Part shown: piece after piece, positions 1 to 56,078 of the stretch
Position numbering within the stretch: the first letter of the stretch is position 1
Layout: every line of letters starts with the position of its first letter
Source: a virus
Lineage: Duplodnaviria > Caudoviricetes
Direction: 5' to 3' (one strand)
IMG/VR virus record: IMGVR_UViG_3300033407_000018
Location: 1-56,078 of that record
Length of the DNA: 56,078 nucleotides
Translations under genes and position numbers: made by a program
The notes under the pieces: generated by a model
What the model was told of the DNA's origin: nothing
The model's database searches: none
The model's input: only the letters and a program-made list of their open reading frames with translations

Positions 1-72
1 AATCACAGTCGTCGTCCAGCCACTTGCTACGGCCGGTCCCGTGGCATTCTGCACAGGAGACACATTCGCACG

Positions 73-288
73 TCACCCTTTCACCCTCCTCAATTCCGGC
101 CGTCTATCCCGGCAGACCCGGCAGTAGCGCCGCGGCTCGCCGTCCGTGCCTCTAAATTCCGCCGCAGTCCGCCTCAGGTTGCATCCCGGACACAGCGGGT
201 TCGCATCGCCGAAGCCTTCGGTCGGCTTTGCGCTACGGGGCTCGTAGCGGCGGTAAAACGAGTCTGTGATTCGGGGTTTCACAGACAT
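73..288 (-). CDS. small hypothetical protein with two CxxC motifs
   Basis: CPGC...CRVC; overlaps the stop of the upstream methylase. Confidence 0.55.
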   Translation of the reverse strand: MSVKPRITDSFYRRYEPRSAKPTEGFGDANPLCPGCNLRRTAAEFRGTDGEPRRYCRVCRDRRPELRRVKG

Positions 289-1151
289 AGCGTCATCTGC
301 CTGTCTCTGGCGTCCACGTGTGCGGATGCCTGACTGAAGTACGCTTCCTTGAGTTCAATTCCGATGAATCGCCGTCCCAATTCCAGCGACTTCACTCCCT
401 CGGATCCGATACCGGCGAACGGACTCAGTACTGTGTCGTCCGGATTCGACCAAAGCACGAGCGCCCGGTGAATCACGTCGAGTTGCAGCGGGCAAAGATG
501 CTTTTCGTCGGCCTGTTCGCGGGCTACTGCGGTATTGAGCACGTTCGTTTGATCCACGGTCATCCATACCGGAGACGCCCATTCCTGCCATTGCGACACC
601 GGGAAGTCTTCCGGCGTGTGACTGATTGGCTTCGGGTTGTCGCCGGTCTTCCGGAACACCAGCAGGTAATCCGGCATCCCCGCACGGCTCCGGCCGCTGT
701 CTTTCAGGATTTGCTTGTGCAGCAGCCCGAGCGCCTTCGTGCGCGTCATCTCGACGACAGGTGACTTCCAGATCGTGATGCGCGAATGCAGGACCCAGCC
801 CGCTTCTTCGTGAGCACGGACGATCATACCGGACAGGTCTTTTATCGCAATAACGCCATCCTTCCACTTGGTCAGCGGCAGGTCGGAACAATGCACGGCG
901 GATAACCGTCCCGGCAGTGTCAGCCGGAACAACTCCCGAATTAAAAAGCCGTACTGCTCAAAAAACTCGCCGTCGTTGGCGGAATTACCCATGTCCGCAA
1001 TCGAGTCGGAATACACGAACAGGTTCGAGAACGGCGGCGAGTAGATCGAGAAGTCCACGCATTCATCCGGCATCTGCCGTGCGACTTCCACGCAATCGCC
1101 GTTGTAAATCGCAAACCGTTCTCCGTGGGCTTCGTTTAGACAGCTAACCAT
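279..1151 (-). CDS. site-specific DNA methyltransferase (N4-cytosine/N6-adenine family, beta order)
   Basis: Catalytic SPPF motif near the N-terminus; PFAGIGS (FxGxG) SAM motif near the C-terminus; HLCPLQ. Confidence 0.9.
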   Translation of the reverse strand: MVSCLNEAHGERFAIYNGDCVEVARQMPDECVDFSIYSPPFSNLFVYSDSIADMGNSANDGEFFEQYGFLIRELFRLTLPGRLSAVHCSDLPLTKWKDGVIAIKDLSGMIVRAHEEAGWVLHSRITIWKSPVVEMTRTKALGLLHKQILKDSGRSRAGMPDYLLVFRKTGDNPKPISHTPEDFPVSQWQEWASPVWMTVDQTNVLNTAVAREQADEKHLCPLQLDVIHRALVLWSNPDDTVLSPFAGIGSEGVKSLELGRRFIGIELKEAYFSQASAHVDARDRQMTLCL

Positions 1152-2533
1152 TTCGGCAACCTCCCTGTATGCTTCGGCTCATACCTTCGCCGCACGTCTG
1201 AGGCGAGCCCTATCGCTCGCCGCATTGCTTCTTTCATTTCCCGTTTCATGGCGTCGTGGTCGTCGGCTTTACGGTCGATGACGCGGCCGATAGAGTCTTC
1301 ACCTTCCGCGACGACGAGATGCACGTTGACTGGCTTCGTCTGGCCAAACCGCCAACACCGGCGCACGGCCTGATACCAGGATTCGTAAGAGAACGAACGG
1401 CCGGCGAAAACCATCGTGTTGCAGTGCTGCCAATTGAGCCCGAATCCGCAAATCGAGCTTTTCGTGATGATCCCCTGAGCGCTACCATCCGCGAATCGTG
1501 CAAGAGCGTCTTCCTTCTGGTCGATCGTCATGGAACCGCGGACCTCGACGACCTTCCCGCCAAACATCGGCACCAGAACGGCCTTCAGCGCTGCCGCTTC
1601 GTAGTCGGTGTCACACCACACGATGAACGGCTCTGTTGTATCCGCTACAATTGCCGCGACCGTCCGTGCTCTCGATTCCGCAGTCCGCCGCTTGATTTCA
1701 TGGATTCCCGTCGCGCTGACATCGACCATGGGAAACAACGATCCCGCCGATTCAATAATCGAAGCGTCGGCCTGATGCCGCACGACGTTCAACGGCGGCA
1801 GGTCGAAGCCTTCCATGTCGTCGCCAAGGTCACGTGGATGCTCCGCAATCCGGCACCATGACGCCATCCAGTCCCAGAACGATTGACGGGCATGGCCTTT
1901 CAACCGCCATGTTCCAGTGTCCGCCGTGTCGTTGATGAACCAGCGCACGAGCATGTCATTCATCGGCATGACGCCTAGGAATTCACTATGCGTCCCGAGT
2001 TCGGTATGGTCGTTCGGCGCGGGAGTCGCGCTTGCGGCCATGCGCCATCGGTGGCTTGCAAACGCCGCAGTCAATGCCTGCGTGGTTTTGCCAGTGAAGT
2101 TCTTAATAATGCTGGATTCGTCGAGCACCACGGCTCCGAACTCAGACGGTATTAACAGGTCCAGCCGGTCGTAATTGCAGACGTTCAAACCCGGTCCAGC
2201 GTCGTCTTGATTGCGGATAACCCGAATGTCGTAACCCCATCGCTTTCCTTCGGCCTCGATCTGTCGAGCGACTGCCAGAGGCGTCAGTATCAGCGCGCGT
2301 CCGTTCGATGCTTCCGCCGCATGTGTGGCCCATTCTAGCTCGCAAGCGGTTTTCCCGAGTCCGGTATCGAGAAACAACCCAAACGAACCACACCGCAATC
2401 CGAACTCAACCGAATACCGCTGGAATCCGAACAGGTGAGACGCCAATCCGGGCACGCTGTCTATTCCTCGATACGGCGCGGCGACCGTCTTACGTTCCAA
2501 GAATTCCCGATAGTCAATCAAATACTTAATCAC
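1136..2533 (-). CDS. SNF2/SF2-type helicase
   Basis: DTGLGKT Walker A, LDESS Walker B, SATPAPN, GFGLNWQ, QAVRRCWRFGQ motif VI; start placed at the GTG overlapping the upstream stop. Confidence 0.88.
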   Translation of the reverse strand: MIKYLIDYREFLERKTVAAPYRGIDSVPGLASHLFGFQRYSVEFGLRCGSFGLFLDTGLGKTACELEWATHAAEASNGRALILTPLAVARQIEAEGKRWGYDIRVIRNQDDAGPGLNVCNYDRLDLLIPSEFGAVVLDESSIIKNFTGKTTQALTAAFASHRWRMAASATPAPNDHTELGTHSEFLGVMPMNDMLVRWFINDTADTGTWRLKGHARQSFWDWMASWCRIAEHPRDLGDDMEGFDLPPLNVVRHQADASIIESAGSLFPMVDVSATGIHEIKRRTAESRARTVAAIVADTTEPFIVWCDTDYEAAALKAVLVPMFGGKVVEVRGSMTIDQKEDALARFADGSAQGIITKSSICGFGLNWQHCNTMVFAGRSFSYESWYQAVRRCWRFGQTKPVNVHLVVAEGEDSIGRVIDRKADDHDAMKREMKEAMRRAIGLASDVRRRYEPKHTGRLPKWLAV

Positions 2534-2706
2534 CGCTTCCCGCCTTTCCACTTCCGCAGACTCCGATGGATTTTTAGGTCATGATTCAGCAGGTGCCGAC
2601 TGGCGCTGACCGCTGAAATCCTCGCACCGCAAATCCGGCAGCGGAGTTTCGGTTTGCCGTTGATGATGACGGGGTCGAATTCGCGTTGGTCAAGGCTATT
2701 CATCAT
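2530..2706 (-). CDS. small C2H2-type zinc-finger protein
   Basis: CRIC-x11-HLLNH; translationally coupled to neighbours. Confidence 0.55.
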   Translation of the reverse strand: MMNSLDQREFDPVIINGKPKLRCRICGARISAVSASRHLLNHDLKIHRSLRKWKGGKR

Positions 2707-4744
2707 CACAGCCAGGCTCCCTTCCAACCGACACGCCCACCGCTTCAGCGAGCCGCTGCACATCGACCTCGGGCGGCTGCCATTTTGCGAACGGTGCCAG
2801 CGGATCGATTAACTGATTCGTCGGCCGGTCGTGCCCCATGTGGACACAGCCGAGTTGCCCGATCTCCCGGAACCGGATCTTCTGCACGTGGATATCAACG
2901 CCGTATTCCGGTTGTGAAACATCGCGCCACACTGTGATGCAGTTGTCGGCCTTGTTTCTCCAGTGCGCGGAGTTTCCGTAGATCCCCGGCTTACCGTTCC
3001 TTCGGACTAGGTAAGCGCCAGTCGGGACAGTCAGACAGTAAACCTTCCCTTTGTATGGCTCTTTAGTGACGTGACGGGGTACACGTAGAGTTATTGTTTT
3101 CCGATCCTCTCTGCCGATTGTCACCTGATAACGGCGCTTGTGGTGGGCCTTGACTCCTTCTTGAGATGAGAGGACTGCCATTCGCCCCAACTCAATACTG
3201 AGTCGCTGGATTTGGTCGGCCAATATCGGCGACGTGGTATGCGCCCGAAATGTGTCACGACGTCCAACTGATCCGTCGCCCTCCAAATAAGCGCGCAGAA
3301 GCACCCATTTCTGGCGACAAGACAACCGCCACGTGAAAGACGGAAGCCTTTTGCTTTCCGCCCCGCTTCCACATTCTGCGATGACCATCTTGGCGAAGAC
3401 GTTAGTCGGCTCGTCGTATCGCACGGCTAACCTCGCGGTCCACATTGGCTGTTCGTGTTCCCGGTAATGTGTCACGCGATCTGTAAAAGCGACCCCGAGA
3501 CGCTCGATACATTCCCGCATACGCTTCGCAAGAGGGCCGACAGCCTGACAAAGCGCAATAGACCCTTGAGTCACCCAACCCTCAGCGATCCACCAGCCGA
3601 TAAAACGCAGCGCATCGTCCGACACGTTATAATCCGGATCTGCGTCCATCCAAAAACTGGAAGCCCAAGGCATCACCAGGCCGCTCTTTAAATCCTGAGC
3701 CTCCACGAATACCCATCCGGTTCCGTACTTTTGGGGTCGACCGTAACCAGTTCCTTTGTAATTCGACGTAAATGAAGGCTTTTTCTGCCAAGACGAATCA
3801 ACAACCATGCGGTGATTCGGAGTTACAAGTGCGTCAAAACTTGGCGACTTAATCCGCATCATGTCGCCGTCAAAATCGTAACACCACACCTTCGTTGGGC
3901 GCTGATACCCTAAGAGGCCGTTTCGTGGATTAAAACAGCATACGTAGTCCAGTAGCGACACATCTCGATGTGCCACCCATCCACGACTAGTTAGAACTTC
4001 CGTGGCTTCGTCATGACAACCGCTCACGTCGTAGGGAGTCGGCACCGGATACGTCTGCGCCTCCGTGCCGTCCACCCGTGCGGTTTTGATCCGCTGAAGT
4101 TTCGTCGGGTGCGCCACGAGAAACACGTGAATCTCGTGCTCACGGGCGAACCGGCGGATCCGCGACAGGACTTCCGAGACGTATTCGGTCTCACTTACTC
4201 CGCTGGGGCGCCGATGTTCGAGTTCGTTCCACGGGTCAATCACGAGACCCTGGATGCCAGCGCCGTGGCCGCACAGCATGTCCGTCAACATTAGAATCCG
4301 GTCTACCGTGCAGTCCGACTCCGGGGGATTTAGCCATGTGAAATGCGCGTCGAGGAACATCGACGCCCAGTGGAATTCCTCTTCGGTGATACGAGTACGG
4401 AGTCCGAGATTGAATGGCCGGCCAATGTACTGCGCGGCGAGGTCTGACGCATGGCGCTCGACCGGAAGGTTTTCCGCAGAGAACACCGCCCAACGCCAGT
4501 CTTCACGTCTCGCCAAATTCACCATCAGGCCGTCCAGCAGCGACGTTTTACCGTGACCGGGAATCCCGGTAATCAGCGTCCATTCCCGCGGCCGCACGGT
4601 GTAGTACGGGTCCAGCGACGGCCATCCAGTACGGACCCCAGGTTGAATTCCAGTCTCGTACAACCACCGGAACGCCATACGGAAGTCGTCGACTTTCTGG
4701 ATTTCGTCGCGGGTAATCTCGGTTTTGAAGTGCGGTTTTCGCAT
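2696..4744 (-). CDS. DnaB/T7 gp4 (twinkle)-like replicative helicase, intein-containing
   Basis: TGIPGHGKT Walker A, LVIDPWN Walker B, VAHPTK; the conserved YDVSG-SAHWRNKAD motif is split by an intein. Confidence 0.9.
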   Translation of the reverse strand: MRKPHFKTEITRDEIQKVDDFRMAFRWLYETGIQPGVRTGWPSLDPYYTVRPREWTLITGIPGHGKTSLLDGLMVNLARREDWRWAVFSAENLPVERHASDLAAQYIGRPFNLGLRTRITEEEFHWASMFLDAHFTWLNPPESDCTVDRILMLTDMLCGHGAGIQGLVIDPWNELEHRRPSGVSETEYVSEVLSRIRRFAREHEIHVFLVAHPTKLQRIKTARVDGTEAQTYPVPTPYDVSGCHDEATEVLTSRGWVAHRDVSLLDYVCCFNPRNGLLGYQRPTKVWCYDFDGDMMRIKSPSFDALVTPNHRMVVDSSWQKKPSFTSNYKGTGYGRPQKYGTGWVFVEAQDLKSGLVMPWASSFWMDADPDYNVSDDALRFIGWWIAEGWVTQGSIALCQAVGPLAKRMRECIERLGVAFTDRVTHYREHEQPMWTARLAVRYDEPTNVFAKMVIAECGSGAESKRLPSFTWRLSCRQKWVLLRAYLEGDGSVGRRDTFRAHTTSPILADQIQRLSIELGRMAVLSSQEGVKAHHKRRYQVTIGREDRKTITLRVPRHVTKEPYKGKVYCLTVPTGAYLVRRNGKPGIYGNSAHWRNKADNCITVWRDVSQPEYGVDIHVQKIRFREIGQLGCVHMGHDRPTNQLIDPLAPFAKWQPPEVDVQRLAEAVGVSVGREPGCDDE
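2972..4018 (-). mobile_element. 349-aa intein with LAGLIDADG homing endonuclease
   Basis: Starts CHDEATEVLT, block B TPNHRM, LAGLIDADG-like FIGWWIAEG and LRAYLEGDG, block F VYCLTVP, ends GN followed by extein Ser. Confidence 0.92.
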
Positions 4745-5487
4745 CAGTACACTAGTTCTGGCGGCGTGTTTGTCGGCTTAGCCGGCCTTAGATCTTCACG
4801 TTCCCAGCCGCGGGACTTCAGCCATCGGCACACGTGCGGGATGTACTTTCCGTGCTCTTTCAGCCACTCCGGCGACTTACAGGCGTCGGCTATTGCATTC
4901 TTTATCTCGTCCCGCAAGCCGCTGCTTGGTTTAAGTTTCTGCCACTCTTTGAAAGCGTCAGCTTTGCTTCCGCGACGTGAGGATGACTGCCAGAAAGTTT
5001 CAAACTCTGGTGAGTATTCCCCCGAAGGGGGTTTAGGGGTTTCTTCTTTTGAAGACGGAGACGGAGACTGAAGAGGTTCGTTTTGCTTCGCGTCTGCTTC
5101 AAGTAAATTTAAAGCAGTGCTTCGTTTTGCTTCGCGTCTGCTTCGTCCGCTTTCCAAGCCGCCGTTCTTCCCTGCTTCGATTTTACGCAAGCGAAACTCA
5201 GCCTGTTTTTGACGCTCATGCTCCAAGCGGGGGCTGGTGAGGCGGTCGGGATTTCCGGGTAGTGGACCGAAGCATTCATGCAGGATACCATCCCACATCG
5301 CTTGCATCTTACGCCGCGTCGTCTTGCACATTCGCGCAAGTTTTCCAATGTCGGATGGAATGGAATCGTCCGTCCAGTTATAGGCCAGCAGCCGGACGTA
5401 AGCGCCTTCTTCTTCGAGGCTCATCCGTTGGACCTTCGAGGATGCCAGGTAATCGGCAGCGTAGAACTGGAAGGCCGGCGAATTCAT
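4744..5487 (-). CDS. phage replication initiator (DUF1376/YdaU-like N-terminus)
   Basis: PAFQFYAADYL...EEEGAYVRLL N-terminus, FETFWQ...KADAFKEW C-terminal domain; directly upstream of the helicase; carries internal iterons. Confidence 0.8.
   Translation of the reverse strand: MNSPAFQFYAADYLASSKVQRMSLEEEGAYVRLLAYNWTDDSIPSDIGKLARMCKTTRRKMQAMWDGILHECFGPLPGNPDRLTSPRLEHERQKQAEFRLRKIEAGKNGGLESGRSRREAKRSTALNLLEADAKQNEPLQSPSPSSKEETPKPPSGEYSPEFETFWQSSSRRGSKADAFKEWQKLKPSSGLRDEIKNAIADACKSPEWLKEHGKYIPHVCRWLKSRGWEREDLRPAKPTNTPPELVY
5077..5144. repeat. iteron-like repeats, probable replication origin
   Basis: TTCGTTTTGCTTCGCGTCTGCTTC at 5077-5100 and 5121-5144 around the AT-rich AAGTAAATTTAAAG. Confidence 0.7.
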
Positions 5488-5687
5488 GCCTTCGCCCTCC
5501 GCGCCCGGTCGAATCGCTGGTTCGTTTCCAGCTTAATTTGCGCCAGATCCAACCGCCGCGACTCACAGCACGCCGTCTCAATCTCGCGCTGGATCGCCGC
5601 GTTGAAGTGATCGAATTGCGCTACGTCGAGGGGTAAAGCGTCGGCTGTGCGCTTCCGGTCGGCTATGCTAATTTTTGAAGAGTTCAA
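5484..5687 (-). CDS. small leader ORF coupled to the initiator
   Basis: TTG start; stop overlaps the initiator ATG (ATGA). Confidence 0.55.
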   Translation of the reverse strand: MNSSKISIADRKRTADALPLDVAQFDHFNAAIQREIETACCESRRLDLAQIKLETNQRFDRARRAKA

Positions 5688-5727
5688 ATTGGCACCCTAT
5701 CAAAATCCCTGTCGTAAATGTGAGGAT

Positions 5728-5796
5728 GTGCTGGGGTCGCGCCCGACAGGGTGAGGGCTTCTCGTGGGTTATAAGTCCGCGATCGACCCCCAGCAC
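5728..5796 (-). ncRNA. putative C4/CI-like antisense regulatory RNA hairpin
   Basis: Closing stem GTGCTGGGG(G)TCG/CGACCCCAGCAC; internal CACCCTGTCG is complementary to downstream CGACAGGG and AGGGTG in the leader. Confidence 0.5.
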
Positions 5797-5801
5797 GACG
5801 T

Positions 5802-5830
5802 AATGTATTAAACCCCGGCGCGGATTTCAA
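5802..5830 (-). promoter_or_regulatory. sigma70-like promoter for the replication operon
   Basis: TTGAAA-17nt-TACATT on the - strand. Confidence 0.6.
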
Positions 5831-5850
5831 GCACTTTTATTTCGTTCGGT

Positions 5851-6240
5851 TTACTCGGTGACTTCTTCGGCGACGTTGTGGATTTCGGTTTCCGTTTCAA
5901 TCTGCAACATCAACTGGCGCTCTTCCGGGGTAATCGCGGCAGTCTCGACAATCTCGCCGGTATCCATACGCATGAGTTCTTTTGTGTTGGCCTCGAACAG
6001 GTAGCGCCACTGGCATCCCACGTCGCGGAGTTCTTCGCCGGAGTGGACGATGGTGGCAAGTTGCGACGTGCGGCCGTCGATGACTTCGAGCCGCTCTTTG
6101 AATTTGTCGGCAACGTGCTTTTTCTCGCGCTCGACCTCGCCGTATTCCTGGTGCGCTTGCGCGAGCTTCTGGCCGAACTCGACCTTTTCGGATGTGGTTA
6201 ATTGGACCGGCAAGAATCGCTTAATCGGTTTCGTGTGCAT
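5851..6240 (-). CDS. hypothetical phage protein (coiled-coil)
   Basis: Good RBS (AGGAGA), 129 aa, helical and charged. Confidence 0.75.
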   Translation of the reverse strand: MHTKPIKRFLPVQLTTSEKVEFGQKLAQAHQEYGEVEREKKHVADKFKERLEVIDGRTSQLATIVHSGEELRDVGCQWRYLFEANTKELMRMDTGEIVETAAITPEERQLMLQIETETEIHNVAEEVTE

Positions 6241-6268
6241 CGTTTTCTCCTGTCATCGGACATTTAAA

Positions 6269-6354
6269 CGGAGCGTGAGGGGGTCGAACCCTCCAAGCAT
6301 TTACGCCTGTCCCGTTTCGAGCGGGGTGGGCCTGCCAGCGTGCCCAAACGCTCC
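6269..6354 (-). tRNA. tRNA-Ser(CGA)
   Basis: Acceptor GGAGCGT/ACGCTCC, anticodon loop CTCGAAA, long variable arm, T arm GAGGG-TTCGACC-CCCTC, G discriminator; CCA not encoded. Confidence 0.88.
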
Positions 6355-6359
6355 AATTT

Positions 6360-6542
6360 GCCGGTATAGAGTGAGGTCCGAAACCACTCCGGCGACCGGC
6401 AACGCATTCCCTCAGCCTCTCCGCTGAACCGACACCGTAATTAAGGCGGACTTGCGAGGTCGGACTATGGAATCCTGTGCCGGTATCCCGAGCCACGACC
6501 GGCGGCGTGGTATGGGCGGCTCAAGGAGGTAAGCCGCCTCGG
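6360..6542 (-). ncRNA. three tandem structured RNA domains between tRNA-like genes
   Basis: Nested stems closing 6360-6393, 6395-6484 and 6488-6542; no credible ORF. Confidence 0.5.
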
Positions 6543-6545
6543 TTT

Positions 6546-6690
6546 CCGGGGTGGCCGGATTCGAAACCGGCTGCATCCTGACTAAGTTCTCGCTTGCGCT
6601 TACCTTAGGGTCCGCTGTGCGTGCGATGCTTTTAGAGCCGCTGGCTGGCCGCGCCGCCAGTGCTCGCGCTTCCTTCAGCGCCGCACCCCG
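6546..6690 (-). ncRNA. 145-nt tRNA-like RNA with expanded anticodon/variable region
   Basis: 7-bp acceptor CGGGGTG/CACCCCG, D arm GCGC-TGAAGGAA-GCGC, T arm GCCGG-TTTCGAAT-CCGGC, about 90 nt of extra stems in place of the anticodon arm. Confidence 0.7.
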
Positions 6691-6693
6691 AAA

Positions 6694-6767
6694 TTGCAGC
6701 GCCGGGAATCGAACCCGGTGATGTTGAGTTTATGAGACTCACGAGCCGCCTTTGCTCCATCGCTGCG
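6694..6767 (-). tRNA. tRNA-Met(CAT), initiator-like
   Basis: CGCAGCG/CGCTGCA acceptor with C1:A72 mismatch, GAGC/GCTC D stem, TGAGT-CTCATAA-ACTCA, CCGGG-TTCGATT-CCCGG. Confidence 0.85.
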
Positions 6768-6805
6768 CTTATAATTCCAGCGGCCCAATCGAGCCGCGTG
6801 TTGTG

Positions 6806-7027
6806 TTATTCGCAACCCGCACGGCTGCGAATCTCTTTAGCCCACCAGTCCGGATGCTCTTGGTTCAGCTCACGCAACCGGCTGACGGGCAGTTTGACAA
6901 TATTGGCTGAGCGGTATTCGTCACACACGAACTCCGCCAGCCAGCACGATGCCTGAAGGCACTCCGCACAAACTGTGATGAGCGTTTCCGGTGTCAAGTC
7001 TGCTGTTTGAAACGTTGCGTTGCTCAT
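6806..7027 (-). CDS. hypothetical Cys-rich phage protein
   Basis: MSNATF...VCAECLQASCW...C; coupled to the upstream ORF. Confidence 0.6.
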   Translation of the reverse strand: MSNATFQTADLTPETLITVCAECLQASCWLAEFVCDEYRSANIVKLPVSRLRELNQEHPDWWAKEIRSRAGCE

Positions 7028-7161
7028 ACCCAAATCACCGCATAAACCCCGTACAGCACCACCCCTGCGATAAACCAGCGCATCCACCGGCGTTGACGTT
7101 GACCGCGCAGGTGGCGCTTGTCGTGGAAGGCGATGGCGGCTGCGATTGAGTTCGGGGTCAT
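7024..7161 (-). CDS. 45-aa membrane protein
   Basis: MTPNSIAAA...WFIAGVVLYGVYAVIWV; ATGA overlaps at both ends; below the ORF-track cutoff. Confidence 0.55.
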   Translation of the reverse strand: MTPNSIAAAIAFHDKRHLRGQRQRRWMRWFIAGVVLYGVYAVIWV

Positions 7162-8114
7162 AAAGCCTCCTGAAGTTGCGGCTTAAAGCACCGCGCAATG
7201 TGGCTGGATAGTGGCAGCGGAATCTTCGCGATTTGAGCGGAGGCGGCTTTGCGGGAGTCTGATTTTGACGAGAGGCGGCCAAGTCCTTCCGCGTACCAGG
7301 CCCGACCGGACTTCATGCCAGACTGAAGTCCAGCAACCCGCGTAAAATCTTGACCGCGCTTCGTCCTATCGGACCAATTCAACCCTTGCGATTTGTAGCC
7401 GGTAGACATCACGCTTTCGGTCTGAAACGACCTACCGGAGCCATCGAAGCGAAAGCCTGGATTCTTAAGGCCGTACCTACCATCAAAGTGCCCGCCTTCG
7501 CGGTCCTTCCACATTTGCGGAGAATTTCCAGACGACTTGTGTCCGTGAAAGTTCGTCTCGCCGTTCGACCTATGCGCCACTCCCTGTTTCATGACTTGAC
7601 GGTTCAGTGTTATCGGCATCAAGGCCGGCACGTCGCCCCACAGGTGAAAACTGCCGTAATGCCACTGCGATCGACCTACCCATGGAATCGCCCCACGCAC
7701 GTTTTCGACAATCAGTGGAATGTATCGGCCTGCCGCTTTACACGCTTCACGTTGAATACGAAAGCAGGCGTCAAAGAGGGCCGTCAGCTGATCCAGTGTC
7801 CGAGATCCGCGATAGCCTTCCGGGAATTCATCTTCCCCGCGCAGTGCTCTGGCAATCTGCTTTGCCCGCGTCCACGGCATGGCCATGTATGAGAATTCCG
7901 TGCAGGGCGGACTCGCGACGATAATGTCCGCGTCCTTGAACTGCGAACCGTGTAGCGTGAGTACGTCCTGAATTACAAGGTGGCCCGGATAGCCGCCCGT
8001 CCCGTAATCGTGGCGCTCGATGTCGAATCCCACAACGGTGTAGCCCTCAGTTAGGAAGCCTTCCGCCCAACCACCCAAACCGCAATAGATGTCAATACAC
8101 AACGGCTTACTCAC
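7158..8114 (-). CDS. C5-cytosine DNA methyltransferase-like protein
   Basis: Motif I DIYCGLGG, motif IV ASPPC, motif VI ENV. Confidence 0.8.
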   Translation of the reverse strand: MSKPLCIDIYCGLGGWAEGFLTEGYTVVGFDIERHDYGTGGYPGHLVIQDVLTLHGSQFKDADIIVASPPCTEFSYMAMPWTRAKQIARALRGEDEFPEGYRGSRTLDQLTALFDACFRIQREACKAAGRYIPLIVENVRGAIPWVGRSQWHYGSFHLWGDVPALMPITLNRQVMKQGVAHRSNGETNFHGHKSSGNSPQMWKDREGGHFDGRYGLKNPGFRFDGSGRSFQTESVMSTGYKSQGLNWSDRTKRGQDFTRVAGLQSGMKSGRAWYAEGLGRLSSKSDSRKAASAQIAKIPLPLSSHIARCFKPQLQEAL

Positions 8115-8158
8115 CGGCTTTCCCTTTCTCCCGCCTCTGCGGTACACTGCCGGGCCTT

Positions 8159-9328
8159 ATGCGGCGCAAAACCGGCTCCATTCAATTCCGTGACACGTCG
8201 TGGCGCATCAGCTACTACGACGTCAACCACACCCGGCAGTACGAGAGTTTCCCGACCGAGGAGGAGGCGGTTCGCGAGCTGGCGAAACGGCTGTCGGATG
8301 TCGCGCAGGGCATCCCGGTTACTGCTAAGCCGCACCTGGTGACGTTCGGAGAACTGGCGAACGACGTGGTTCGGCACTACCAGGTCCGCAAACATCGATC
8401 GGTGGATGACATCGAAGCCCGGTTCCGCGTGCACCTGAATCCGGTGTTTGGGCCACGCAAAGCCGCCTCCATCACGTCGGCGCAAATCAACCACTACATC
8501 CTTCAACGGCAGGCTCAGGGCGCGAAGGACGGCACCATCAACAGGGAATTGGAAGCCATAAGACGGGCGTTCAATCTCGCGTTTCAAGGCCGGAAGATTC
8601 TGACGAAGCCTCACATCACGATGCTGCCGGAGCGCAACGTCCGAAGCGGATTCTTCACCCGCGCCGAGGTCGACCGCCTGTGCTCGCACCTGGCGGCGCC
8701 GCTCGATTCGTTCGTGCTGTTTGGATTTCTGACCGGATGGCGCTACGCCGAGATTCAGAACCTCGAATGGCGCAACGTGGACTTTTCGGCCGGCGAGATC
8801 CGGCTGGACCCAGGCACGACCAAAAACGGCGAGGGCCGCGTTTTTCCGATGACGGACGAACTGCGCGCACTCCTGACTGCAGCGCTGGCAGCACAGCGCG
8901 CCAAGGCGGACAAAGTGAAATCCAAGGTCACACCCGCAAGCGCCGCATTCCTGACTTCCGTCTTTACCGCCAACCAAAAGCCCATCGGCCAGTTCCGCAA
9001 GCAGTGGAAAACCGCCTGCTATAAGGCCGGGTTGCCGTGTGTGGTGAAACCGGTCCTCCGCAAGGGAAGACCGGTCCTGGGTAGGGACGGACGGGCGGCA
9101 GTGAAGGTCGTGAAGGCGCAGCGCATCTTCCACGACTTGAGGCGCAGTGCGGCAAGGGAGATGGAACGGCAGGGCGTCAAGCGCAGTGTTATCATGGCCC
9201 TGATGGGACACAAAACCAGCAGCATGTTCGAACGCTACCGGATCGTGGACACTCAAGACTTGCGCGATGCCGTTGCGCTCCTGAATGGTGCCACAGGCGG
9301 TGCCAGAGAGGGGGGCGGTAACCGCTAA
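8159..9328 (+). CDS. int: tyrosine integrase
   Basis: TGWRYAE (R), TTKNGEGR (K), FHDLRR (HxxR), LMGHKT, RY catalytic Tyr. Confidence 0.95.
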   Translation: MRRKTGSIQFRDTSWRISYYDVNHTRQYESFPTEEEAVRELAKRLSDVAQGIPVTAKPHLVTFGELANDVVRHYQVRKHRSVDDIEARFRVHLNPVFGPRKAASITSAQINHYILQRQAQGAKDGTINRELEAIRRAFNLAFQGRKILTKPHITMLPERNVRSGFFTRAEVDRLCSHLAAPLDSFVLFGFLTGWRYAEIQNLEWRNVDFSAGEIRLDPGTTKNGEGRVFPMTDELRALLTAALAAQRAKADKVKSKVTPASAAFLTSVFTANQKPIGQFRKQWKTACYKAGLPCVVKPVLRKGRPVLGRDGRAAVKVVKAQRIFHDLRRSAAREMERQGVKRSVIMALMGHKTSSMFERYRIVDTQDLRDAVALLNGATGGAREGGGNR

Positions 9329-9540
9329 GTCCTTACGGCCCCGTAGCTCAGTCTGGACAGAGCAACGGTTTCCTAAACCTCCACGCCACTTGCCGTTATT
9401 TCCTCGCATACTGTTGCATCCATTGATATGGAGCGGCTTTCACCGTCTCGGTTTTGGGCTTCCGGCACCGTCTTTTCGGTGCCACGTTTTCAACGACTTT
9501 CACGGGCTTCGCTTGGGCTTCGGTGCCGGGAACGGTGCCA
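9287..9540. repeat. GGTGCC(A) arm-type repeats flanking attP
   Basis: Direct pairs with 12-bp period at 9287/9299 and 9522/9534; inverted pair at 9464/9478. Confidence 0.65.
9337..9379 (+). other. attP core: 5' half of tRNA-Arg(CCT)
   Basis: GGCCCCG-TA-GCTC-AGTCTGGACA-GAGC-A-ACGGT-TTCCTAA-ACC, then tRNA similarity stops; lies between convergent int and xis. Confidence 0.8.
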
Positions 9541-9716
9541 GACTTCGACGCGTCAATCAGCGCATCAAGGTCGGCCATGTCGATCAGGTAAGAGCGGCGG
9601 CCTGGGAGTTGGATAAATGGCAGCGATCCAGAGTGCATTAGGCGCAGCATCTCCGCATACGCGATACCGCGCAAAGCGCCCGCCTGTCGAACTCCCATCA
9701 ACCGCCGTTCGCTCAT
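9396..9716 (-). CDS. xis: excisionase / recombination directionality factor (HTH)
   Basis: LMGVRQAG...GSLPFIQLPGRRSYLIDMADLD AlpA/Xis-like pattern; adjacent to attP. Confidence 0.75.
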   Translation of the reverse strand: MSERRLMGVRQAGALRGIAYAEMLRLMHSGSLPFIQLPGRRSYLIDMADLDALIDASKSGTVPGTEAQAKPVKVVENVAPKRRCRKPKTETVKAAPYQWMQQYARK

Positions 9717-9913
9717 GACCGCTTCTTCCCCTTCGGCTTGTGCTGGGTGAGCGCGGATGCAGCGAGAGCGCGAATCTCGGAAGGCCTTATGCTGCCGGCG
9801 TAATGATCCGAGTAGCCGCCGCTATACAGCCTGACGGCGGTAACACCCTTCATCTTCCTCAACACCCGCCCCGCAATCGAAGCGACTCGTTTACTCGTGA
9901 CTTCCTTTGCCAT
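9713..9913 (-). CDS. small basic hypothetical protein
   Basis: MAKEVTSKRVASIAGRVL...LAASALTQ; GGAGG RBS. Confidence 0.6.
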   Translation of the reverse strand: MAKEVTSKRVASIAGRVLRKMKGVTAVRLYSGGYSDHYAGSIRPSEIRALAASALTQHKPKGKKRS

Positions 9914-10145
9914 GCGTCCTCCGTTCGTAACGCCGCCGCTGGCCTTCCCGGTTGCACGCCCGGCAGTGCCGCTTGCCGGTCGGATACCGATAAGTATTCT
10001 CGGCGCTCCACGGATGGCCGTTGACGCAGTGGGTGTCAAAGTCCGCCCGCCGCCGCTTCGAGACCTTCACTGGCTTCGGCCTCGGCGCGTCCTTCCGTGC
10101 AGCCGCCCGCTCGTAGATGCTCTGGAATAGCGCCTCGAAGGTCAT
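9891..10145 (-). CDS. zinc-binding protein resembling the CxxGH...CRxC tail of phage HNH nucleases
   Basis: THCVNGHPWSAENTY...RHCRACNRE. Confidence 0.65.
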   Translation of the reverse strand: MTFEALFQSIYERAAARKDAPRPKPVKVSKRRRADFDTHCVNGHPWSAENTYRYPTGKRHCRACNREGQRRRYERRTHGKGSHE

Positions 10146-10372
10146 CGTTTTTTGTTTTTGAAATCAAGAAACCACCCGGCCTGGGATTTAGTGACTGATA
10201 TGCGCGAAGACTGGCATTTCCCGTTTGCTTCAAGCTCGGCCCACGTTGTGCGGCCGCTCTGGACGAGGTTCATAGCACTACGGTAGCAGTGGCCACACAG
10301 TCCGCGGCTGGAGTTACGATGGCTCGTATCCCGATCACATTCCGGGTTCATGCAGGGCTTCGGATTCTTCAC
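10142..10372 (-). CDS. small Cys-rich protein
   Basis: CMNPEC...RGLCGHCY; coupled ORF. Confidence 0.6.
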   Translation of the reverse strand: MKNPKPCMNPECDRDTSHRNSSRGLCGHCYRSAMNLVQSGRTTWAELEANGKCQSSRISVTKSQAGWFLDFKNKKR

Positions 10373-10476
10373 TTCCCCCGCCTCCCCCGCCGCGAATCCT
10401 CCCAAATGCAGATAGCGACATGCGCGGCCAGCACGCCCACGATAATCAACGGTGTCAGGAGTGGAAGGTAGGTCAT
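10369..10476 (-). CDS. 35-aa single-TM protein
   Basis: MTYLPLLTPLIIVGVLAAHVAICIW; ATGA/GTGA overlaps. Confidence 0.5.
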   Translation of the reverse strand: MTYLPLLTPLIIVGVLAAHVAICIWEDSRRGRRGK

Positions 10477-10661
10477 CGGCGCGCTCCGTTCTTCTTTGCC
10501 TTCGGTTGCTGGATTCCGAGAAGGGCGTAAAGTTGGGGTTGCGCCCTGCGATGTCCGCGCATAATCTTGCAAATCATGGATTCGCTCATGCCGAGCGCCC
10601 TGGATATTTGAGCGTTGGTAAGCTTTTGTTTGTCACGCGCTTTTTGTAGAGCGTTTTGCAT
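10473..10661 (-). CDS. Cro-like XRE HTH regulator
   Basis: LTNAQISRALGMSESMICKIMRG HTH; first gene of the leftward operon. Confidence 0.8.
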   Translation of the reverse strand: MQNALQKARDKQKLTNAQISRALGMSESMICKIMRGHRRAQPQLYALLGIQQPKAKKNGARR

Positions 10662-10668
10662 GGCGCTA

Positions 10669-10745
10669 ACATTACTCACACGTCCGACCGTCTGTCAAGT
10701 ACGGAATTTTTAGTGCTTGACATACGATTGTATCACTACTAATCT
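10669..10745. promoter_or_regulatory. back-to-back early promoters
   Basis: - strand TTGACA(10693-10698)-18nt-TAATGT; + strand TTGACA(10717-10722)-17nt-TAATCT; both about 7 nt from start codons (leaderless-like). Confidence 0.7.
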
Positions 10746-10752
10746 CTGTGCC

Positions 10753-11007
10753 GTGAACGACCACCCCAAGCCGAAACCAGAAAGCGCCAGTCAGCCGGAA
10801 GTCGCAACGTCTCACGTCCCGAACCCGTCCGCAGTACAGACGGCAGTAGGTACGAGCGAGCCGCATGTTAAGGGCCGCGTAGTCGAGACGGGGCGTCCAG
10901 TAAGGTTCACTCGTGGTTCGACCGCGACGGTGAGCCGTTCGGCCACACGTGCGCGGCTACACTGGAAAAAGCGCTACTGGCGGCGCTTTCGGAAGGGTAT
11001 CGAGTGA
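10753..11007 (+). CDS. hypothetical protein (3' frame uncertain)
   Basis: GTG 7 nt after the -10 box; an alternative frame ending at 11015 looks more protein-like after the GGGG near 10890. Confidence 0.4.
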   Translation: MNDHPKPKPESASQPEVATSHVPNPSAVQTAVGTSEPHVKGRVVETGRPVRFTRGSTATVSRSATRARLHWKKRYWRRFRKGIE

Positions 11008-11017
11008 AGGAGTAACG

Positions 11018-11197
11018 ATGGACATCAACGACACCCCGAGCCCGGAGCTGTTTCTGATCGGCGGCATTGACCAAGTGGTGAAGAGTTACCTGTCCGGAAT
11101 AGACGATCCGGAGTTGCCGCTACTGCGCATCCGCAACCTCATCGACGCCTACGACGCACGGAAGGCGCGGGACCGGGAGAAGTTATGCGAGTCCTAA
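11018..11197 (+). CDS. hypothetical protein
   Basis: AAGGAG RBS, MDINDTPSPE. Confidence 0.65.
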   Translation: MDINDTPSPELFLIGGIDQVVKSYLSGIDDPELPLLRIRNLIDAYDARKARDREKLCES

Positions 11198-11412
11198 CCG
11201 AGACGCACCTGTACTCCTGCGGCAAGTGCGGCGCGAACTTCAACCCCGGCCAGCGCTGCGATTGCCCGGACGGCACGTGCGTCATTTGCCAAGGTGACTT
11301 GTGGGACAACGATTGCGTTTTGACCAGAGATGGCCCGGCGCATGAGGCGTGCGGGTTGGCGCGGTACGACGAGCGGGATTCAACCGCGAGTTTGGGATTG
11401 GAGACACGATGA
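11185..11412 (+). CDS. Cys-rich zinc-binding protein
   Basis: CGKCGANFNPGQRCDC...CVIC...HEAC. Confidence 0.65.
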   Translation: MRVLTETHLYSCGKCGANFNPGQRCDCPDGTCVICQGDLWDNDCVLTRDGPAHEACGLARYDERDSTASLGLETR

Positions 11413-11768
11413 AATACCGGACAGTCGTGGAACGCATCGGCGAAAAGGTCGGGCCGATTGATTGGGATTACGACTTCTTGGGTCACTACAACCGAATGTG
11501 CGGCTGCCGCGACCCGCGTAGCATCGAACGCAGCGAAAAAGCCGTAGCGATACTGAGACACCTCTCGGAGTCGGACGGCTGGCAGGTCCGCAACGGTGAC
11601 TACTGGTACGACGTGTACGACGTTGGAATGTATGACGGGTGGCCATTTTGGAAACCAACACCAGCGGTGTTTGTTCAAGAGCGCGTGCTGGGCGGCGGTC
11701 AGTGGAAATTCTTCTACGAACTCGATGAAGTCAGGCGCAAGGCCGGGATTCCCAAGGAGGGTATGTGA
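11409..11768 (+). CDS. hypothetical protein
   Basis: ATGA-coupled, aromatic-rich, about 119 aa. Confidence 0.65.
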   Translation: MKYRTVVERIGEKVGPIDWDYDFLGHYNRMCGCRDPRSIERSEKAVAILRHLSESDGWQVRNGDYWYDVYDVGMYDGWPFWKPTPAVFVQERVLGGGQWKFFYELDEVRRKAGIPKEGM

Positions 11769-11805
11769 GCGATTTTACGAAAGGCCCGTGGTGGAAGGTG
11801 ATGCC

Positions 11806-12090
11806 ATGAAAGTTGAAGTCTTGAGAGTCAATGGATCCATCGAACCGCACTACGTCGATAGCCGTAAGGCGATCCAATTAATAGCGGCGCTGATTGGCGC
11901 AGAAATATGTGACTCGGTAAACCTGAGAGACGGCCGCATTATGATCGTTGACGATACCGGCCTGATTGACGGCAAGCCGCATAACCCGCAAGCGACAAGC
12001 CTTTACCACTCGATTTATCCCAGAGCCAAGGCGAGCAATCGACCGATTGTCGGTGATGTCGCTATCGCCGTGGATGAGGATTTCGCATGA
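11806..12090 (+). CDS. DUF3846-like protein
   Basis: MIVDDTGL...PHNPQAT...IVGDV pattern. Confidence 0.65.
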   Translation: MKVEVLRVNGSIEPHYVDSRKAIQLIAALIGAEICDSVNLRDGRIMIVDDTGLIDGKPHNPQATSLYHSIYPRAKASNRPIVGDVAIAVDEDFA

Positions 12091-12317
12091 CCAACCAGGA
12101 ACGCCGCATCCGCCTGCTGATCGACCAAGAAGAGGCCGACGAAAAGCGGTCGAAACACATCGCGGCTCAGGCCGGAGTGCAAAACGAGCAACTGTTGAAT
12201 TACTACGCCAGCATCGACGCCGCGCTACTCAACCTGTCGCAAGCGTACCGGCTGGCGGGTTACTGCTTGGACGGGATGATGGACCGGGAAGCGTGCGGGA
12301 AGGTGGGGCGGGAATGA
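12087..12317 (+). CDS. hypothetical protein
   Basis: ATGA-coupled ORF. Confidence 0.6.
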   Translation: MTNQERRIRLLIDQEEADEKRSKHIAAQAGVQNEQLLNYYASIDAALLNLSQAYRLAGYCLDGMMDREACGKVGRE

Positions 12318-12631
12318 CGCAGCGTATTTCGGAATCAACGAAACGGTGGCTGGCTAGTGGCAACACGGCAGACAGCGTTCGATTGAAATGGCGCGCCCAT
12401 CGTGTTGCGAATTACATCAAACTGATGGACTTCATCCGGTCATTCGACGGCGATTGGATTGACGTGTCGGAATGCCAGCAGCATCTGTTCGGCACATCGA
12501 CTCAGATGGAGTGCGAGGCGCACCGGAGACAAACCCGGCGGATGCTGCACGTCCTTGCGGCTGGCGGACTGATTAAAATCGACGGTGCAGGTAGACGCAC
12601 TGGAATGTGGGTCAGGAGGATTCGCGCGTGA
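12314..12631 (+). CDS. possible winged-helix DNA-binding protein
   Basis: TRRMLHVLAAGGLIKIDG C-terminal pattern. Confidence 0.5.
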   Translation: MTQRISESTKRWLASGNTADSVRLKWRAHRVANYIKLMDFIRSFDGDWIDVSECQQHLFGTSTQMECEAHRRQTRRMLHVLAAGGLIKIDGAGRRTGMWVRRIRA

Positions 12632-12786
12632 CGCTCTGGATCGCCGCCATCTGCGGTTTTATCGCCGCGTTCCTGTTGGGATTCGGCTACGGCTTCATCT
12701 ACGCGCTGGACCGGCAGCGGTATGAGCCGCCGGAAACAAAAGCGCTTCGGGAGCTGGAGCGCATTTATCACTTGGAGGAACGATGA
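12628..12786 (+). CDS. 52-aa membrane protein
   Basis: LWIAAICGFIAAFLLGFGYGFIY TM segment; AGGAGG RBS. Confidence 0.55.
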   Translation: MTLWIAAICGFIAAFLLGFGYGFIYALDRQRYEPPETKALRELERIYHLEER

Positions 12787-13190
12787 AATTTGAGATCAAG
12801 CACGGATACATAAACGCTGTGCTGTTTACCGCGGAAGCCTTCAGTCTGAGACTTGCGGTTGAAGCCGCCGTTTCGTCCGGCGCGAACCTGTACGGCGCGA
12901 ACCTGCACGGCGCGCTAAAAGACGATACCGTGCTGCCGACCGGCGAAACGTGGAAGGAGTACTTATCCGTGACAGTGCCAGCGTTGTTGACCGCAGGCGG
13001 AAAGACGCTCGACAGTTTTGGCGAGCACTGGGAGTGCCACGACTGGAGCAACTGCCCGATGGCGCATGCTTTTAGCGCGCCGGATTTGTCTGAAGTCCCG
13101 ATGCTGCTTCGGCCGCGAGCCGAGCAATTTATTCAATTCTTCGACGCCAGACTGATCCCGTGGCCGCTGCCGGCCGTGGAGGAACGATGA
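12783..13190 (+). CDS. pentapeptide-repeat family protein with only about 2 repeats
   Basis: LRLAVEAAVSSGANLYGANLHGA; 15-bp tandem GGCGCGAACCTGYAC. Confidence 0.75.
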   Translation: MKFEIKHGYINAVLFTAEAFSLRLAVEAAVSSGANLYGANLHGALKDDTVLPTGETWKEYLSVTVPALLTAGGKTLDSFGEHWECHDWSNCPMAHAFSAPDLSEVPMLLRPRAEQFIQFFDARLIPWPLPAVEER

Positions 13191-13444
13191 TGAAGGACAA
13201 ATACGACGAGACTGCCGAGCGTGTTCAGTCCGACATCATCGAGCACCGGCGGATTTCGAGAAAACGTGAGTTCACGAAAGTGCTCGCCGGATTCTTGGCT
13301 GGCGATCAGGTGGCCAAGTCTATCTGGTTGCAAATGGGGAAGCCGTTGGCGCAAGAGTGGGCCAATCTGCGGGCATCAACGCCACTATCCGGCTACCCGA
13401 CAGTCAAGGAAGCGGAGCAACTGCTAAAGGAGTTCCTCCGATGA
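13187..13444 (+). CDS. hypothetical protein (MMKDKYDE...)
   Basis: GGAGG RBS; coupled. Confidence 0.65.
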   Translation: MMKDKYDETAERVQSDIIEHRRISRKREFTKVLAGFLAGDQVAKSIWLQMGKPLAQEWANLRASTPLSGYPTVKEAEQLLKEFLR

Positions 13445-13749
13445 AAGACAAATACGACGAAGCGGTCGAGTACCTGACGGCGCATCCGGGGGAGATCAGA
13501 GATACGTGGCGTTATCCGTTTGATAGCAGGGCGGGCTGTTTGTTTAATTACGCCGCGCCGGGATGTGGATGCCTCACGCAAATCGCGCGCATGAGTAGTG
13601 ATGGCGTCCCGCATCGTGACGACCTGACGGAAGCCATTCGCGCCGACTCCCGCATCCCGCGCCGAAGCATCGACATCACCGTCGAATCCCTGCCGGTGTT
13701 CGCGGAATGGCAACGGCGGCTGGATGTGGAGCTGGGGCGATGCCCATAA
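13441..13749 (+). CDS. hypothetical protein (MKDKYDE...)
   Basis: AAGGAG RBS; GCLF...CGCLTQI. Confidence 0.65.
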   Translation: MKDKYDEAVEYLTAHPGEIRDTWRYPFDSRAGCLFNYAAPGCGCLTQIARMSSDGVPHRDDLTEAIRADSRIPRRSIDITVESLPVFAEWQRRLDVELGRCP

Positions 13750-13925
13750 CCCTCACCATCGCAGAAGCCCCGGACGGGTGGGACGAAAGCCGCTACGGTG
13801 CGGAAATCTGCTGCTTGCCGTGCCGGGAGACGGTCGTCACGGAGTACGGCTGGGGATGCCGTCCGTTGACGCTCAGCGTGCGGTGTCCGCAGTGCAGCGA
13901 GGTTGTCGCGGAGTGGCTGGCGTAA
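13740..13925 (+). CDS. small zinc-ribbon protein
   Basis: CLPC...CPQC. Confidence 0.55.
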   Translation: MPITLTIAEAPDGWDESRYGAEICCLPCRETVVTEYGWGCRPLTLSVRCPQCSEVVAEWLA

Positions 13926-13939
13926 GAAAGGAAATCATT

Positions 13940-15058
13940 ATGAGTTCAGAAGTAACCGAAACGACGGCGGTAGCGGTACGCGAACAACGGTCGGTCGTGC
14001 TCTCGCCGGTCATGGACCTGCACACAGCCAAAGCGCGCATGAAGGACTTTCAGGAGTTCGTCGCGCATTATCTGGAGCCGTCCACGGACGGCGGTCAGGA
14101 CGGCGGCGACTACGGGCCGATACCTGGGGCCGGCAAAAAGAAAGTGCTGCTGAAGTCCGGCGCGGACAAGCTCGGTGAACTGTACGGCCTCTATGACGAG
14201 TACGACATCGAGGCGAAGGAAGATTTCGAGTCCCGGCTGTTCTACTACAAAATCAAATGCATCCTGCGTTCCCGGCGCGACGACTCGATTGTCGGCACCG
14301 GCGTCGGATCGTGCTCGACCTATGAGAGTAAGTATCGGTGGCGCGACTCGCAGCGGGTGTGCCCGAAGTGCCAGTCGTCGGCCATTATCAAAGGGAAAGA
14401 AGAGTACGGCGGCGGGTGGCTATGCTTCGCCAAGAAGGGTGGATGCGGCGCGAAGTTCCAGGTTGGCGATGCGTCGATCGAAGGCCAGAGCATCGGCCGT
14501 GTTGAGAATCCAGACATCCTCGATACGGTCAACACCGTTCTGAAGATGGCGAAGAAGCGCGCGAAGATTGACGCCATTATCGGGGTGACGCGATCCAGCG
14601 GCATATTCACGCAGGATCTCGAAGACGTAGCCATGCCGCCGAAGCCCGCTGTCGAAACCATCGACCATGACATTGACCTTGGAAGTCCTGCAAAGGGCAG
14701 CGCAGTGGGTAACAAGGAGGCGCCAGCTTCCGGCGCGTCTTCAAAGGCCACCACGGCGAAGGCTTCCAAAAAGGCGGCGGGCGCCGTTGGGCCGGAACCC
14801 GCCGCACCTTCTGACGAACAAGCGAAGTCGCTCGATGAGTACTGCACCAAGGAAATGCAGGACTGGCTACGGATGAAGTTCAAGGATGCGCTGCCCGCGA
14901 AATACCAACCGCATTCCGACCAGCTGCGGCGCGACTGGTTGGCGATGCGCGGCTACAAGGACGACAAAGGCGTCGGCACGTCGAAGAAGATTCCGTTGGT
15001 GCTGTTCAAGGCCGTGGCGCGGGATGCGTTGAATCACGCGAAGGGACTGGAGGGATGA
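13940..15058 (+). CDS. putative single-strand annealing/recombination protein with zinc-ribbon insert
   Basis: LLKSGADKL...GVGSCSTYESKY...CPKC...NTVLKMAKKRA...FTQDLED; directly upstream of an exonuclease. Confidence 0.65.
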   Translation: MSSEVTETTAVAVREQRSVVLSPVMDLHTAKARMKDFQEFVAHYLEPSTDGGQDGGDYGPIPGAGKKKVLLKSGADKLGELYGLYDEYDIEAKEDFESRLFYYKIKCILRSRRDDSIVGTGVGSCSTYESKYRWRDSQRVCPKCQSSAIIKGKEEYGGGWLCFAKKGGCGAKFQVGDASIEGQSIGRVENPDILDTVNTVLKMAKKRAKIDAIIGVTRSSGIFTQDLEDVAMPPKPAVETIDHDIDLGSPAKGSAVGNKEAPASGASSKATTAKASKKAAGAVGPEPAAPSDEQAKSLDEYCTKEMQDWLRMKFKDALPAKYQPHSDQLRRDWLAMRGYKDDKGVGTSKKIPLVLFKAVARDALNHAKGLEG

Positions 15059-15690
15059 CCACCGTCATCGTATCCACCTGCGTCTGTGGCTCGCTGTCGA
15101 AAGAGACGGTGCTTTGTCCGGACCATCATCGATACTTCCGCGAGGGGCGCGAGTTTGCCAGCGTGAGCCGCGTCCTGCGCTCTGTCTGGCCGGTGAAGCC
15201 CGACTACTCGAAAGCGCCGGCGGACGTGCTGGAGAACGCGAGACTGCGAGGCGTCGAGGTCGATGCGCTGTTTTCCGCCTACGTTGCCGGGGCGCTGAAG
15301 CGCATTCCGGCCGGGACGCGGGCCGACGCGGTGAAACTGTTTATGCGGCTCCGCGAATGGTGGGACGAGACACACGCGGACCATGCCGCGTCGTCTCAGG
15401 TCATCCTCGCGGATGACGACATCGCCGGGACGTGCGACGTGATCATCGGCGGCGGTGTGTGGGACCTGAAGGCGACTTACGACGTGGACGACTCCTACCC
15501 GCTGCAGGTCGGCATGTACGGCTTGCTGTACGCAGCTATGTACGGGCGGCCGCCCGACGCTCTGGGCATCATCCATGTCACGGAGCGGTACGCGACACCG
15601 AAGGTCATCAGCTTGCCGGTCGAGGAAACAATGCGGGATGCGGCGTTAATCCGCGATACCTGGCGGATGGCGCAGAGGAGGATTGGGTGA
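15055..15690 (+). CDS. PD-(D/E)XK exonuclease-like protein
   Basis: SVSRVL, RGVEVD, IAGTCD, WDLKAT, LQVGMY. Confidence 0.75.
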   Translation: MTTVIVSTCVCGSLSKETVLCPDHHRYFREGREFASVSRVLRSVWPVKPDYSKAPADVLENARLRGVEVDALFSAYVAGALKRIPAGTRADAVKLFMRLREWWDETHADHAASSQVILADDDIAGTCDVIIGGGVWDLKATYDVDDSYPLQVGMYGLLYAAMYGRPPDALGIIHVTERYATPKVISLPVEETMRDAALIRDTWRMAQRRIG

Positions 15691-16637
15691 ACTTAACGAA
15701 AATAGAATGGTGCAGCCGAAACGACGGAACGCATGGTTTCAGCGCGAATCCGCTGAAGTACCGGGACGCAAGTGGTAACGTCGTGTGGGGCTGCATCCAT
15801 GCGAGCGAAGGCTGCCGTCATTGCTATGCCGAAGCGCTGGCAAAGCGGTACGGCCGCGGCGGCCCGTTCACAGCCGAAGCCATAAAGGGTCTGACGCCAT
15901 TTCTCGACGAGGCCGAGCTTCACAAGATGCTCACGGCCAAAACTATCGGCGGCGTGCAGGTCTCCGGGTCGCGCTGCTTCGTCGGCGACATGACCGATAT
16001 GTTTGGCCCGTGGGTTCCGGATGAACTACTGGACCGGCTGTTTGCGGTGTTCGCGCTTCGGCCGGATGTGACGTGGATGACGCTCACGAAGCGGGCGGAG
16101 CGGATGCGGGAGTACTTCGCGGCCGAGTTCGTGGATCGATCGTATGAAATAACATGCGGCATGTTGGCATTTGCGAAACCACCAATGCCAAAGCCTGTTC
16201 ATATCCCAAGGCATTTAACCGCCCGGCTTCCTTTGAAGAACGCCTGGATGGGAGTCAGTGTGGAGAATCAAGACGCCCTCTACCGTGTCGACCACCTGAA
16301 GGATACACCGGCGGCCGTTCGCTTTGTCTCATTCGAGCCGTTGTTGGAAGACCTCGGCGCTTTGATGCTCGACGGAATTCAGTGGGCGATCGTCGGCGGG
16401 GAGAGCGGACCCGGCGCGAGGCCGTGTAACGTCGAATGGATCCGCTCGATCATGGCGCAGTGTAAGGCGGCGGGCACGGCGTGTTTCGTCAAACAGTTAG
16501 GATCGTATCCGATACTGGACCCGCGCTACGACCGTAGCATCAGCGGATACACGCGCAAGCTCCGCGACCGCAAGGGCGGGGACATTCAGGAGTGGCCCGA
16601 GGATTTGAGGGTGCGCGAATTCCCGGAGGTGCGGTAA
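15687..16637 (+). CDS. phage Gp37/Gp68 (DUF5131) protein
   Basis: TKIEW, GC-x-SEGCRHCYA, LTKRAER, GVSVENQ, SFEPLL, WAIVGGESGPGARP, FVKQLG. Confidence 0.9.
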   Translation: MNLTKIEWCSRNDGTHGFSANPLKYRDASGNVVWGCIHASEGCRHCYAEALAKRYGRGGPFTAEAIKGLTPFLDEAELHKMLTAKTIGGVQVSGSRCFVGDMTDMFGPWVPDELLDRLFAVFALRPDVTWMTLTKRAERMREYFAAEFVDRSYEITCGMLAFAKPPMPKPVHIPRHLTARLPLKNAWMGVSVENQDALYRVDHLKDTPAAVRFVSFEPLLEDLGALMLDGIQWAIVGGESGPGARPCNVEWIRSIMAQCKAAGTACFVKQLGSYPILDPRYDRSISGYTRKLRDRKGGDIQEWPEDLRVREFPEVR

Positions 16638-16828
16638 GCCGCCCCGGTCTACTCTGAGGTGCCGGGGCGGTGGGGGTGTGGCGTGACTTCAGAGACGGAC
16701 ACCCACCGCAACACGGCGATTGGGTAGTGAGTTGTAAAGGTGGTGTGTACGTGGTTAATTCCGATCGCAAAACGGTAATCGCCGAGGCGTTTCTGCGGTG
16801 GAAAAGCTAGCCCACCTTCACCCCGGCG

Positions 16829-17155
16829 TCACTGCCGCCCCGGATGAAGGAACACGTCAGGAATAAACGCGCCCATGGCGCGCATATATAACCCTCCGTA
16901 TTCCCGCGACCGGCATGGCTTCCCGGCTGGCTCCCCGCAGAGGCCGCAAACTGTGTCCGTCATTGCTCCAGCGATCACGGCGACCCGGTTGTTTATAGCT
17001 TCGCCGATTTCCTGGCCCGACCGCCAGACCGCCAGGGCCTGATCGTCGGACATCGCAGATGCCTGCGCGGCCGTGACGTAATACCAATCCCACCCGTCGC
17101 CGCGCTGATCAATACCCAGCGCGGTTGCAATCGCGTTGAGAGAAACTGCTTTCAT
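16829..17155 (-). CDS. hypothetical accessory protein
   Basis: ATG just after the repeat-borne AAGGAGG; CGLCGEPAGKPC. Confidence 0.65.
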   Translation of the reverse strand: MKAVSLNAIATALGIDQRGDGWDWYYVTAAQASAMSDDQALAVWRSGQEIGEAINNRVAVIAGAMTDTVCGLCGEPAGKPCRSREYGGLYMRAMGAFIPDVFLHPGRQ

Positions 17156-17208
17156 TTGCCATCCTCCTTCTTCAAGCCGCCCGGTCCTACTCTGAGGTGC
17201 CGAGGCGG

Positions 17209-17434
17209 TCAATTCACCTGGTACCACGCCTGGGCGCCGCACCATGTACAGTACTTCTCGCCGCACGATTCGCAGGTAGGCCATGAGTACGAAACATATC
17301 GGCGCGGCGGCGATCCGGCCGCCAGGTGTGTCAGCACGATAGACCCCCACGTCCCGTCTTCATCCGACGCGGCGCATCGATGCTCAACTATTGGCTGCGG
17401 CCAGTCATCCGGGGCGCATGCGCCCTAGTGTCAT
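17209..17434 (-). pseudogene. Cys-rich small gene with an apparent +1 frame break
   Basis: ATG ACA CTA GGG then +1 frame ...CESCGEKYCTWCG...; span is 3n+1. Confidence 0.45.
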
Positions 17435-17874
17435 CGATTCCGCGCCTCCTCCCTGTCGTCCATGCAGGACTGGCACAGCAAGTAATCGTCATCCTCGCCA
17501 AACTCGCCGCGCTCAGCATCCCACTTGCCGGTATCGACCATCGGCGTTAGGACGGAAAAGTCGAATTCCTTGCCGCAGTCGCGGCAGGTGGCTGTCTCAG
17601 TCACGTCGTTTTGTGTCTTCATTCCTATCCTGAGAATCCGCTCGGCTTTCGTCTCACTGTCGTCTACTGCTCCGGCTCCCGGGTGTAGTCCGTGCGCTCG
17701 GTCCCACTGCTCCACGATAGCGATCCCGCCGTACTCGCGGGCCATCCGGCGCGCCTCGGTTTGGGCGGCGGCAAAGGTGCGCCGCGTGTGGCTGCTCCAT
17801 TCCACCGCCGGCCAGTCGTCCTGGCGTTCTATCGATACGCCAGCGTGGTAATAATATTTTCCTGTGTTCATCAT
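17431..17874 (-). CDS. hypothetical protein, possibly two fused small genes
   Basis: Internal RBS plus ATG at MKTQND preceding CRDC...CQSC. Confidence 0.55.
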   Translation of the reverse strand: MMNTGKYYYHAGVSIERQDDWPAVEWSSHTRRTFAAAQTEARRMAREYGGIAIVEQWDRAHGLHPGAGAVDDSETKAERILRIGMKTQNDVTETATCRDCGKEFDFSVLTPMVDTGKWDAERGEFGEDDDYLLCQSCMDDREEARNR

Positions 17875-18386
17875 CGCCGTGTTCTCGCGTCGATTTCCCA
17901 CCGTGCCGCATCGACGGCTCGACGGGTATTCTGTTCGCCGACCAGATATACCAGGTCGCGCCAGTTTTTTATTGCTGTCATTCCGCTAGGGTTGCCGGCC
18001 GTCAGATAACTAGCCAGACACCCCCGCGCGGTTCCTTCTGCTGCGCTCCGCGCTTCGGCAATCGCGGGCACGGCCTTGATCGCGGCGGAAATGGCGACGT
18101 CGAGCAACCGCCCGCTTCCGTCGTCATCGAGGCTACGCGGCCGCTCTTCGAGTTCAACCTCAATGACGACGTGGTTGCTGATCCCGCTTCCGGGCGTCTG
18201 GATGGATCCGCCCTTATTGACGATTCGCAGGTGATACAGATCGCCAAGCGCATCCTCGACGGCATAGACGCTGCCAACCGCGAGCTGATTGCCATACGGG
18301 CCGGGCTTTCCGCTGGCGCGGAAAAAGTAAAGTGACCGGCCGAGTTCATCGACCGTAAATTCGATGCGTGCTGATGCTGTTTTCAT
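17871..18386 (-). CDS. hypothetical accessory protein
   Basis: ATG just after the repeat-borne AAGGAGG. Confidence 0.7.
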   Translation of the reverse strand: MKTASARIEFTVDELGRSLYFFRASGKPGPYGNQLAVGSVYAVEDALGDLYHLRIVNKGGSIQTPGSGISNHVVIEVELEERPRSLDDDGSGRLLDVAISAAIKAVPAIAEARSAAEGTARGCLASYLTAGNPSGMTAIKNWRDLVYLVGEQNTRRAVDAARWEIDARTRR

Positions 18387-18387
18387 C

Positions 18388-18699
18388 CTATCCTCCTTCT
18401 TCAAGCCGCCCCGGTCTACTCTGAGGTGCCGGGACGGTGGGGGTGTGGCCATCGCAAATCAAGTCATGATGGTAGCTGCGCTTCACGGTTAACACTTCGG
18501 CGCGCAGTAGCTTTGTCGCGCTCTCGTAGCCAGCCAGCAGGTGGACTCCGTTGACGCCTACAATCTCCCAGCTGTAGGCGCCGGCCGATCGTTGCCAATG
18601 ACCAGGGCGCAGCTTACGAAACGTCGCGTCGACCGGTATGACTACGCCGCACTCCGCCGCGAGACGCGCGTAAAACCGGCGCAACACTACTCCAGGCAT
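18388..18699 (-). CDS. hypothetical protein reading through repeat copy 3
   Basis: RPGHWQRSAGAYSW; stops within the repeat RBS. Confidence 0.5.
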   Translation of the reverse strand: MPGVVLRRFYARLAAECGVVIPVDATFRKLRPGHWQRSAGAYSWEIVGVNGVHLLAGYESATKLLRAEVLTVKRSYHHDLICDGHTPTVPAPQSRPGRLEEGG

Positions 18700-18815
18700 T
18701 GCAGCGTGTCTAGGCAGTCATTGCAGACGCGCTCATAGCCGCCGCCAGGCGTCACGAGAAACTCGCGCGGATCATTTTCCGGCGTCAATACGACACCGCA
18801 TTCCTCGCAGTTCAT
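18687..18815 (-). CDS. 42-aa CxxC/CxxC protein
   Basis: MNCEECG...VCNDC; AAGGAG RBS. Confidence 0.6.
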   Translation of the reverse strand: MNCEECGVVLTPENDPREFLVTPGGGYERVCNDCLDTLQCLE

Positions 18816-18827
18816 TACTATCTCCTT

Positions 18828-19253
18828 TCAAATCTCAGCCAAAACCCGCGCGGCCGATCCGCGGCGGGCGATCATTGCTTTTGCTTCCTGCCGGTGCTCT
18901 TTGATCGACCGGCGGGCTGCGTTTCGGACGTGCGCTACGATCTCGGCAGCGGTCACGCCGTGATCGAGGTACTCGGCAACCGCGCGGGCAAAAGCGGCAA
19001 CGGAGCGATTCCCGCGGCTGGAGTTGCAGCGCTTGCAGGCGGTGACCAGGTTCGTCGCGCCGTTCGCGCCGCCCTGGCTGTGCGGCAGCACGTGGTCCAG
19101 ACTCAGGGCAGCGCCATTTTCTACGCTGTCTCCGCACCACGCGCAGGCCAGTCCGTCGCGAAGGTACACCGCGAGCCTGGCGTCTTGGCGAATCCAGTTC
19201 ATCCCTTGGTACTCGCCCCGGCCGCGCGCGTCGTTTTGTGCTGTCTTAATCAT
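18828..19253 (-). CDS. HNH endonuclease
   Basis: RDGLACAWCG...LDHVLP...GG...NLVTACKRCNSSRG. Confidence 0.9.
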   Translation of the reverse strand: MIKTAQNDARGRGEYQGMNWIRQDARLAVYLRDGLACAWCGDSVENGAALSLDHVLPHSQGGANGATNLVTACKRCNSSRGNRSVAAFARAVAEYLDHGVTAAEIVAHVRNAARRSIKEHRQEAKAMIARRGSAARVLAEI

Positions 19254-19259
19254 GATGTA

Positions 19260-19288
19260 AGTATGTACCTAGTACGTACACCTGTCAA
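19260..19288 (-). promoter_or_regulatory. strong leaderless promoter with GTAC-rich spacer
   Basis: TTGACA-17nt-CATACT, 6 nt before the HNH ATG. Confidence 0.7.
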
Positions 19289-19451
19289 GCGCTTTTTTCG
19301 TCTCGCGCAAATATTTTTTGTGGGCCTCGCGGATCAGCTGCCGGACGGTTGCGGACATGGCGAGCGTCCGTGAGTCCGCGAGCTCGACCAACAGCTGCCG
19401 GGTAGCGCGATCAATGGTCAGGGTGATGTGATTTTTAGAATCGTTGCTCAT
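19269..19451 (-). CDS. ribbon-helix-helix (CopG-like) regulator
   Basis: HITLTID beta strand followed by two helices (MSATVRQLIRE). Confidence 0.7.
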   Translation of the reverse strand: MSNDSKNHITLTIDRATRQLLVELADSRTLAMSATVRQLIREAHKKYLRETKKALDRCTY

Positions 19452-19486
19452 GAGTACATACTATCGGTGTACTCAGGCGGGGTCAA
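19452..19486 (-). promoter_or_regulatory. leaderless promoter overlapped by a GAGTACA/TGTACTC inverted repeat
   Basis: TTGACC-17nt-TAGTAT, 6 nt before the RHH ATG. Confidence 0.65.
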
Positions 19487-19544
19487 GCGGGGATTCGAGC
19501 GGGCGGTTTTGTGGTAGGGGGTATCTGGCGGAATCAGACGGGTA

Positions 19545-20084
19545 CTACCGGCTCGCGGTAATCACCCCGAGCACAATCGGCAAAGCACGCAACGTCCAGT
19601 CCATGACGCGCGCCCACCCGCTGCGCTTCGATGCGGGCCGCAAGTCCTCGATGCTCTGCCGGATGATGCGCACTTCTTCGTCGACCGTCTGGAGGCGATG
19701 TGTCAGTTCTTCTATCTCCCACTGCTGCATGTTGATAATCGCTTGCTGCTCGCGGGCGTGGTTGACAAGCTCTTGCGCGTACACTCGGAGGTCCGGCAAG
19801 TCGAGCGTACGAATGCGCGTCTCGGCGTCCTGTGCTGCCGCTGTACCGCACAACGCGAGTCCCAGCAGGATCGACAGCCCCAGTTCTTTGCCGCGCTTCT
19901 GTGAGGCGCCGACGCGGCTATTCAGCGCCTCTTGCCGATCGGTGTCGACCTTCGCGGCTTTCTCGATCACATCCATGGATTCGTCAATGCGGTCGTGAGC
20001 GCGGATCTGCTCCTCGATGCGCCGGTCGCGTTCGGCCTGCCATGCGCGAAAGAATTCGATGATCCATTGCCAGATGCGCGTCAT
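19545..20084 (-). CDS. membrane coiled-coil protein, possible spanin-like lysis accessory
   Basis: Internal hydrophobic/signal-like segment, coiled coil, C-terminal hydrophobic tail; last gene of the late operon. Confidence 0.5.
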   Translation of the reverse strand: MTRIWQWIIEFFRAWQAERDRRIEEQIRAHDRIDESMDVIEKAAKVDTDRQEALNSRVGASQKRGKELGLSILLGLALCGTAAAQDAETRIRTLDLPDLRVYAQELVNHAREQQAIINMQQWEIEELTHRLQTVDEEVRIIRQSIEDLRPASKRSGWARVMDWTLRALPIVLGVITASR

Positions 20085-20366
20085 CTTCTAACCTCCGATA
20101 CCCCCGGCATTCCCCTCTGAATTCCCCTGACTGAGCTGAACTCTGCGTATTTGCTTGGCTCTGGCATCCCTATTTATTAACTGTTTCCAGTTCTTCAGAG
20201 GATCAGGACGCAGCCGGGTTCCACGGATCGACTACCGTGTCGTTGCCTGAGTTTCGGGATACTGAGCACGCGGGAAGCATTTTGTTTTTTCGGCACCGAG
20301 TAGAGAAAATTGTATGCTCCACTCAAACTCTAATGGTACACTCGGTTGCAAGTTTAGCAACAGCCC

Positions 20367-20405
20367 CACGAGCCCTCAGAGGATAACACTTCTGGGGGTT
20401 TCGTG
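20367..20405. terminator. hairpin downstream of the holin
   Basis: CACGAGCCCTCAGA.../TCTGGGGGTTTCGTG imperfect stem. Confidence 0.45.
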
Positions 20406-20434
20406 TTTGTAAAAGCTAGCTCAGGCCAGCGGCT

Positions 20435-20638
20435 TCACGTGGTGCCGTCTTTCTTGTCCTCGACGTGCTGCGCTTCTTCTCTCATCAACATCAAGCCGAT
20501 GCCAGCGGAGATCGCCGCGATAGTGGCCTCGATGTTGACGACGGTCGTGGGGTCGCCGTCGAACATGGCAACCAGCGCCATCGCGACGGCACCTAAAATC
20601 GTGCCAATTCCCAACAGTGTGCTTCTGATATTTTTCAT
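20435..20638 (-). CDS. putative holin
   Basis: 67 aa, two TM segments, charged C-terminus, near the endolysin. Confidence 0.7.
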   Translation of the reverse strand: MKNIRSTLLGIGTILGAVAMALVAMFDGDPTTVVNIEATIAAISAGIGLMLMREEAQHVEDKKDGTT

Positions 20639-20640
20639 TT

Positions 20641-21282
20641 TCAATTCCTCGATTCGTAAGGTTGCGTGCAAGAGCCACGGTTGCCGGGTTCCCCGAAGGG
20701 GTCATCCGGCGTGCCGTGACATGTAATCAGATACCAGTAGTATGGCAGGCCGAAAACGGTGACGCCGCCTTGGTCTGCCGCGATAGCTTCCGGCGTGCGG
20801 ATCCGCTGGCCGTCGAGAAGCCACGTCAGCGCATGGACGGCTTCATGCTCGACGACCTCTGGGTAGCTAAACAGCATTTGCGGCACAACCGCCGTTGAGA
20901 AATCGCCCCGCTTGTATTCATGCGGTGTGCCGTCAGGATTGAGATAGTCATAAATCAGCGGGTACGGCTTCGACTCGTGATAAACCAATTCCGGCCTGTA
21001 AAACCAGAACGCCGACATCCGCACGTTTGCGGCTGCGGGATACAGCGCCGCGACTCTCGCCTTACCGCGCTCCCACGCCGCGACAATGCGTTCGCACGAT
21101 GGGGGCTCACCAGAATGCGCTGCTGTGATTTCCGCGCAACTGACGCCTTCCGTGCGAATCAACCGTTGCTCGAACGTCTCTACCGGCACTGGATCCGGTA
21201 TCGTTACGGGCGGAGGCGGTGGCGCCGGCGCGGGGTTGCCGTTGCATCCGGCGAGGATTAGAAGTAAAAGCGCGAGTCTCAT
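20641..21282 (-). CDS. lipoprotein with HExxH motif
   Basis: MRLALLLLILAG-C lipobox, Pro-rich linker, VEHEAVH. Confidence 0.7.
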   Translation of the reverse strand: MRLALLLLILAGCNGNPAPAPPPPPVTIPDPVPVETFEQRLIRTEGVSCAEITAAHSGEPPSCERIVAAWERGKARVAALYPAAANVRMSAFWFYRPELVYHESKPYPLIYDYLNPDGTPHEYKRGDFSTAVVPQMLFSYPEVVEHEAVHALTWLLDGQRIRTPEAIAADQGGVTVFGLPYYWYLITCHGTPDDPFGEPGNRGSCTQPYESRN

Positions 21283-21827
21283 GTCAACGCCTTAGTGATC
21301 GCCGCTGCAACCTTGCCGTGAAACCCGGGCTCCAATATTTTCGCGGCCTCGGTTGGATTGTTAATGAACGAGACTTCGACGATCACAGCCGGGCACTTCG
21401 TCAGCTTCAGCCACCCTAAGTCCGGGCGCACCTTCGGGCCGCGGTCCCTGGTGCCGATGGCAACCGCGATCTTGCGGCTGATCCGAGCCGCGAGTTCCTT
21501 TGTCGATGCGCCGTAGTGCAGCACCTCGGTTCCATGCGCAGTGTCGACGGCCGCGGAATTGAAATGGATCTCGATGGCGGCGGCCGGTTTTATCGCATCC
21601 TCGCAGCGATAGTTCACGACGGCAATCTTTCGTGTCAGCGTTTGGAAGCATGAGATGAACTCTGTCTTGACGCCGCGCCGCTCCAGTTGATCGCGCAGCA
21701 TCCACGTGATTTTGTATGCCTCGACGTGCTCGCTGAGACTCAAGTCCGCATTGACCGCGCCGGGATCGCGGTTGCCGTGACCTGCGGACAGCATCACAAG
21801 CGGCGCGAGGCGGACTTCTGTACTCAT
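21279..21827 (-). CDS. endolysin, N-acetylmuramoyl-L-alanine amidase (Amidase_3)
   Basis: LSAGHG..DPGA, SE, EIHFNS, HGTEV, PAVIVEVSFINN. Confidence 0.92.
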   Translation of the reverse strand: MSTEVRLAPLVMLSAGHGNRDPGAVNADLSLSEHVEAYKITWMLRDQLERRGVKTEFISCFQTLTRKIAVVNYRCEDAIKPAAAIEIHFNSAAVDTAHGTEVLHYGASTKELAARISRKIAVAIGTRDRGPKVRPDLGWLKLTKCPAVIVEVSFINNPTEAAKILEPGFHGKVAAAITKALT

Positions 21828-22009
21828 CTGCCAATCCGGAATGAATTGATCGGCCCGACGAACAAGCCGAGCAGCCAGAGAATGACGACGATAATCACCA
21901 CGACGTTGAGAATCGTTTTGATCGGCGCCGCCATCGGGATGTACGTATTCACCAACCAAAGAATCACGCCGACAATAATCAGCGTGACGACGACTGAAAT
22001 TAAAGGCAT
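21824..22009 (-). CDS. small two-TM membrane protein (Thivi_2564-like)
   Basis: LIIVGVILWLVNTYIPM..PIKTILNVVVIIVVILWLL. Confidence 0.75.
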   Translation of the reverse strand: MPLISVVVTLIIVGVILWLVNTYIPMAAPIKTILNVVVIIVVILWLLGLFVGPINSFRIGR

Positions 22010-22031
22010 TCAAACCTCCCTATTCTAATCC

Positions 22032-22272
22032 TCACTTCGCGGGTGGCTCGGCCAACAGCGGTTCCACTTCGACATGACCGTCCATGTGAAACGCTTGAGC
22101 CACGTAAAACCGTCCGTCCTCTTCACCCTTCCCGGAAACACTTGCCACGACAGACGCCCACGCGTCGCGGCCGATTGTCACCTCGGGGCGCGTCATCCGG
22201 CTGCTGTCTGAAAAAACTAACGGACGCATCGCCGTTCCGCTGAACACTCCAACCGTTGCCGATGTAAAACAT
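22032..22272 (-). pseudogene. small hypothetical gene with an apparent +1 frame break
   Basis: RBS plus ATG TTT TAC... joins ...EVTIGRDAWASVVASVS if one C of the CCCC run (22185-22188) is skipped; span is 3n+1. Confidence 0.5.
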
Positions 22273-22283
22273 TCGAAACCTCC

Positions 22284-22589
22284 CTACTGAAACATTCCGT
22301 TAATCAACTGGACCGCGCCTCCGCCGACCAGCCCGCTTCCGATACCGATGCCAATCACACGCGAACGCCAGACTTCCATTTCGCGCTGCCAGGTATTGAC
22401 GGAATCCTTGTAGGCGTAGAACATCTCGCTCGTCACAAACTTGTTCTTATCGGCGGCAGCCTGAGCATGAGCGTGATTCAGTTCCGTCAACCGGCGCTCG
22501 TATTCAAGCCCTTGGAGTTCAATCGCCTTCTGAAGTCCGGCGATCTTTTCCTCAAGTACCGCTATTTTTATGGCATCCGTGTCGCTCAT
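22284..22589 (-). CDS. coiled-coil protein with C-terminal TM (lysis-associated)
   Basis: IAVLEEKI coiled coil, VIGIGIGSGLVGGG tail. Confidence 0.65.
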   Translation of the reverse strand: MSDTDAIKIAVLEEKIAGLQKAIELQGLEYERRLTELNHAHAQAAADKNKFVTSEMFYAYKDSVNTWQREMEVWRSRVIGIGIGSGLVGGGAVQLINGMFQ

Positions 22590-23746
22590 CGTTCGTCATA
22601 GACCTTGACGGTCATCTTTCCGTTGATGACCTCGAAGTGCCATTGCCATTTTCTTCCCTCGTCCGCCGTGAAATCGATCTCGCGCAGTTGTGGCTCCGGG
22701 GGCTGAACCGGAGCAGGCGGCACCACGACAGCACCGTCAAGCATCAGCATCCACACATCGAGAGCGCCGTCCTTGTCGGAGGTGTAGGCGAGTCGAGATC
22801 CGTCCCGGGAGACCGATGCTTTTGGTTGTGCGGTGTAGTTGCCGTCTTGAACGTAACTGTTGATGCCGTCCGCCAGCATCTCCGCGCCGCTTCCGTCGAT
22901 CATGACCTTGTATACCTTACCGCTCGGCTGCTTGGCTCCGTAGCTGCCCACAGCGCACCAGTCGAGTCCGGCGGCAGTGCTGATGTGAACCGCGTCGATC
23001 CACGGCAAACTGAGCAAGCCAAGCTGCTCGCCGTTTCGCGTATCAATTCGGACAATGCCGTTCGGAAAGTCCGGCAGCGTCGTTGGGCTTTCATTCGAAT
23101 TTGTGACGATGAAATACGGGCCGATTGGCGCTGCGTGTGGCGAGCTGCCGGAAAAAATGCGCCGCGGCGGCTTCGCCAAATCATCCAACACGAATACGCC
23201 TTCGGCTCCGGACACCAGCGCCTTGTTATCGCCGGTCAGCTTCAGTCCATCAAACGGCCGCGCCTGCGGAAACACCGGCCCCTTGGTGCGCGTCGAAATC
23301 TCGTACACGAACACGTCCACGCCGCCCTGCGGCCGTATGCCCGCCAATACCAGATGGCCGTCATCCTCGCTGATATCGGACTCGCCGCGGCCGTGGACGC
23401 CATGCCGCCCGCCGGCCGTGGACGCAATGTACTCGCTGAAGACGTGGATCAACGCGCGCTGGCCCGTGGACGGATGCTCCATCCAGAGCGCGTTCTTGTC
23501 GATGAAGTACATTACGTCGGGATTCCGGCGGCTCCATCGTGGCTCGCTGCTGTGCGTCACCGGCCGCTCCATCAACCGGACGTACTTGCCGGCGCCATCG
23601 TACAGGCCGAAGAACCCGCCCGCGTGCTGCAATAACAAGCGGCTATTGTCCGCATTGAACGGACAGGCATTCGAGTACTCGACGCTGATCGAGCCGACAC
23701 CCGCGGCCCTCGAATCCGTGATCCGTATTGGAGTCCGCACTGTCAC
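22586..23746 (-). CDS. beta-propeller (TolB/WD40-like) protein
   Basis: PFNADNSRLLL, EPRWS, ISEDDGHLVL, SVSRDGSRLAYTSD blades. Confidence 0.75.
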   Translation of the reverse strand: MTVRTPIRITDSRAAGVGSISVEYSNACPFNADNSRLLLQHAGGFFGLYDGAGKYVRLMERPVTHSSEPRWSRRNPDVMYFIDKNALWMEHPSTGQRALIHVFSEYIASTAGGRHGVHGRGESDISEDDGHLVLAGIRPQGGVDVFVYEISTRTKGPVFPQARPFDGLKLTGDNKALVSGAEGVFVLDDLAKPPRRIFSGSSPHAAPIGPYFIVTNSNESPTTLPDFPNGIVRIDTRNGEQLGLLSLPWIDAVHISTAAGLDWCAVGSYGAKQPSGKVYKVMIDGSGAEMLADGINSYVQDGNYTAQPKASVSRDGSRLAYTSDKDGALDVWMLMLDGAVVVPPAPVQPPEPQLREIDFTADEGRKWQWHFEVINGKMTVKVYDER

Positions 23747-24219
23747 CCTCCACTTGCTCCACGTCCGCGCTCTAGCCGCATTTCCTTCAGCTGGTCTTCG
23801 ATGCGGTCCAGCGTTCTCCGCTGACTGTCGCGCTCGAACGACGACCAGTGTGCCTGATCGTTCCCGGCGTGCTCAAAGTGCTTCTGGTGATAAGTCCGAT
23901 GCTGCGAGATCTGAAACAGCGAGACAAACCACATGCCGCTAATCACGACAAGCGCGGTCAGGATGTGCCAAAGCTGAAGCTGAAGGTCGATGCGGATTCC
24001 TGAATCCTGAGTTGGCAAAACCATCGGTGTTTCCGCTTCCTCCGGCGCTAGCCCGCGCGTGACCCGTGGCGGCGTATCCGGCCGTGCCGGTTCGGCTGAT
24101 TGCGCCCACATGGTCCAGACCATCACACCAGCCAGACTCAACGCCAGCAGCCCAATAAGTATCGTCGTCAGCCGGTCCATCAGTGTCATTTGCAGTGATT
24201 CCTTCTTTGCCAGTGTCAT
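23743..24219 (-). CDS. two-TM membrane protein
   Basis: Two hydrophobic segments and a C-terminal coiled coil. Confidence 0.65.
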   Translation of the reverse strand: MTLAKKESLQMTLMDRLTTILIGLLALSLAGVMVWTMWAQSAEPARPDTPPRVTRGLAPEEAETPMVLPTQDSGIRIDLQLQLWHILTALVVISGMWFVSLFQISQHRTYHQKHFEHAGNDQAHWSSFERDSQRRTLDRIEDQLKEMRLERGRGASGG

Positions 24220-24234
24220 TGGGTCATTGCCGAA

Positions 24235-24642
24235 TTAAGCGGCCGGTTCGGATTCCTTCTTAGGCTCCTCTTTCTTCGCGTCCTTGAACTTTCTCATCAG
24301 CGCAATCGTGTCTTCAGCCATGTCGTAGTTCTTCGGATACGCGTCGAGCGCTTCGTCGATCTTTGCCTTTTCCGCGGCGGCCCACTTCAGTTCGTACACT
24401 CCATCATTGAGTGCACGGTGGAAACTCGCCCCCGCTCCCGGCATCTTCCGGATGTGTCCGCACATCGGACAATACGAGCCGCCCTCCGTCGAGACCGCCT
24501 TAATCTTGTTCTTGATGTCCAGGATCGTTTCGATGTCGTTGAATGTCACACCCTTGAGAGTTTTGGACAGCGCGTCCTGCAGGAGTTCGAACAGTTTGGA
24601 TTCGTTGAGTTCTTTGGTGTTGCTGAATACGGTCACGTACAC
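24235..24642 (-). CDS. hypothetical protein after the tail fibre (possible fibre chaperone)
   Basis: GGAGAAGG RBS before GTG; CPMCGH. Confidence 0.55.
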   Translation of the reverse strand: MYVTVFSNTKELNESKLFELLQDALSKTLKGVTFNDIETILDIKNKIKAVSTEGGSYCPMCGHIRKMPGAGASFHRALNDGVYELKWAAAEKAKIDEALDAYPKNYDMAEDTIALMRKFKDAKKEEPKKESEPAA

Positions 24643-24714
24643 GAGGTTTTTCCTTCTCCAGCTGGGTAGCCGGTTCTTGATTTTCTTCAATCGTTTATGA
24701 AGTCGGGTTGGTGA

Positions 24715-26799
24715 TTACGCCGCGAAAGCAATTATTCTGTCGAGCATCTCCGGCGTGATTCGACGGCCGCGGTACTCCAGAAACTCATCGGTCACGGCAA
24801 ACACGGGCTTTCCTTCGCCGATCATGTGGCGATTCGCGAACAGGGCCACGCCATCGCGCCATTGCGGGTTGTGGCCGATGGCCCATCCGCGCGGGTAATC
24901 CGGATAGAGTTCCGATTCCACCATGCGCCATTTGTTGGCCATCGCAAAATCCGCACCGTTGATCGAGTCCGCCCAGACGTTGGCCCACTGTGCTGTCGTC
25001 TGTGTGCCGAGGTCCCGGGTGCCATCGGCTTCCGGATTGATGTTACCGGTCACAACGAGTCCGGTTGCGTTGACAAGCGCCTTCGTCGCGTTCTCGATTT
25101 GCAATGCCAACGTCAGGGCGCTTAGTTCCATAGCGCGGTACACACCAAGGTCTCGGTCAAAAGCCAGCAGCTTGCCAACGTTCGTGCTGGCATTGAAAAG
25201 CAACTCAAATCCATTACCAGAAGCAGGTGGATTCTGATTTGTAATTTGAATTGTCGAGTTAGACAAGAAACCCGCGCTGAACGTCGGTCGGCCGCTGAAT
25301 GTCGGCGTCCCCGATAAAGTTCCCGACAGCGCCGCTGCGTTGACCGTGGGTGACGTCAGCGTTTTGCTTGTCAGCGTCTGCGTGCCGCCAACCGTGACAA
25401 CGCTGGTTGCATCTGTGCCCGCCGTCGTAACGCGGATGTCCGCTGCGGAGGTTGCGATGCCACCATCCGCAATCGTGAAAACCGGCGTCCCATTGTCGCG
25501 GGCGACGAAGATGTCAGCCGCGAAGGCGGCGTTGTCGGCGATCAAGGCCGCATCACTGGAGATGATCGGGAAGGCGTCGATTTCCCGCTGGAGGCCGAAG
25601 TATCCAGCGACGTTGGTCGCGCCGGACGTGGCTCCGGACCATGCAAAGCCAAGAACTGCGATATGGAGCGGAGTCGCGTTGGAGTCTTGCTCCGTGAGAC
25701 CCCACAGCCCTATTGCTCTTGTGTCAGAATCCTTTGCTAGTCCACGAATCGCCGCTACTGGCCCTGCAGTAGTTTGTGCTCCGCCATCGACAGCGACGTC
25801 AATACCCCATGCGTTGCCTGATGTCTTTCCCGAATTAAAAAGTCTTAACCCTGTTATGTCCCGCGTCGTTTCTATGCCGCTGTCGGCGATGTCAATATAT
25901 GTATGAGTGAATCCTCCCGCATTCACGCTTGAATCTGGCGCTTCGATAACAAACCGTAGTCCCGTTTTGGGACCAAATACATCTGGAAACTGACTTGAAA
26001 TTGTGAACAGCATTAAGTGGTTGCCACCAATTAAAGATGCTGTTGTCCATTCGGTCCACTCTGCAATGGACGTCCCGCCAATCTGCTCCAACCGTGACGT
26101 CGTGGAGTCGATGGACTGCGAAGTTCCGAGGTTGATTCCTGCGGAGTGCGTCGTCAGCCCGCTGAATGTCGGAGTGCCTGAGAACGTGCCGGACAAGGCA
26201 GCGCCACTGATCGTCACTGACCCACCAAACACCGTCGTCTCGCCACCTGGTGCAATCGACACCTGATTCGAAGCATTCAGCCCGATAACCTTGACGGTTG
26301 CGGAGGCGGCGGCATTGACCGCGCCCATGAACGTGTTGTTCGGGACGACGAACTGCTCGGTGATTCGTGCGGCCGGAACGCGGCCGATACCGTAGTAGCC
26401 ATCGGAGGTCACCAGTGCACGCTCGCGGTATACGACCGTCACGGTGTACGTTTTCGCTACAGTGTCCTGATTCAAAATCTTGATGTGTAACTGACCGCCG
26501 CCGTCTGCGTCCACATACGATGCGATATTGGCGTAGTTGCGTTCGGTTGGCGTGCCGCCCACTTCCAATTCCATTGGCGTAAAGATGTCGCCAGCAATCG
26601 GGTCAACGCCCCAGATACGATCGGCATCGGCCATCGTCGCTGAGTTGTAAAAAAATACCTGTGACGGCCCGGTCCCGGTGGACGGCTCGACGAGAATCTT
26701 TTCGATGTCGAAGTAGTCCGGCCCGATGGTGCGCGAGACCGTGTATACGCCCGTGAGTGCCGCAACCGATGCCGTCGTGAATGAGTGCGTCAAAAACAT
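24715..26799 (-). CDS. tail fibre / receptor-binding protein
   Basis: G/T/S/A-rich; TQTLTSKTLTSP and DLGT...WANVWA fibre motifs. Confidence 0.75.
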   Translation of the reverse strand: MFLTHSFTTASVAALTGVYTVSRTIGPDYFDIEKILVEPSTGTGPSQVFFYNSATMADADRIWGVDPIAGDIFTPMELEVGGTPTERNYANIASYVDADGGGQLHIKILNQDTVAKTYTVTVVYRERALVTSDGYYGIGRVPAARITEQFVVPNNTFMGAVNAAASATVKVIGLNASNQVSIAPGGETTVFGGSVTISGAALSGTFSGTPTFSGLTTHSAGINLGTSQSIDSTTSRLEQIGGTSIAEWTEWTTASLIGGNHLMLFTISSQFPDVFGPKTGLRFVIEAPDSSVNAGGFTHTYIDIADSGIETTRDITGLRLFNSGKTSGNAWGIDVAVDGGAQTTAGPVAAIRGLAKDSDTRAIGLWGLTEQDSNATPLHIAVLGFAWSGATSGATNVAGYFGLQREIDAFPIISSDAALIADNAAFAADIFVARDNGTPVFTIADGGIATSAADIRVTTAGTDATSVVTVGGTQTLTSKTLTSPTVNAAALSGTLSGTPTFSGRPTFSAGFLSNSTIQITNQNPPASGNGFELLFNASTNVGKLLAFDRDLGVYRAMELSALTLALQIENATKALVNATGLVVTGNINPEADGTRDLGTQTTAQWANVWADSINGADFAMANKWRMVESELYPDYPRGWAIGHNPQWRDGVALFANRHMIGEGKPVFAVTDEFLEYRGRRITPEMLDRIIAFAA

Positions 26800-27131
26800 C
26801 AGCCCAGGTCCTCAGTGATGGCGACGGTCAGGTAGTTACGGTTGGGACTCGTGAGTTTCTTGCCGCTGATCGTGGCTTCCACTTCGAGCCGGTATTGGCC
26901 GGCCGTATCGGTGTCGCCCGCGGCCCATGCGTACTCGCCCTTACCCAGCAAGCCATCCGTGATGGTGATGTTCGAGGCCGTATCGATTTTGTTCGTGGTC
27001 TCCCCGACTTGGCGCATCAAGACTTTCAACGTTGCACCGCTGATGTCGATAGGATCGCCTGACGAGTAGGTGAGTTGAAACGCCAGCACTGGTAGCCGGT
27101 CGTCGCGCTTGATCGTAAAATCCGCAGACAT
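26799..27131 (-). CDS. BppU-like baseplate upper protein domain
   Basis: FTIKRDDRLP...PIDISGAT...GDTDTAGQYRLEVE. Confidence 0.7.
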   Translation of the reverse strand: MSADFTIKRDDRLPVLAFQLTYSSGDPIDISGATLKVLMRQVGETTNKIDTASNITITDGLLGKGEYAWAAGDTDTAGQYRLEVEATISGKKLTSPNRNYLTVAITEDLG

Positions 27132-27491
27132 CTATTCGACTACCTCCAGCTCCGTGTATTCGTTTTCCGCGACAATCAAATCCGTGTGCGACTCGCCGTC
27201 AATCTGTGCGCTCGTATAACTCGGACCGTCCACCGTAACCCGGAAGCCGCCGCCGATCCGGAACGGCGCACGCTCGTGCGGACGTGGAGTGATCTGCCGC
27301 CGCAACCGCAGCGGGTTGTTCTGCATTCCGAACGGCAGCGGATTGGTTTGCACCCGGTAGCCTGCAGAGACGAGCACCGCATCAGCGTTGACCAGCGGCT
27401 CGACCACTGCCGCGCCAGAGTTGAATCCTCCGGTGACAATCAGGCCAACAGAGAACCCGAAGCCACGCGTAACGATAGGTCCAACGCCCAC
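27132..27491 (-). CDS. putative virion protein
   Basis: IVTRGFG; coupled within the tail operon. Confidence 0.55.
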   Translation of the reverse strand: MGVGPIVTRGFGFSVGLIVTGGFNSGAAVVEPLVNADAVLVSAGYRVQTNPLPFGMQNNPLRLRRQITPRPHERAPFRIGGGFRVTVDGPSYTSAQIDGESHTDLIVAENEYTELEVVE

Positions 27492-28894
27492 TACGTTGCC
27501 CTCGTGCGTGACGTGGGCGTCTCATCATCGTCCAACGTGTGCGTCATGGCCGTCGTGCTTTTATCCAGCTTCTTTGTCGTGAGGGTCGTTCCCACAATCG
27601 CAAACTCCGTCAGTGCCTGGAGAATCATGAACAAAAACTGATCGCGGGTTGGAACCGCACCATCGGCCCCGTACGATTCGGACGGCTGTGCCGCTGCGTA
27701 AGACGTGAGCGCTGCCGCTGCTGCCGCAACCGCATCACTCACTGCGTCGTCGAGATTGGCTAACCGTGTATCGCCCAGCGCCGTGAGTCCGGCTCCTGCC
27801 GTTCCAATCTGCGTTTGCAGGTCCTGCGTATCGGCCTCGACGTCCGCTTGTGTGTCGCGTAGCGCCTCCAGCGAATCCGTCGTGTTGTCGAAACTCGCAA
27901 AGGCCGGAGTCGCGGACTTGCTCACCAGCTTGGCAAGCAGCGAACTGTTGGCGACGATGCCGCCCGGGTCCGCTACGCCGACCAGGTGATCGAGATGAAT
28001 AGCCACCAGCGCCGCTGCGCATTGCGTCTGCACGTCGGTCGTGGAGATGTTTTCTAGCGCGGAGATGAGCCCCGGAATCGTGTTGGCCGTGTCGTCGAGA
28101 ATCGCCGCGATCTCCGTGTCAATATATCCAGCGATAGTGGCCACTGTCGCCGGCAGGGTCGTACCGGTATCAGTCAGGATGTCCGAGACGTCAGACAACA
28201 GCTGTGTGAGTGCTCCGGCGTCCGGCAGCGCATCCGTAACAGCCTTGATGCCGTCCACGTCCGCCGGTAGATTCGCGGCATCCAGTTCCGCCAACCGTCC
28301 CTCCGTACACACTGACGCCAACGCCGCGCTATCCGTCCCCCGCATATCGGTGTTGGTGGTTGTCGTATCGCAAAGTTGGATGTCCGTCCCGGACAGGTCC
28401 ACTGCCGTTGTTGGGTTTTCAACGTTTCCCCAATCAATACCCGCTGCTCCGGTTGCGGTCACATCCAATGTACGAGCCGCAGTAGTCGGAGCCAGTAGCC
28501 CAGTTGTGCCTGCATCGACCAGCGAATTGTTGAGTGCGGCTGCCCGGAATCCGCAAACCGGCCCCGTCCATGGCAGGATGCCGGTGGCGAACCCGGTAAA
28601 CCAGCCGAAGCCCTCCGTATCGTTGTTGATCGTGCCACCGCCCGAAGCCGGCATTTCAATGGCGTACATACCATTGCCAACATTCGTCCAGTCGTAAACT
28701 CCGGCGGATTCGGTGGGTGTGACAGCGGTCTGAGTGTAGGCTCCGGCTGTGGTGACAAAGTTCCAGACGAGATCCAATCCCGCCTGATCGAAGGTGACGG
28801 ATTCTTCGCGGGTCTTGAAGTCCGTATCGTCGATCAGCGCAGCGATGTTCACCGGAACCGCTGCCAATGCCGTGTCGACGTCATACCAGATCAT
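27491..28894 (-). CDS. putative tail-associated structural protein
   Basis: Acidic, Ala/Thr-rich 467 aa with repeated I.TDT motifs. Confidence 0.65.
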   Translation of the reverse strand: MIWYDVDTALAAVPVNIAALIDDTDFKTREESVTFDQAGLDLVWNFVTTAGAYTQTAVTPTESAGVYDWTNVGNGMYAIEMPASGGGTINNDTEGFGWFTGFATGILPWTGPVCGFRAAALNNSLVDAGTTGLLAPTTAARTLDVTATGAAGIDWGNVENPTTAVDLSGTDIQLCDTTTTNTDMRGTDSAALASVCTEGRLAELDAANLPADVDGIKAVTDALPDAGALTQLLSDVSDILTDTGTTLPATVATIAGYIDTEIAAILDDTANTIPGLISALENISTTDVQTQCAAALVAIHLDHLVGVADPGGIVANSSLLAKLVSKSATPAFASFDNTTDSLEALRDTQADVEADTQDLQTQIGTAGAGLTALGDTRLANLDDAVSDAVAAAAAALTSYAAAQPSESYGADGAVPTRDQFLFMILQALTEFAIVGTTLTTKKLDKSTTAMTHTLDDDETPTSRTRAT

Positions 28895-29604
28895 TGCGCC
28901 GCCAGCCTCTCTTGCATGTACTGATACCAGGGGTTACCGCCGCCCGCTGCCGGTTCTTTGAACACGCCCACAAGTGTATTGCTGTCGGCTAAAGCAGCAT
29001 CAATCGTCCACGTACCGGCCACCGCGCCACCGGAGGCGGCGACGTTCCGGTCCTCCATTGCAATTACCTCGGAGCCATGGCCTGCAGCGTTATAACGCTG
29101 GGTGAATCCCGTACCGGCCGTCACCGCTACTGTGGCTGTAGTCACCTGTGTGCCGCAAATTGCGAGCGAGTTGGCTTGCGCGGTCACGGCCGTGTTGCCG
29201 GATGTGACCGCATCTGTGCCAGTGCCGGGATTTTGCTGGGAATCCTCGGCGCTGACATCCATTGGGCCGGACAGGGCGATGCCGCTATACTCCGCACAAA
29301 CCAAACTGCGTCCAGCCAGACTGGCATCCAGAGCCGCAGTGACCACCGGAGTTCCGGCGGCGGAATTCGCGAAGAACCACATACTGGACTGGCGGGCGGT
29401 AAAACCTGCAGACGGTCCGCATGGAAACTCTGTCCACGCACCGTTCACGTCGTCGGAGACGCCGGTGCACCCGCCCGAATCGGAATGATCGACAAAGCAG
29501 ACAAGCAGGGAGCCTTCCGCCACCGCACCGGCAAACGTATGCACGATTGTGGTATCAGCGCCCCCAGGACGAGATCCGTTAGTTTGGACATGCGCCCACG
29601 CCAC
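28891..29604 (-). CDS. putative tail-associated beta-sandwich protein
   Basis: GSLLV, VSDDVNGAWT, AEYSGI, TAGTGFT motifs. Confidence 0.6.
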   Translation of the reverse strand: MAWAHVQTNGSRPGGADTTIVHTFAGAVAEGSLLVCFVDHSDSGGCTGVSDDVNGAWTEFPCGPSAGFTARQSSMWFFANSAAGTPVVTAALDASLAGRSLVCAEYSGIALSGPMDVSAEDSQQNPGTGTDAVTSGNTAVTAQANSLAICGTQVTTATVAVTAGTGFTQRYNAAGHGSEVIAMEDRNVAASGGAVAGTWTIDAALADSNTLVGVFKEPAAGGGNPWYQYMQERLAAQ

Positions 29605-29795
29605 TACAGCGCCTCCTTGTCGTAGGCATACGTTTCCGGATGCTCGTCCAGCCAAGCGGCATAGCGTTTAGCCCGGCGCTCACCATCCGGACCGCTGAAC
29701 GTACCGACGTGATTTTCGGCGAATTCAACGCGCCAAATGTCGGCAATACCGGTCCTTGCGTCGGTTTCAATGACCTTGCGTTCAGTGAATTTCAT
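29604..29795 (-). CDS. hypothetical protein
   Basis: MKFTERK...WRVE...FSGPDGERRAKRYA. Confidence 0.55.
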   Translation of the reverse strand: MKFTERKVIETDARTGIADIWRVEFAENHVGTFSGPDGERRAKRYAAWLDEHPETYAYDKEAL

Positions 29796-29851
29796 AGGCT
29801 TCTCACTCCGCAAACTCGTGATACCGGCGGTTGTAGGTTGTACCTCGGGGT

Positions 29852-30286
29852 TCAAGCATGGGCTCTTAAGTCTACCGTCTTGATGCCTACGACAATCTCC
29901 ACGTCGTCGCGGTCCCACGGTCCACCCTTCTCGCTCCACACCAGCTTGTACGCCATCGGTATGAGCACGTCCGCGAATAACGCGGCTTGCTCGTCTGCGG
30001 TCAGCCAGGTTTTCGGATTGCCTTCGGGGGTTGCGAAGTACTGCCGGAATGTTTCGTCCTTGATGGAAATGCGCGCCAACTTGTCGCGTAGCTCCGGGCA
30101 GATACTCAGTCGTCCGCTGGAGTCTTTGCCGCCAATTGCAAGCGTGAACTGCGCCAGTTGGTTCAGCCAGTCCACGTACTGCGAAACGACGTAAACTTGA
30201 TCCACGTTGACGGCTTCGGTTTTGCGCTGCGCTTTATCCGTGACAACGGCCATGACGTCGAGAGAGACTTTTATTTTTCCTTGCAT
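29852..30286 (-). CDS. hypothetical protein
   Basis: 144-aa ORF with ATG start. Confidence 0.6.
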   Translation of the reverse strand: MQGKIKVSLDVMAVVTDKAQRKTEAVNVDQVYVVSQYVDWLNQLAQFTLAIGGKDSSGRLSICPELRDKLARISIKDETFRQYFATPEGNPKTWLTADEQAALFADVLIPMAYKLVWSEKGGPWDRDDVEIVVGIKTVDLRAHA

Positions 30287-30316
30287 AAGTCACACCTGTA
30301 GGTATACCGTCCGGGT

Positions 30317-30454
30317 ATGTCGAAAACGATCACACTAAAACATTGCTTACGGTGCCGTCACGAGTGGTACCCTAAGCGCCCGGTACGTCCAACGATTTGC
30401 CCTCACTGTAAATCGCCGTATTGGGACAAACCGAGAAAGGTAAAGAAATCATGA
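30317..30454 (+). CDS. 45-aa zinc-ribbon protein
   Basis: CLRCRHEWYPK...PTICPHCKSPYWDKPR; not in the ORF track. Confidence 0.75.
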   Translation: MSKTITLKHCLRCRHEWYPKRPVRPTICPHCKSPYWDKPRKVKKS

Positions 30455-30777
30455 AGCGAATTACAAGCCTCGCGGTTGTTCTTGTCCTCATCGTTTCCTG
30501 CTCCGCCGTGGCGCAGCACATCGCAGGCCGTTTTATCTACCACCCCAACATTCAGGCCGAAGCTGCATACCGCGCCGTGCTTGCGCAGAACGGGGCCGAC
30601 GGAATATCGGCTGAGATTTCCATGGGGCACTTCCGCACGCGCGTAGAGCCGGACCGGCGCATGTCGGAATTGTTCGATGAACTCGTTCAGCGTGATCCTG
30701 TCGGGATGCACGCTCTTCTGCAGGCGAAGAACATGACATTCGTAGCTTCGTCAGGACAGAGGTTCGGGATTCAATAG
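30451..30777 (+). CDS. secreted protein (moron)
   Basis: Signal peptide MKRITSLAVVLVLIVSCSAVA; antisense to the tail operon. Confidence 0.65.
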   Translation: MKRITSLAVVLVLIVSCSAVAQHIAGRFIYHPNIQAEAAYRAVLAQNGADGISAEISMGHFRTRVEPDRRMSELFDELVQRDPVGMHALLQAKNMTFVASSGQRFGIQ

Positions 30778-30784
30778 GGGATGC

Positions 30785-30819
30785 CGTCTAGGCAGATGGC
30801 TTTTACGTTTGCCTAGACG
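30785..30819. terminator. inverted repeat between convergent genes
   Basis: CGTCTAGGCA...TGCCTAGACG. Confidence 0.45.
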
Positions 30820-33800
30820 AGGGTCTCCCTCCAGCTGTGCTCCGCTCCGGTATGATCCCGGTAGAGCAAATAATACAGATTGTCGCCGCCGCTGCCGGAC
30901 GTGTACCGCCAAGCAACCAACTCACCGATTGACAATGATGGAACGGTGGATTGCTCGATGAACCGCGGCTTGAACACGCGGTCGTTCGTGAAGCAGTCCA
31001 CATCGCTATCCGTGCCTCCGGGACCGACAAACTTGGCGTCGCTGTCAATGGCCGTGACAAACTCAGCTGGAGATCCGGTCTGAACTTTATACTCCCCGCT
31101 GCCGACGGTTGTGAATCCCCCCTCAATGACGGCCGCGTACTCCGTTCCGCCAACATAGAAATCGACGGAAACCGAAGTACCGAATACGCCGGTTCCGGTC
31201 GGAAAATTTGTGCCATCGAAATACATTCCACCGAACAGCGGAATTCGCATTGTCTCGCCGCCACCGGAATCAAAACATCGAAATCCGTTCGTGCTGTCCT
31301 GCTCTGTCCTCGCACCGCTCGCCGCCGATCGAATCAACGCCCCCGTCACCGTCCCCCCCGTAATCGTCCCGAGGTCCGCCGCGATGGCCGCCAGGGTGGC
31401 AACGCTGATTTTTCCCGCCGTCACGGCCAGTGCATCGAGTTTGGCCGTCGTGATCGAGCCAGCCAGGATCGAGCCCGCCGTGACCGAATTGACAAGCAGG
31501 TTGTCGCTGTTGACGCCCAGTGTTCCCACGGCGGGAATGAACATCGCCCGTTGATTGGCATCAAACCCCGGACGCGCAAAGCACATCAGTTTTTTTCGGT
31601 CACCGGTGGCATCGCTGTAGGTTGTCGAGGTCTGCAAAACCGTCGTACTGGTGTCCGGATCCAGATAGATGTAAGTCGCGGCTCCCATTTCTCCAGTATT
31701 GCCGCCGCTGATCGCGAACTCAGCGCCATCCGCAAACTTGATCGTCCCGGAAGCCCAAGCCACAGTGTCCTGATCGGTTGCGCTGAACACTACGCTAGTG
31801 TTGAAGCCGCGCGCATTCTCCGTGAGTTTAGCCGCCGTCGTATTAGCGTCCGCTAGCTTGATGGTCTCGACTGACGCCGTGCCCAGTTCGCCGGATATGA
31901 TCCCTGAATAATTGATCGGACCAGCGGGTCCAGCGAGTAGGCCTGCGCCCCATAGGGATGAATGCAAGCAGACCCACGACCGGAATCCGATACCCTGCAA
32001 AACAAAGTCCACCCGGCGCTGTGAGCGCAGGTCGTTGCGGTCGACAACATGCAACCGGACCGCGCTTGTCTTTTCCCAGACATGGTTATTGCCTCCGCGC
32101 TCGACAATGTAGAACTCAAGGCCTGTCCAGTTGTGCGGGTTCAACCGGCCCGGAAAGTCGAAGTCAATCCAGTCGGAACCGTTGCCTGTGATACGGGTCA
32201 CGTAGATCATGCCTTCCAGATCCCACGAGGGCGAGCCGGTGCGCTTGGGACTGAAGATGATGATGTCGTGCTCGTCAGGCGAGACCCATTCACTGGGCGT
32301 CCACGAGGCGCCGGGAGAGGTTAGGCGGTTACTGCCCGGGGCTAGAACGCCATCGCTGCCGGTCTCGACCGTCGTGGTCGTCGGAAAAGTCGCTGACGTG
32401 TGGATGAATACCGAATACCCCCACACCGATGCCATATCATCGTCATCGACGGGATAGTCGAATCGCGCTTGAAGCGCATTCCCAGCAATCTTGGGGCCGG
32501 TGGTTTGATCGGCCTTGACCAGATCCAGATTGATCGGTGCGGGCGGGATGTCATCGTCCACCGCGCCGGTGTCGGCGCTCGTCGTAAACGTCTCGGTACC
32601 GCTCCAGTCACCCTCACCGAAAATGTTGATCGCGCGCGTCCTCAGGTAGTACGTACCGGGATTGACGGTCAGATTCTGGGTTGCAAATGCGCCACTGACG
32701 GTCTCGTCGAAGAACGGTGCGGCGAACGTGTTTTCGGTCGCCACTTGAAACTGAGTCGTCTCTACGGTATCCCAGTTGACTGGAATGGCCGGCGGTTGGG
32801 ATCCCAGAAGCGCCACGACAGGCGACAGAAACACCACAGATGCCGTTGGCGCATTCGGCACGTCCGTATCGGTTCCGGCGTTGTCGCTGGCTGTCGATGA
32901 GTAATCCGAGATGGCATCCACCGGCGAGCCGTCCACCTCGACGCCTTCGAGAATCGAGACCCCGCGAATGAAGTAGAAGTAGGTCGTCGTCGGATTCGTG
33001 GAGACGGTCTCCGATGAATCGTGGTACCAGTTGGTATCGGTCTCCGCAACCTGCACGGATGCTTCCGGGTCTGAGGTCGTCCCGCGATAGATGTCAAACC
33101 GCTTGAACAACTGCGCGGCATTCCCGGTGTAGGCATCCCACTCCAGCCGGATGTAATCGAGCCGGCCAAAGGCTGCGAGGTTTGTTGGCGCGGCGAGTTG
33201 ATCGTCCGCCTTGCCGTCCACGAGGATTCGTACCGTGGGGTATTTCGGATCGCCTACCGAGTCCTGTGCGTCAATGTCTCCGGGGTGGCCGTCTGTCGCA
33301 CGCGATACCGCCCGGAAGTGCTCATACTTGCCGCTCACTTCGTACTGAATCGCAGAGCCAGACTCCACGACCTCACCGACGAAGCGCCAGTCACCTACCG
33401 GGCTTCCGGCGTCGTCCGTGCTTCGGTAGATCAGTAGTGACCGGAAGTTAGCTAGCGGGCTTGGCGCAGTAAAGTTGATGACCAGCTGCGTCATTGGCTT
33501 ACTGTTTGCGTCGAACAGTCCGCTCTCGACGATGGCGAACGCGGTCACTGGCGGCGGCGGACCGTTCAGCGAATCCGGCGCATCGATCCGGGTGAAGTCC
33601 GAAATGGTCAGAACGCCGTCATCGTAAATCGCGTTGTCGTGCAGCGTTGCCGTGATCGTGCGGATGAAGTACATGCCGCCGTCGGACGTGCGCTGGGTTT
33701 CGTCGCGGAGATGAATGACGCGGAAATACTGCTCGTTTAGTGCGGGGTTCAGGCTGTCGTCTTCACACTCGATGATGTCGCCCTGCTCTAAGTCCGATGC

Positions 33801-35999
33801 TTCGCCGTAAAACGCTTCGAACTCAATCGTTAGGTTGTTGGACAGCCCGCCCTGTGCAAATTCACCAGCTCTCAGAATCAGCGTGCCGATGCGCAGCGCT
33901 TCGTCCAGCGTGGAGACGCCAGGGAGTTCAACGGATTTCGACACCGTACGCCGTGTTTGATCGCCCAGCTTGCGGCCAAGTTCCTGCTGTGCTTCACGGT
34001 CGGCGACAACAACGGAGACTTTCGAAAACGTATCCTTGTCCACAAAGCCGACGCGGATTTCGTTCGGCACGTCCACGATGGGACGGCGGGACTTGCGCAG
34101 ACTGGACCGTTGACCGCTCCAAATAATGTTTCGTGAACCGTCCGCTGCGTTCGAGGAGAACAGTGGAACGCTATCAAGTGATTCCGCCTTTAGCGACTTG
34201 ATTTTGAACTTGCCGTTTGCATCCACGAATGGCGGCAGGCAGTACATTTGCAGGCAGACCAAGTGCATCCACTCGGTCAGTGACTTCCTGGTGTCGATGA
34301 TGCCGTTGAACGTCCATCGTTTCACCTGTTGAATTGGCGATGTCTCGTCCGACGTGTCGTCGATTAGTGTGTCGTTGTACGCTGCCACGTCCACGATCGA
34401 TTGCAGGTTGATGCGCGCGAAGTCCAGTCCGCCGCCTGCACGCAAAGCCGTCATCAGGTCCAGCAGCACGAATGCACCGTTCGTCGTCGGCTTGCGCGTG
34501 TAGGTGGTTGCGTCCGAGTAGACGCGCACGACTCGGCCAAAAGCGATGTGGAACGCGCCGGAGACCGATCCGCCCTTCAAGTCAACCGACGGGTTTTCCT
34601 TCGTGTTGATCCGGAACGCCACCCATGCCGTTCCCCAGAATCCCAAGTTGAAGGCGTCGAAGTCCGCGGCGTTCGGAAAGAATTCGCTCGTGGGGTTCGG
34701 CTGATCCTGTACGCCGTTGTAGGCTTCGATTCCCCAGTTCGGCCTTGGGTCGTGGCGCGAGACGCCATTCACGTAGATTTGCGGGGTCGATGGCCCGCCG
34801 ACATACGCTCCCTGCGGGCTTGTCTGCGTATCGTCGTCGGCGTTTGTTGCCAGCGGTCCTTCTGCAACGAGCCAGAGGGTATCCAGAAAGTCGCCTTCTG
34901 GGTCCGCGATAACCAGGATGGCTGTATTCAACCGGACCTTCCCGTAGACCAGCGGCAGAACCTGTCCATAGGCGCTCTCATTGCCGCCGAAGTCCAGCCG
35001 CATGGGATTCGCCTTGCCGCCCTTCGTCGTGCGGTAGAAACCCACCTGATAGCCTGTGACATAAGGAAAGCCGCCGAAGTAATTCCGGATTTTCTGTCCG
35101 CCCGCATATATGTCGGCCGTGTTGTTGCCGTACATCCCGCGGGCCTTACAGGCGCTCACGGAGTACTGACAATTGGCAAACAATACCGGGTCGCTTACCG
35201 AGTGCGCCGCAATCGTTGTTCCTCGGACCGCGCGCGTGCACGTGACTTCCTGATCGCCGCTAATGTCCGGCGTGTCCGGCAGATTCGTAACCGCCATCCG
35301 CTCGGAGCCAATCAGTATTTCGTCGCCGCGCTTGACCGCGGCCCCGCCTGCCAAGGGCGTTGCGGCCCATCGCACGGTGAAAGTTGCCGGGTCGGTCGAG
35401 TCGTCAATGTTATTCTGCAACGTCGCCGTAAACCCGACCGTCGATGTTCGTTGATACGGACACTCCGAGCCTTCAAAGTCACGCGCGTTCACCCAATTCG
35501 CCGTGTTGCCGAATGTATGCGTGCAGGGAATGCCGCATGTTCTACGTGGAACCATCACGTTCGGCGCGGCGTTGGACGGGTAAGCGGGGATCGTCGCAGA
35601 CTCCTGTGTCACGTCCGTCAGGTCGTCGCAGTAGCCCGACCAACGAATGGAGTATTCCGGCGGGGAAAGAGACGGAAGGAACTCCAGCAGGTCGACGCGT
35701 GAGCCGGCGAACGATTCCGCGCGGTCAAGGTCCGTCACTTCGCCGTCGACGTTCGCAACCGTGATCGAGATTTGCGCCGCGTCGCTGATGCCGTATTCGA
35801 GTCCGGAGACGCCCATCAACCGCGCTTCGTAAGCCTGCCCGTCGATGACAATGGAGCCGTCGCCGGAGCTTGTCCCGTCGCCGCGTTCGGCCCAGTACAG
35901 CACACCGGATTCGCGCGTGATGCGTACCGCGTAAATCGGCAGTGCGTGCTCGGTGTTGCCGAATTCGGAAACGATGGCGCTATCTAATCCGCGTGGCAT
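30813..35999 (-). CDS. tail tip / central fibre protein with FN3-like domains
   Basis: 1728 aa after the distal tail gene; LPLVYG, APTNL, YYLRTRAIN..G.GDWS, SITTAKL repeats. Confidence 0.85.
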   Translation of the reverse strand: MPRGLDSAIVSEFGNTEHALPIYAVRITRESGVLYWAERGDGTSSGDGSIVIDGQAYEARLMGVSGLEYGISDAAQISITVANVDGEVTDLDRAESFAGSRVDLLEFLPSLSPPEYSIRWSGYCDDLTDVTQESATIPAYPSNAAPNVMVPRRTCGIPCTHTFGNTANWVNARDFEGSECPYQRTSTVGFTATLQNNIDDSTDPATFTVRWAATPLAGGAAVKRGDEILIGSERMAVTNLPDTPDISGDQEVTCTRAVRGTTIAAHSVSDPVLFANCQYSVSACKARGMYGNNTADIYAGGQKIRNYFGGFPYVTGYQVGFYRTTKGGKANPMRLDFGGNESAYGQVLPLVYGKVRLNTAILVIADPEGDFLDTLWLVAEGPLATNADDDTQTSPQGAYVGGPSTPQIYVNGVSRHDPRPNWGIEAYNGVQDQPNPTSEFFPNAADFDAFNLGFWGTAWVAFRINTKENPSVDLKGGSVSGAFHIAFGRVVRVYSDATTYTRKPTTNGAFVLLDLMTALRAGGGLDFARINLQSIVDVAAYNDTLIDDTSDETSPIQQVKRWTFNGIIDTRKSLTEWMHLVCLQMYCLPPFVDANGKFKIKSLKAESLDSVPLFSSNAADGSRNIIWSGQRSSLRKSRRPIVDVPNEIRVGFVDKDTFSKVSVVVADREAQQELGRKLGDQTRRTVSKSVELPGVSTLDEALRIGTLILRAGEFAQGGLSNNLTIEFEAFYGEASDLEQGDIIECEDDSLNPALNEQYFRVIHLRDETQRTSDGGMYFIRTITATLHDNAIYDDGVLTISDFTRIDAPDSLNGPPPPVTAFAIVESGLFDANSKPMTQLVINFTAPSPLANFRSLLIYRSTDDAGSPVGDWRFVGEVVESGSAIQYEVSGKYEHFRAVSRATDGHPGDIDAQDSVGDPKYPTVRILVDGKADDQLAAPTNLAAFGRLDYIRLEWDAYTGNAAQLFKRFDIYRGTTSDPEASVQVAETDTNWYHDSSETVSTNPTTTYFYFIRGVSILEGVEVDGSPVDAISDYSSTASDNAGTDTDVPNAPTASVVFLSPVVALLGSQPPAIPVNWDTVETTQFQVATENTFAAPFFDETVSGAFATQNLTVNPGTYYLRTRAINIFGEGDWSGTETFTTSADTGAVDDDIPPAPINLDLVKADQTTGPKIAGNALQARFDYPVDDDDMASVWGYSVFIHTSATFPTTTTVETGSDGVLAPGSNRLTSPGASWTPSEWVSPDEHDIIIFSPKRTGSPSWDLEGMIYVTRITGNGSDWIDFDFPGRLNPHNWTGLEFYIVERGGNNHVWEKTSAVRLHVVDRNDLRSQRRVDFVLQGIGFRSWVCLHSSLWGAGLLAGPAGPINYSGIISGELGTASVETIKLADANTTAAKLTENARGFNTSVVFSATDQDTVAWASGTIKFADGAEFAISGGNTGEMGAATYIYLDPDTSTTVLQTSTTYSDATGDRKKLMCFARPGFDANQRAMFIPAVGTLGVNSDNLLVNSVTAGSILAGSITTAKLDALAVTAGKISVATLAAIAADLGTITGGTVTGALIRSAASGARTEQDSTNGFRCFDSGGGETMRIPLFGGMYFDGTNFPTGTGVFGTSVSVDFYVGGTEYAAVIEGGFTTVGSGEYKVQTGSPAEFVTAIDSDAKFVGPGGTDSDVDCFTNDRVFKPRFIEQSTVPSLSIGELVAWRYTSGSGGDNLYYLLYRDHTGAEHSWRETLV

Positions 36000-36439
36000 T
36001 AGGCTCGAACTTCAATCAGCATCAGTTCGCCGCGGAACAAGTCAGCCGCAAAGTTTGTCCGCGCCAGGGTGTTATTTTCAAAGCGCACCAGATAGCGCCC
36101 GGTCGTGTCAACGCCGGTTGGGTCGCCCGCTGGGTTCTCCGCTGAGTGGTAGACGTAGAACGGTGTCAGTCCGCCAAGCGTGTCTTGATAGAAGTCCCAA
36201 ATGACGTTGGCCGCTTTAGTTGCGCTCTGGTTTTCATGCTCCGCGAAATTCCACAGAATACGAAAGCGATTGCGGCCCTTATAACTCGTGACGCCGCCCT
36301 TGCCGTCGGCGCGGGTGTACGCGAGATTCTTGTTGGCCCGCTGTTCGAAGCCGTCGCCAAAGTTTGCAATGACCGTTTCGAACGACAGCGATTGCTCAAT
36401 CGGCAACTCCAAGTGGTTCAGATCGAAGACGGCGGGCAT
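35999..36439 (-). CDS. minor/distal tail protein
   Basis: FGDGFEQR motif, position after the TMP. Confidence 0.75.
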   Translation of the reverse strand: MPAVFDLNHLELPIEQSLSFETVIANFGDGFEQRANKNLAYTRADGKGGVTSYKGRNRFRILWNFAEHENQSATKAANVIWDFYQDTLGGLTPFYVYHSAENPAGDPTGVDTTGRYLVRFENNTLARTNFAADLFRGELMLIEVRA

Positions 36440-38722
36440 TTAGATGTCGTCGTCCATGAGCATGCCGCCGGTTTGACGGCGGAATGTATTGTCGTTCATG
36501 GCGTCGGCCATGCCGGTTGTCACGACGTGCTTAGCGGGCATCGTCGTAATCTTGCGGTCGAACTTGTCGACGGCGCGCGCGAAGCGGTCTACAAACTCAT
36601 GCGCCGCGTAGAATTCCATCGTGCGCTCGCTGGTGCGCTCAAACGGGTCGCGTGTAAACTGCGCTTCCTGTGTACGTCCTCGAAGCGCTTTCCAAATAGC
36701 GAGCCCGCCGAGGATTCCACCCGCTGCTACAGCCGTCCACGGATTCGAGAACAGCGCCGCCATGCCGCCCGCCCCACCCGCACCCGCGCCGCCGAACGAC
36801 ACCGCGCCGACTCCCGCGCCCGCCATGCCGATTCCGGTTGCTCCGGAGATCGCAGCGAGTGAACCCACAGCCGGAGCCGCAAGCGCTGTACCGCCCGCCG
36901 CTATTGCCGCACCGCCGCCGAGACCCAGCAAGCCGCCAAGCTTGCCGATACCTGGGAGTCCGCCTGCGAGTCCGAGCAAGCCGCCACTTCCACCTTTGCC
37001 TGTCAGCACCGCCTGAGCGATACCCTGAAACGCCGTTCGGGTGATCGTGTTCAGTAGGCCCTCCGCCATGTTCGCGAGCGACTGAAGCACGTTCTGACCG
37101 CGGATGAACATATCGTCAAACACGCGCCCTGCAGAGTCGCGGATACTGCGGACCATTTCAACCGCTGCCGACTTTTGCTCGGACAATAGCCGTGCATGCG
37201 AGTTCGCCTGTGCGTCTGCCAAGAACTCGATGGCCTGCGCCCGCAAATCGCGCTCGAAGTCCACGGACTCCTGTGCCAGCCGCATGGCCTTCTGAGTTGC
37301 TTCGCGGGTGATGCCTAACGTCGGTGCAGTGAATCCGCGGTTGGGATCGCCCGGCTCTCGCAGATACTCCGGTATGCCAAGCCCCTCGCCGGATCGCATC
37401 AGCTCTTGCTGATCTTCCTGTGCGTCCCGCAACGCTTCGTATGCGGTCTTGACGCCGAACAGGCGCTCGATGAGGGTTTTGGCTTTTGCGGATTGATCTT
37501 CGATAACAGGCGCGACTTCGGAGTTTTTGTTCAGCCACGCGTCGACCGCCGCTGTGTTGCCGATGACCGCGCCGGATTCTTCGAGAAACGACTTCGCCGT
37601 CTCGTCCAGATTCAGCGACGTTTGTTCAAGGCTGAACTGCAACTCCCGTAGCTTGGCGACGTTCGCGTCCATGAAGCCAATGGCCGATGCCGCATCCGCT
37701 GCCGCCCGCACGATCTTGGATAGCACGCTAACGACTGTCGAAGCCGCCGTCGTCATGTGACTGGCGATCTCATTCCGGAATGTCACGACAGCGGCTATCA
37801 CGGCGGCAACAGCTGCAATCATCCCGGTCAATGCGCCCGCAGTCGTACCGGCCGCAACAGCGACTCCGGCAAGTGCGATTTTCGTTGCCGTCAATGCAAG
37901 CACAAGCCCGCCGGTACCGACCAATGCCAGCGAAAGGTTAAACGTGTAGTCAGTGAGTCGCGGAAACTCCTTCGCGAAATCCTTCACAGCGATTCCGGTA
38001 TCGCGGAAGAATTTCGCCGCTTCCGTTAAACGTGGCAACAACTGAATCCCGATGGTTACCGCAAGTCCCGCAACAGCCATCTGCGCCTGATCTACCGTGT
38101 CGTTGAACTCTTCGCCTAACTTCGCGTCCGCGTCGTCCAGCGCCAACCCGAAAGCCGTCATTTGCGCCGTCGCCGCTTTCAGACTCGCGCCTCCTGCGTT
38201 CAACATCGGGATCATCTGGGTTCCACGACGCCCGAAGATGTCGACGGCCATTGCGGTTTTTGCGGCCCCGTCTTCCATGCCGGCAAAGCGGTCAGAGATG
38301 TCCGCAAGCATGTCGTTTGTCGCCCGCAGTGTGCCGTCCGAGTTTTGGAACGACACTCCCAGCCGGTCGAAACTCTCCCGCGCTGAGGCCGTACCCGACG
38401 CTGCGTCGAATGCAAGTCCAGAAATCCGTCTGAGCGCCTGAACGACATCTTCAAGCGACGAATCCGCCTGTTCAGCCGCAAACTTCAGCCCGGCCAATTC
38501 CTTCGTTGCTACGCCCGTGCGTTGCGAGGCTTTCGCAAGTTCGTCGCCGACGTTCGCGGCTTTCTTTGCCATCGCCAACAGCGAGCCGCCAAGCGCCAGG
38601 CCCGCACCGGTGACCGCAGTTGCAGCAATGGCGAAGTCCTTCAGTTCGCCCTTGGTCTTCTTCAGGACGCCCGAAGCGCTATCCTTCGCGCGAATGAGGA
38701 TTTCTACAGCGTTTTTAGACAA
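36440..38722 (-). CDS. tail tape measure protein
   Basis: IRAKDSAS N-terminus, DIFGRRG, Ala/Gly-rich helical. Confidence 0.9.
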   Translation of the reverse strand: MSKNAVEILIRAKDSASGVLKKTKGELKDFAIAATAVTGAGLALGGSLLAMAKKAANVGDELAKASQRTGVATKELAGLKFAAEQADSSLEDVVQALRRISGLAFDAASGTASARESFDRLGVSFQNSDGTLRATNDMLADISDRFAGMEDGAAKTAMAVDIFGRRGTQMIPMLNAGGASLKAATAQMTAFGLALDDADAKLGEEFNDTVDQAQMAVAGLAVTIGIQLLPRLTEAAKFFRDTGIAVKDFAKEFPRLTDYTFNLSLALVGTGGLVLALTATKIALAGVAVAAGTTAGALTGMIAAVAAVIAAVVTFRNEIASHMTTAASTVVSVLSKIVRAAADAASAIGFMDANVAKLRELQFSLEQTSLNLDETAKSFLEESGAVIGNTAAVDAWLNKNSEVAPVIEDQSAKAKTLIERLFGVKTAYEALRDAQEDQQELMRSGEGLGIPEYLREPGDPNRGFTAPTLGITREATQKAMRLAQESVDFERDLRAQAIEFLADAQANSHARLLSEQKSAAVEMVRSIRDSAGRVFDDMFIRGQNVLQSLANMAEGLLNTITRTAFQGIAQAVLTGKGGSGGLLGLAGGLPGIGKLGGLLGLGGGAAIAAGGTALAAPAVGSLAAISGATGIGMAGAGVGAVSFGGAGAGGAGGMAALFSNPWTAVAAGGILGGLAIWKALRGRTQEAQFTRDPFERTSERTMEFYAAHEFVDRFARAVDKFDRKITTMPAKHVVTTGMADAMNDNTFRRQTGGMLMDDDI

Positions 38723-38914
38723 CTCAGTCGTTCAGGATGGAAATGGTTTCAATTAACTCAACCAGCAGTTGCGGTACAGGGTCGCCCTTGTCGCGGCACG
38801 TCCGCTTGGCTTGTTCAATGATGCGTCTCACGTGCTTCGTGCGCTCTTTTGCTTTGTCTTCGCGGGCAATCGTCAACGTGTGATGGGCAAGGGAAAAATA
38901 GTGGGGTCCGAGTT

Positions 38915-39391
38915 CTAAGACTTCGTGAGGGAGTCTTCCGAAGGCTCTGGAGATTTCGTAGACGGCTCGGACCCAATCGCGTTTTTTCGGTAGCTGTCCA
39001 GTTCGGCGCGCGCCGCGTCTTCGATGATGCCGGAGAACGCGAGGACTTCGAGGTACAGCCAGCGCTCGTCGTCGCTGATCCACCGCGCATTGACCGCGCC
39101 TTCCGGTACCTTATCGTCGTCGTCTTCGTAAACGATTTGACAGGACGTAACGCCCTTCTGAAGCACGTACCGCGTCGAGGATGCAGCGATGTTGTCTTTT
39201 TGGCCGGCCAGCCATGCCAGCGCCTGAGTCTCCGTGATGTCCTTGTCCGGCAACGTGCCAATAACCGGCGACAGGTTCGCCTGCATTACTTCGCTCGATG
39301 TCAGCTTGCGGATTTCGTAATCCCGTTCACTGATTGGCGAGACGACCGTCTTCCGGCTCTTCGCCTTGATGTCTTTCAGCCAGGTACTCAA
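38915..39391 (-). CDS. tail assembly chaperone (G); -1 frameshift product GT extends to 38724
   Basis: Between tail tube and TMP; A-AAA-AAC slippery site at 38981-38987 enters the FGRLPHEVLEL frame. Confidence 0.8.
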   Translation of the reverse strand: MSTWLKDIKAKSRKTVVSPISERDYEIRKLTSSEVMQANLSPVIGTLPDKDITETQALAWLAGQKDNIAASSTRYVLQKGVTSCQIVYEDDDDKVPEGAVNARWISDDERWLYLEVLAFSGIIEDAARAELDSYRKNAIGSEPSTKSPEPSEDSLTKS

Positions 39392-39392
39392 A

Positions 39393-40379
39393 TTAAGAAT
39401 CTCCTTCCACGGCGGTCACGGTGTTGATGAGGTAGCCAGTGATGGCGTCCTGCGCAAATCGCTCCGTATCCATTGCCGTGCCTGCCATCTCGACGGTGAT
39501 GGGTCCGGGGCCTGCAACGGTCGGCGTCTTGCCGTCCCAGTTGAATCGCGGCAGCGTCAGGTTCAATGTGTAGTTGAATCCCGGAATGATTTCGGCGCCG
39601 GTCCACGTCAACACCAACTCCATGTCGGTCAGAGCGCGGTATTCGTCGTATCGGGTCACGGCGTCGAAATCGAGGTCCGCCGAAAACGTGATGGCGCGTT
39701 TGCCGGTACGGACAATCTCTTTCGAGTCGATACCCGTGCTCGCCCGGTGCGCCGCGGCGTTATTGAGCATCAGACTCAGACGGTTGACGACCAGCGGCAA
39801 ATCCGCCACGGGCGATGCGCCGTTAACGCGGAGGATTGCCGACAGGTGCGCCCCGAGAATCTGGAGTTCCGCGGGAAAGCTGCTGGCCGTCGGCTCCGTC
39901 GGGGTTTCATCCAACGTTTCATTCCGGCCGAGAAGGCCGAAACGAACCCTCAGGAAGTCTTCCGCTTCCTGAATGAACTCCACTTCATTGACCTTGCAAC
40001 CCTCGTACAGAAACGCCTCGACACTGCGGTTGACTTCCAGCGTCAGGCCCGGCCCGGGCAGGTTTTTTGCGAGCGCATACGTGTGCCGCTTCGCCGCACC
40101 GCTTTCGGTCGTCGTCGTCACATCTCCGAAGGCAAACAGCAGCAGGGTTTCAAGGCCTTCATAATTGGCGTAAACCTCGATCGGCCCACCGGACCGGCGG
40201 TACAGTTCTTTGTGCACGCTCGGATCGACAGCGCCAGCGTTTACCAGATGCCCGCGCGTCGGCTGATACTCGATTCCCTCTGAAATGAAGTCCAAATACT
40301 GCGATGCGACCACAGGAGTTCCGAGCACCGTCTGAACCCCAATGCCGACCCATGAATCGTGACCTTGACCTAAGCTCAT
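39393..40379 (-). CDS. major tail tube protein
   Basis: GHDSWVGIG.QT..GT, LTLEV, YEGCKVN, LTLPR. Confidence 0.8.
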   Translation of the reverse strand: MSLGQGHDSWVGIGVQTVLGTPVVASQYLDFISEGIEYQPTRGHLVNAGAVDPSVHKELYRRSGGPIEVYANYEGLETLLLFAFGDVTTTTESGAAKRHTYALAKNLPGPGLTLEVNRSVEAFLYEGCKVNEVEFIQEAEDFLRVRFGLLGRNETLDETPTEPTASSFPAELQILGAHLSAILRVNGASPVADLPLVVNRLSLMLNNAAAHRASTGIDSKEIVRTGKRAITFSADLDFDAVTRYDEYRALTDMELVLTWTGAEIIPGFNYTLNLTLPRFNWDGKTPTVAGPGPITVEMAGTAMDTERFAQDAITGYLINTVTAVEGDS

Positions 40380-40849
40380 AAGTTCCCCCGTGTGAATTCG
40401 TAAAAGGCGTTGATGGTGACAGCGACCTGCATGAAATCGTTTTCGACGCGCTCGAAATCGCTTACCTGAATCGAATCAATCGCAATGTTGAACGGCTTGC
40501 AGTCCGTGGATGTGCGGTTGGCGATCAGCGTTTTCGACACGCACGCAATGAACTCTTCCGCCGCGTCGTCCAGTTCTTCCCAGTTGCCGCCGTCGACCAG
40601 CAACAACATGAGTTCCATCGTCCACGCGCGCATGTGCTTGTTTCCAAGATTGCCGCCCAGTGTTTCCGGCCGCACCTGCACGTCCAACTTCGGCGTCATC
40701 ACGACGGCAGGCAACTCCGACGCATTGAACTGACGGAGCGTGCGCTTGCGCAACTCGACGGTTTCAATATTCATACTGTAGCCGTTGCCGGTTTTGATTT
40801 CCCGCAACGCCGTCAAGATGTGATCGCGAGTGAGTTGCCGTGGGGTCAT
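40376..40849 (-). CDS. tail terminator
   Basis: LREIKTGNGY, ELPAV; position. Confidence 0.7.
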   Translation of the reverse strand: MTPRQLTRDHILTALREIKTGNGYSMNIETVELRKRTLRQFNASELPAVVMTPKLDVQVRPETLGGNLGNKHMRAWTMELMLLLVDGGNWEELDDAAEEFIACVSKTLIANRTSTDCKPFNIAIDSIQVSDFERVENDFMQVAVTINAFYEFTRGNL

Positions 40850-41289
40850 CAGAAGCCGAGTGTCTGAATCCGGAAGTTGCGCTCGAAGGATTGCGCGTAC
40901 AGCGTCGCGGTGGCCTGCTCGATGGCCTTCCAGGTGCGCGCGAATACCTGCCGCGCGATCAAGGGGCCGCCGCCGCGGCCGTGACTTTTTGTTCCGTGCT
41001 CGTGAAACCGGGCAACGAACGAGCGGTCGCCTTTAACTTTGATGGCCGCGCCCAACATGCCGTCCCGCCTGTTGAAGTACTTCACTTTCACTTGCCTGAA
41101 CAGCCTGCCGCTGCGCTTGCCGAGTTGCCCGACTGGCGCCGTCGCCCCGGAAAACGACAGATTCTTCTTCAGCGGCTTCAGCGCAAATCGCGCCGCTTCC
41201 CGCACCGCCCGGGCGTCTGACTTTTTGATTGCCGTCTGCGCCGCGTCGAGGGCGCGTTCCGCTCCTTTGGTGATTACCGTGATCTCCAT
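40849..41289 (-). CDS. HK97 gp10-like tail completion protein
   Basis: RSGRL, ARFHEHGT, basic. Confidence 0.75.
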   Translation of the reverse strand: MEITVITKGAERALDAAQTAIKKSDARAVREAARFALKPLKKNLSFSGATAPVGQLGKRSGRLFRQVKVKYFNRRDGMLGAAIKVKGDRSFVARFHEHGTKSHGRGGGPLIARQVFARTWKAIEQATATLYAQSFERNFRIQTLGF

Positions 41290-41897
41290 TAGCGCACCAT
41301 CGGACGGTGCGGCCTGGCGGCGGCCAGCATTTGTTTGCAAATCGGCGGTAAGGATGCCGCTGGAATCAGCGACACCGACCCGTCAGAGTAAGTCTTCGTC
41401 ACCACTCCCAACTCACGCAGTCCCCACCGGCGGTAGTAGTCCTCGATGGCGATATAGCAGGCGTCTTCGAACGGACGGTAGCGCTCATCGGCCGTGCTGT
41501 ATCCCACCGACCCTGTAAGCAATACGTTATTAACTCCGAGCGTGAACGTCTTGTCCGTCAACCGGATCAGCCCCGTATCGAGGTCTTTGATGATCCAGTC
41601 GCTGGCAGCCGTTAGAGATTCTTCAACCACATCGGTCGTGTTGTTCCGGATCTCGATCTTGGTAATGGAAATCAACGGCGTGATGCTGCGCGGCAGCCGC
41701 ATTGACGCGCCGCCGTTTCCGCTGAACCGGTAATCCGTGATCGTTCTCTGCTTCACGGGTCCGCGGATTTCCAACTCGATCAGACGCGTAAACGTGTCGA
41801 TCATGCGCTCGATAACCGCGTCGTTGTCCGCCTTGTTTTCCTTTAGCCGCTCCTTGACAAGATCCAACGCGACAATGGCATTTGCACTTACAGACAT
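41289..41897 (-). CDS. head-tail connector (adaptor)
   Basis: LDLVKERL..D..IERMI; position. Confidence 0.75.
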   Translation of the reverse strand: MSVSANAIVALDLVKERLKENKADNDAVIERMIDTFTRLIELEIRGPVKQRTITDYRFSGNGGASMRLPRSITPLISITKIEIRNNTTDVVEESLTAASDWIIKDLDTGLIRLTDKTFTLGVNNVLLTGSVGYSTADERYRPFEDACYIAIEDYYRRWGLRELGVVTKTYSDGSVSLIPAASLPPICKQMLAAARPHRPMVR

Positions 41898-42599
41898 CTA
41901 CGTCAACGCCTCCAGCTTTAGCGGACCGCCGTGAACAAACCGCGAGTCCGCCGGATACATATCTCCGACGACCATATGCCTGTAACCGTCCTCAGCAGAA
42001 TTGCCGGGGTCCTGCTGGTTGTACCACTCGAATTTACGCAGCCGGTCCTCGCGGTGCATGTATCCAAAATGCAGCAGCGGCGCGCTCAAGACCTTGCGTT
42101 TATACCGCGCTCCCAATGGAACATTGCCGCAATGAAAGTTCGCGCCAGGCGACCGGTCCGCGTAGCGGGAGCCGTTCGGGCGGAAAATACTTTCGCGGTG
42201 GAAGTCTCCATACACACCGTCCATTCGCACCGTGTGTTCATCGTTCCACAAGTAGAGCACTCGAAGAGACAGGCAGGACAGATCCGGCCGCCCCATGAAG
42301 CCACGGACTTCCTCTGTAACGTGCGGCGCGAGCATTTCATCGCCGTCGATGAACACGATCCATTCGGGATGTAAAGACGCGGATTGTTCCAGCAGCCAGT
42401 TTTTGTCGCGCCCTTCATTGGCGGTTTCAAACGGTGAATGCAGCACATCCACGTCCGGCAACGCCGCGCAAATGTCAGGCGTGCCGTCTGAGGAATGATC
42501 GTCCATGATTATTACGCGGCCGCACAGCGGAAGAATCGACCGGACACACCGCTCGATCCATCGCGCTTCGTTCTTGATCCGCATCAATCCCAAAATCAT
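41898..42599 (-). CDS. glycosyltransferase family 2
   Basis: IKNEARWIERCV, DDHSSDGT, IDGDE, LLHFGY. Confidence 0.9.
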   Translation of the reverse strand: MILGLMRIKNEARWIERCVRSILPLCGRVIIMDDHSSDGTPDICAALPDVDVLHSPFETANEGRDKNWLLEQSASLHPEWIVFIDGDEMLAPHVTEEVRGFMGRPDLSCLSLRVLYLWNDEHTVRMDGVYGDFHRESIFRPNGSRYADRSPGANFHCGNVPLGARYKRKVLSAPLLHFGYMHREDRLRKFEWYNQQDPGNSAEDGYRHMVVGDMYPADSRFVHGGPLKLEALT

Positions 42600-42600
42600 G

Positions 42601-43374
42601 TCAGTAGTCGAAGTGCCGGATGCCGCCATCTGATCCCGTCACGGCAGCCAGTTGCCTCAATCGCTCACGCAGCCTGTTCCGTTGCGGCCAGTAGTCCGGA
42701 TTATCGTCGCGGTGACTCCATGCCGCATGCCAGCGGAATAACGTGTAGGGCGAGTCGTAAATTCCGCCGCCTTCGGTAATCGTTCGAATTTCCATTCCGG
42801 ATTCGCGCCGCGCCACCGGGAACGACAGCTGATCGCGCTCGCATCCGGCCGCATACAGACGCCACCAGCGCTCATTGAGTTCCGCAGTTTCCGCGGTATG
42901 CCTTCGCACGATCAGCCCGTTCGCCCACAGTCCTGCACCGGACGGGTATCCCTGTTCCTTGTAGCGCCCAACTTCTGCTTCGACGAGTTCCGGCGTGCCG
43001 ATCTTTTCGCGTATCAATATGTCTGCTTCGTCATAGATGCAGGTCCGGCACGGATGCTGGTGTGCCGCCCAGTCATGATGTCCGAGCAATTCATCAACGA
43101 TCAGGTGCGCGCCCTTGCGGAGCTGAAAATTGCCGTCGTGCCAGATCGAAAACTCCGTGTCGTCCGGAAGCATCAGGTGAGGCAAAATCTTTGCCACGCG
43201 GGATGTTCGGCATGGCGCGCCCGCAACGTAGACCGGGCGGTATTCCCACGGATAGACGCGCGGCAGAGTCGGCACGTTCGTAAAACAGATAAACCGCACA
43301 TCGTCATCCGGCTGGACTGCCGGAGGCCTCAGATTGTCGAAGCCGTCCATGATGCTGGTGTAAACGTAGATCAC
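42601..43374 (-). CDS. DUF616-like glycosyltransferase
   Basis: VYTSIMDGFD, FICFT, KILPH, SIWHDGN, HPCRTCIYDE, RDQLSF. Confidence 0.8.
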   Translation of the reverse strand: MIYVYTSIMDGFDNLRPPAVQPDDDVRFICFTNVPTLPRVYPWEYRPVYVAGAPCRTSRVAKILPHLMLPDDTEFSIWHDGNFQLRKGAHLIVDELLGHHDWAAHQHPCRTCIYDEADILIREKIGTPELVEAEVGRYKEQGYPSGAGLWANGLIVRRHTAETAELNERWWRLYAAGCERDQLSFPVARRESGMEIRTITEGGGIYDSPYTLFRWHAAWSHRDDNPDYWPQRNRLRERLRQLAAVTGSDGGIRHFDY

Positions 43375-44450
43375 GCCGTGACAGGCTCACGCAGTGATTC
43401 CGCCGCTGTCTCTGCCACATACCGCGCATCGTCCAACGTCATCCGGTTGTGAAGCGGAATGCAAATGTATCGATCCTCTACCCAGTCCATGTTCGGAAGT
43501 TCCCGGCGGAACGGCTCGAATATCGCGTACACGTCGTTGCGTACCTGCATGACGTTCGTCTCGATCCCTGCCGCTTCCATCGCGGCACTGAACGCGTCCC
43601 TGTTTTCGGCGAGGAGACAGGCGTAACCGTGCACGTTGCGCGCCCCGTCCACCAGCGGAAGCCCGGCCTCCCGGTAGATGTCGAAAATACGGGCGCGGTG
43701 TTCCATGATCTCGTCGTAAAGATCCAACCCGGCTAACCCCATCGCCGCCGCAATATCGTTCATCTGGAATTTGTAACCGGGATAGTGAATGTCGAAAAGT
43801 ATCCGGCGCTGCTTGAACGGCTGCCAGTTGTTCGCAAGTTTCTTTTCGCGGTCAATGCCAAACCAGCGCCTCAGCCGGGCTTCCTTCGCTTCCTCCGGCC
43901 GTTGGCATACCAGCATTCCGCCGTCGCCGGTCGTGATGTGTTTGATTGCCTGAAATGAGTAGCAGGTGAATCGAGCCCGCTCACGGAAGACGCCCAGCGC
44001 TTGCGCAGCGTCATCGATCACCGGAACTCCGGATTCCGGCAGGTCCGACTCGACTCCGTGCAAGTGGACATTCACGACGGCGCGCGCTCCATCGCGGACC
44101 GCCGTCTCGACGGATTCCGAATCCAGGTTCAACGTGTCGCGCCGGATGTCGGCGAAGCGCAGAGCGCACTCACGGCGCACCAACGGAATGTTCGTCGCCG
44201 TGCACGTCAGCGGCGTTACTGCAATCGCGTTACAATTCACACCGAGCAGATCGTAGGCCAATTCAAGTGCCGCGCTTCCGGAGTTCACCGCTACGGCAGA
44301 TCCTTCCGGTAGGCTGAACTTACGCTCGAATGCGCGCTCGAATTCATCCACCATCGGACCCTGACCGATAAATCGGGAACGCAGCACGGACGCCACCCGG
44401 TCAATTGCCGCCTCCGGTACGAACGGGTAAGCCATGACAATGCGTCTCAT
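43371..44450 (-). CDS. DegT/DnrJ/EryC1/StrS PLP-dependent sugar aminotransferase
   Basis: AVNSGSAAL, IDDAAQALG, SFQAIKHITTGDGG (PLP Lys), GYKFQMNDIAAA. Confidence 0.93.
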   Translation of the reverse strand: MRRIVMAYPFVPEAAIDRVASVLRSRFIGQGPMVDEFERAFERKFSLPEGSAVAVNSGSAALELAYDLLGVNCNAIAVTPLTCTATNIPLVRRECALRFADIRRDTLNLDSESVETAVRDGARAVVNVHLHGVESDLPESGVPVIDDAAQALGVFRERARFTCYSFQAIKHITTGDGGMLVCQRPEEAKEARLRRWFGIDREKKLANNWQPFKQRRILFDIHYPGYKFQMNDIAAAMGLAGLDLYDEIMEHRARIFDIYREAGLPLVDGARNVHGYACLLAENRDAFSAAMEAAGIETNVMQVRNDVYAIFEPFRRELPNMDWVEDRYICIPLHNRMTLDDARYVAETAAESLREPVTA

Positions 44451-45214
44451 GCGGCGCGCTCCAGCGGGAATGCGGCCATCCCCGCGTCAAACGACCACGG
44501 CGCGCCTTCCCGGTAGTGCAGAAAGCCGCGCTCCGCCTCGATGGCCCACGGGCTCACGCGGTAGTGCGGCGACAAGTACTGAATCCTGGAAGCGATGCCG
44601 CGGCGGACCATAAAGTCCCGCAAAGGCACTCCCGTATTATTCCACTCCGACAGCGCTCCGATTCCTTGCGGGCTCTCCGTGTGCCCTTCACGGGTCAGCC
44701 GGATATTACCAATGTCGATGCGGCCGCCGAGCATGTCGAGAAGTTCCGGCTTCCAGAACTCAAACGATCCACGAACGTAGCCGTCCGGCGCTTCGGGATA
44801 CTTTCCATTGGCGAGCAATAGCCAGTCGCCATCAAGCTGTCTCAGCAGGCCGTCGCGGCGAATGTAGGTGTCGTCGTGGCAGTTCAGAATCACGTCATAC
44901 TGCCGATAGTCGTGGCGATCGAGCCACTGATTAAAGAAGCCCCAGTCACCCACACTATTTGGCTCTTCGATGTACTTCCATCCGAGACGGCGCAGCGATT
45001 GCACGTCCGGACTCAACGCGTATAACTCGCGGTCTAAATCGGCAAGCGGTCCGGTTGCTGACTTGAGGACATAGCGCTTTTCGTCGCGCACAATCGGAAG
45101 CTCCGGGTTCCGGTGCGCCACCGCAAACAGATCGGCTCCGGACGCCTGCATGGCTATCTGCCAAAAGAAATGATACGGCCAGTGCCATCCACCGGCGACG
45201 ACAGCAAGTCTCAC
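44447..45214 (-). CDS. putative GT-A fold glycosyltransferase
   Basis: LAVVAGG N-terminal strand, YDVILNCHDD DxD-like motif, RGSFEF. Confidence 0.55.
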   Translation of the reverse strand: MRLAVVAGGWHWPYHFFWQIAMQASGADLFAVAHRNPELPIVRDEKRYVLKSATGPLADLDRELYALSPDVQSLRRLGWKYIEEPNSVGDWGFFNQWLDRHDYRQYDVILNCHDDTYIRRDGLLRQLDGDWLLLANGKYPEAPDGYVRGSFEFWKPELLDMLGGRIDIGNIRLTREGHTESPQGIGALSEWNNTGVPLRDFMVRRGIASRIQYLSPHYRVSPWAIEAERGFLHYREGAPWSFDAGMAAFPLERAA

Positions 45215-45891
45215 GCGGCAGCCTCATCTGCGAACCACGTCGCCTCTTCGCCGCGGTATAGCGTTGAATGCCGGCGGATCTCCTCGCCGGGACGCGCGGG
45301 CGAATAGTAGTAGAGAGCCAGTGAGCGCCTCGACTGGTCCGGTGAACACGCCAACGGCTGAGGGTGCCCATGAAAACTCGAATCGTTTGCAGCGAACATG
45401 ACGCACCGGCCGGCCTCTGGAAGTATGCGGACACTGCACGCTTCACGGTCCCATAGTTCCAGCGCGCCGCCCCATTCTTCGCGCCAGTCTTCGTTCAGAA
45501 ACAACAGCAGGTTCAGCCTCCGGACATAGCGCGTTTCCGGATGGACGTTAAAATCAGCGTGCACGTCGAGGAATCCACCCACCATCGTTTCGTGAAGACC
45601 TCCGCCGTAAAGCGAGCCGTCTCCGGTGAGGCTCGTTAACCCGAATGCTCCTGCAATGTCTTTGACGAATTGCGCAGCATTGAGCCTCAGAATTGCGGCC
45701 CGCGTTTGCGCTCCGAATTCCGCCCATTCCCGGCATCCGCGTTTCCTGGCGTGCTTATGGTAGTGCTGAATCCAGCCATTGTCTGGCCATTCCTCGTTGA
45801 TCGCCCGGACTTCCGAAGCTGTCAAAATGTTCTCGATAATACAGTGAGGAAATGGCGCGGCTTGAACGTCCGGACACACAGCCGCGCTCAC
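45211..45891 (-). CDS. 2OG-Fe(II) oxygenase
   Basis: GGGLH, HADF (HxD), WGGALELW, SFHGH, RRSLALYYY. Confidence 0.9.
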   Translation of the reverse strand: MSAAVCPDVQAAPFPHCIIENILTASEVRAINEEWPDNGWIQHYHKHARKRGCREWAEFGAQTRAAILRLNAAQFVKDIAGAFGLTSLTGDGSLYGGGLHETMVGGFLDVHADFNVHPETRYVRRLNLLLFLNEDWREEWGGALELWDREACSVRILPEAGRCVMFAANDSSFHGHPQPLACSPDQSRRSLALYYYSPARPGEEIRRHSTLYRGEEATWFADEAAA

Positions 45892-46388
45892 GATCGCCGC
45901 CTTCCCACGCCGACCGTGTCATGGTCGTCGGTGTCGTAGCACTCCAACACCTCAAGCTGCGCATTCTCCAGTAATCCACGCATTCCTTCTGCGTAGGCAC
46001 GCCAGCAGTCAATTGGATGCGCGTGGTAGGTGTGATACGCCGGCATGAGAAGAAACACCAGCCCTCCCGGCTTCACGATTCGCGCCATTTCCAAAACGAG
46101 CACCCATGGCCGACGCACGTGCTCAAGACAGTTCGCCGAAAGAACGACGTCGTAGTGATTGGATTCTGCAGGAATCGTCTCCGCATCCTGCATCACTGCA
46201 TCGACAGAGCGGCCTGCTTCGATATCGAATCCCGTGTAATTGTGAGCGGCGAATAGCGGGCGGGCCGAACCGTTGACATCGAGCGAGCCGATTTCCGCGA
46301 TGTTCAACTTAGGGATAGACGCTGCTGCCATCCAGCCAGCACGCACTTCCGCAAACTTCCGGATCTCTTTCATCGCGCTATCGTGCAT
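45888..46388 (-). CDS. class I SAM-dependent methyltransferase
   Basis: EIGSLDVNGS, YTGFD, LEHV..PW, KPGG, HPIDCWR. Confidence 0.88.
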   Translation of the reverse strand: MHDSAMKEIRKFAEVRAGWMAAASIPKLNIAEIGSLDVNGSARPLFAAHNYTGFDIEAGRSVDAVMQDAETIPAESNHYDVVLSANCLEHVRRPWVLVLEMARIVKPGGLVFLLMPAYHTYHAHPIDCWRAYAEGMRGLLENAQLEVLECYDTDDHDTVGVGRRRS

Positions 46389-46837
46389 AATGCTTCGATC
46401 CTGAAATCCCGCTCCGGCTTATGATGTTGCGCCGGCAGGATTTCACAACTGCCGAATCCGGCCACGCGAAGTGCATTGACCAGACTCTCCGGCGTGTACG
46501 CCCACCGATTCATCAGCAGCGGATTTTTAAACGATGCGGCGTCTCCGAAAATCCACTCCAGCCGCTCTTTGGCTTGGTGAAAGTGCGGCTGTTCCAGTAC
46601 GAGTTTTCCGCCGGGACTAAGAACGGATCTCAGTTCCGCCAACACCGTCTCAGCGTCCCATGGATACAAGGAAGTGATCCCGTGAATCCATTCGATCTCG
46701 TCCCACTTGATTGCCTTCACAGCGTCCGGCAATGGCGGAATCGTGGCGATATAGTCCCCGCCTGCTTGCGGATTTGCATCCAGCACCATCCATCCATGCC
46801 TTCGGTGCACTCCGGCCCCGATCATCAACTTCTTCAT
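46370..46837 (-). CDS. class I SAM-dependent methyltransferase-like protein
   Basis: KLMIGAG...GW..LD, VLSPGGKL..EQP. Confidence 0.75.
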   Translation of the reverse strand: MKKLMIGAGVHRRHGWMVLDANPQAGGDYIATIPPLPDAVKAIKWDEIEWIHGITSLYPWDAETVLAELRSVLSPGGKLVLEQPHFHQAKERLEWIFGDAASFKNPLLMNRWAYTPESLVNALRVAGFGSCEILPAQHHKPERDFRIEALCTIAR

Positions 46838-47532
46838 AGCAGGTCGCCCCACTTTTGCATGTAGAGCCTTGCTCCCGCAGAAGTGTCCGCCGACGCGCCC
46901 GGATCGCCGCGGAACGAGCTTCTCAGACTGGCGTGATCGACATAGCAGCCGTCGTGAATGCCGATCTTCAAGCCCGCCGCCTTGATCCGTCGGCACATAT
47001 CGTTATCACACCAGCCGTAGATACGGCGGCCGTCCGGCGTTAATCCGCCGAACCGTTCGTCCATTAGTCCGATTACATTGAGAGTCCGTCGGGGCAGTAG
47101 AACACATACGAACGCAACCGATGACGGCGTGGCGCGAAGTCCAACGCCGGATGGCTTCTGGTCCGGATTCCCGGCGACATTGGTTGTCGCGGACAGAATG
47201 CCAACTTCGGGATACTTTTCTGCTTCGCGTTGCAATAACGTAAAACCACCTTGCGTCTTTAGGAGCGCGTCATCGTTCAGGACAACGATGTCATCAGCCG
47301 GTGCGGCAGTAATACCGAGATTCACGTTGCGCGGAAACCCAAACGGCTTCAGCCCGGGAATCGCGGTCACGTTTTCGCGGAAGAACCGCTCTGCGCAATT
47401 ATCGTCATCAAACTGCAAGCCGTCATCGACAACGACGATGTTTACTCCGGGCTCCATTTCTCGGACAGCCGTCACGCACGGCACCAGGTTCGATGTGAGT
47501 TTCGACGGGATCACGACGGTCAGGCCTCTCAT
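46834..47532 (-). CDS. glycosyltransferase family 2
   Basis: TVVIPS, IVVVDDG, GFPRNVNLG, VLNDD, GWCDND. Confidence 0.9.
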   Translation of the reverse strand: MRGLTVVIPSKLTSNLVPCVTAVREMEPGVNIVVVDDGLQFDDDNCAERFFRENVTAIPGLKPFGFPRNVNLGITAAPADDIVVLNDDALLKTQGGFTLLQREAEKYPEVGILSATTNVAGNPDQKPSGVGLRATPSSVAFVCVLLPRRTLNVIGLMDERFGGLTPDGRRIYGWCDNDMCRRIKAAGLKIGIHDGCYVDHASLRSSFRGDPGASADTSAGARLYMQKWGDLL

Positions 47533-47993
47533 TTCAACGCCTCCAATACCGCCGCGATTTTCCATACTTCGTCCCATCGTCCGGCATATTGCGATTGATC
47601 CAGGCTGATAATTCTGAAGTCCGCGTGGATACCATAGGCGGGGTTACCGCGAAAACGCTCACGCGCGAAGTTTCCCTTTTCGTAGTACTCGAAATCGTTG
47701 GCCGTCCAGTATGAGCAGTGGGTCGGGTCCTGAAAGGCCCCAGCCCCACGCGCCGCACTCGGCACTTCGATCTCGGCGCGTCCACCGTGTCGCAACACGC
47801 GCCAGAGTTCGTTCATCGTGTGCCGCTTATCCGGAAGATGTTCGAATATGTCGAATGCCTTGACTGTATCAATCGAGCCGCGTTCCCACGGCCACCCCTG
47901 CGACAAGTCCGTCACGATGTCGGCAGGCGGACAGATGTCCACGGATAGATACCCGTCCACGCGCCGGTCGGCGGCGCCAAGGTTCAAACGCAC
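47529..47993 (-). CDS. class I SAM-dependent methyltransferase
   Basis: RLNLGA, FEHL, MNELWRVL..GG, FQDPTH. Confidence 0.88.
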   Translation of the reverse strand: MRLNLGAADRRVDGYLSVDICPPADIVTDLSQGWPWERGSIDTVKAFDIFEHLPDKRHTMNELWRVLRHGGRAEIEVPSAARGAGAFQDPTHCSYWTANDFEYYEKGNFARERFRGNPAYGIHADFRIISLDQSQYAGRWDEVWKIAAVLEALK

Positions 47994-48613
47994 CAATCGA
48001 TCTCCCCTGCGAAATCCGGCAGCGGCTCCCATTGCACCGCGCCTATATGTCTCGGACTGGTATTGCCGTTGTGAATCGATGCGGCCATCATATCAATCGT
48101 CGTGGACGTTTGTAGTTGGCCATCCCGATCGGCCGCCTTCACGAATTCGCCATCCTCTCCGATATGCTTCGATACAAACGGGTTTTTCTCCCACCAATCT
48201 TTTCGATACATCAGCGACGTGCCTAGCGAAAACCTGTGATGGCCGCGATATAACCACCACCGGCAACCATCGGTGAAGCGCATCGAGGAATACCCGGTGA
48301 CGGCCTTGCCGCTTGTAATGAGCCGTTCGACTTGATCCGCGAGCCTTCCTGGTGCGCTGTAGTCGTCGTCATCCCAGTGAGCGATAAGACTGCCGAGCGC
48401 GCGCGACGCTCCGAAGTTGCGCAGATCGCCGATACGGAATCCGTCCTCAACATGAACAAGCCGGACGCCGTCACCGGTCGCGATTCTTTCGACGGGCTCG
48501 CCGCTTGCCACGACCAGCAGCTCGCGGTTCGGATATGTTTGACGATTCCAGCACCGGAGCGCCTTCCGCAACCACTCCGGACGGTTCCGTGTCAGACACA
48601 GGCACGTGACGAA
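47984..48613 (-). CDS. glycosyltransferase family 2 domain lacking its own start codon
   Basis: FVTCLCLTRNR..L, QTYPNREL, IGDLRN, HWDDDDY, IGED; in-frame TGA at 48629-48631 with no ATG/GTG/TTG before the first GT2 strand. Confidence 0.85.
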   Translation of the reverse strand, partial: FVTCLCLTRNRPEWLRKALRCWNRQTYPNRELLVVASGEPVERIATGDGVRLVHVEDGFRIGDLRNFGASRALGSLIAHWDDDDYSAPGRLADQVERLITSGKAVTGYSSMRFTDGCRWWLYRGHHRFSLGTSLMYRKDWWEKNPFVSKHIGEDGEFVKAADRDGQLQTSTTIDMMAASIHNGNTSPRHIGAVQWEPLPDFAGEIDWCV

Positions 48614-48812
48614 AGGGCGTGGATGCGCTCACCTCAGGCGCTTCCGGATAAATCACTTTGGTTTCGTACAGCACCCGCGGCGCCTCCGCGCGGCGAATAC
48701 CCGGGAGGCTCAGCAAGCGCTCAATCTCCTTCGGATCCGATTCCTCGAACTGACCGCCAGGCCCGATACTCTGGCCGCGGTGGAGCAGCTGACGGTCTGT
48801 GTATAAAAGCAT
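48471..48812 (-). CDS. small capsid-adjacent protein (N-terminal partner of the GT2 domain)
   Basis: First ORF after the capsid gene; residues after P66-F67 overlap the GT2 frame and look like low-complexity off-frame sequence. Confidence 0.7.
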   Translation of the reverse strand: MLLYTDRQLLHRGQSIGPGGQFEESDPKEIERLLSLPGIRRAEAPRVLYETKVIYPEAPEVSASTPFRHVPVSDTEPSGVVAEGAPVLESSNISEPRAAGRGKRRARRKNRDR

Positions 48813-48829
48813 TGACGTGCCTGGAAGTG

Positions 48830-48857
48830 CAGGACCGGATTTCTGTATCCGGCCCTG
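48830..48857 (-). terminator. hairpin after the capsid gene (attenuator/stabiliser)
   Basis: CAGGGCCGGAT-ACAGAA-ATCCGGTCCTG, weak U tract. Confidence 0.5.
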
Positions 48858-48869
48858 ACAGGTTTACGT

Positions 48870-50069
48870 TTACGGCGAGGTCGTGAACGTTCCGGTAATG
48901 TACGAGGCAGGCCGTTTCACGCAGAGCGCGATCCGTTTTTCCGCCCTGACGGCGACCAGGTTTTCCGTGAAGTACGTGCCGTGCTGCGGCGCGATCTCCA
49001 CGGTCAGGCCCATACGGTCGCGGATCTCGCTGGCCATCGGGTTGCCCGAACCCACAAGGAACGTGCCGGATGGCACGGAAGTCGTCGGCACCGGCGTCAG
49101 GCCGAACAGATTCGGGTTGGTCAACGGCTGCATCGGATCGCCGAGGATGTAGCGCCCCTGCGTATCTTTTGTCAGCCGGATGTCCCACCAGTCGGCAGGG
49201 TTCAACACGAGAAACGTCGGCATCAGTTCCTTTGCCGACGTGATCTGCTGGACTGCACGGCCGATGTAGTCGATCTTGTTGTAGGCGCCGGTCAACGGCA
49301 GAAGTCCGGTACTGAACGCGGTCGCCTGAGTAATCAGACCGTTCAGTTCAACGGTCGATCCGGAGCCGGACAAGAGCTGCTCTTCTTCCGCCAGATCCAC
49401 GTAGTACATCAGCGAGGTCTGGAGGAAGTTCATCAACTCGTCGAAGTCTTCCAACGCCTGACGGGATACCGGAATCCACGTGGCGATAGTCTGCACCGTC
49501 GCCTGGCCCGTGGTGAACGAGGCCGCGTTTTCTTTCTTCGTGTGACTTTCTCCCTGTTGCGGCGAGGCGATGGTCATCGGCGAATCGACCTTGACGAAGT
49601 AGACCATCTGCATGGTCGTCGGCCGCGCGGTCAGGACATTGCGCACCGTCAACGACTGGCGCGCTTCCGGTACAATGCCAGTCAGGCGCTCGATCGGAGC
49701 CACACCGGGAGTCACTAGGTCCGGGGTGGTCAGCGTTGTTTTGATTTCCCGGAGCTGCCGTACCTGCTTCGGCGTGAGCTCGAACCCGAAACTCTTCGTC
49801 GAGCCGGTTCCCCGGTCCTTGATGAACTGAACCAGGCCATCGTTTTTCTTCAACGCATCGACGACAGTTTCGTCCGGTTCGGAAGCTGCGTGCTTTTCCG
49901 CGAGCTTCACGTCGAGCGCGTCCGCCTGCTTCTGGAGCGCGGTCAATTTCTCGGCGGTTTCGGTCAGCATGGTGCCGAATTTCTTTTGTTCCGCTTCGGC
50001 CGCCGCCTTCTGCTCTTTCAGCTGAGTGAGAATTTCGCCCAGCTTGGCTTCCAATTCTTTGGTTTCCAT
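48870..50069 (-). CDS. HK97-family major capsid protein
   Basis: Coiled-coil delta domain, EEEQLLSGSG, LNPADW..I.L.KD..GRYI, FTENLVAVRAE.R. Confidence 0.95.
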   Translation of the reverse strand: METKELEAKLGEILTQLKEQKAAAEAEQKKFGTMLTETAEKLTALQKQADALDVKLAEKHAASEPDETVVDALKKNDGLVQFIKDRGTGSTKSFGFELTPKQVRQLREIKTTLTTPDLVTPGVAPIERLTGIVPEARQSLTVRNVLTARPTTMQMVYFVKVDSPMTIASPQQGESHTKKENAASFTTGQATVQTIATWIPVSRQALEDFDELMNFLQTSLMYYVDLAEEEQLLSGSGSTVELNGLITQATAFSTGLLPLTGAYNKIDYIGRAVQQITSAKELMPTFLVLNPADWWDIRLTKDTQGRYILGDPMQPLTNPNLFGLTPVPTTSVPSGTFLVGSGNPMASEIRDRMGLTVEIAPQHGTYFTENLVAVRAEKRIALCVKRPASYITGTFTTSP

Positions 50070-50145
50070 ACTTTTTCTCCAACGCTACTAGCCGCCGGAA
50101 TCAGCGGCCGGTAAACGTTCAAAAATGTTTCTTGTGTTTTAGGTA

Positions 50146-51111
50146 TTACGCCTTTAGCAAGTCCTGGATCTTATCCAGAACCCCCGAGAGACTGTCGTCG
50201 ATCTCGGCTGTGGTGACGGCTCCGGTCGGAGCTGGTGTCGGTGATTCAACGGGCTGAGTTTTTTCGGCATCAGCATTGTCTAGTAAGTCCTGAAGATCCT
50301 TAATGCATCGGGCGATCATGGTGCGGTTTGCCTGTGAAAGGACACGGCCCGCCTTGCTTTCGAATCCCGGCCGGCTCATCCACTCCTGCCTGCTTTCGGT
50401 GAGCAGGTCGAGATACTCAGGAAGCATGTCGAGATAGGCCGTCTTGAACTGATCAATGGATTCTCCGGACGACGCGGTCTTGTCGGTGACTTCCACGTCG
50501 TACAGGATACTGGAAAGCGATGCGCTAAGAGCTGAAAGCATTTGATACCGCGCGGCGAATAGTTGGATTTCCTCAAGTTCCGCGGTGAAGCCGTCTTTCT
50601 GTTCTGATCGATTTGCTTTGACCGACGCGATTAAATCGCTGATCGATTTCACGCTCGTCACCTGCGCTGCCATATTCATTGGAAACTCCGTGATCGTGAC
50701 TTCCCACAGCCGAACCTGCTTGAGATGCCGCGCGCCGTCATTTGTTTTCGCCGGCGGGTCCGCGTCAATGGTCTCGTACCCGATCGACATACCCATCGGC
50801 ATGCCGTTGTCCCGGTAGAAACGAAGGTCTGAGAGCGCCTCCAGCCCGGATTGCTTTTTTGTGTTGATCTTCCCCGTTGCCTTGAGGCCGACCGATGTCG
50901 TTTCGACCGTGGCGACGCCGATGCGGACCTTGTGAGAGTCCATCAATCGGACCTTGTTTCCGAGTTGCGCGATGGATTTGTCGAAGGCCCCCGGATCAAC
51001 AACGTCGTTTCCAAGGTCGATGTTTCCGTAGACGCTCGCGACGCCGACAAAATCACCGTCGTCTGAAAGCTTTTTGAATTCGAATGGAATGTTTTTCAGT
51101 TGCTCATGCAT
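50146..51111 (-). CDS. HK97-family prohead protease with C-terminal extension
   Basis: GVASVYGNID, PGAF, H, GMSIGY, LWEVTITEFPMN, KAGRVLS. Confidence 0.92.
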   Translation of the reverse strand: MHEQLKNIPFEFKKLSDDGDFVGVASVYGNIDLGNDVVDPGAFDKSIAQLGNKVRLMDSHKVRIGVATVETTSVGLKATGKINTKKQSGLEALSDLRFYRDNGMPMGMSIGYETIDADPPAKTNDGARHLKQVRLWEVTITEFPMNMAAQVTSVKSISDLIASVKANRSEQKDGFTAELEEIQLFAARYQMLSALSASLSSILYDVEVTDKTASSGESIDQFKTAYLDMLPEYLDLLTESRQEWMSRPGFESKAGRVLSQANRTMIARCIKDLQDLLDNADAEKTQPVESPTPAPTGAVTTAEIDDSLSGVLDKIQDLLKA

Positions 51112-51251
51112 GCGAGCGCCTCCTTGACTAGGCCAATCGCGGCAGGCCTGTCTTGTGTGTAAAACGGCGAGCCGCAGTTCTTACAATTTAAACCTACCGG
51201 CATGCGCCTATAATTGCTTGAGTTACGGACAATACTGGTACTTTGAGGCAT
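51096..51251 (-). pseudogene. possible internally deleted homing-endonuclease remnant
   Basis: AT-richer 51-codon ORF with CKNCGSPF and AIGLVKE. Confidence 0.35.
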
Positions 51252-51255
51252 GACC

Positions 51256-52614
51256 TTATGAAGCTGATTCCTCTGGGATGGATCGCTGCCGTTGCTGCCG
51301 CATCTTTGCCAACTCCGCCACGCCGTCGAGCGGAAGCGCCTGCATGTTCAACTGAATCGTGAAGTCCTGTCCGGCTCCGTCCGGTATGCGGTTGCGGTCT
51401 TCCAGCGCCCGCACTTCATCGCGGCTCAGCCAGCCGTTTTGCAATGCCGCAGCGTACCCCATCATGCGCGCTGAAAAGTCTCCGCGGCGCAGCGCGTCGA
51501 GATTGTGGTGCAGGTAGTAATTCTTTTCCTGTTCTTCGGGAGTCAACACACAATGGAAGAACGCCTGATTCCAACGCTTCAACCATTTCGAGAGCGTAAG
51601 TTTTTCGAACTCAAGCGCCAATTCTTCGATGTTGCTGAACGTGGCACGCGACAGGTCCGCCACCATGTGCGGTTGCACGTCCCACCATCGGCACAACTCC
51701 GCAACGATCGCCTGACGAAATTCGACAGACTGGGCGTCCCTCATGCTGGCGCCGACAGTGTTGTACTTCAGTCCGTTTTCAAGAATCGGCGTACTGTGAG
51801 GATCGTTGTACAGCGCTTCCCATTCGGACCGGAATGCCTCGGCGTCCTTTTCATCCTTGAAGTGCTTCTCCATTTCCAGGATGTACGGAAGCCGTCCGCC
51901 GCGCGCCCAAAACGCCGACACGTTGCGGTCTGCGGAAAGCGCCATCCCGATAGAGTTTCTGGCGTACTTCAGTACGTCGAATCCGCGCATACCCGTCCAT
52001 CCCGGCTGCCCAAATAAATGGAATATATCGCGCGGTTTTCCGGGTGTGACCGGATATGTTTTGTCGGGAATACCCGACTCCTTCACAACGTAGACCTTCC
52101 GGCGCGCGCCTGTTTTTTCTCGGCCGGTATCCACCTGCTCCGGAGTCAAGTGCAGAAGTTGAATAGCCGTGCCCGTTCCGCTTCGCCTAACGATCTGCGC
52201 GAATCCGTCGCCCTTGAACATGGCGTGGGACGTAAGTAATTCACGGAAATCCTGCGACGTCAGTTCATCGTTCGGCCCCCATTTCATCGCCCGATACATA
52301 GGAAGCTCTTTCGCTTCCCTTGTGTCTCCGTCCGGCAACTCCTGCCTTAGCGTGGTTGGAATGTAGCCCATCGTTCCTGCGACGACGCCGCGGCATGCCC
52401 AGACCACCGGGTGCTGGAGCGCCGAGTCCACGGAAACCGTCTCTCCGGACCATGACGAAAATCCGCCGGAAAGGATCGAAGCAATATGCGGGTACTTGCG
52501 GTAAAACTCCGCCTCGGTCGTCGTCGTGAATACGGCGTCCTTCAGCCCGAGCGATAATGGCGCATCATGACCGGCCCAGCGCTTGATCATGCCGCGGATT
52601 TCAGGGAACAGCAT
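51256..52614 (-). CDS. HK97-family portal protein
   Basis: ALQHPVVWAC, ILENGLKY, ATFSNIE, LRRGD, NGWLSRDEVR. Confidence 0.95.
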   Translation of the reverse strand: MLFPEIRGMIKRWAGHDAPLSLGLKDAVFTTTTEAEFYRKYPHIASILSGGFSSWSGETVSVDSALQHPVVWACRGVVAGTMGYIPTTLRQELPDGDTREAKELPMYRAMKWGPNDELTSQDFRELLTSHAMFKGDGFAQIVRRSGTGTAIQLLHLTPEQVDTGREKTGARRKVYVVKESGIPDKTYPVTPGKPRDIFHLFGQPGWTGMRGFDVLKYARNSIGMALSADRNVSAFWARGGRLPYILEMEKHFKDEKDAEAFRSEWEALYNDPHSTPILENGLKYNTVGASMRDAQSVEFRQAIVAELCRWWDVQPHMVADLSRATFSNIEELALEFEKLTLSKWLKRWNQAFFHCVLTPEEQEKNYYLHHNLDALRRGDFSARMMGYAAALQNGWLSRDEVRALEDRNRIPDGAGQDFTIQLNMQALPLDGVAELAKMRQQRQRSIPEESAS

Positions 52615-54363
52615 TTAGGTCAGGCTGGGCGCTCCACGCCACTCCAGAGAATTCGTACCGCCGCGCCAGACAATACCGCCCGCATCATCGACTGCTACCA
52701 TCGCACGGCCGAGCGCCATGATTCCGGCAACCACGCCGTCAATTTTGTTTTGGTCGCGCTGCTTGGTCGGGTAGTAGTACTTCAGTGGACCGCCGCCGCG
52801 GCCTTCCTTCTTGACGACATTGCCCATCATCCACGTCAGCACCGGGTCTCCCTGGTGCCGTAATGATCCGCCGTATATCGCGGCTTCCATTTCCTTCATG
52901 GGCTCACTCATCAACGCCGGACCTTGCGGAACATCGACGCAGGTAAACGACGCCCACTCCTGCACATTGGTAATCAGGTAGTTGGCTTCCTTTTGATCGA
53001 AGGCCAACTCCTGCACGCTGAAGAACGCGGAAGCCTCCCGGATGTCGTTCTCGATCCGGCGCAGGTCCGTTCGCGCGCCGTCGGTTTGAATCAGCCAACC
53101 TTCGTCGCGCCACTTGCGGTAGTGCGCGTTGTGCGGCAGTTCGATGGTGTCTTTGGGAAGGTAGTGCTTACAGAACCAGATGATCTCATTGCCGCGCTTG
53201 AAAATGTAAGCCAGCGACGCAATGTCGATCTTGCTGGCAAGGTCGGCACCCAACCAGCATTGCTGGCCGCGGAAGTCTTCAAGGTTCAGCGACAAGTCTT
53301 TTTGCCGCTCCCAGATGACCATGTTCATCCAGCCGACACCGGCATTCATCCAGCGATTCAAATGCTTGGTCTGCTTGATGTTCTGCTCGGATGGACTCTG
53401 CTCGGCATCGCGCAGCATGGCGCGGAGATTGTCCTCGTAGACCGACACGCCGAAGTTGGGATTTGCCTTCTTCCAGTTGCCGAAGTCCGTCCACGAGTCA
53501 TCCTGATCGATACCGAAAATAGCAGTGAATAGGTGATCGTTCTCAAGCGTGCCATCCAGAACCTTCTCCGCGCTCAAATGCTTGTCGTAGCAAGGACCGG
53601 ATGTATCGGAGCCCGCTGTCGTGATGATAACGAGCATCGGCTGCGACCGCGCGCCCATGCCGGTTTTCATCGCGTCGTACAGCGCCGGCGTGGTGTGCTC
53701 GTGGTACTCGTCCACGATTGCGCATGACGGCGAATCACCGTCACCGGGTTTTCCGATGATCGGCGCGAAACGGCTACCTGTCGATAGCTGATAGATCGGA
53801 CCGGGGTTCGCATCCGTGCCGCCGACTTCGAGGCCGAAGTGCGCCTTGAACTCCGGGTTCTTCTGGACCATGCGCCACGCCATGCGGAACACGGCGTAGG
53901 CTTGCTCCATCGAGGTCGCGCCGGAGAACACTTCCGCGCCGACTTCATCGTCAGCGAAGGCCATGTACAGGCCGATGATGGCGCCGATTGTGGACTTCGA
54001 GTTCTTGCGTGGAATTTCCCAATAGAGTTCACGGAACCGCCGTAGTCCATCCGACTTGCGGACCCACCCGAACGCGACGGACAGCAAGAAACACTGCCAG
54101 TCTTCCAGCCGGATCAGCGGTAGTTCGCCGAGTTTCTTCGGCCGCGCCCACTCGCCTTTGACGTGGACCATGTTCTCAGCGAATTCGCAGATACGCTTCG
54201 CCTTTGCGGGGTCGAACTTGTACGGGTACGACTTGTCTTTCGACTTGGCAAGGTCGTCGAGATGCCGCTTGCATGCCGACTGCACCAGCTTGCCGGCCGG
54301 GATCTTCTGCGCGGCTACCGCTTTCGCGTACCGTTTTGCCCGATCGGCGTAGGACAGGCTCAT
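52615..54363 (-). CDS. terL: terminase large subunit
   Basis: IPRKNSKST Walker A, IVDEYH Walker B, ITTAG, KANPN, GADLAS, KIDGVVA. Confidence 0.96.
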   Translation of the reverse strand: MSLSYADRAKRYAKAVAAQKIPAGKLVQSACKRHLDDLAKSKDKSYPYKFDPAKAKRICEFAENMVHVKGEWARPKKLGELPLIRLEDWQCFLLSVAFGWVRKSDGLRRFRELYWEIPRKNSKSTIGAIIGLYMAFADDEVGAEVFSGATSMEQAYAVFRMAWRMVQKNPEFKAHFGLEVGGTDANPGPIYQLSTGSRFAPIIGKPGDGDSPSCAIVDEYHEHTTPALYDAMKTGMGARSQPMLVIITTAGSDTSGPCYDKHLSAEKVLDGTLENDHLFTAIFGIDQDDSWTDFGNWKKANPNFGVSVYEDNLRAMLRDAEQSPSEQNIKQTKHLNRWMNAGVGWMNMVIWERQKDLSLNLEDFRGQQCWLGADLASKIDIASLAYIFKRGNEIIWFCKHYLPKDTIELPHNAHYRKWRDEGWLIQTDGARTDLRRIENDIREASAFFSVQELAFDQKEANYLITNVQEWASFTCVDVPQGPALMSEPMKEMEAAIYGGSLRHQGDPVLTWMMGNVVKKEGRGGGPLKYYYPTKQRDQNKIDGVVAGIMALGRAMVAVDDAGGIVWRGGTNSLEWRGAPSLT

Positions 54364-54836
54364 TTACCGAAATTACCCCACTGCGATGCTTTTGGTTTTT
54401 CGGCGGGTGTAGCGTTGATTCTCGACCGTGCTGCTGGCGTCATACCGAATTCGGTCAGGAACTTGTGCATCAGTTCCATTGAGCGCTTCTTGATCGTGTA
54501 GTACGGATTCTCCATCGGGTTCCCGTTTGTCGTCAGGATGACCTTTCGGTCCTTGCCGTCTTTCGTCGAGCACATCCTGGAGGCGTCCAGCCAGTCGGAC
54601 CACGACTCGCAATAAGCCGCCAATGCCGCTCGGTCGATCCGCGATAGAAGTCCAAGCTGGAACAACTCCTGCGAGATGCGCCCCCACTCCACTTTTGCTT
54701 CGTCGCTCAAGTGCGGAGGAACAGCGGGAATGTCAAGCTCCGGCTGGGCTTCATTTTGCGCCGCACGGTCGGCGCGGAATGTGCCCTGCAACAGCTTGAG
54801 TTTCGTGGGTTTTTTTGGGGGGCCAGTGCGCTTCAC
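54360..54836 (-). CDS. terS: terminase small subunit, P27 family
   Basis: GPPKKPT.LK.LQG, PPHLS..AK.EW, EFGMTPAARSR. Confidence 0.93.
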   Translation of the reverse strand: MKRTGPPKKPTKLKLLQGTFRADRAAQNEAQPELDIPAVPPHLSDEAKVEWGRISQELFQLGLLSRIDRAALAAYCESWSDWLDASRMCSTKDGKDRKVILTTNGNPMENPYYTIKKRSMELMHKFLTEFGMTPAARSRINATPAEKPKASQWGNFGK

Positions 54837-56036
54837 TTGGACAATTGCGCCTTTTTACCGGTGAACTCTTCCCAGCGCTTCACGATGACGTCGACGTATA
54901 CCGGATCGATTTCCAATCCGTAGGCAATACGTCCCGTGCTTTCCGCGGCAATGATCGTGGTGCCGCTCCCCATGAATGGATCGTAGACGGCCTGTCCGGG
55001 GTTCGCGTGGTTGAGGATAGGCCGACGCATACATTCCACCGGTTTCTGGGTGCCGTGGCCAGTCGCCTTTTCCTTGCTATTACCACCAAGTGGATTCAGG
55101 TTTTCAATGTCCCAAATCGTTGCTTGCTTCCGATCTCCCGTCCAACTCCCCGTGCCTTTAACCGCGTACCAGCACGGTTCGTGCTGCCAGTGGTAGTCGC
55201 CGCGACTGAACACAAAATGCTGCTTACGCCATATGATTTGCGCGCGAAGCGCAAAGCCGCAGGCGGTCAGGTTCTCTGCGACGGTTGTCGCATGAAGGCC
55301 ACCATGCCAGACGTAGGCTATATTTCCGGGGAACAATGAATAGGCGTTTTTCCAATCGGCGCGGTCGTCGTTGCTGACTTTTCCGACCGCATGGCGCTTA
55401 AAGTTGTCGTATTTTTCGCGCCACTTCGGATCGTACTTCACTCCATACGGCGGATCAGTCACCATTAGCCCTGGCTCAACGCCTCCAAGTAGCCGTGACG
55501 TATCCGTGGCGAGCGTTGAGTCTCCGCAGAGCAACCGATGCTTACCGAGAATCCACAAGTCACCCAGCTTTGCAATAGGTTCCTTCGGCGGCTCCGGGGC
55601 GGCGTTCTCGTCGGTTAGGCCAGAATTCGGCGGCGTCCACGTCGCCAGCTTCTCCAACTCCGCCTCGTCGGAACCCAGCGACCTCCATGTCGAAATCGCC
55701 TGCGTCCAACTCCTGCACTAAATCCGCCAGCGTTGCGAAGTCCCATTCGCCGCCGTGCTTATTCAGCGCCAGGTTCAGCGCCTTTTCGTCGCGGTCGTCC
55801 AGATCCACAACAGAGACCTCGACTTCGCGCGCGCCACCCGCCTCGATTACCGAAAGGCGCTGGTGGCCGCCGACTAGATTGCCGCTGCGTTTATTCCAGA
55901 CCAGCGGCTCCACCAAACCGAACGTCTCGACAGCCTTCTTTAGTTTGTCGTACGCCGGATCTCCCGGCTTCAACGCCTTGCGCGGGTTGTATTTTGCTCG
56001 GCGTATCTGATTGATAGGCAGCGTTTTAATTTCCAT
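54833..56036 (-). CDS. ParB-like domain plus N6-adenine methyltransferase, split by a +1 frame break near 55670
   Basis: YNPR, FGLVEPLVWN, GGHQR (ParB); LGKHRLLCGDST, TDPPY, HGTQKP, DPFMGSGT (MTase); span is 3n+1. Confidence 0.85.
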
Positions 56037-56078
56037 GATGACCCGGGGCGTTCAAACCTGACATAGGGAGAAGAAGCC

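Follow-up and report, generated by a model that had tools for sequence, protein, structure and literature searches.

We examine a non-coding locus with tRNA genes in the genome of an uncultured soil phage. The window, by which we mean the whole stretch of DNA analysed, is one entire IMG/VR virus record, 56,078 bp long and estimated by CheckV to be 94% complete. The tRNA locus is placed between the phage's methylase module and its replication module, and the credible genes around it lie on the minus strand in every case. Read along the minus strand, the region is made up as follows:

7158-8147, minus strand: C-5 DNA methylase-like gene
6806-7027, minus strand: small ORF, phrog_10857
Between the 6806-7027 ORF and the 129-aa ORF: non-coding stretch with the tRNAs
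6694-6767, minus strand: tRNA-Met(CAU), 74 nt (ARAGORN; Rfam; cloverleaf in the MFE fold)
6268-6355, minus strand: tRNA-Ser(CGA) with a long variable arm (ARAGORN; cloverleaf plus extra arm in the MFE fold)
5851-6240, minus strand: 129-aa ORF
4744-5487, minus strand: DUF1376 primosomal/replication-initiation-like protein
2696-4744, minus strand: DnaB-like helicase with a LAGLIDADG domain

Run on the window, ARAGORN calls no tRNA genes besides a Met(CAU) and a Ser(CGA); the two share the minus strand and stand where the initial annotation had put them. The tRNA-Met is matched by the Rfam model RF00005 at 41.1 bits (gathering score 29; E 3.8e-07 in E-value mode on an 851-nt sub-region), and its cloverleaf MFE has a z-score of -2.9; in the ARAGORN drawing C1 and A72 are mismatched, and an additional base stands between the acceptor stem and the D stem. 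For tRNA-Ser, whose cloverleaf MFE has a z-score of -2.2, the E-value mode of Rfam returns only a sub-threshold tRNA-Sec match (29.7 bits vs 47). These are two working tRNA genes.

Between them lies a spacer of 338 nt (6356-6693). That it holds no credible ORF, as the initial annotation had it, is borne out: the ORFs that overlap it are all short (at most 91 aa), and for the longest of those lying within it, a 54-aa minus-strand ORF at 6415-6576, a collection of 5.8 billion proteins contains no homologue, for which reason we reject a coding reading of the spacer. An SD-like AAGGAGGT on the plus strand (6524-6531) was likewise discarded as a sign of coding, its nearest start codon being 19 nt off and the motif being deleted in relatives. 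A pattern scan of 6200-6900 finds neither promoter-like sites nor terminator-like sites of the minus strand. At gathering score, Rfam gives no match in the whole window; in E-value mode on the 851-nt sub-region the sole match in the spacer is to a eukaryotic lncRNA model and is meaningless (18 bits vs a gathering score of 60). The spacer is thus without an Rfam family.

The tRNA-Pro-like element beside tRNA-Met

The upstream part of the spacer had been described as a 'tRNA-mimic'. An element with acceptor, D and T arms does exist there, with the following parts:

6547-6690, minus strand: tRNA-Pro-derived element, 144 nt (fold; genome scan; nhmmer; shuffle test)
6684-6690, minus strand: acceptor 5' strand
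6666-6681, minus strand: D arm
About 6582-6665, minus strand: non-tRNA interior
6547-6581, minus strand: tRNA-Pro-like 3' part, with T arm and acceptor 3' strand
6554-6571, minus strand: T arm with an 8-nt loop
6547-6553, minus strand: acceptor 3' strand

The strand CGGGGUG follows the first 3 nt of the spacer and finds a perfect partner 130 nt downstream, giving a 7-bp acceptor stem (CGGGGUG/CACCCCG). Two bases past the acceptor 5' strand comes the D arm, GCGC-UGAAGGAA-GCGC, with G18, G19 and A21, and directly before the acceptor 3' strand stands the T arm, GCCGG-UUUCGAAU-CCGGC. The element 6547-6690 thus shares with canonical tRNAs a 7-bp acceptor stem on a 5-bp T stem and a D arm with G18 and G19, while its T loop, UUUCGAAU, departs from the canonical 7 nt by one extra U (8 nt). 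All three arms are present in both the MFE and the centroid structure of a 150-nt segment (z -2.4; 1 of 200 shuffles folds as well). When the 200 nt upstream of the T arm are shuffled 200,000 times, the acceptor complement arises 5,423 times, and together with a D-arm-like hairpin carrying GG at the right distance only 147 times; taken with the fold, this means that the arrangement of acceptor, D and T arms is not due to chance.

What the fold lacks is an anticodon arm (5-bp stem, 7-nt loop), in whose place 93 nt separate the D and T arms. Of the anticodon stem, one strand (UCAGG, the 3' one) is recognisable and has no partner strand; the 5' strand and the anticodon loop have been replaced, and the stretch of roughly 84 nt that leads from the D arm to the recognisable 3' part has two separate hairpins. 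Lacking an anticodon arm, the element cannot decode. ARAGORN makes no call on 6547-6690 in default, intron or relaxed mode, and Rfam has no match to it at E up to 10. We considered an intron-containing tRNA and rejected it, since the anticodon stem lacks its 5' strand and the intron mode of ARAGORN is silent. A tmRNA was rejected as well (none in the default mode of ARAGORN, none in Rfam); with the threshold lowered to 80%, the tmRNA search of ARAGORN gives a single, implausible permuted call that spans both tRNAs.

To place the element by ancestry we scanned genomes, one per species, with a pattern made of its T arm and acceptor strand in which the extra loop base was optional. At least 120 stretches were found, and all of those among the matches listed are 24 nt long. 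We extracted 81 matches from 80 loci (among the at least 120), every one with the canonical 7-nt loop, and ARAGORN assigns 75 of the 81 to tRNA-Pro (63 UGG, 8 GGG and 4 CGG), one to tRNA-Trp and the remaining five to nothing. While the 24-nt match of the 3' end to this tRNA-Pro set holds by construction of the search pattern, the 5' ends of the inspected matches read CGGGGTG-TA-GCGC/GCTC, with the acceptor strand as in the element and, in most of them, the same D stem. Moreover, nhmmer with an HMM of 74 tRNA-Pro sequences aligns 6581-6547 to HMM positions 41-74 (E 5.6e-05), an alignment that exceeds the search pattern by 10 nt, reaching the variable loop and the anticodon stem's 3' strand. Judged by its sequence, then, the element is by ancestry a disrupted derivative of tRNA-Pro and not a new class of RNA. 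Of its tRNA-Pro frame all 16 stem base pairs are intact, and it is at single-stranded positions that it has diverged from bacterial tRNA-Pro (positions 8, 9 and 14 among them). A further tRNA fragment is found at 9337-9379 and, like the tRNA-Pro element, breaks at or next to the anticodon loop.

Relatives in sequence collections and soil sequencing runs

Within the window the block described below, the interior of the element and the leader of tRNA-Met have no second copy (best match 16 nt at 94%). In the collections of sequences, which may leave out records near the window's own, we find no close relative of the locus: blastn of 6200-6830 against 50,697 phage records gives no match, exact scans of IMG/VR with three probes, from the T arm (25-mer), the block (41-mer) and tRNA-Met (24-mer), give none each, and neither do scans of JGI metagenomes with a 24-mer of the block and with the junction of tRNA-Met and the tRNA-like element. 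The terminase as an anchor recovers 25 loci and the DUF1376 protein 10; by terminase the closest phages have up to 72% identity, on short contigs. Three of the 25 terminase-related records were examined whole, one of them a 100%-complete record of 59 kb at 69% identity. There are no tRNAs in 19 loci drawn from the terminase-related records (three of the 25 seen whole) and the 10 DUF1376 loci, and DNA similarity in five terminase-related records is at chance level only. With the 129-aa ORF as an anchor no relative is found, and the 73-aa ORF leads to one locus, which has neither a tRNA nor the intergenic block. The block is also not found in 401 genomes of one candidate host phylum (that of Chthonomonas sp.), where the search gives only short GC-rich matches of 26-51 nt and one ordinary tRNA-Pro.

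Near-identical relatives come from public sequencing runs. Besides the probable source sample, the search points to four DNA runs of soil or sediment, from as many studies, each of which contains a small share of the region; among the runs containing the region, no RNA run is listed. We compared the contigs of these runs (X2 to X5 below) with the window over 5500-7500 at 80% likeness. Across the soil runs, a block at 6357-6561 and tRNA-Met are conserved at about 97-100%, and it is around them that the relatives differ. Two features are needed to describe these differences:

6542-6804, minus strand: cassette made up of a leader (37 nt), tRNA-Met and the tRNA-Pro-like element, skipped in one relative
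6357-6561: conserved non-coding block, comprising the spacer's structured 3' part and the final 15 nt of the tRNA-Pro-like element

One contig, record 1 of X2 (9264 bp, depth 15), agrees with 6357-6561 except for 2 substitutions and 8 gap letters, has different flanks, and matches again at 6679-6839 with 5 substitutions and 9 gap letters. The 2 substitutions in the 205 nt of the block compare with 9 in the 99 nt of 7023-7121 on the same contig, a stretch whose coding status is not established. Between the two matching stretches, 201 other letters replace 117 nt of the window (6562-6678). The breakpoints of this interior swap fall in the D stem and in the T loop, the most conserved segments of a tRNA, and recombination between tRNA-like sequences would therefore fit. 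Given that the swap is clean and that all 16 pairs of the frame are intact, a maintained frame fits at least as well as a decaying relic.

At the other edge of the block, tRNA-Ser is missing from its place in the X2 contig and in that of X5 (record 24, 411 nt), and other letters start directly before 6357. Read on the minus strand, these letters in X2 give a ribosome-binding site and the ATG of a different gene; on our reading of the loose end, the junction on the side of tRNA-Ser has an AAA(U/A)-UUUAAA context common to both sequences. The X5 contig is the same variant as X2 (variant B), with 2 other letters and 8 gap letters in 6357-6561, and in both the indels within the block are limited to the region of one hairpin, hairpin C.

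The remaining two contigs bear on the cassette. That of X3 (254 nt) spans 6603-6839 and differs only at 6779-6804, from which it follows that X3 shares the interior of the element and tRNA-Met as they are here; the differences at 6779 and 6785 are read as lying outside the stem of a hairpin that a pattern scan places in the leader (6780-6797). In the X2 and X3 contigs that cover tRNA-Met (6694-6767), no differences are listed. In X4 (record 17, 151 nt, depth 2), position 6541 is joined to 6805, so that 263 nt are skipped, namely the leader, tRNA-Met and the tRNA-Pro element; the joint is weak, as one of its sides has 27 nt and is below the threshold of 30 used for flagging. Because tRNA-Ser and the cassette are present or absent among near-identical lineages, we take the conserved unit to be the intergenic block and not an array bounded by tRNAs.

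The conserved block and its predicted folds

The initial annotation recognised three self-closing stem domains in this part of the spacer. They are seen in the MFE folds, together with a fourth, weak hairpin:

6515-6538, minus strand: hairpin C (z -4.5; 0 of 200 shuffles as good)
6493-6510, minus strand: weak hairpin (z -0.5)
6395-6484, minus strand: domain M, branched, closed by ACCGGCA/UGCCGGU (z -2.1; 6 of 200 shuffles as good)
6358-6402, minus strand: hairpin E, closed by UUGCCGGU/ACCGGCAA, an inverted repeat with a TTGCCGGT cluster (z -2.9; 3 of 200 shuffles as good)

The z-scores of the three domains are to be read with the knowledge that the boundaries of the folded segments were chosen after the fold was seen, and are comparable to those of the two real tRNAs (-2.9 and -2.2). 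The predicted folding of the block as a whole and of the whole spacer is unremarkable: the z-score is -1.44 for the whole 3' block (15 of 200 shuffles as good), and for the whole spacer it is -1.73 when the minus strand is folded and -2.0 for the plus strand, which folds equally well. Because the UUGCCGGU strand is common to both, the closures of domain M and hairpin E are mutually exclusive.

Among the two or three near-identical variants known, two changes are compatible with the predicted structures. One is a deletion in the loop of hairpin C, which in the window has a 9-bp GC-rich stem around ACCUCC: the indels of X2 and X5 at 6511-6531 sum to -6, and in our reconstruction the stem is kept and the loop is cut to 4 nt. 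The other is a G>T substitution at 6477, which on our reading would give the closing stem of domain M a further A-U pair and which also makes a second copy of TTGCCGGTAT exact. In the variant without the cassette, hairpin C begins 3 nt past the stop codon of the upstream ORF.

The proposal that the RNAs of the locus are aimed at translation finds no support here. Its sole hint is the motif ACCUCCUU in the loop of hairpin C, extending into the 3' strand of the stem, which we take to resemble the anti-SD sequence of 16S rRNA. The motif is lost in X2 and X5, owing to the shortening of the loop by 6 nt, and anti-SD mimicry as a conserved feature is rejected on this ground. An 8-bp complementarity between the interior of the element (6598-6605) and the loop of hairpin C (6527-6534) was set aside too, being at about chance level and lost in variant B.

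Readings of the locus

The reading that we favour, at a probability of roughly 0.55, is that of an evolving tRNA islet in a long minus-strand early/replication operon. Most likely, tRNA-Met, tRNA-Ser and the disrupted tRNA-Pro are near-exact, tRNA-sized insertions at the edges of an older conserved block (6357-6541). The transcript of the operon would read through the islet, and RNase P and 3' processing nucleases would cut out tRNA-Met and tRNA-Ser for use in translation. The tRNA-Pro-derived element, which offers a 12-bp stack of acceptor and T stems and the D and T loops, would probably be excised too, as a by-product of about 144 nt. The conserved block is most likely a cis-acting intercistronic element at the RNA level: hairpin C may end or stabilise the upstream message, while domain M and hairpin E, with their mutually exclusive UUGCCGGU pairings, may form a leader for the replication genes. 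The function of the block would be independent of the flanking tRNAs.

RNase P and 3' processing are well established to release RNAs at tRNA boundaries, and the initial annotation accordingly saw the tRNAs as possible processing marks. In its full form this alternative says that the tRNAs and the tRNA-like element release functional, trans-acting RNAs, namely a 144-nt RNA framed by tRNA-Pro and an RNA of about 185 nt from the block. The geometry of the locus would permit RNase P and 3' nucleases to make the required cuts: 0-5 nt separate each unit from the next, no stem of the tRNA-Pro frame is broken, and the conservation of the block and tRNA-Met (about 97-100%) holds across soil runs of different studies. 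However, the block persists without tRNA-Ser in X2 and X5 and, over the weak joint of X4, apparently without the tRNA-Met cassette there, and these comparative presence/absence data disfavour the view that the locus is organised by tRNA punctuation. The anti-SD-like loop is not conserved, no Rfam family is matched, no complementarity to a target within the phage exceeds 13 nt, and the folding z-scores are modest. We therefore consider release of trans-acting RNAs unlikely, and the locus does not look like a designed array of new RNAs.

A precedent for such RNAs exists in phage T4, in which RNAC and RNAD, two small RNAs, are processed together with the tRNAs. The T4 RNAs have no relation to the present locus in Rfam or in sequence, and the islet differs from theirs in having two tRNAs and in being polymorphic among near-identical relatives. 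What is alike is the occurrence of non-tRNA RNAs among phage tRNA genes on one strand: as described in the available part of PMC3014915, RNAC and RNAD, whose role is unknown, are transcribed from the tRNA region of T4, while those of the islet are putative.

A second alternative, in our view doubtful, places the function of the block at the level of DNA, as a control region with operators or iterons for a regulator or replication initiator, in which the 'stems' would be inverted repeats bound by protein. The motif TTGCCGGT occurs exactly 10 times in the 56 kb, three times within 6206-6402, and a fourth copy at 6477 has one mismatch, which the G>T of the relatives removes. Also in favour of sites on DNA are the alternating orientation of the copies, the position of the block directly upstream of the DUF1376/DnaB replication genes, and a plus strand that folds no worse than the minus strand. 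Yet the copies are spaced by 152, 37 and 82 bp (start to start) with no helical regularity, and one of them sits inside the downstream ORF and outside the conserved block. Allowing up to one mismatch, TTGCCGGT occurs 112 times across the window vs 56.6 expected, so that the signal is partly compositional, and no regulator has been identified.

Frequent as tRNA genes are as targets of integration, and although the tRNA-Pro-like element and the 9337-9379 fragment both break at or next to the anticodon loop, it is very unlikely that the two are attachment-site debris of integrase recombination at anticodon loops, functionless today, since no integrase family appears in the 20 ORFs scanned (up to 21.3 kb), the IMG/VR record is linear and not a provirus, and integration at a tRNA normally duplicates its 3' part and leaves no 5' and 3' parts around an insert.

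If the ordinary reading of an evolving tRNA islet is true, the locus is a natural snapshot of gain and loss of tRNA genes in phages, in which soil phages that are nearly identical differ in tRNA-sized units, set in at the edges of a single block with almost exactly their mature ends, and in which one copy of tRNA-Pro has been hollowed out at its anticodon arm. This would help in understanding the mobility of tRNA genes and would not be surprising. The locus would matter more if the block of about 185 nt were a new regulatory RNA, or if the tRNA-Pro frame were a maintained carrier for exchangeable RNAs.

The latter idea can be made specific. In engineered tRNA scaffolds, the anticodon arm within a frame of acceptor, T and D arms is swapped for a cargo RNA, and the product is expressed in bacteria. 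The element has a frame of this kind with other sequence in the place of the anticodon arm; the scaffolds are man-made, whereas a natural equivalent here is only a possibility, and to our mind a quite improbable one. On this reading an exchangeable cargo RNA would be cut out and stabilised, and would act on the host in trans, for instance as a decoy or an antisense RNA. The frame of acceptor stem, D arm and T arm would be recognised to this end by RNase P, by 3' nucleases and possibly by the CCA-adding enzyme; the cargo would be about 90 nt here vs about 170 unrelated nt in X2, and cargos would be swapped between phage lineages by recombination in the conserved tRNA segments.

Other systems resemble parts of the locus. 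Plant mitochondrial t-elements, presented in the available part of PMC1920247 as tRNA-like processing signals, are alike in that a tRNA-shaped, non-decoding element could define the ends of RNAs; they belong to an organellar system. Fragments of tRNA genes and pseudo-tRNAs in prokaryotic genomes, the topic of PMC9897764 as far as the accessible portion goes, are likewise tRNA-derived sequences that tRNA finders do not accept as genes. The element differs from them in keeping both pairing ends and three intact stems around a middle of 80-170 nt that is not the same in its relatives. Finally, surveys of IMG/VR phages, according to an excerpt of PMC10690425, list candidate structured RNAs by the thousand, among them tRNA-like ones and others that lie upstream of genes, and like the present block these are conserved intergenic structures in uncultured phages.

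tRNA carriage and identity of the tRNA-Met

We find no tRNA genes in any of the 19 related loci scanned, a set made up of three whole terminase-related phage records (G001-G003, loci L040-L048; 65-69% identity) together with ten loci related through the window's DUF1376 protein (L027-L036). Therefore, carrying tRNAs is a peculiarity of the window's lineage.

One member of the tRNA islet can be read in detail from the ARAGORN drawing:

6694-6767, minus strand, tRNA-Met(CAU), called by ARAGORN

This tRNA has a C1-A72 mismatch and a D stem of GAGC/GCUC, both of them initiator-like features. The linker between acceptor and D stem is three bases long as opposed to the usual two, and the anticodon stem lacks three G-C pairs. 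It may be an initiator, an elongator or an Ile2 tRNA.

At gathering thresholds, Rfam returned no matches when the whole window was searched. Because a search of a short stretch gives this tRNA-Met 41.1 bits, well over the gathering score of 29, its absence from the whole-window result looks like a filter effect.

A tRNA-like fragment outside the islet

The HMM built from bacterial tRNA-Pro genes also matches, at an E-value of 0.25, a second region:

9337-9379, plus strand, 5'-half-tRNA-like sequence, from the tRNA-Pro HMM match and our reading of the sequence

By our own reading, it resembles a tRNA's 5' half, with the acceptor strand GGCCCCG, a D arm GCUC-AGUCUGGACA-GAGC and the stem strand ACGGU followed by the loop UUCCUAA with anticodon CCU (Arg); the resemblance ends 3 nt past the anticodon loop. 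The fragment lies antisense to, and inside the 5' end of, a 432-aa ORF (8111-9409) that received no family assignment in scans of the window's ORFs, and it could be attachment-site debris.

Helicase gene and CCGG-containing words

2696-4744, minus strand, DnaB-like helicase (phrog_239; AAA_25/DnaB_C; LAGLIDADG_3)

In this protein AAA_25/DnaB_C covers residues 36-217, and a LAGLIDADG_3 domain occupies residues 482-550, the presence of which suggests an intein or a homing-endonuclease insertion.

CCGG-containing words are commoner than expected in the phage: allowing at most one mismatch, TTGCCGGT occurs 112 times across the whole window (expected 56.6, sd 7.3), a count reached by 0 of 100 shuffles. 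The same phage encodes a C-5 cytosine methylase-like protein beside the tRNA islet.
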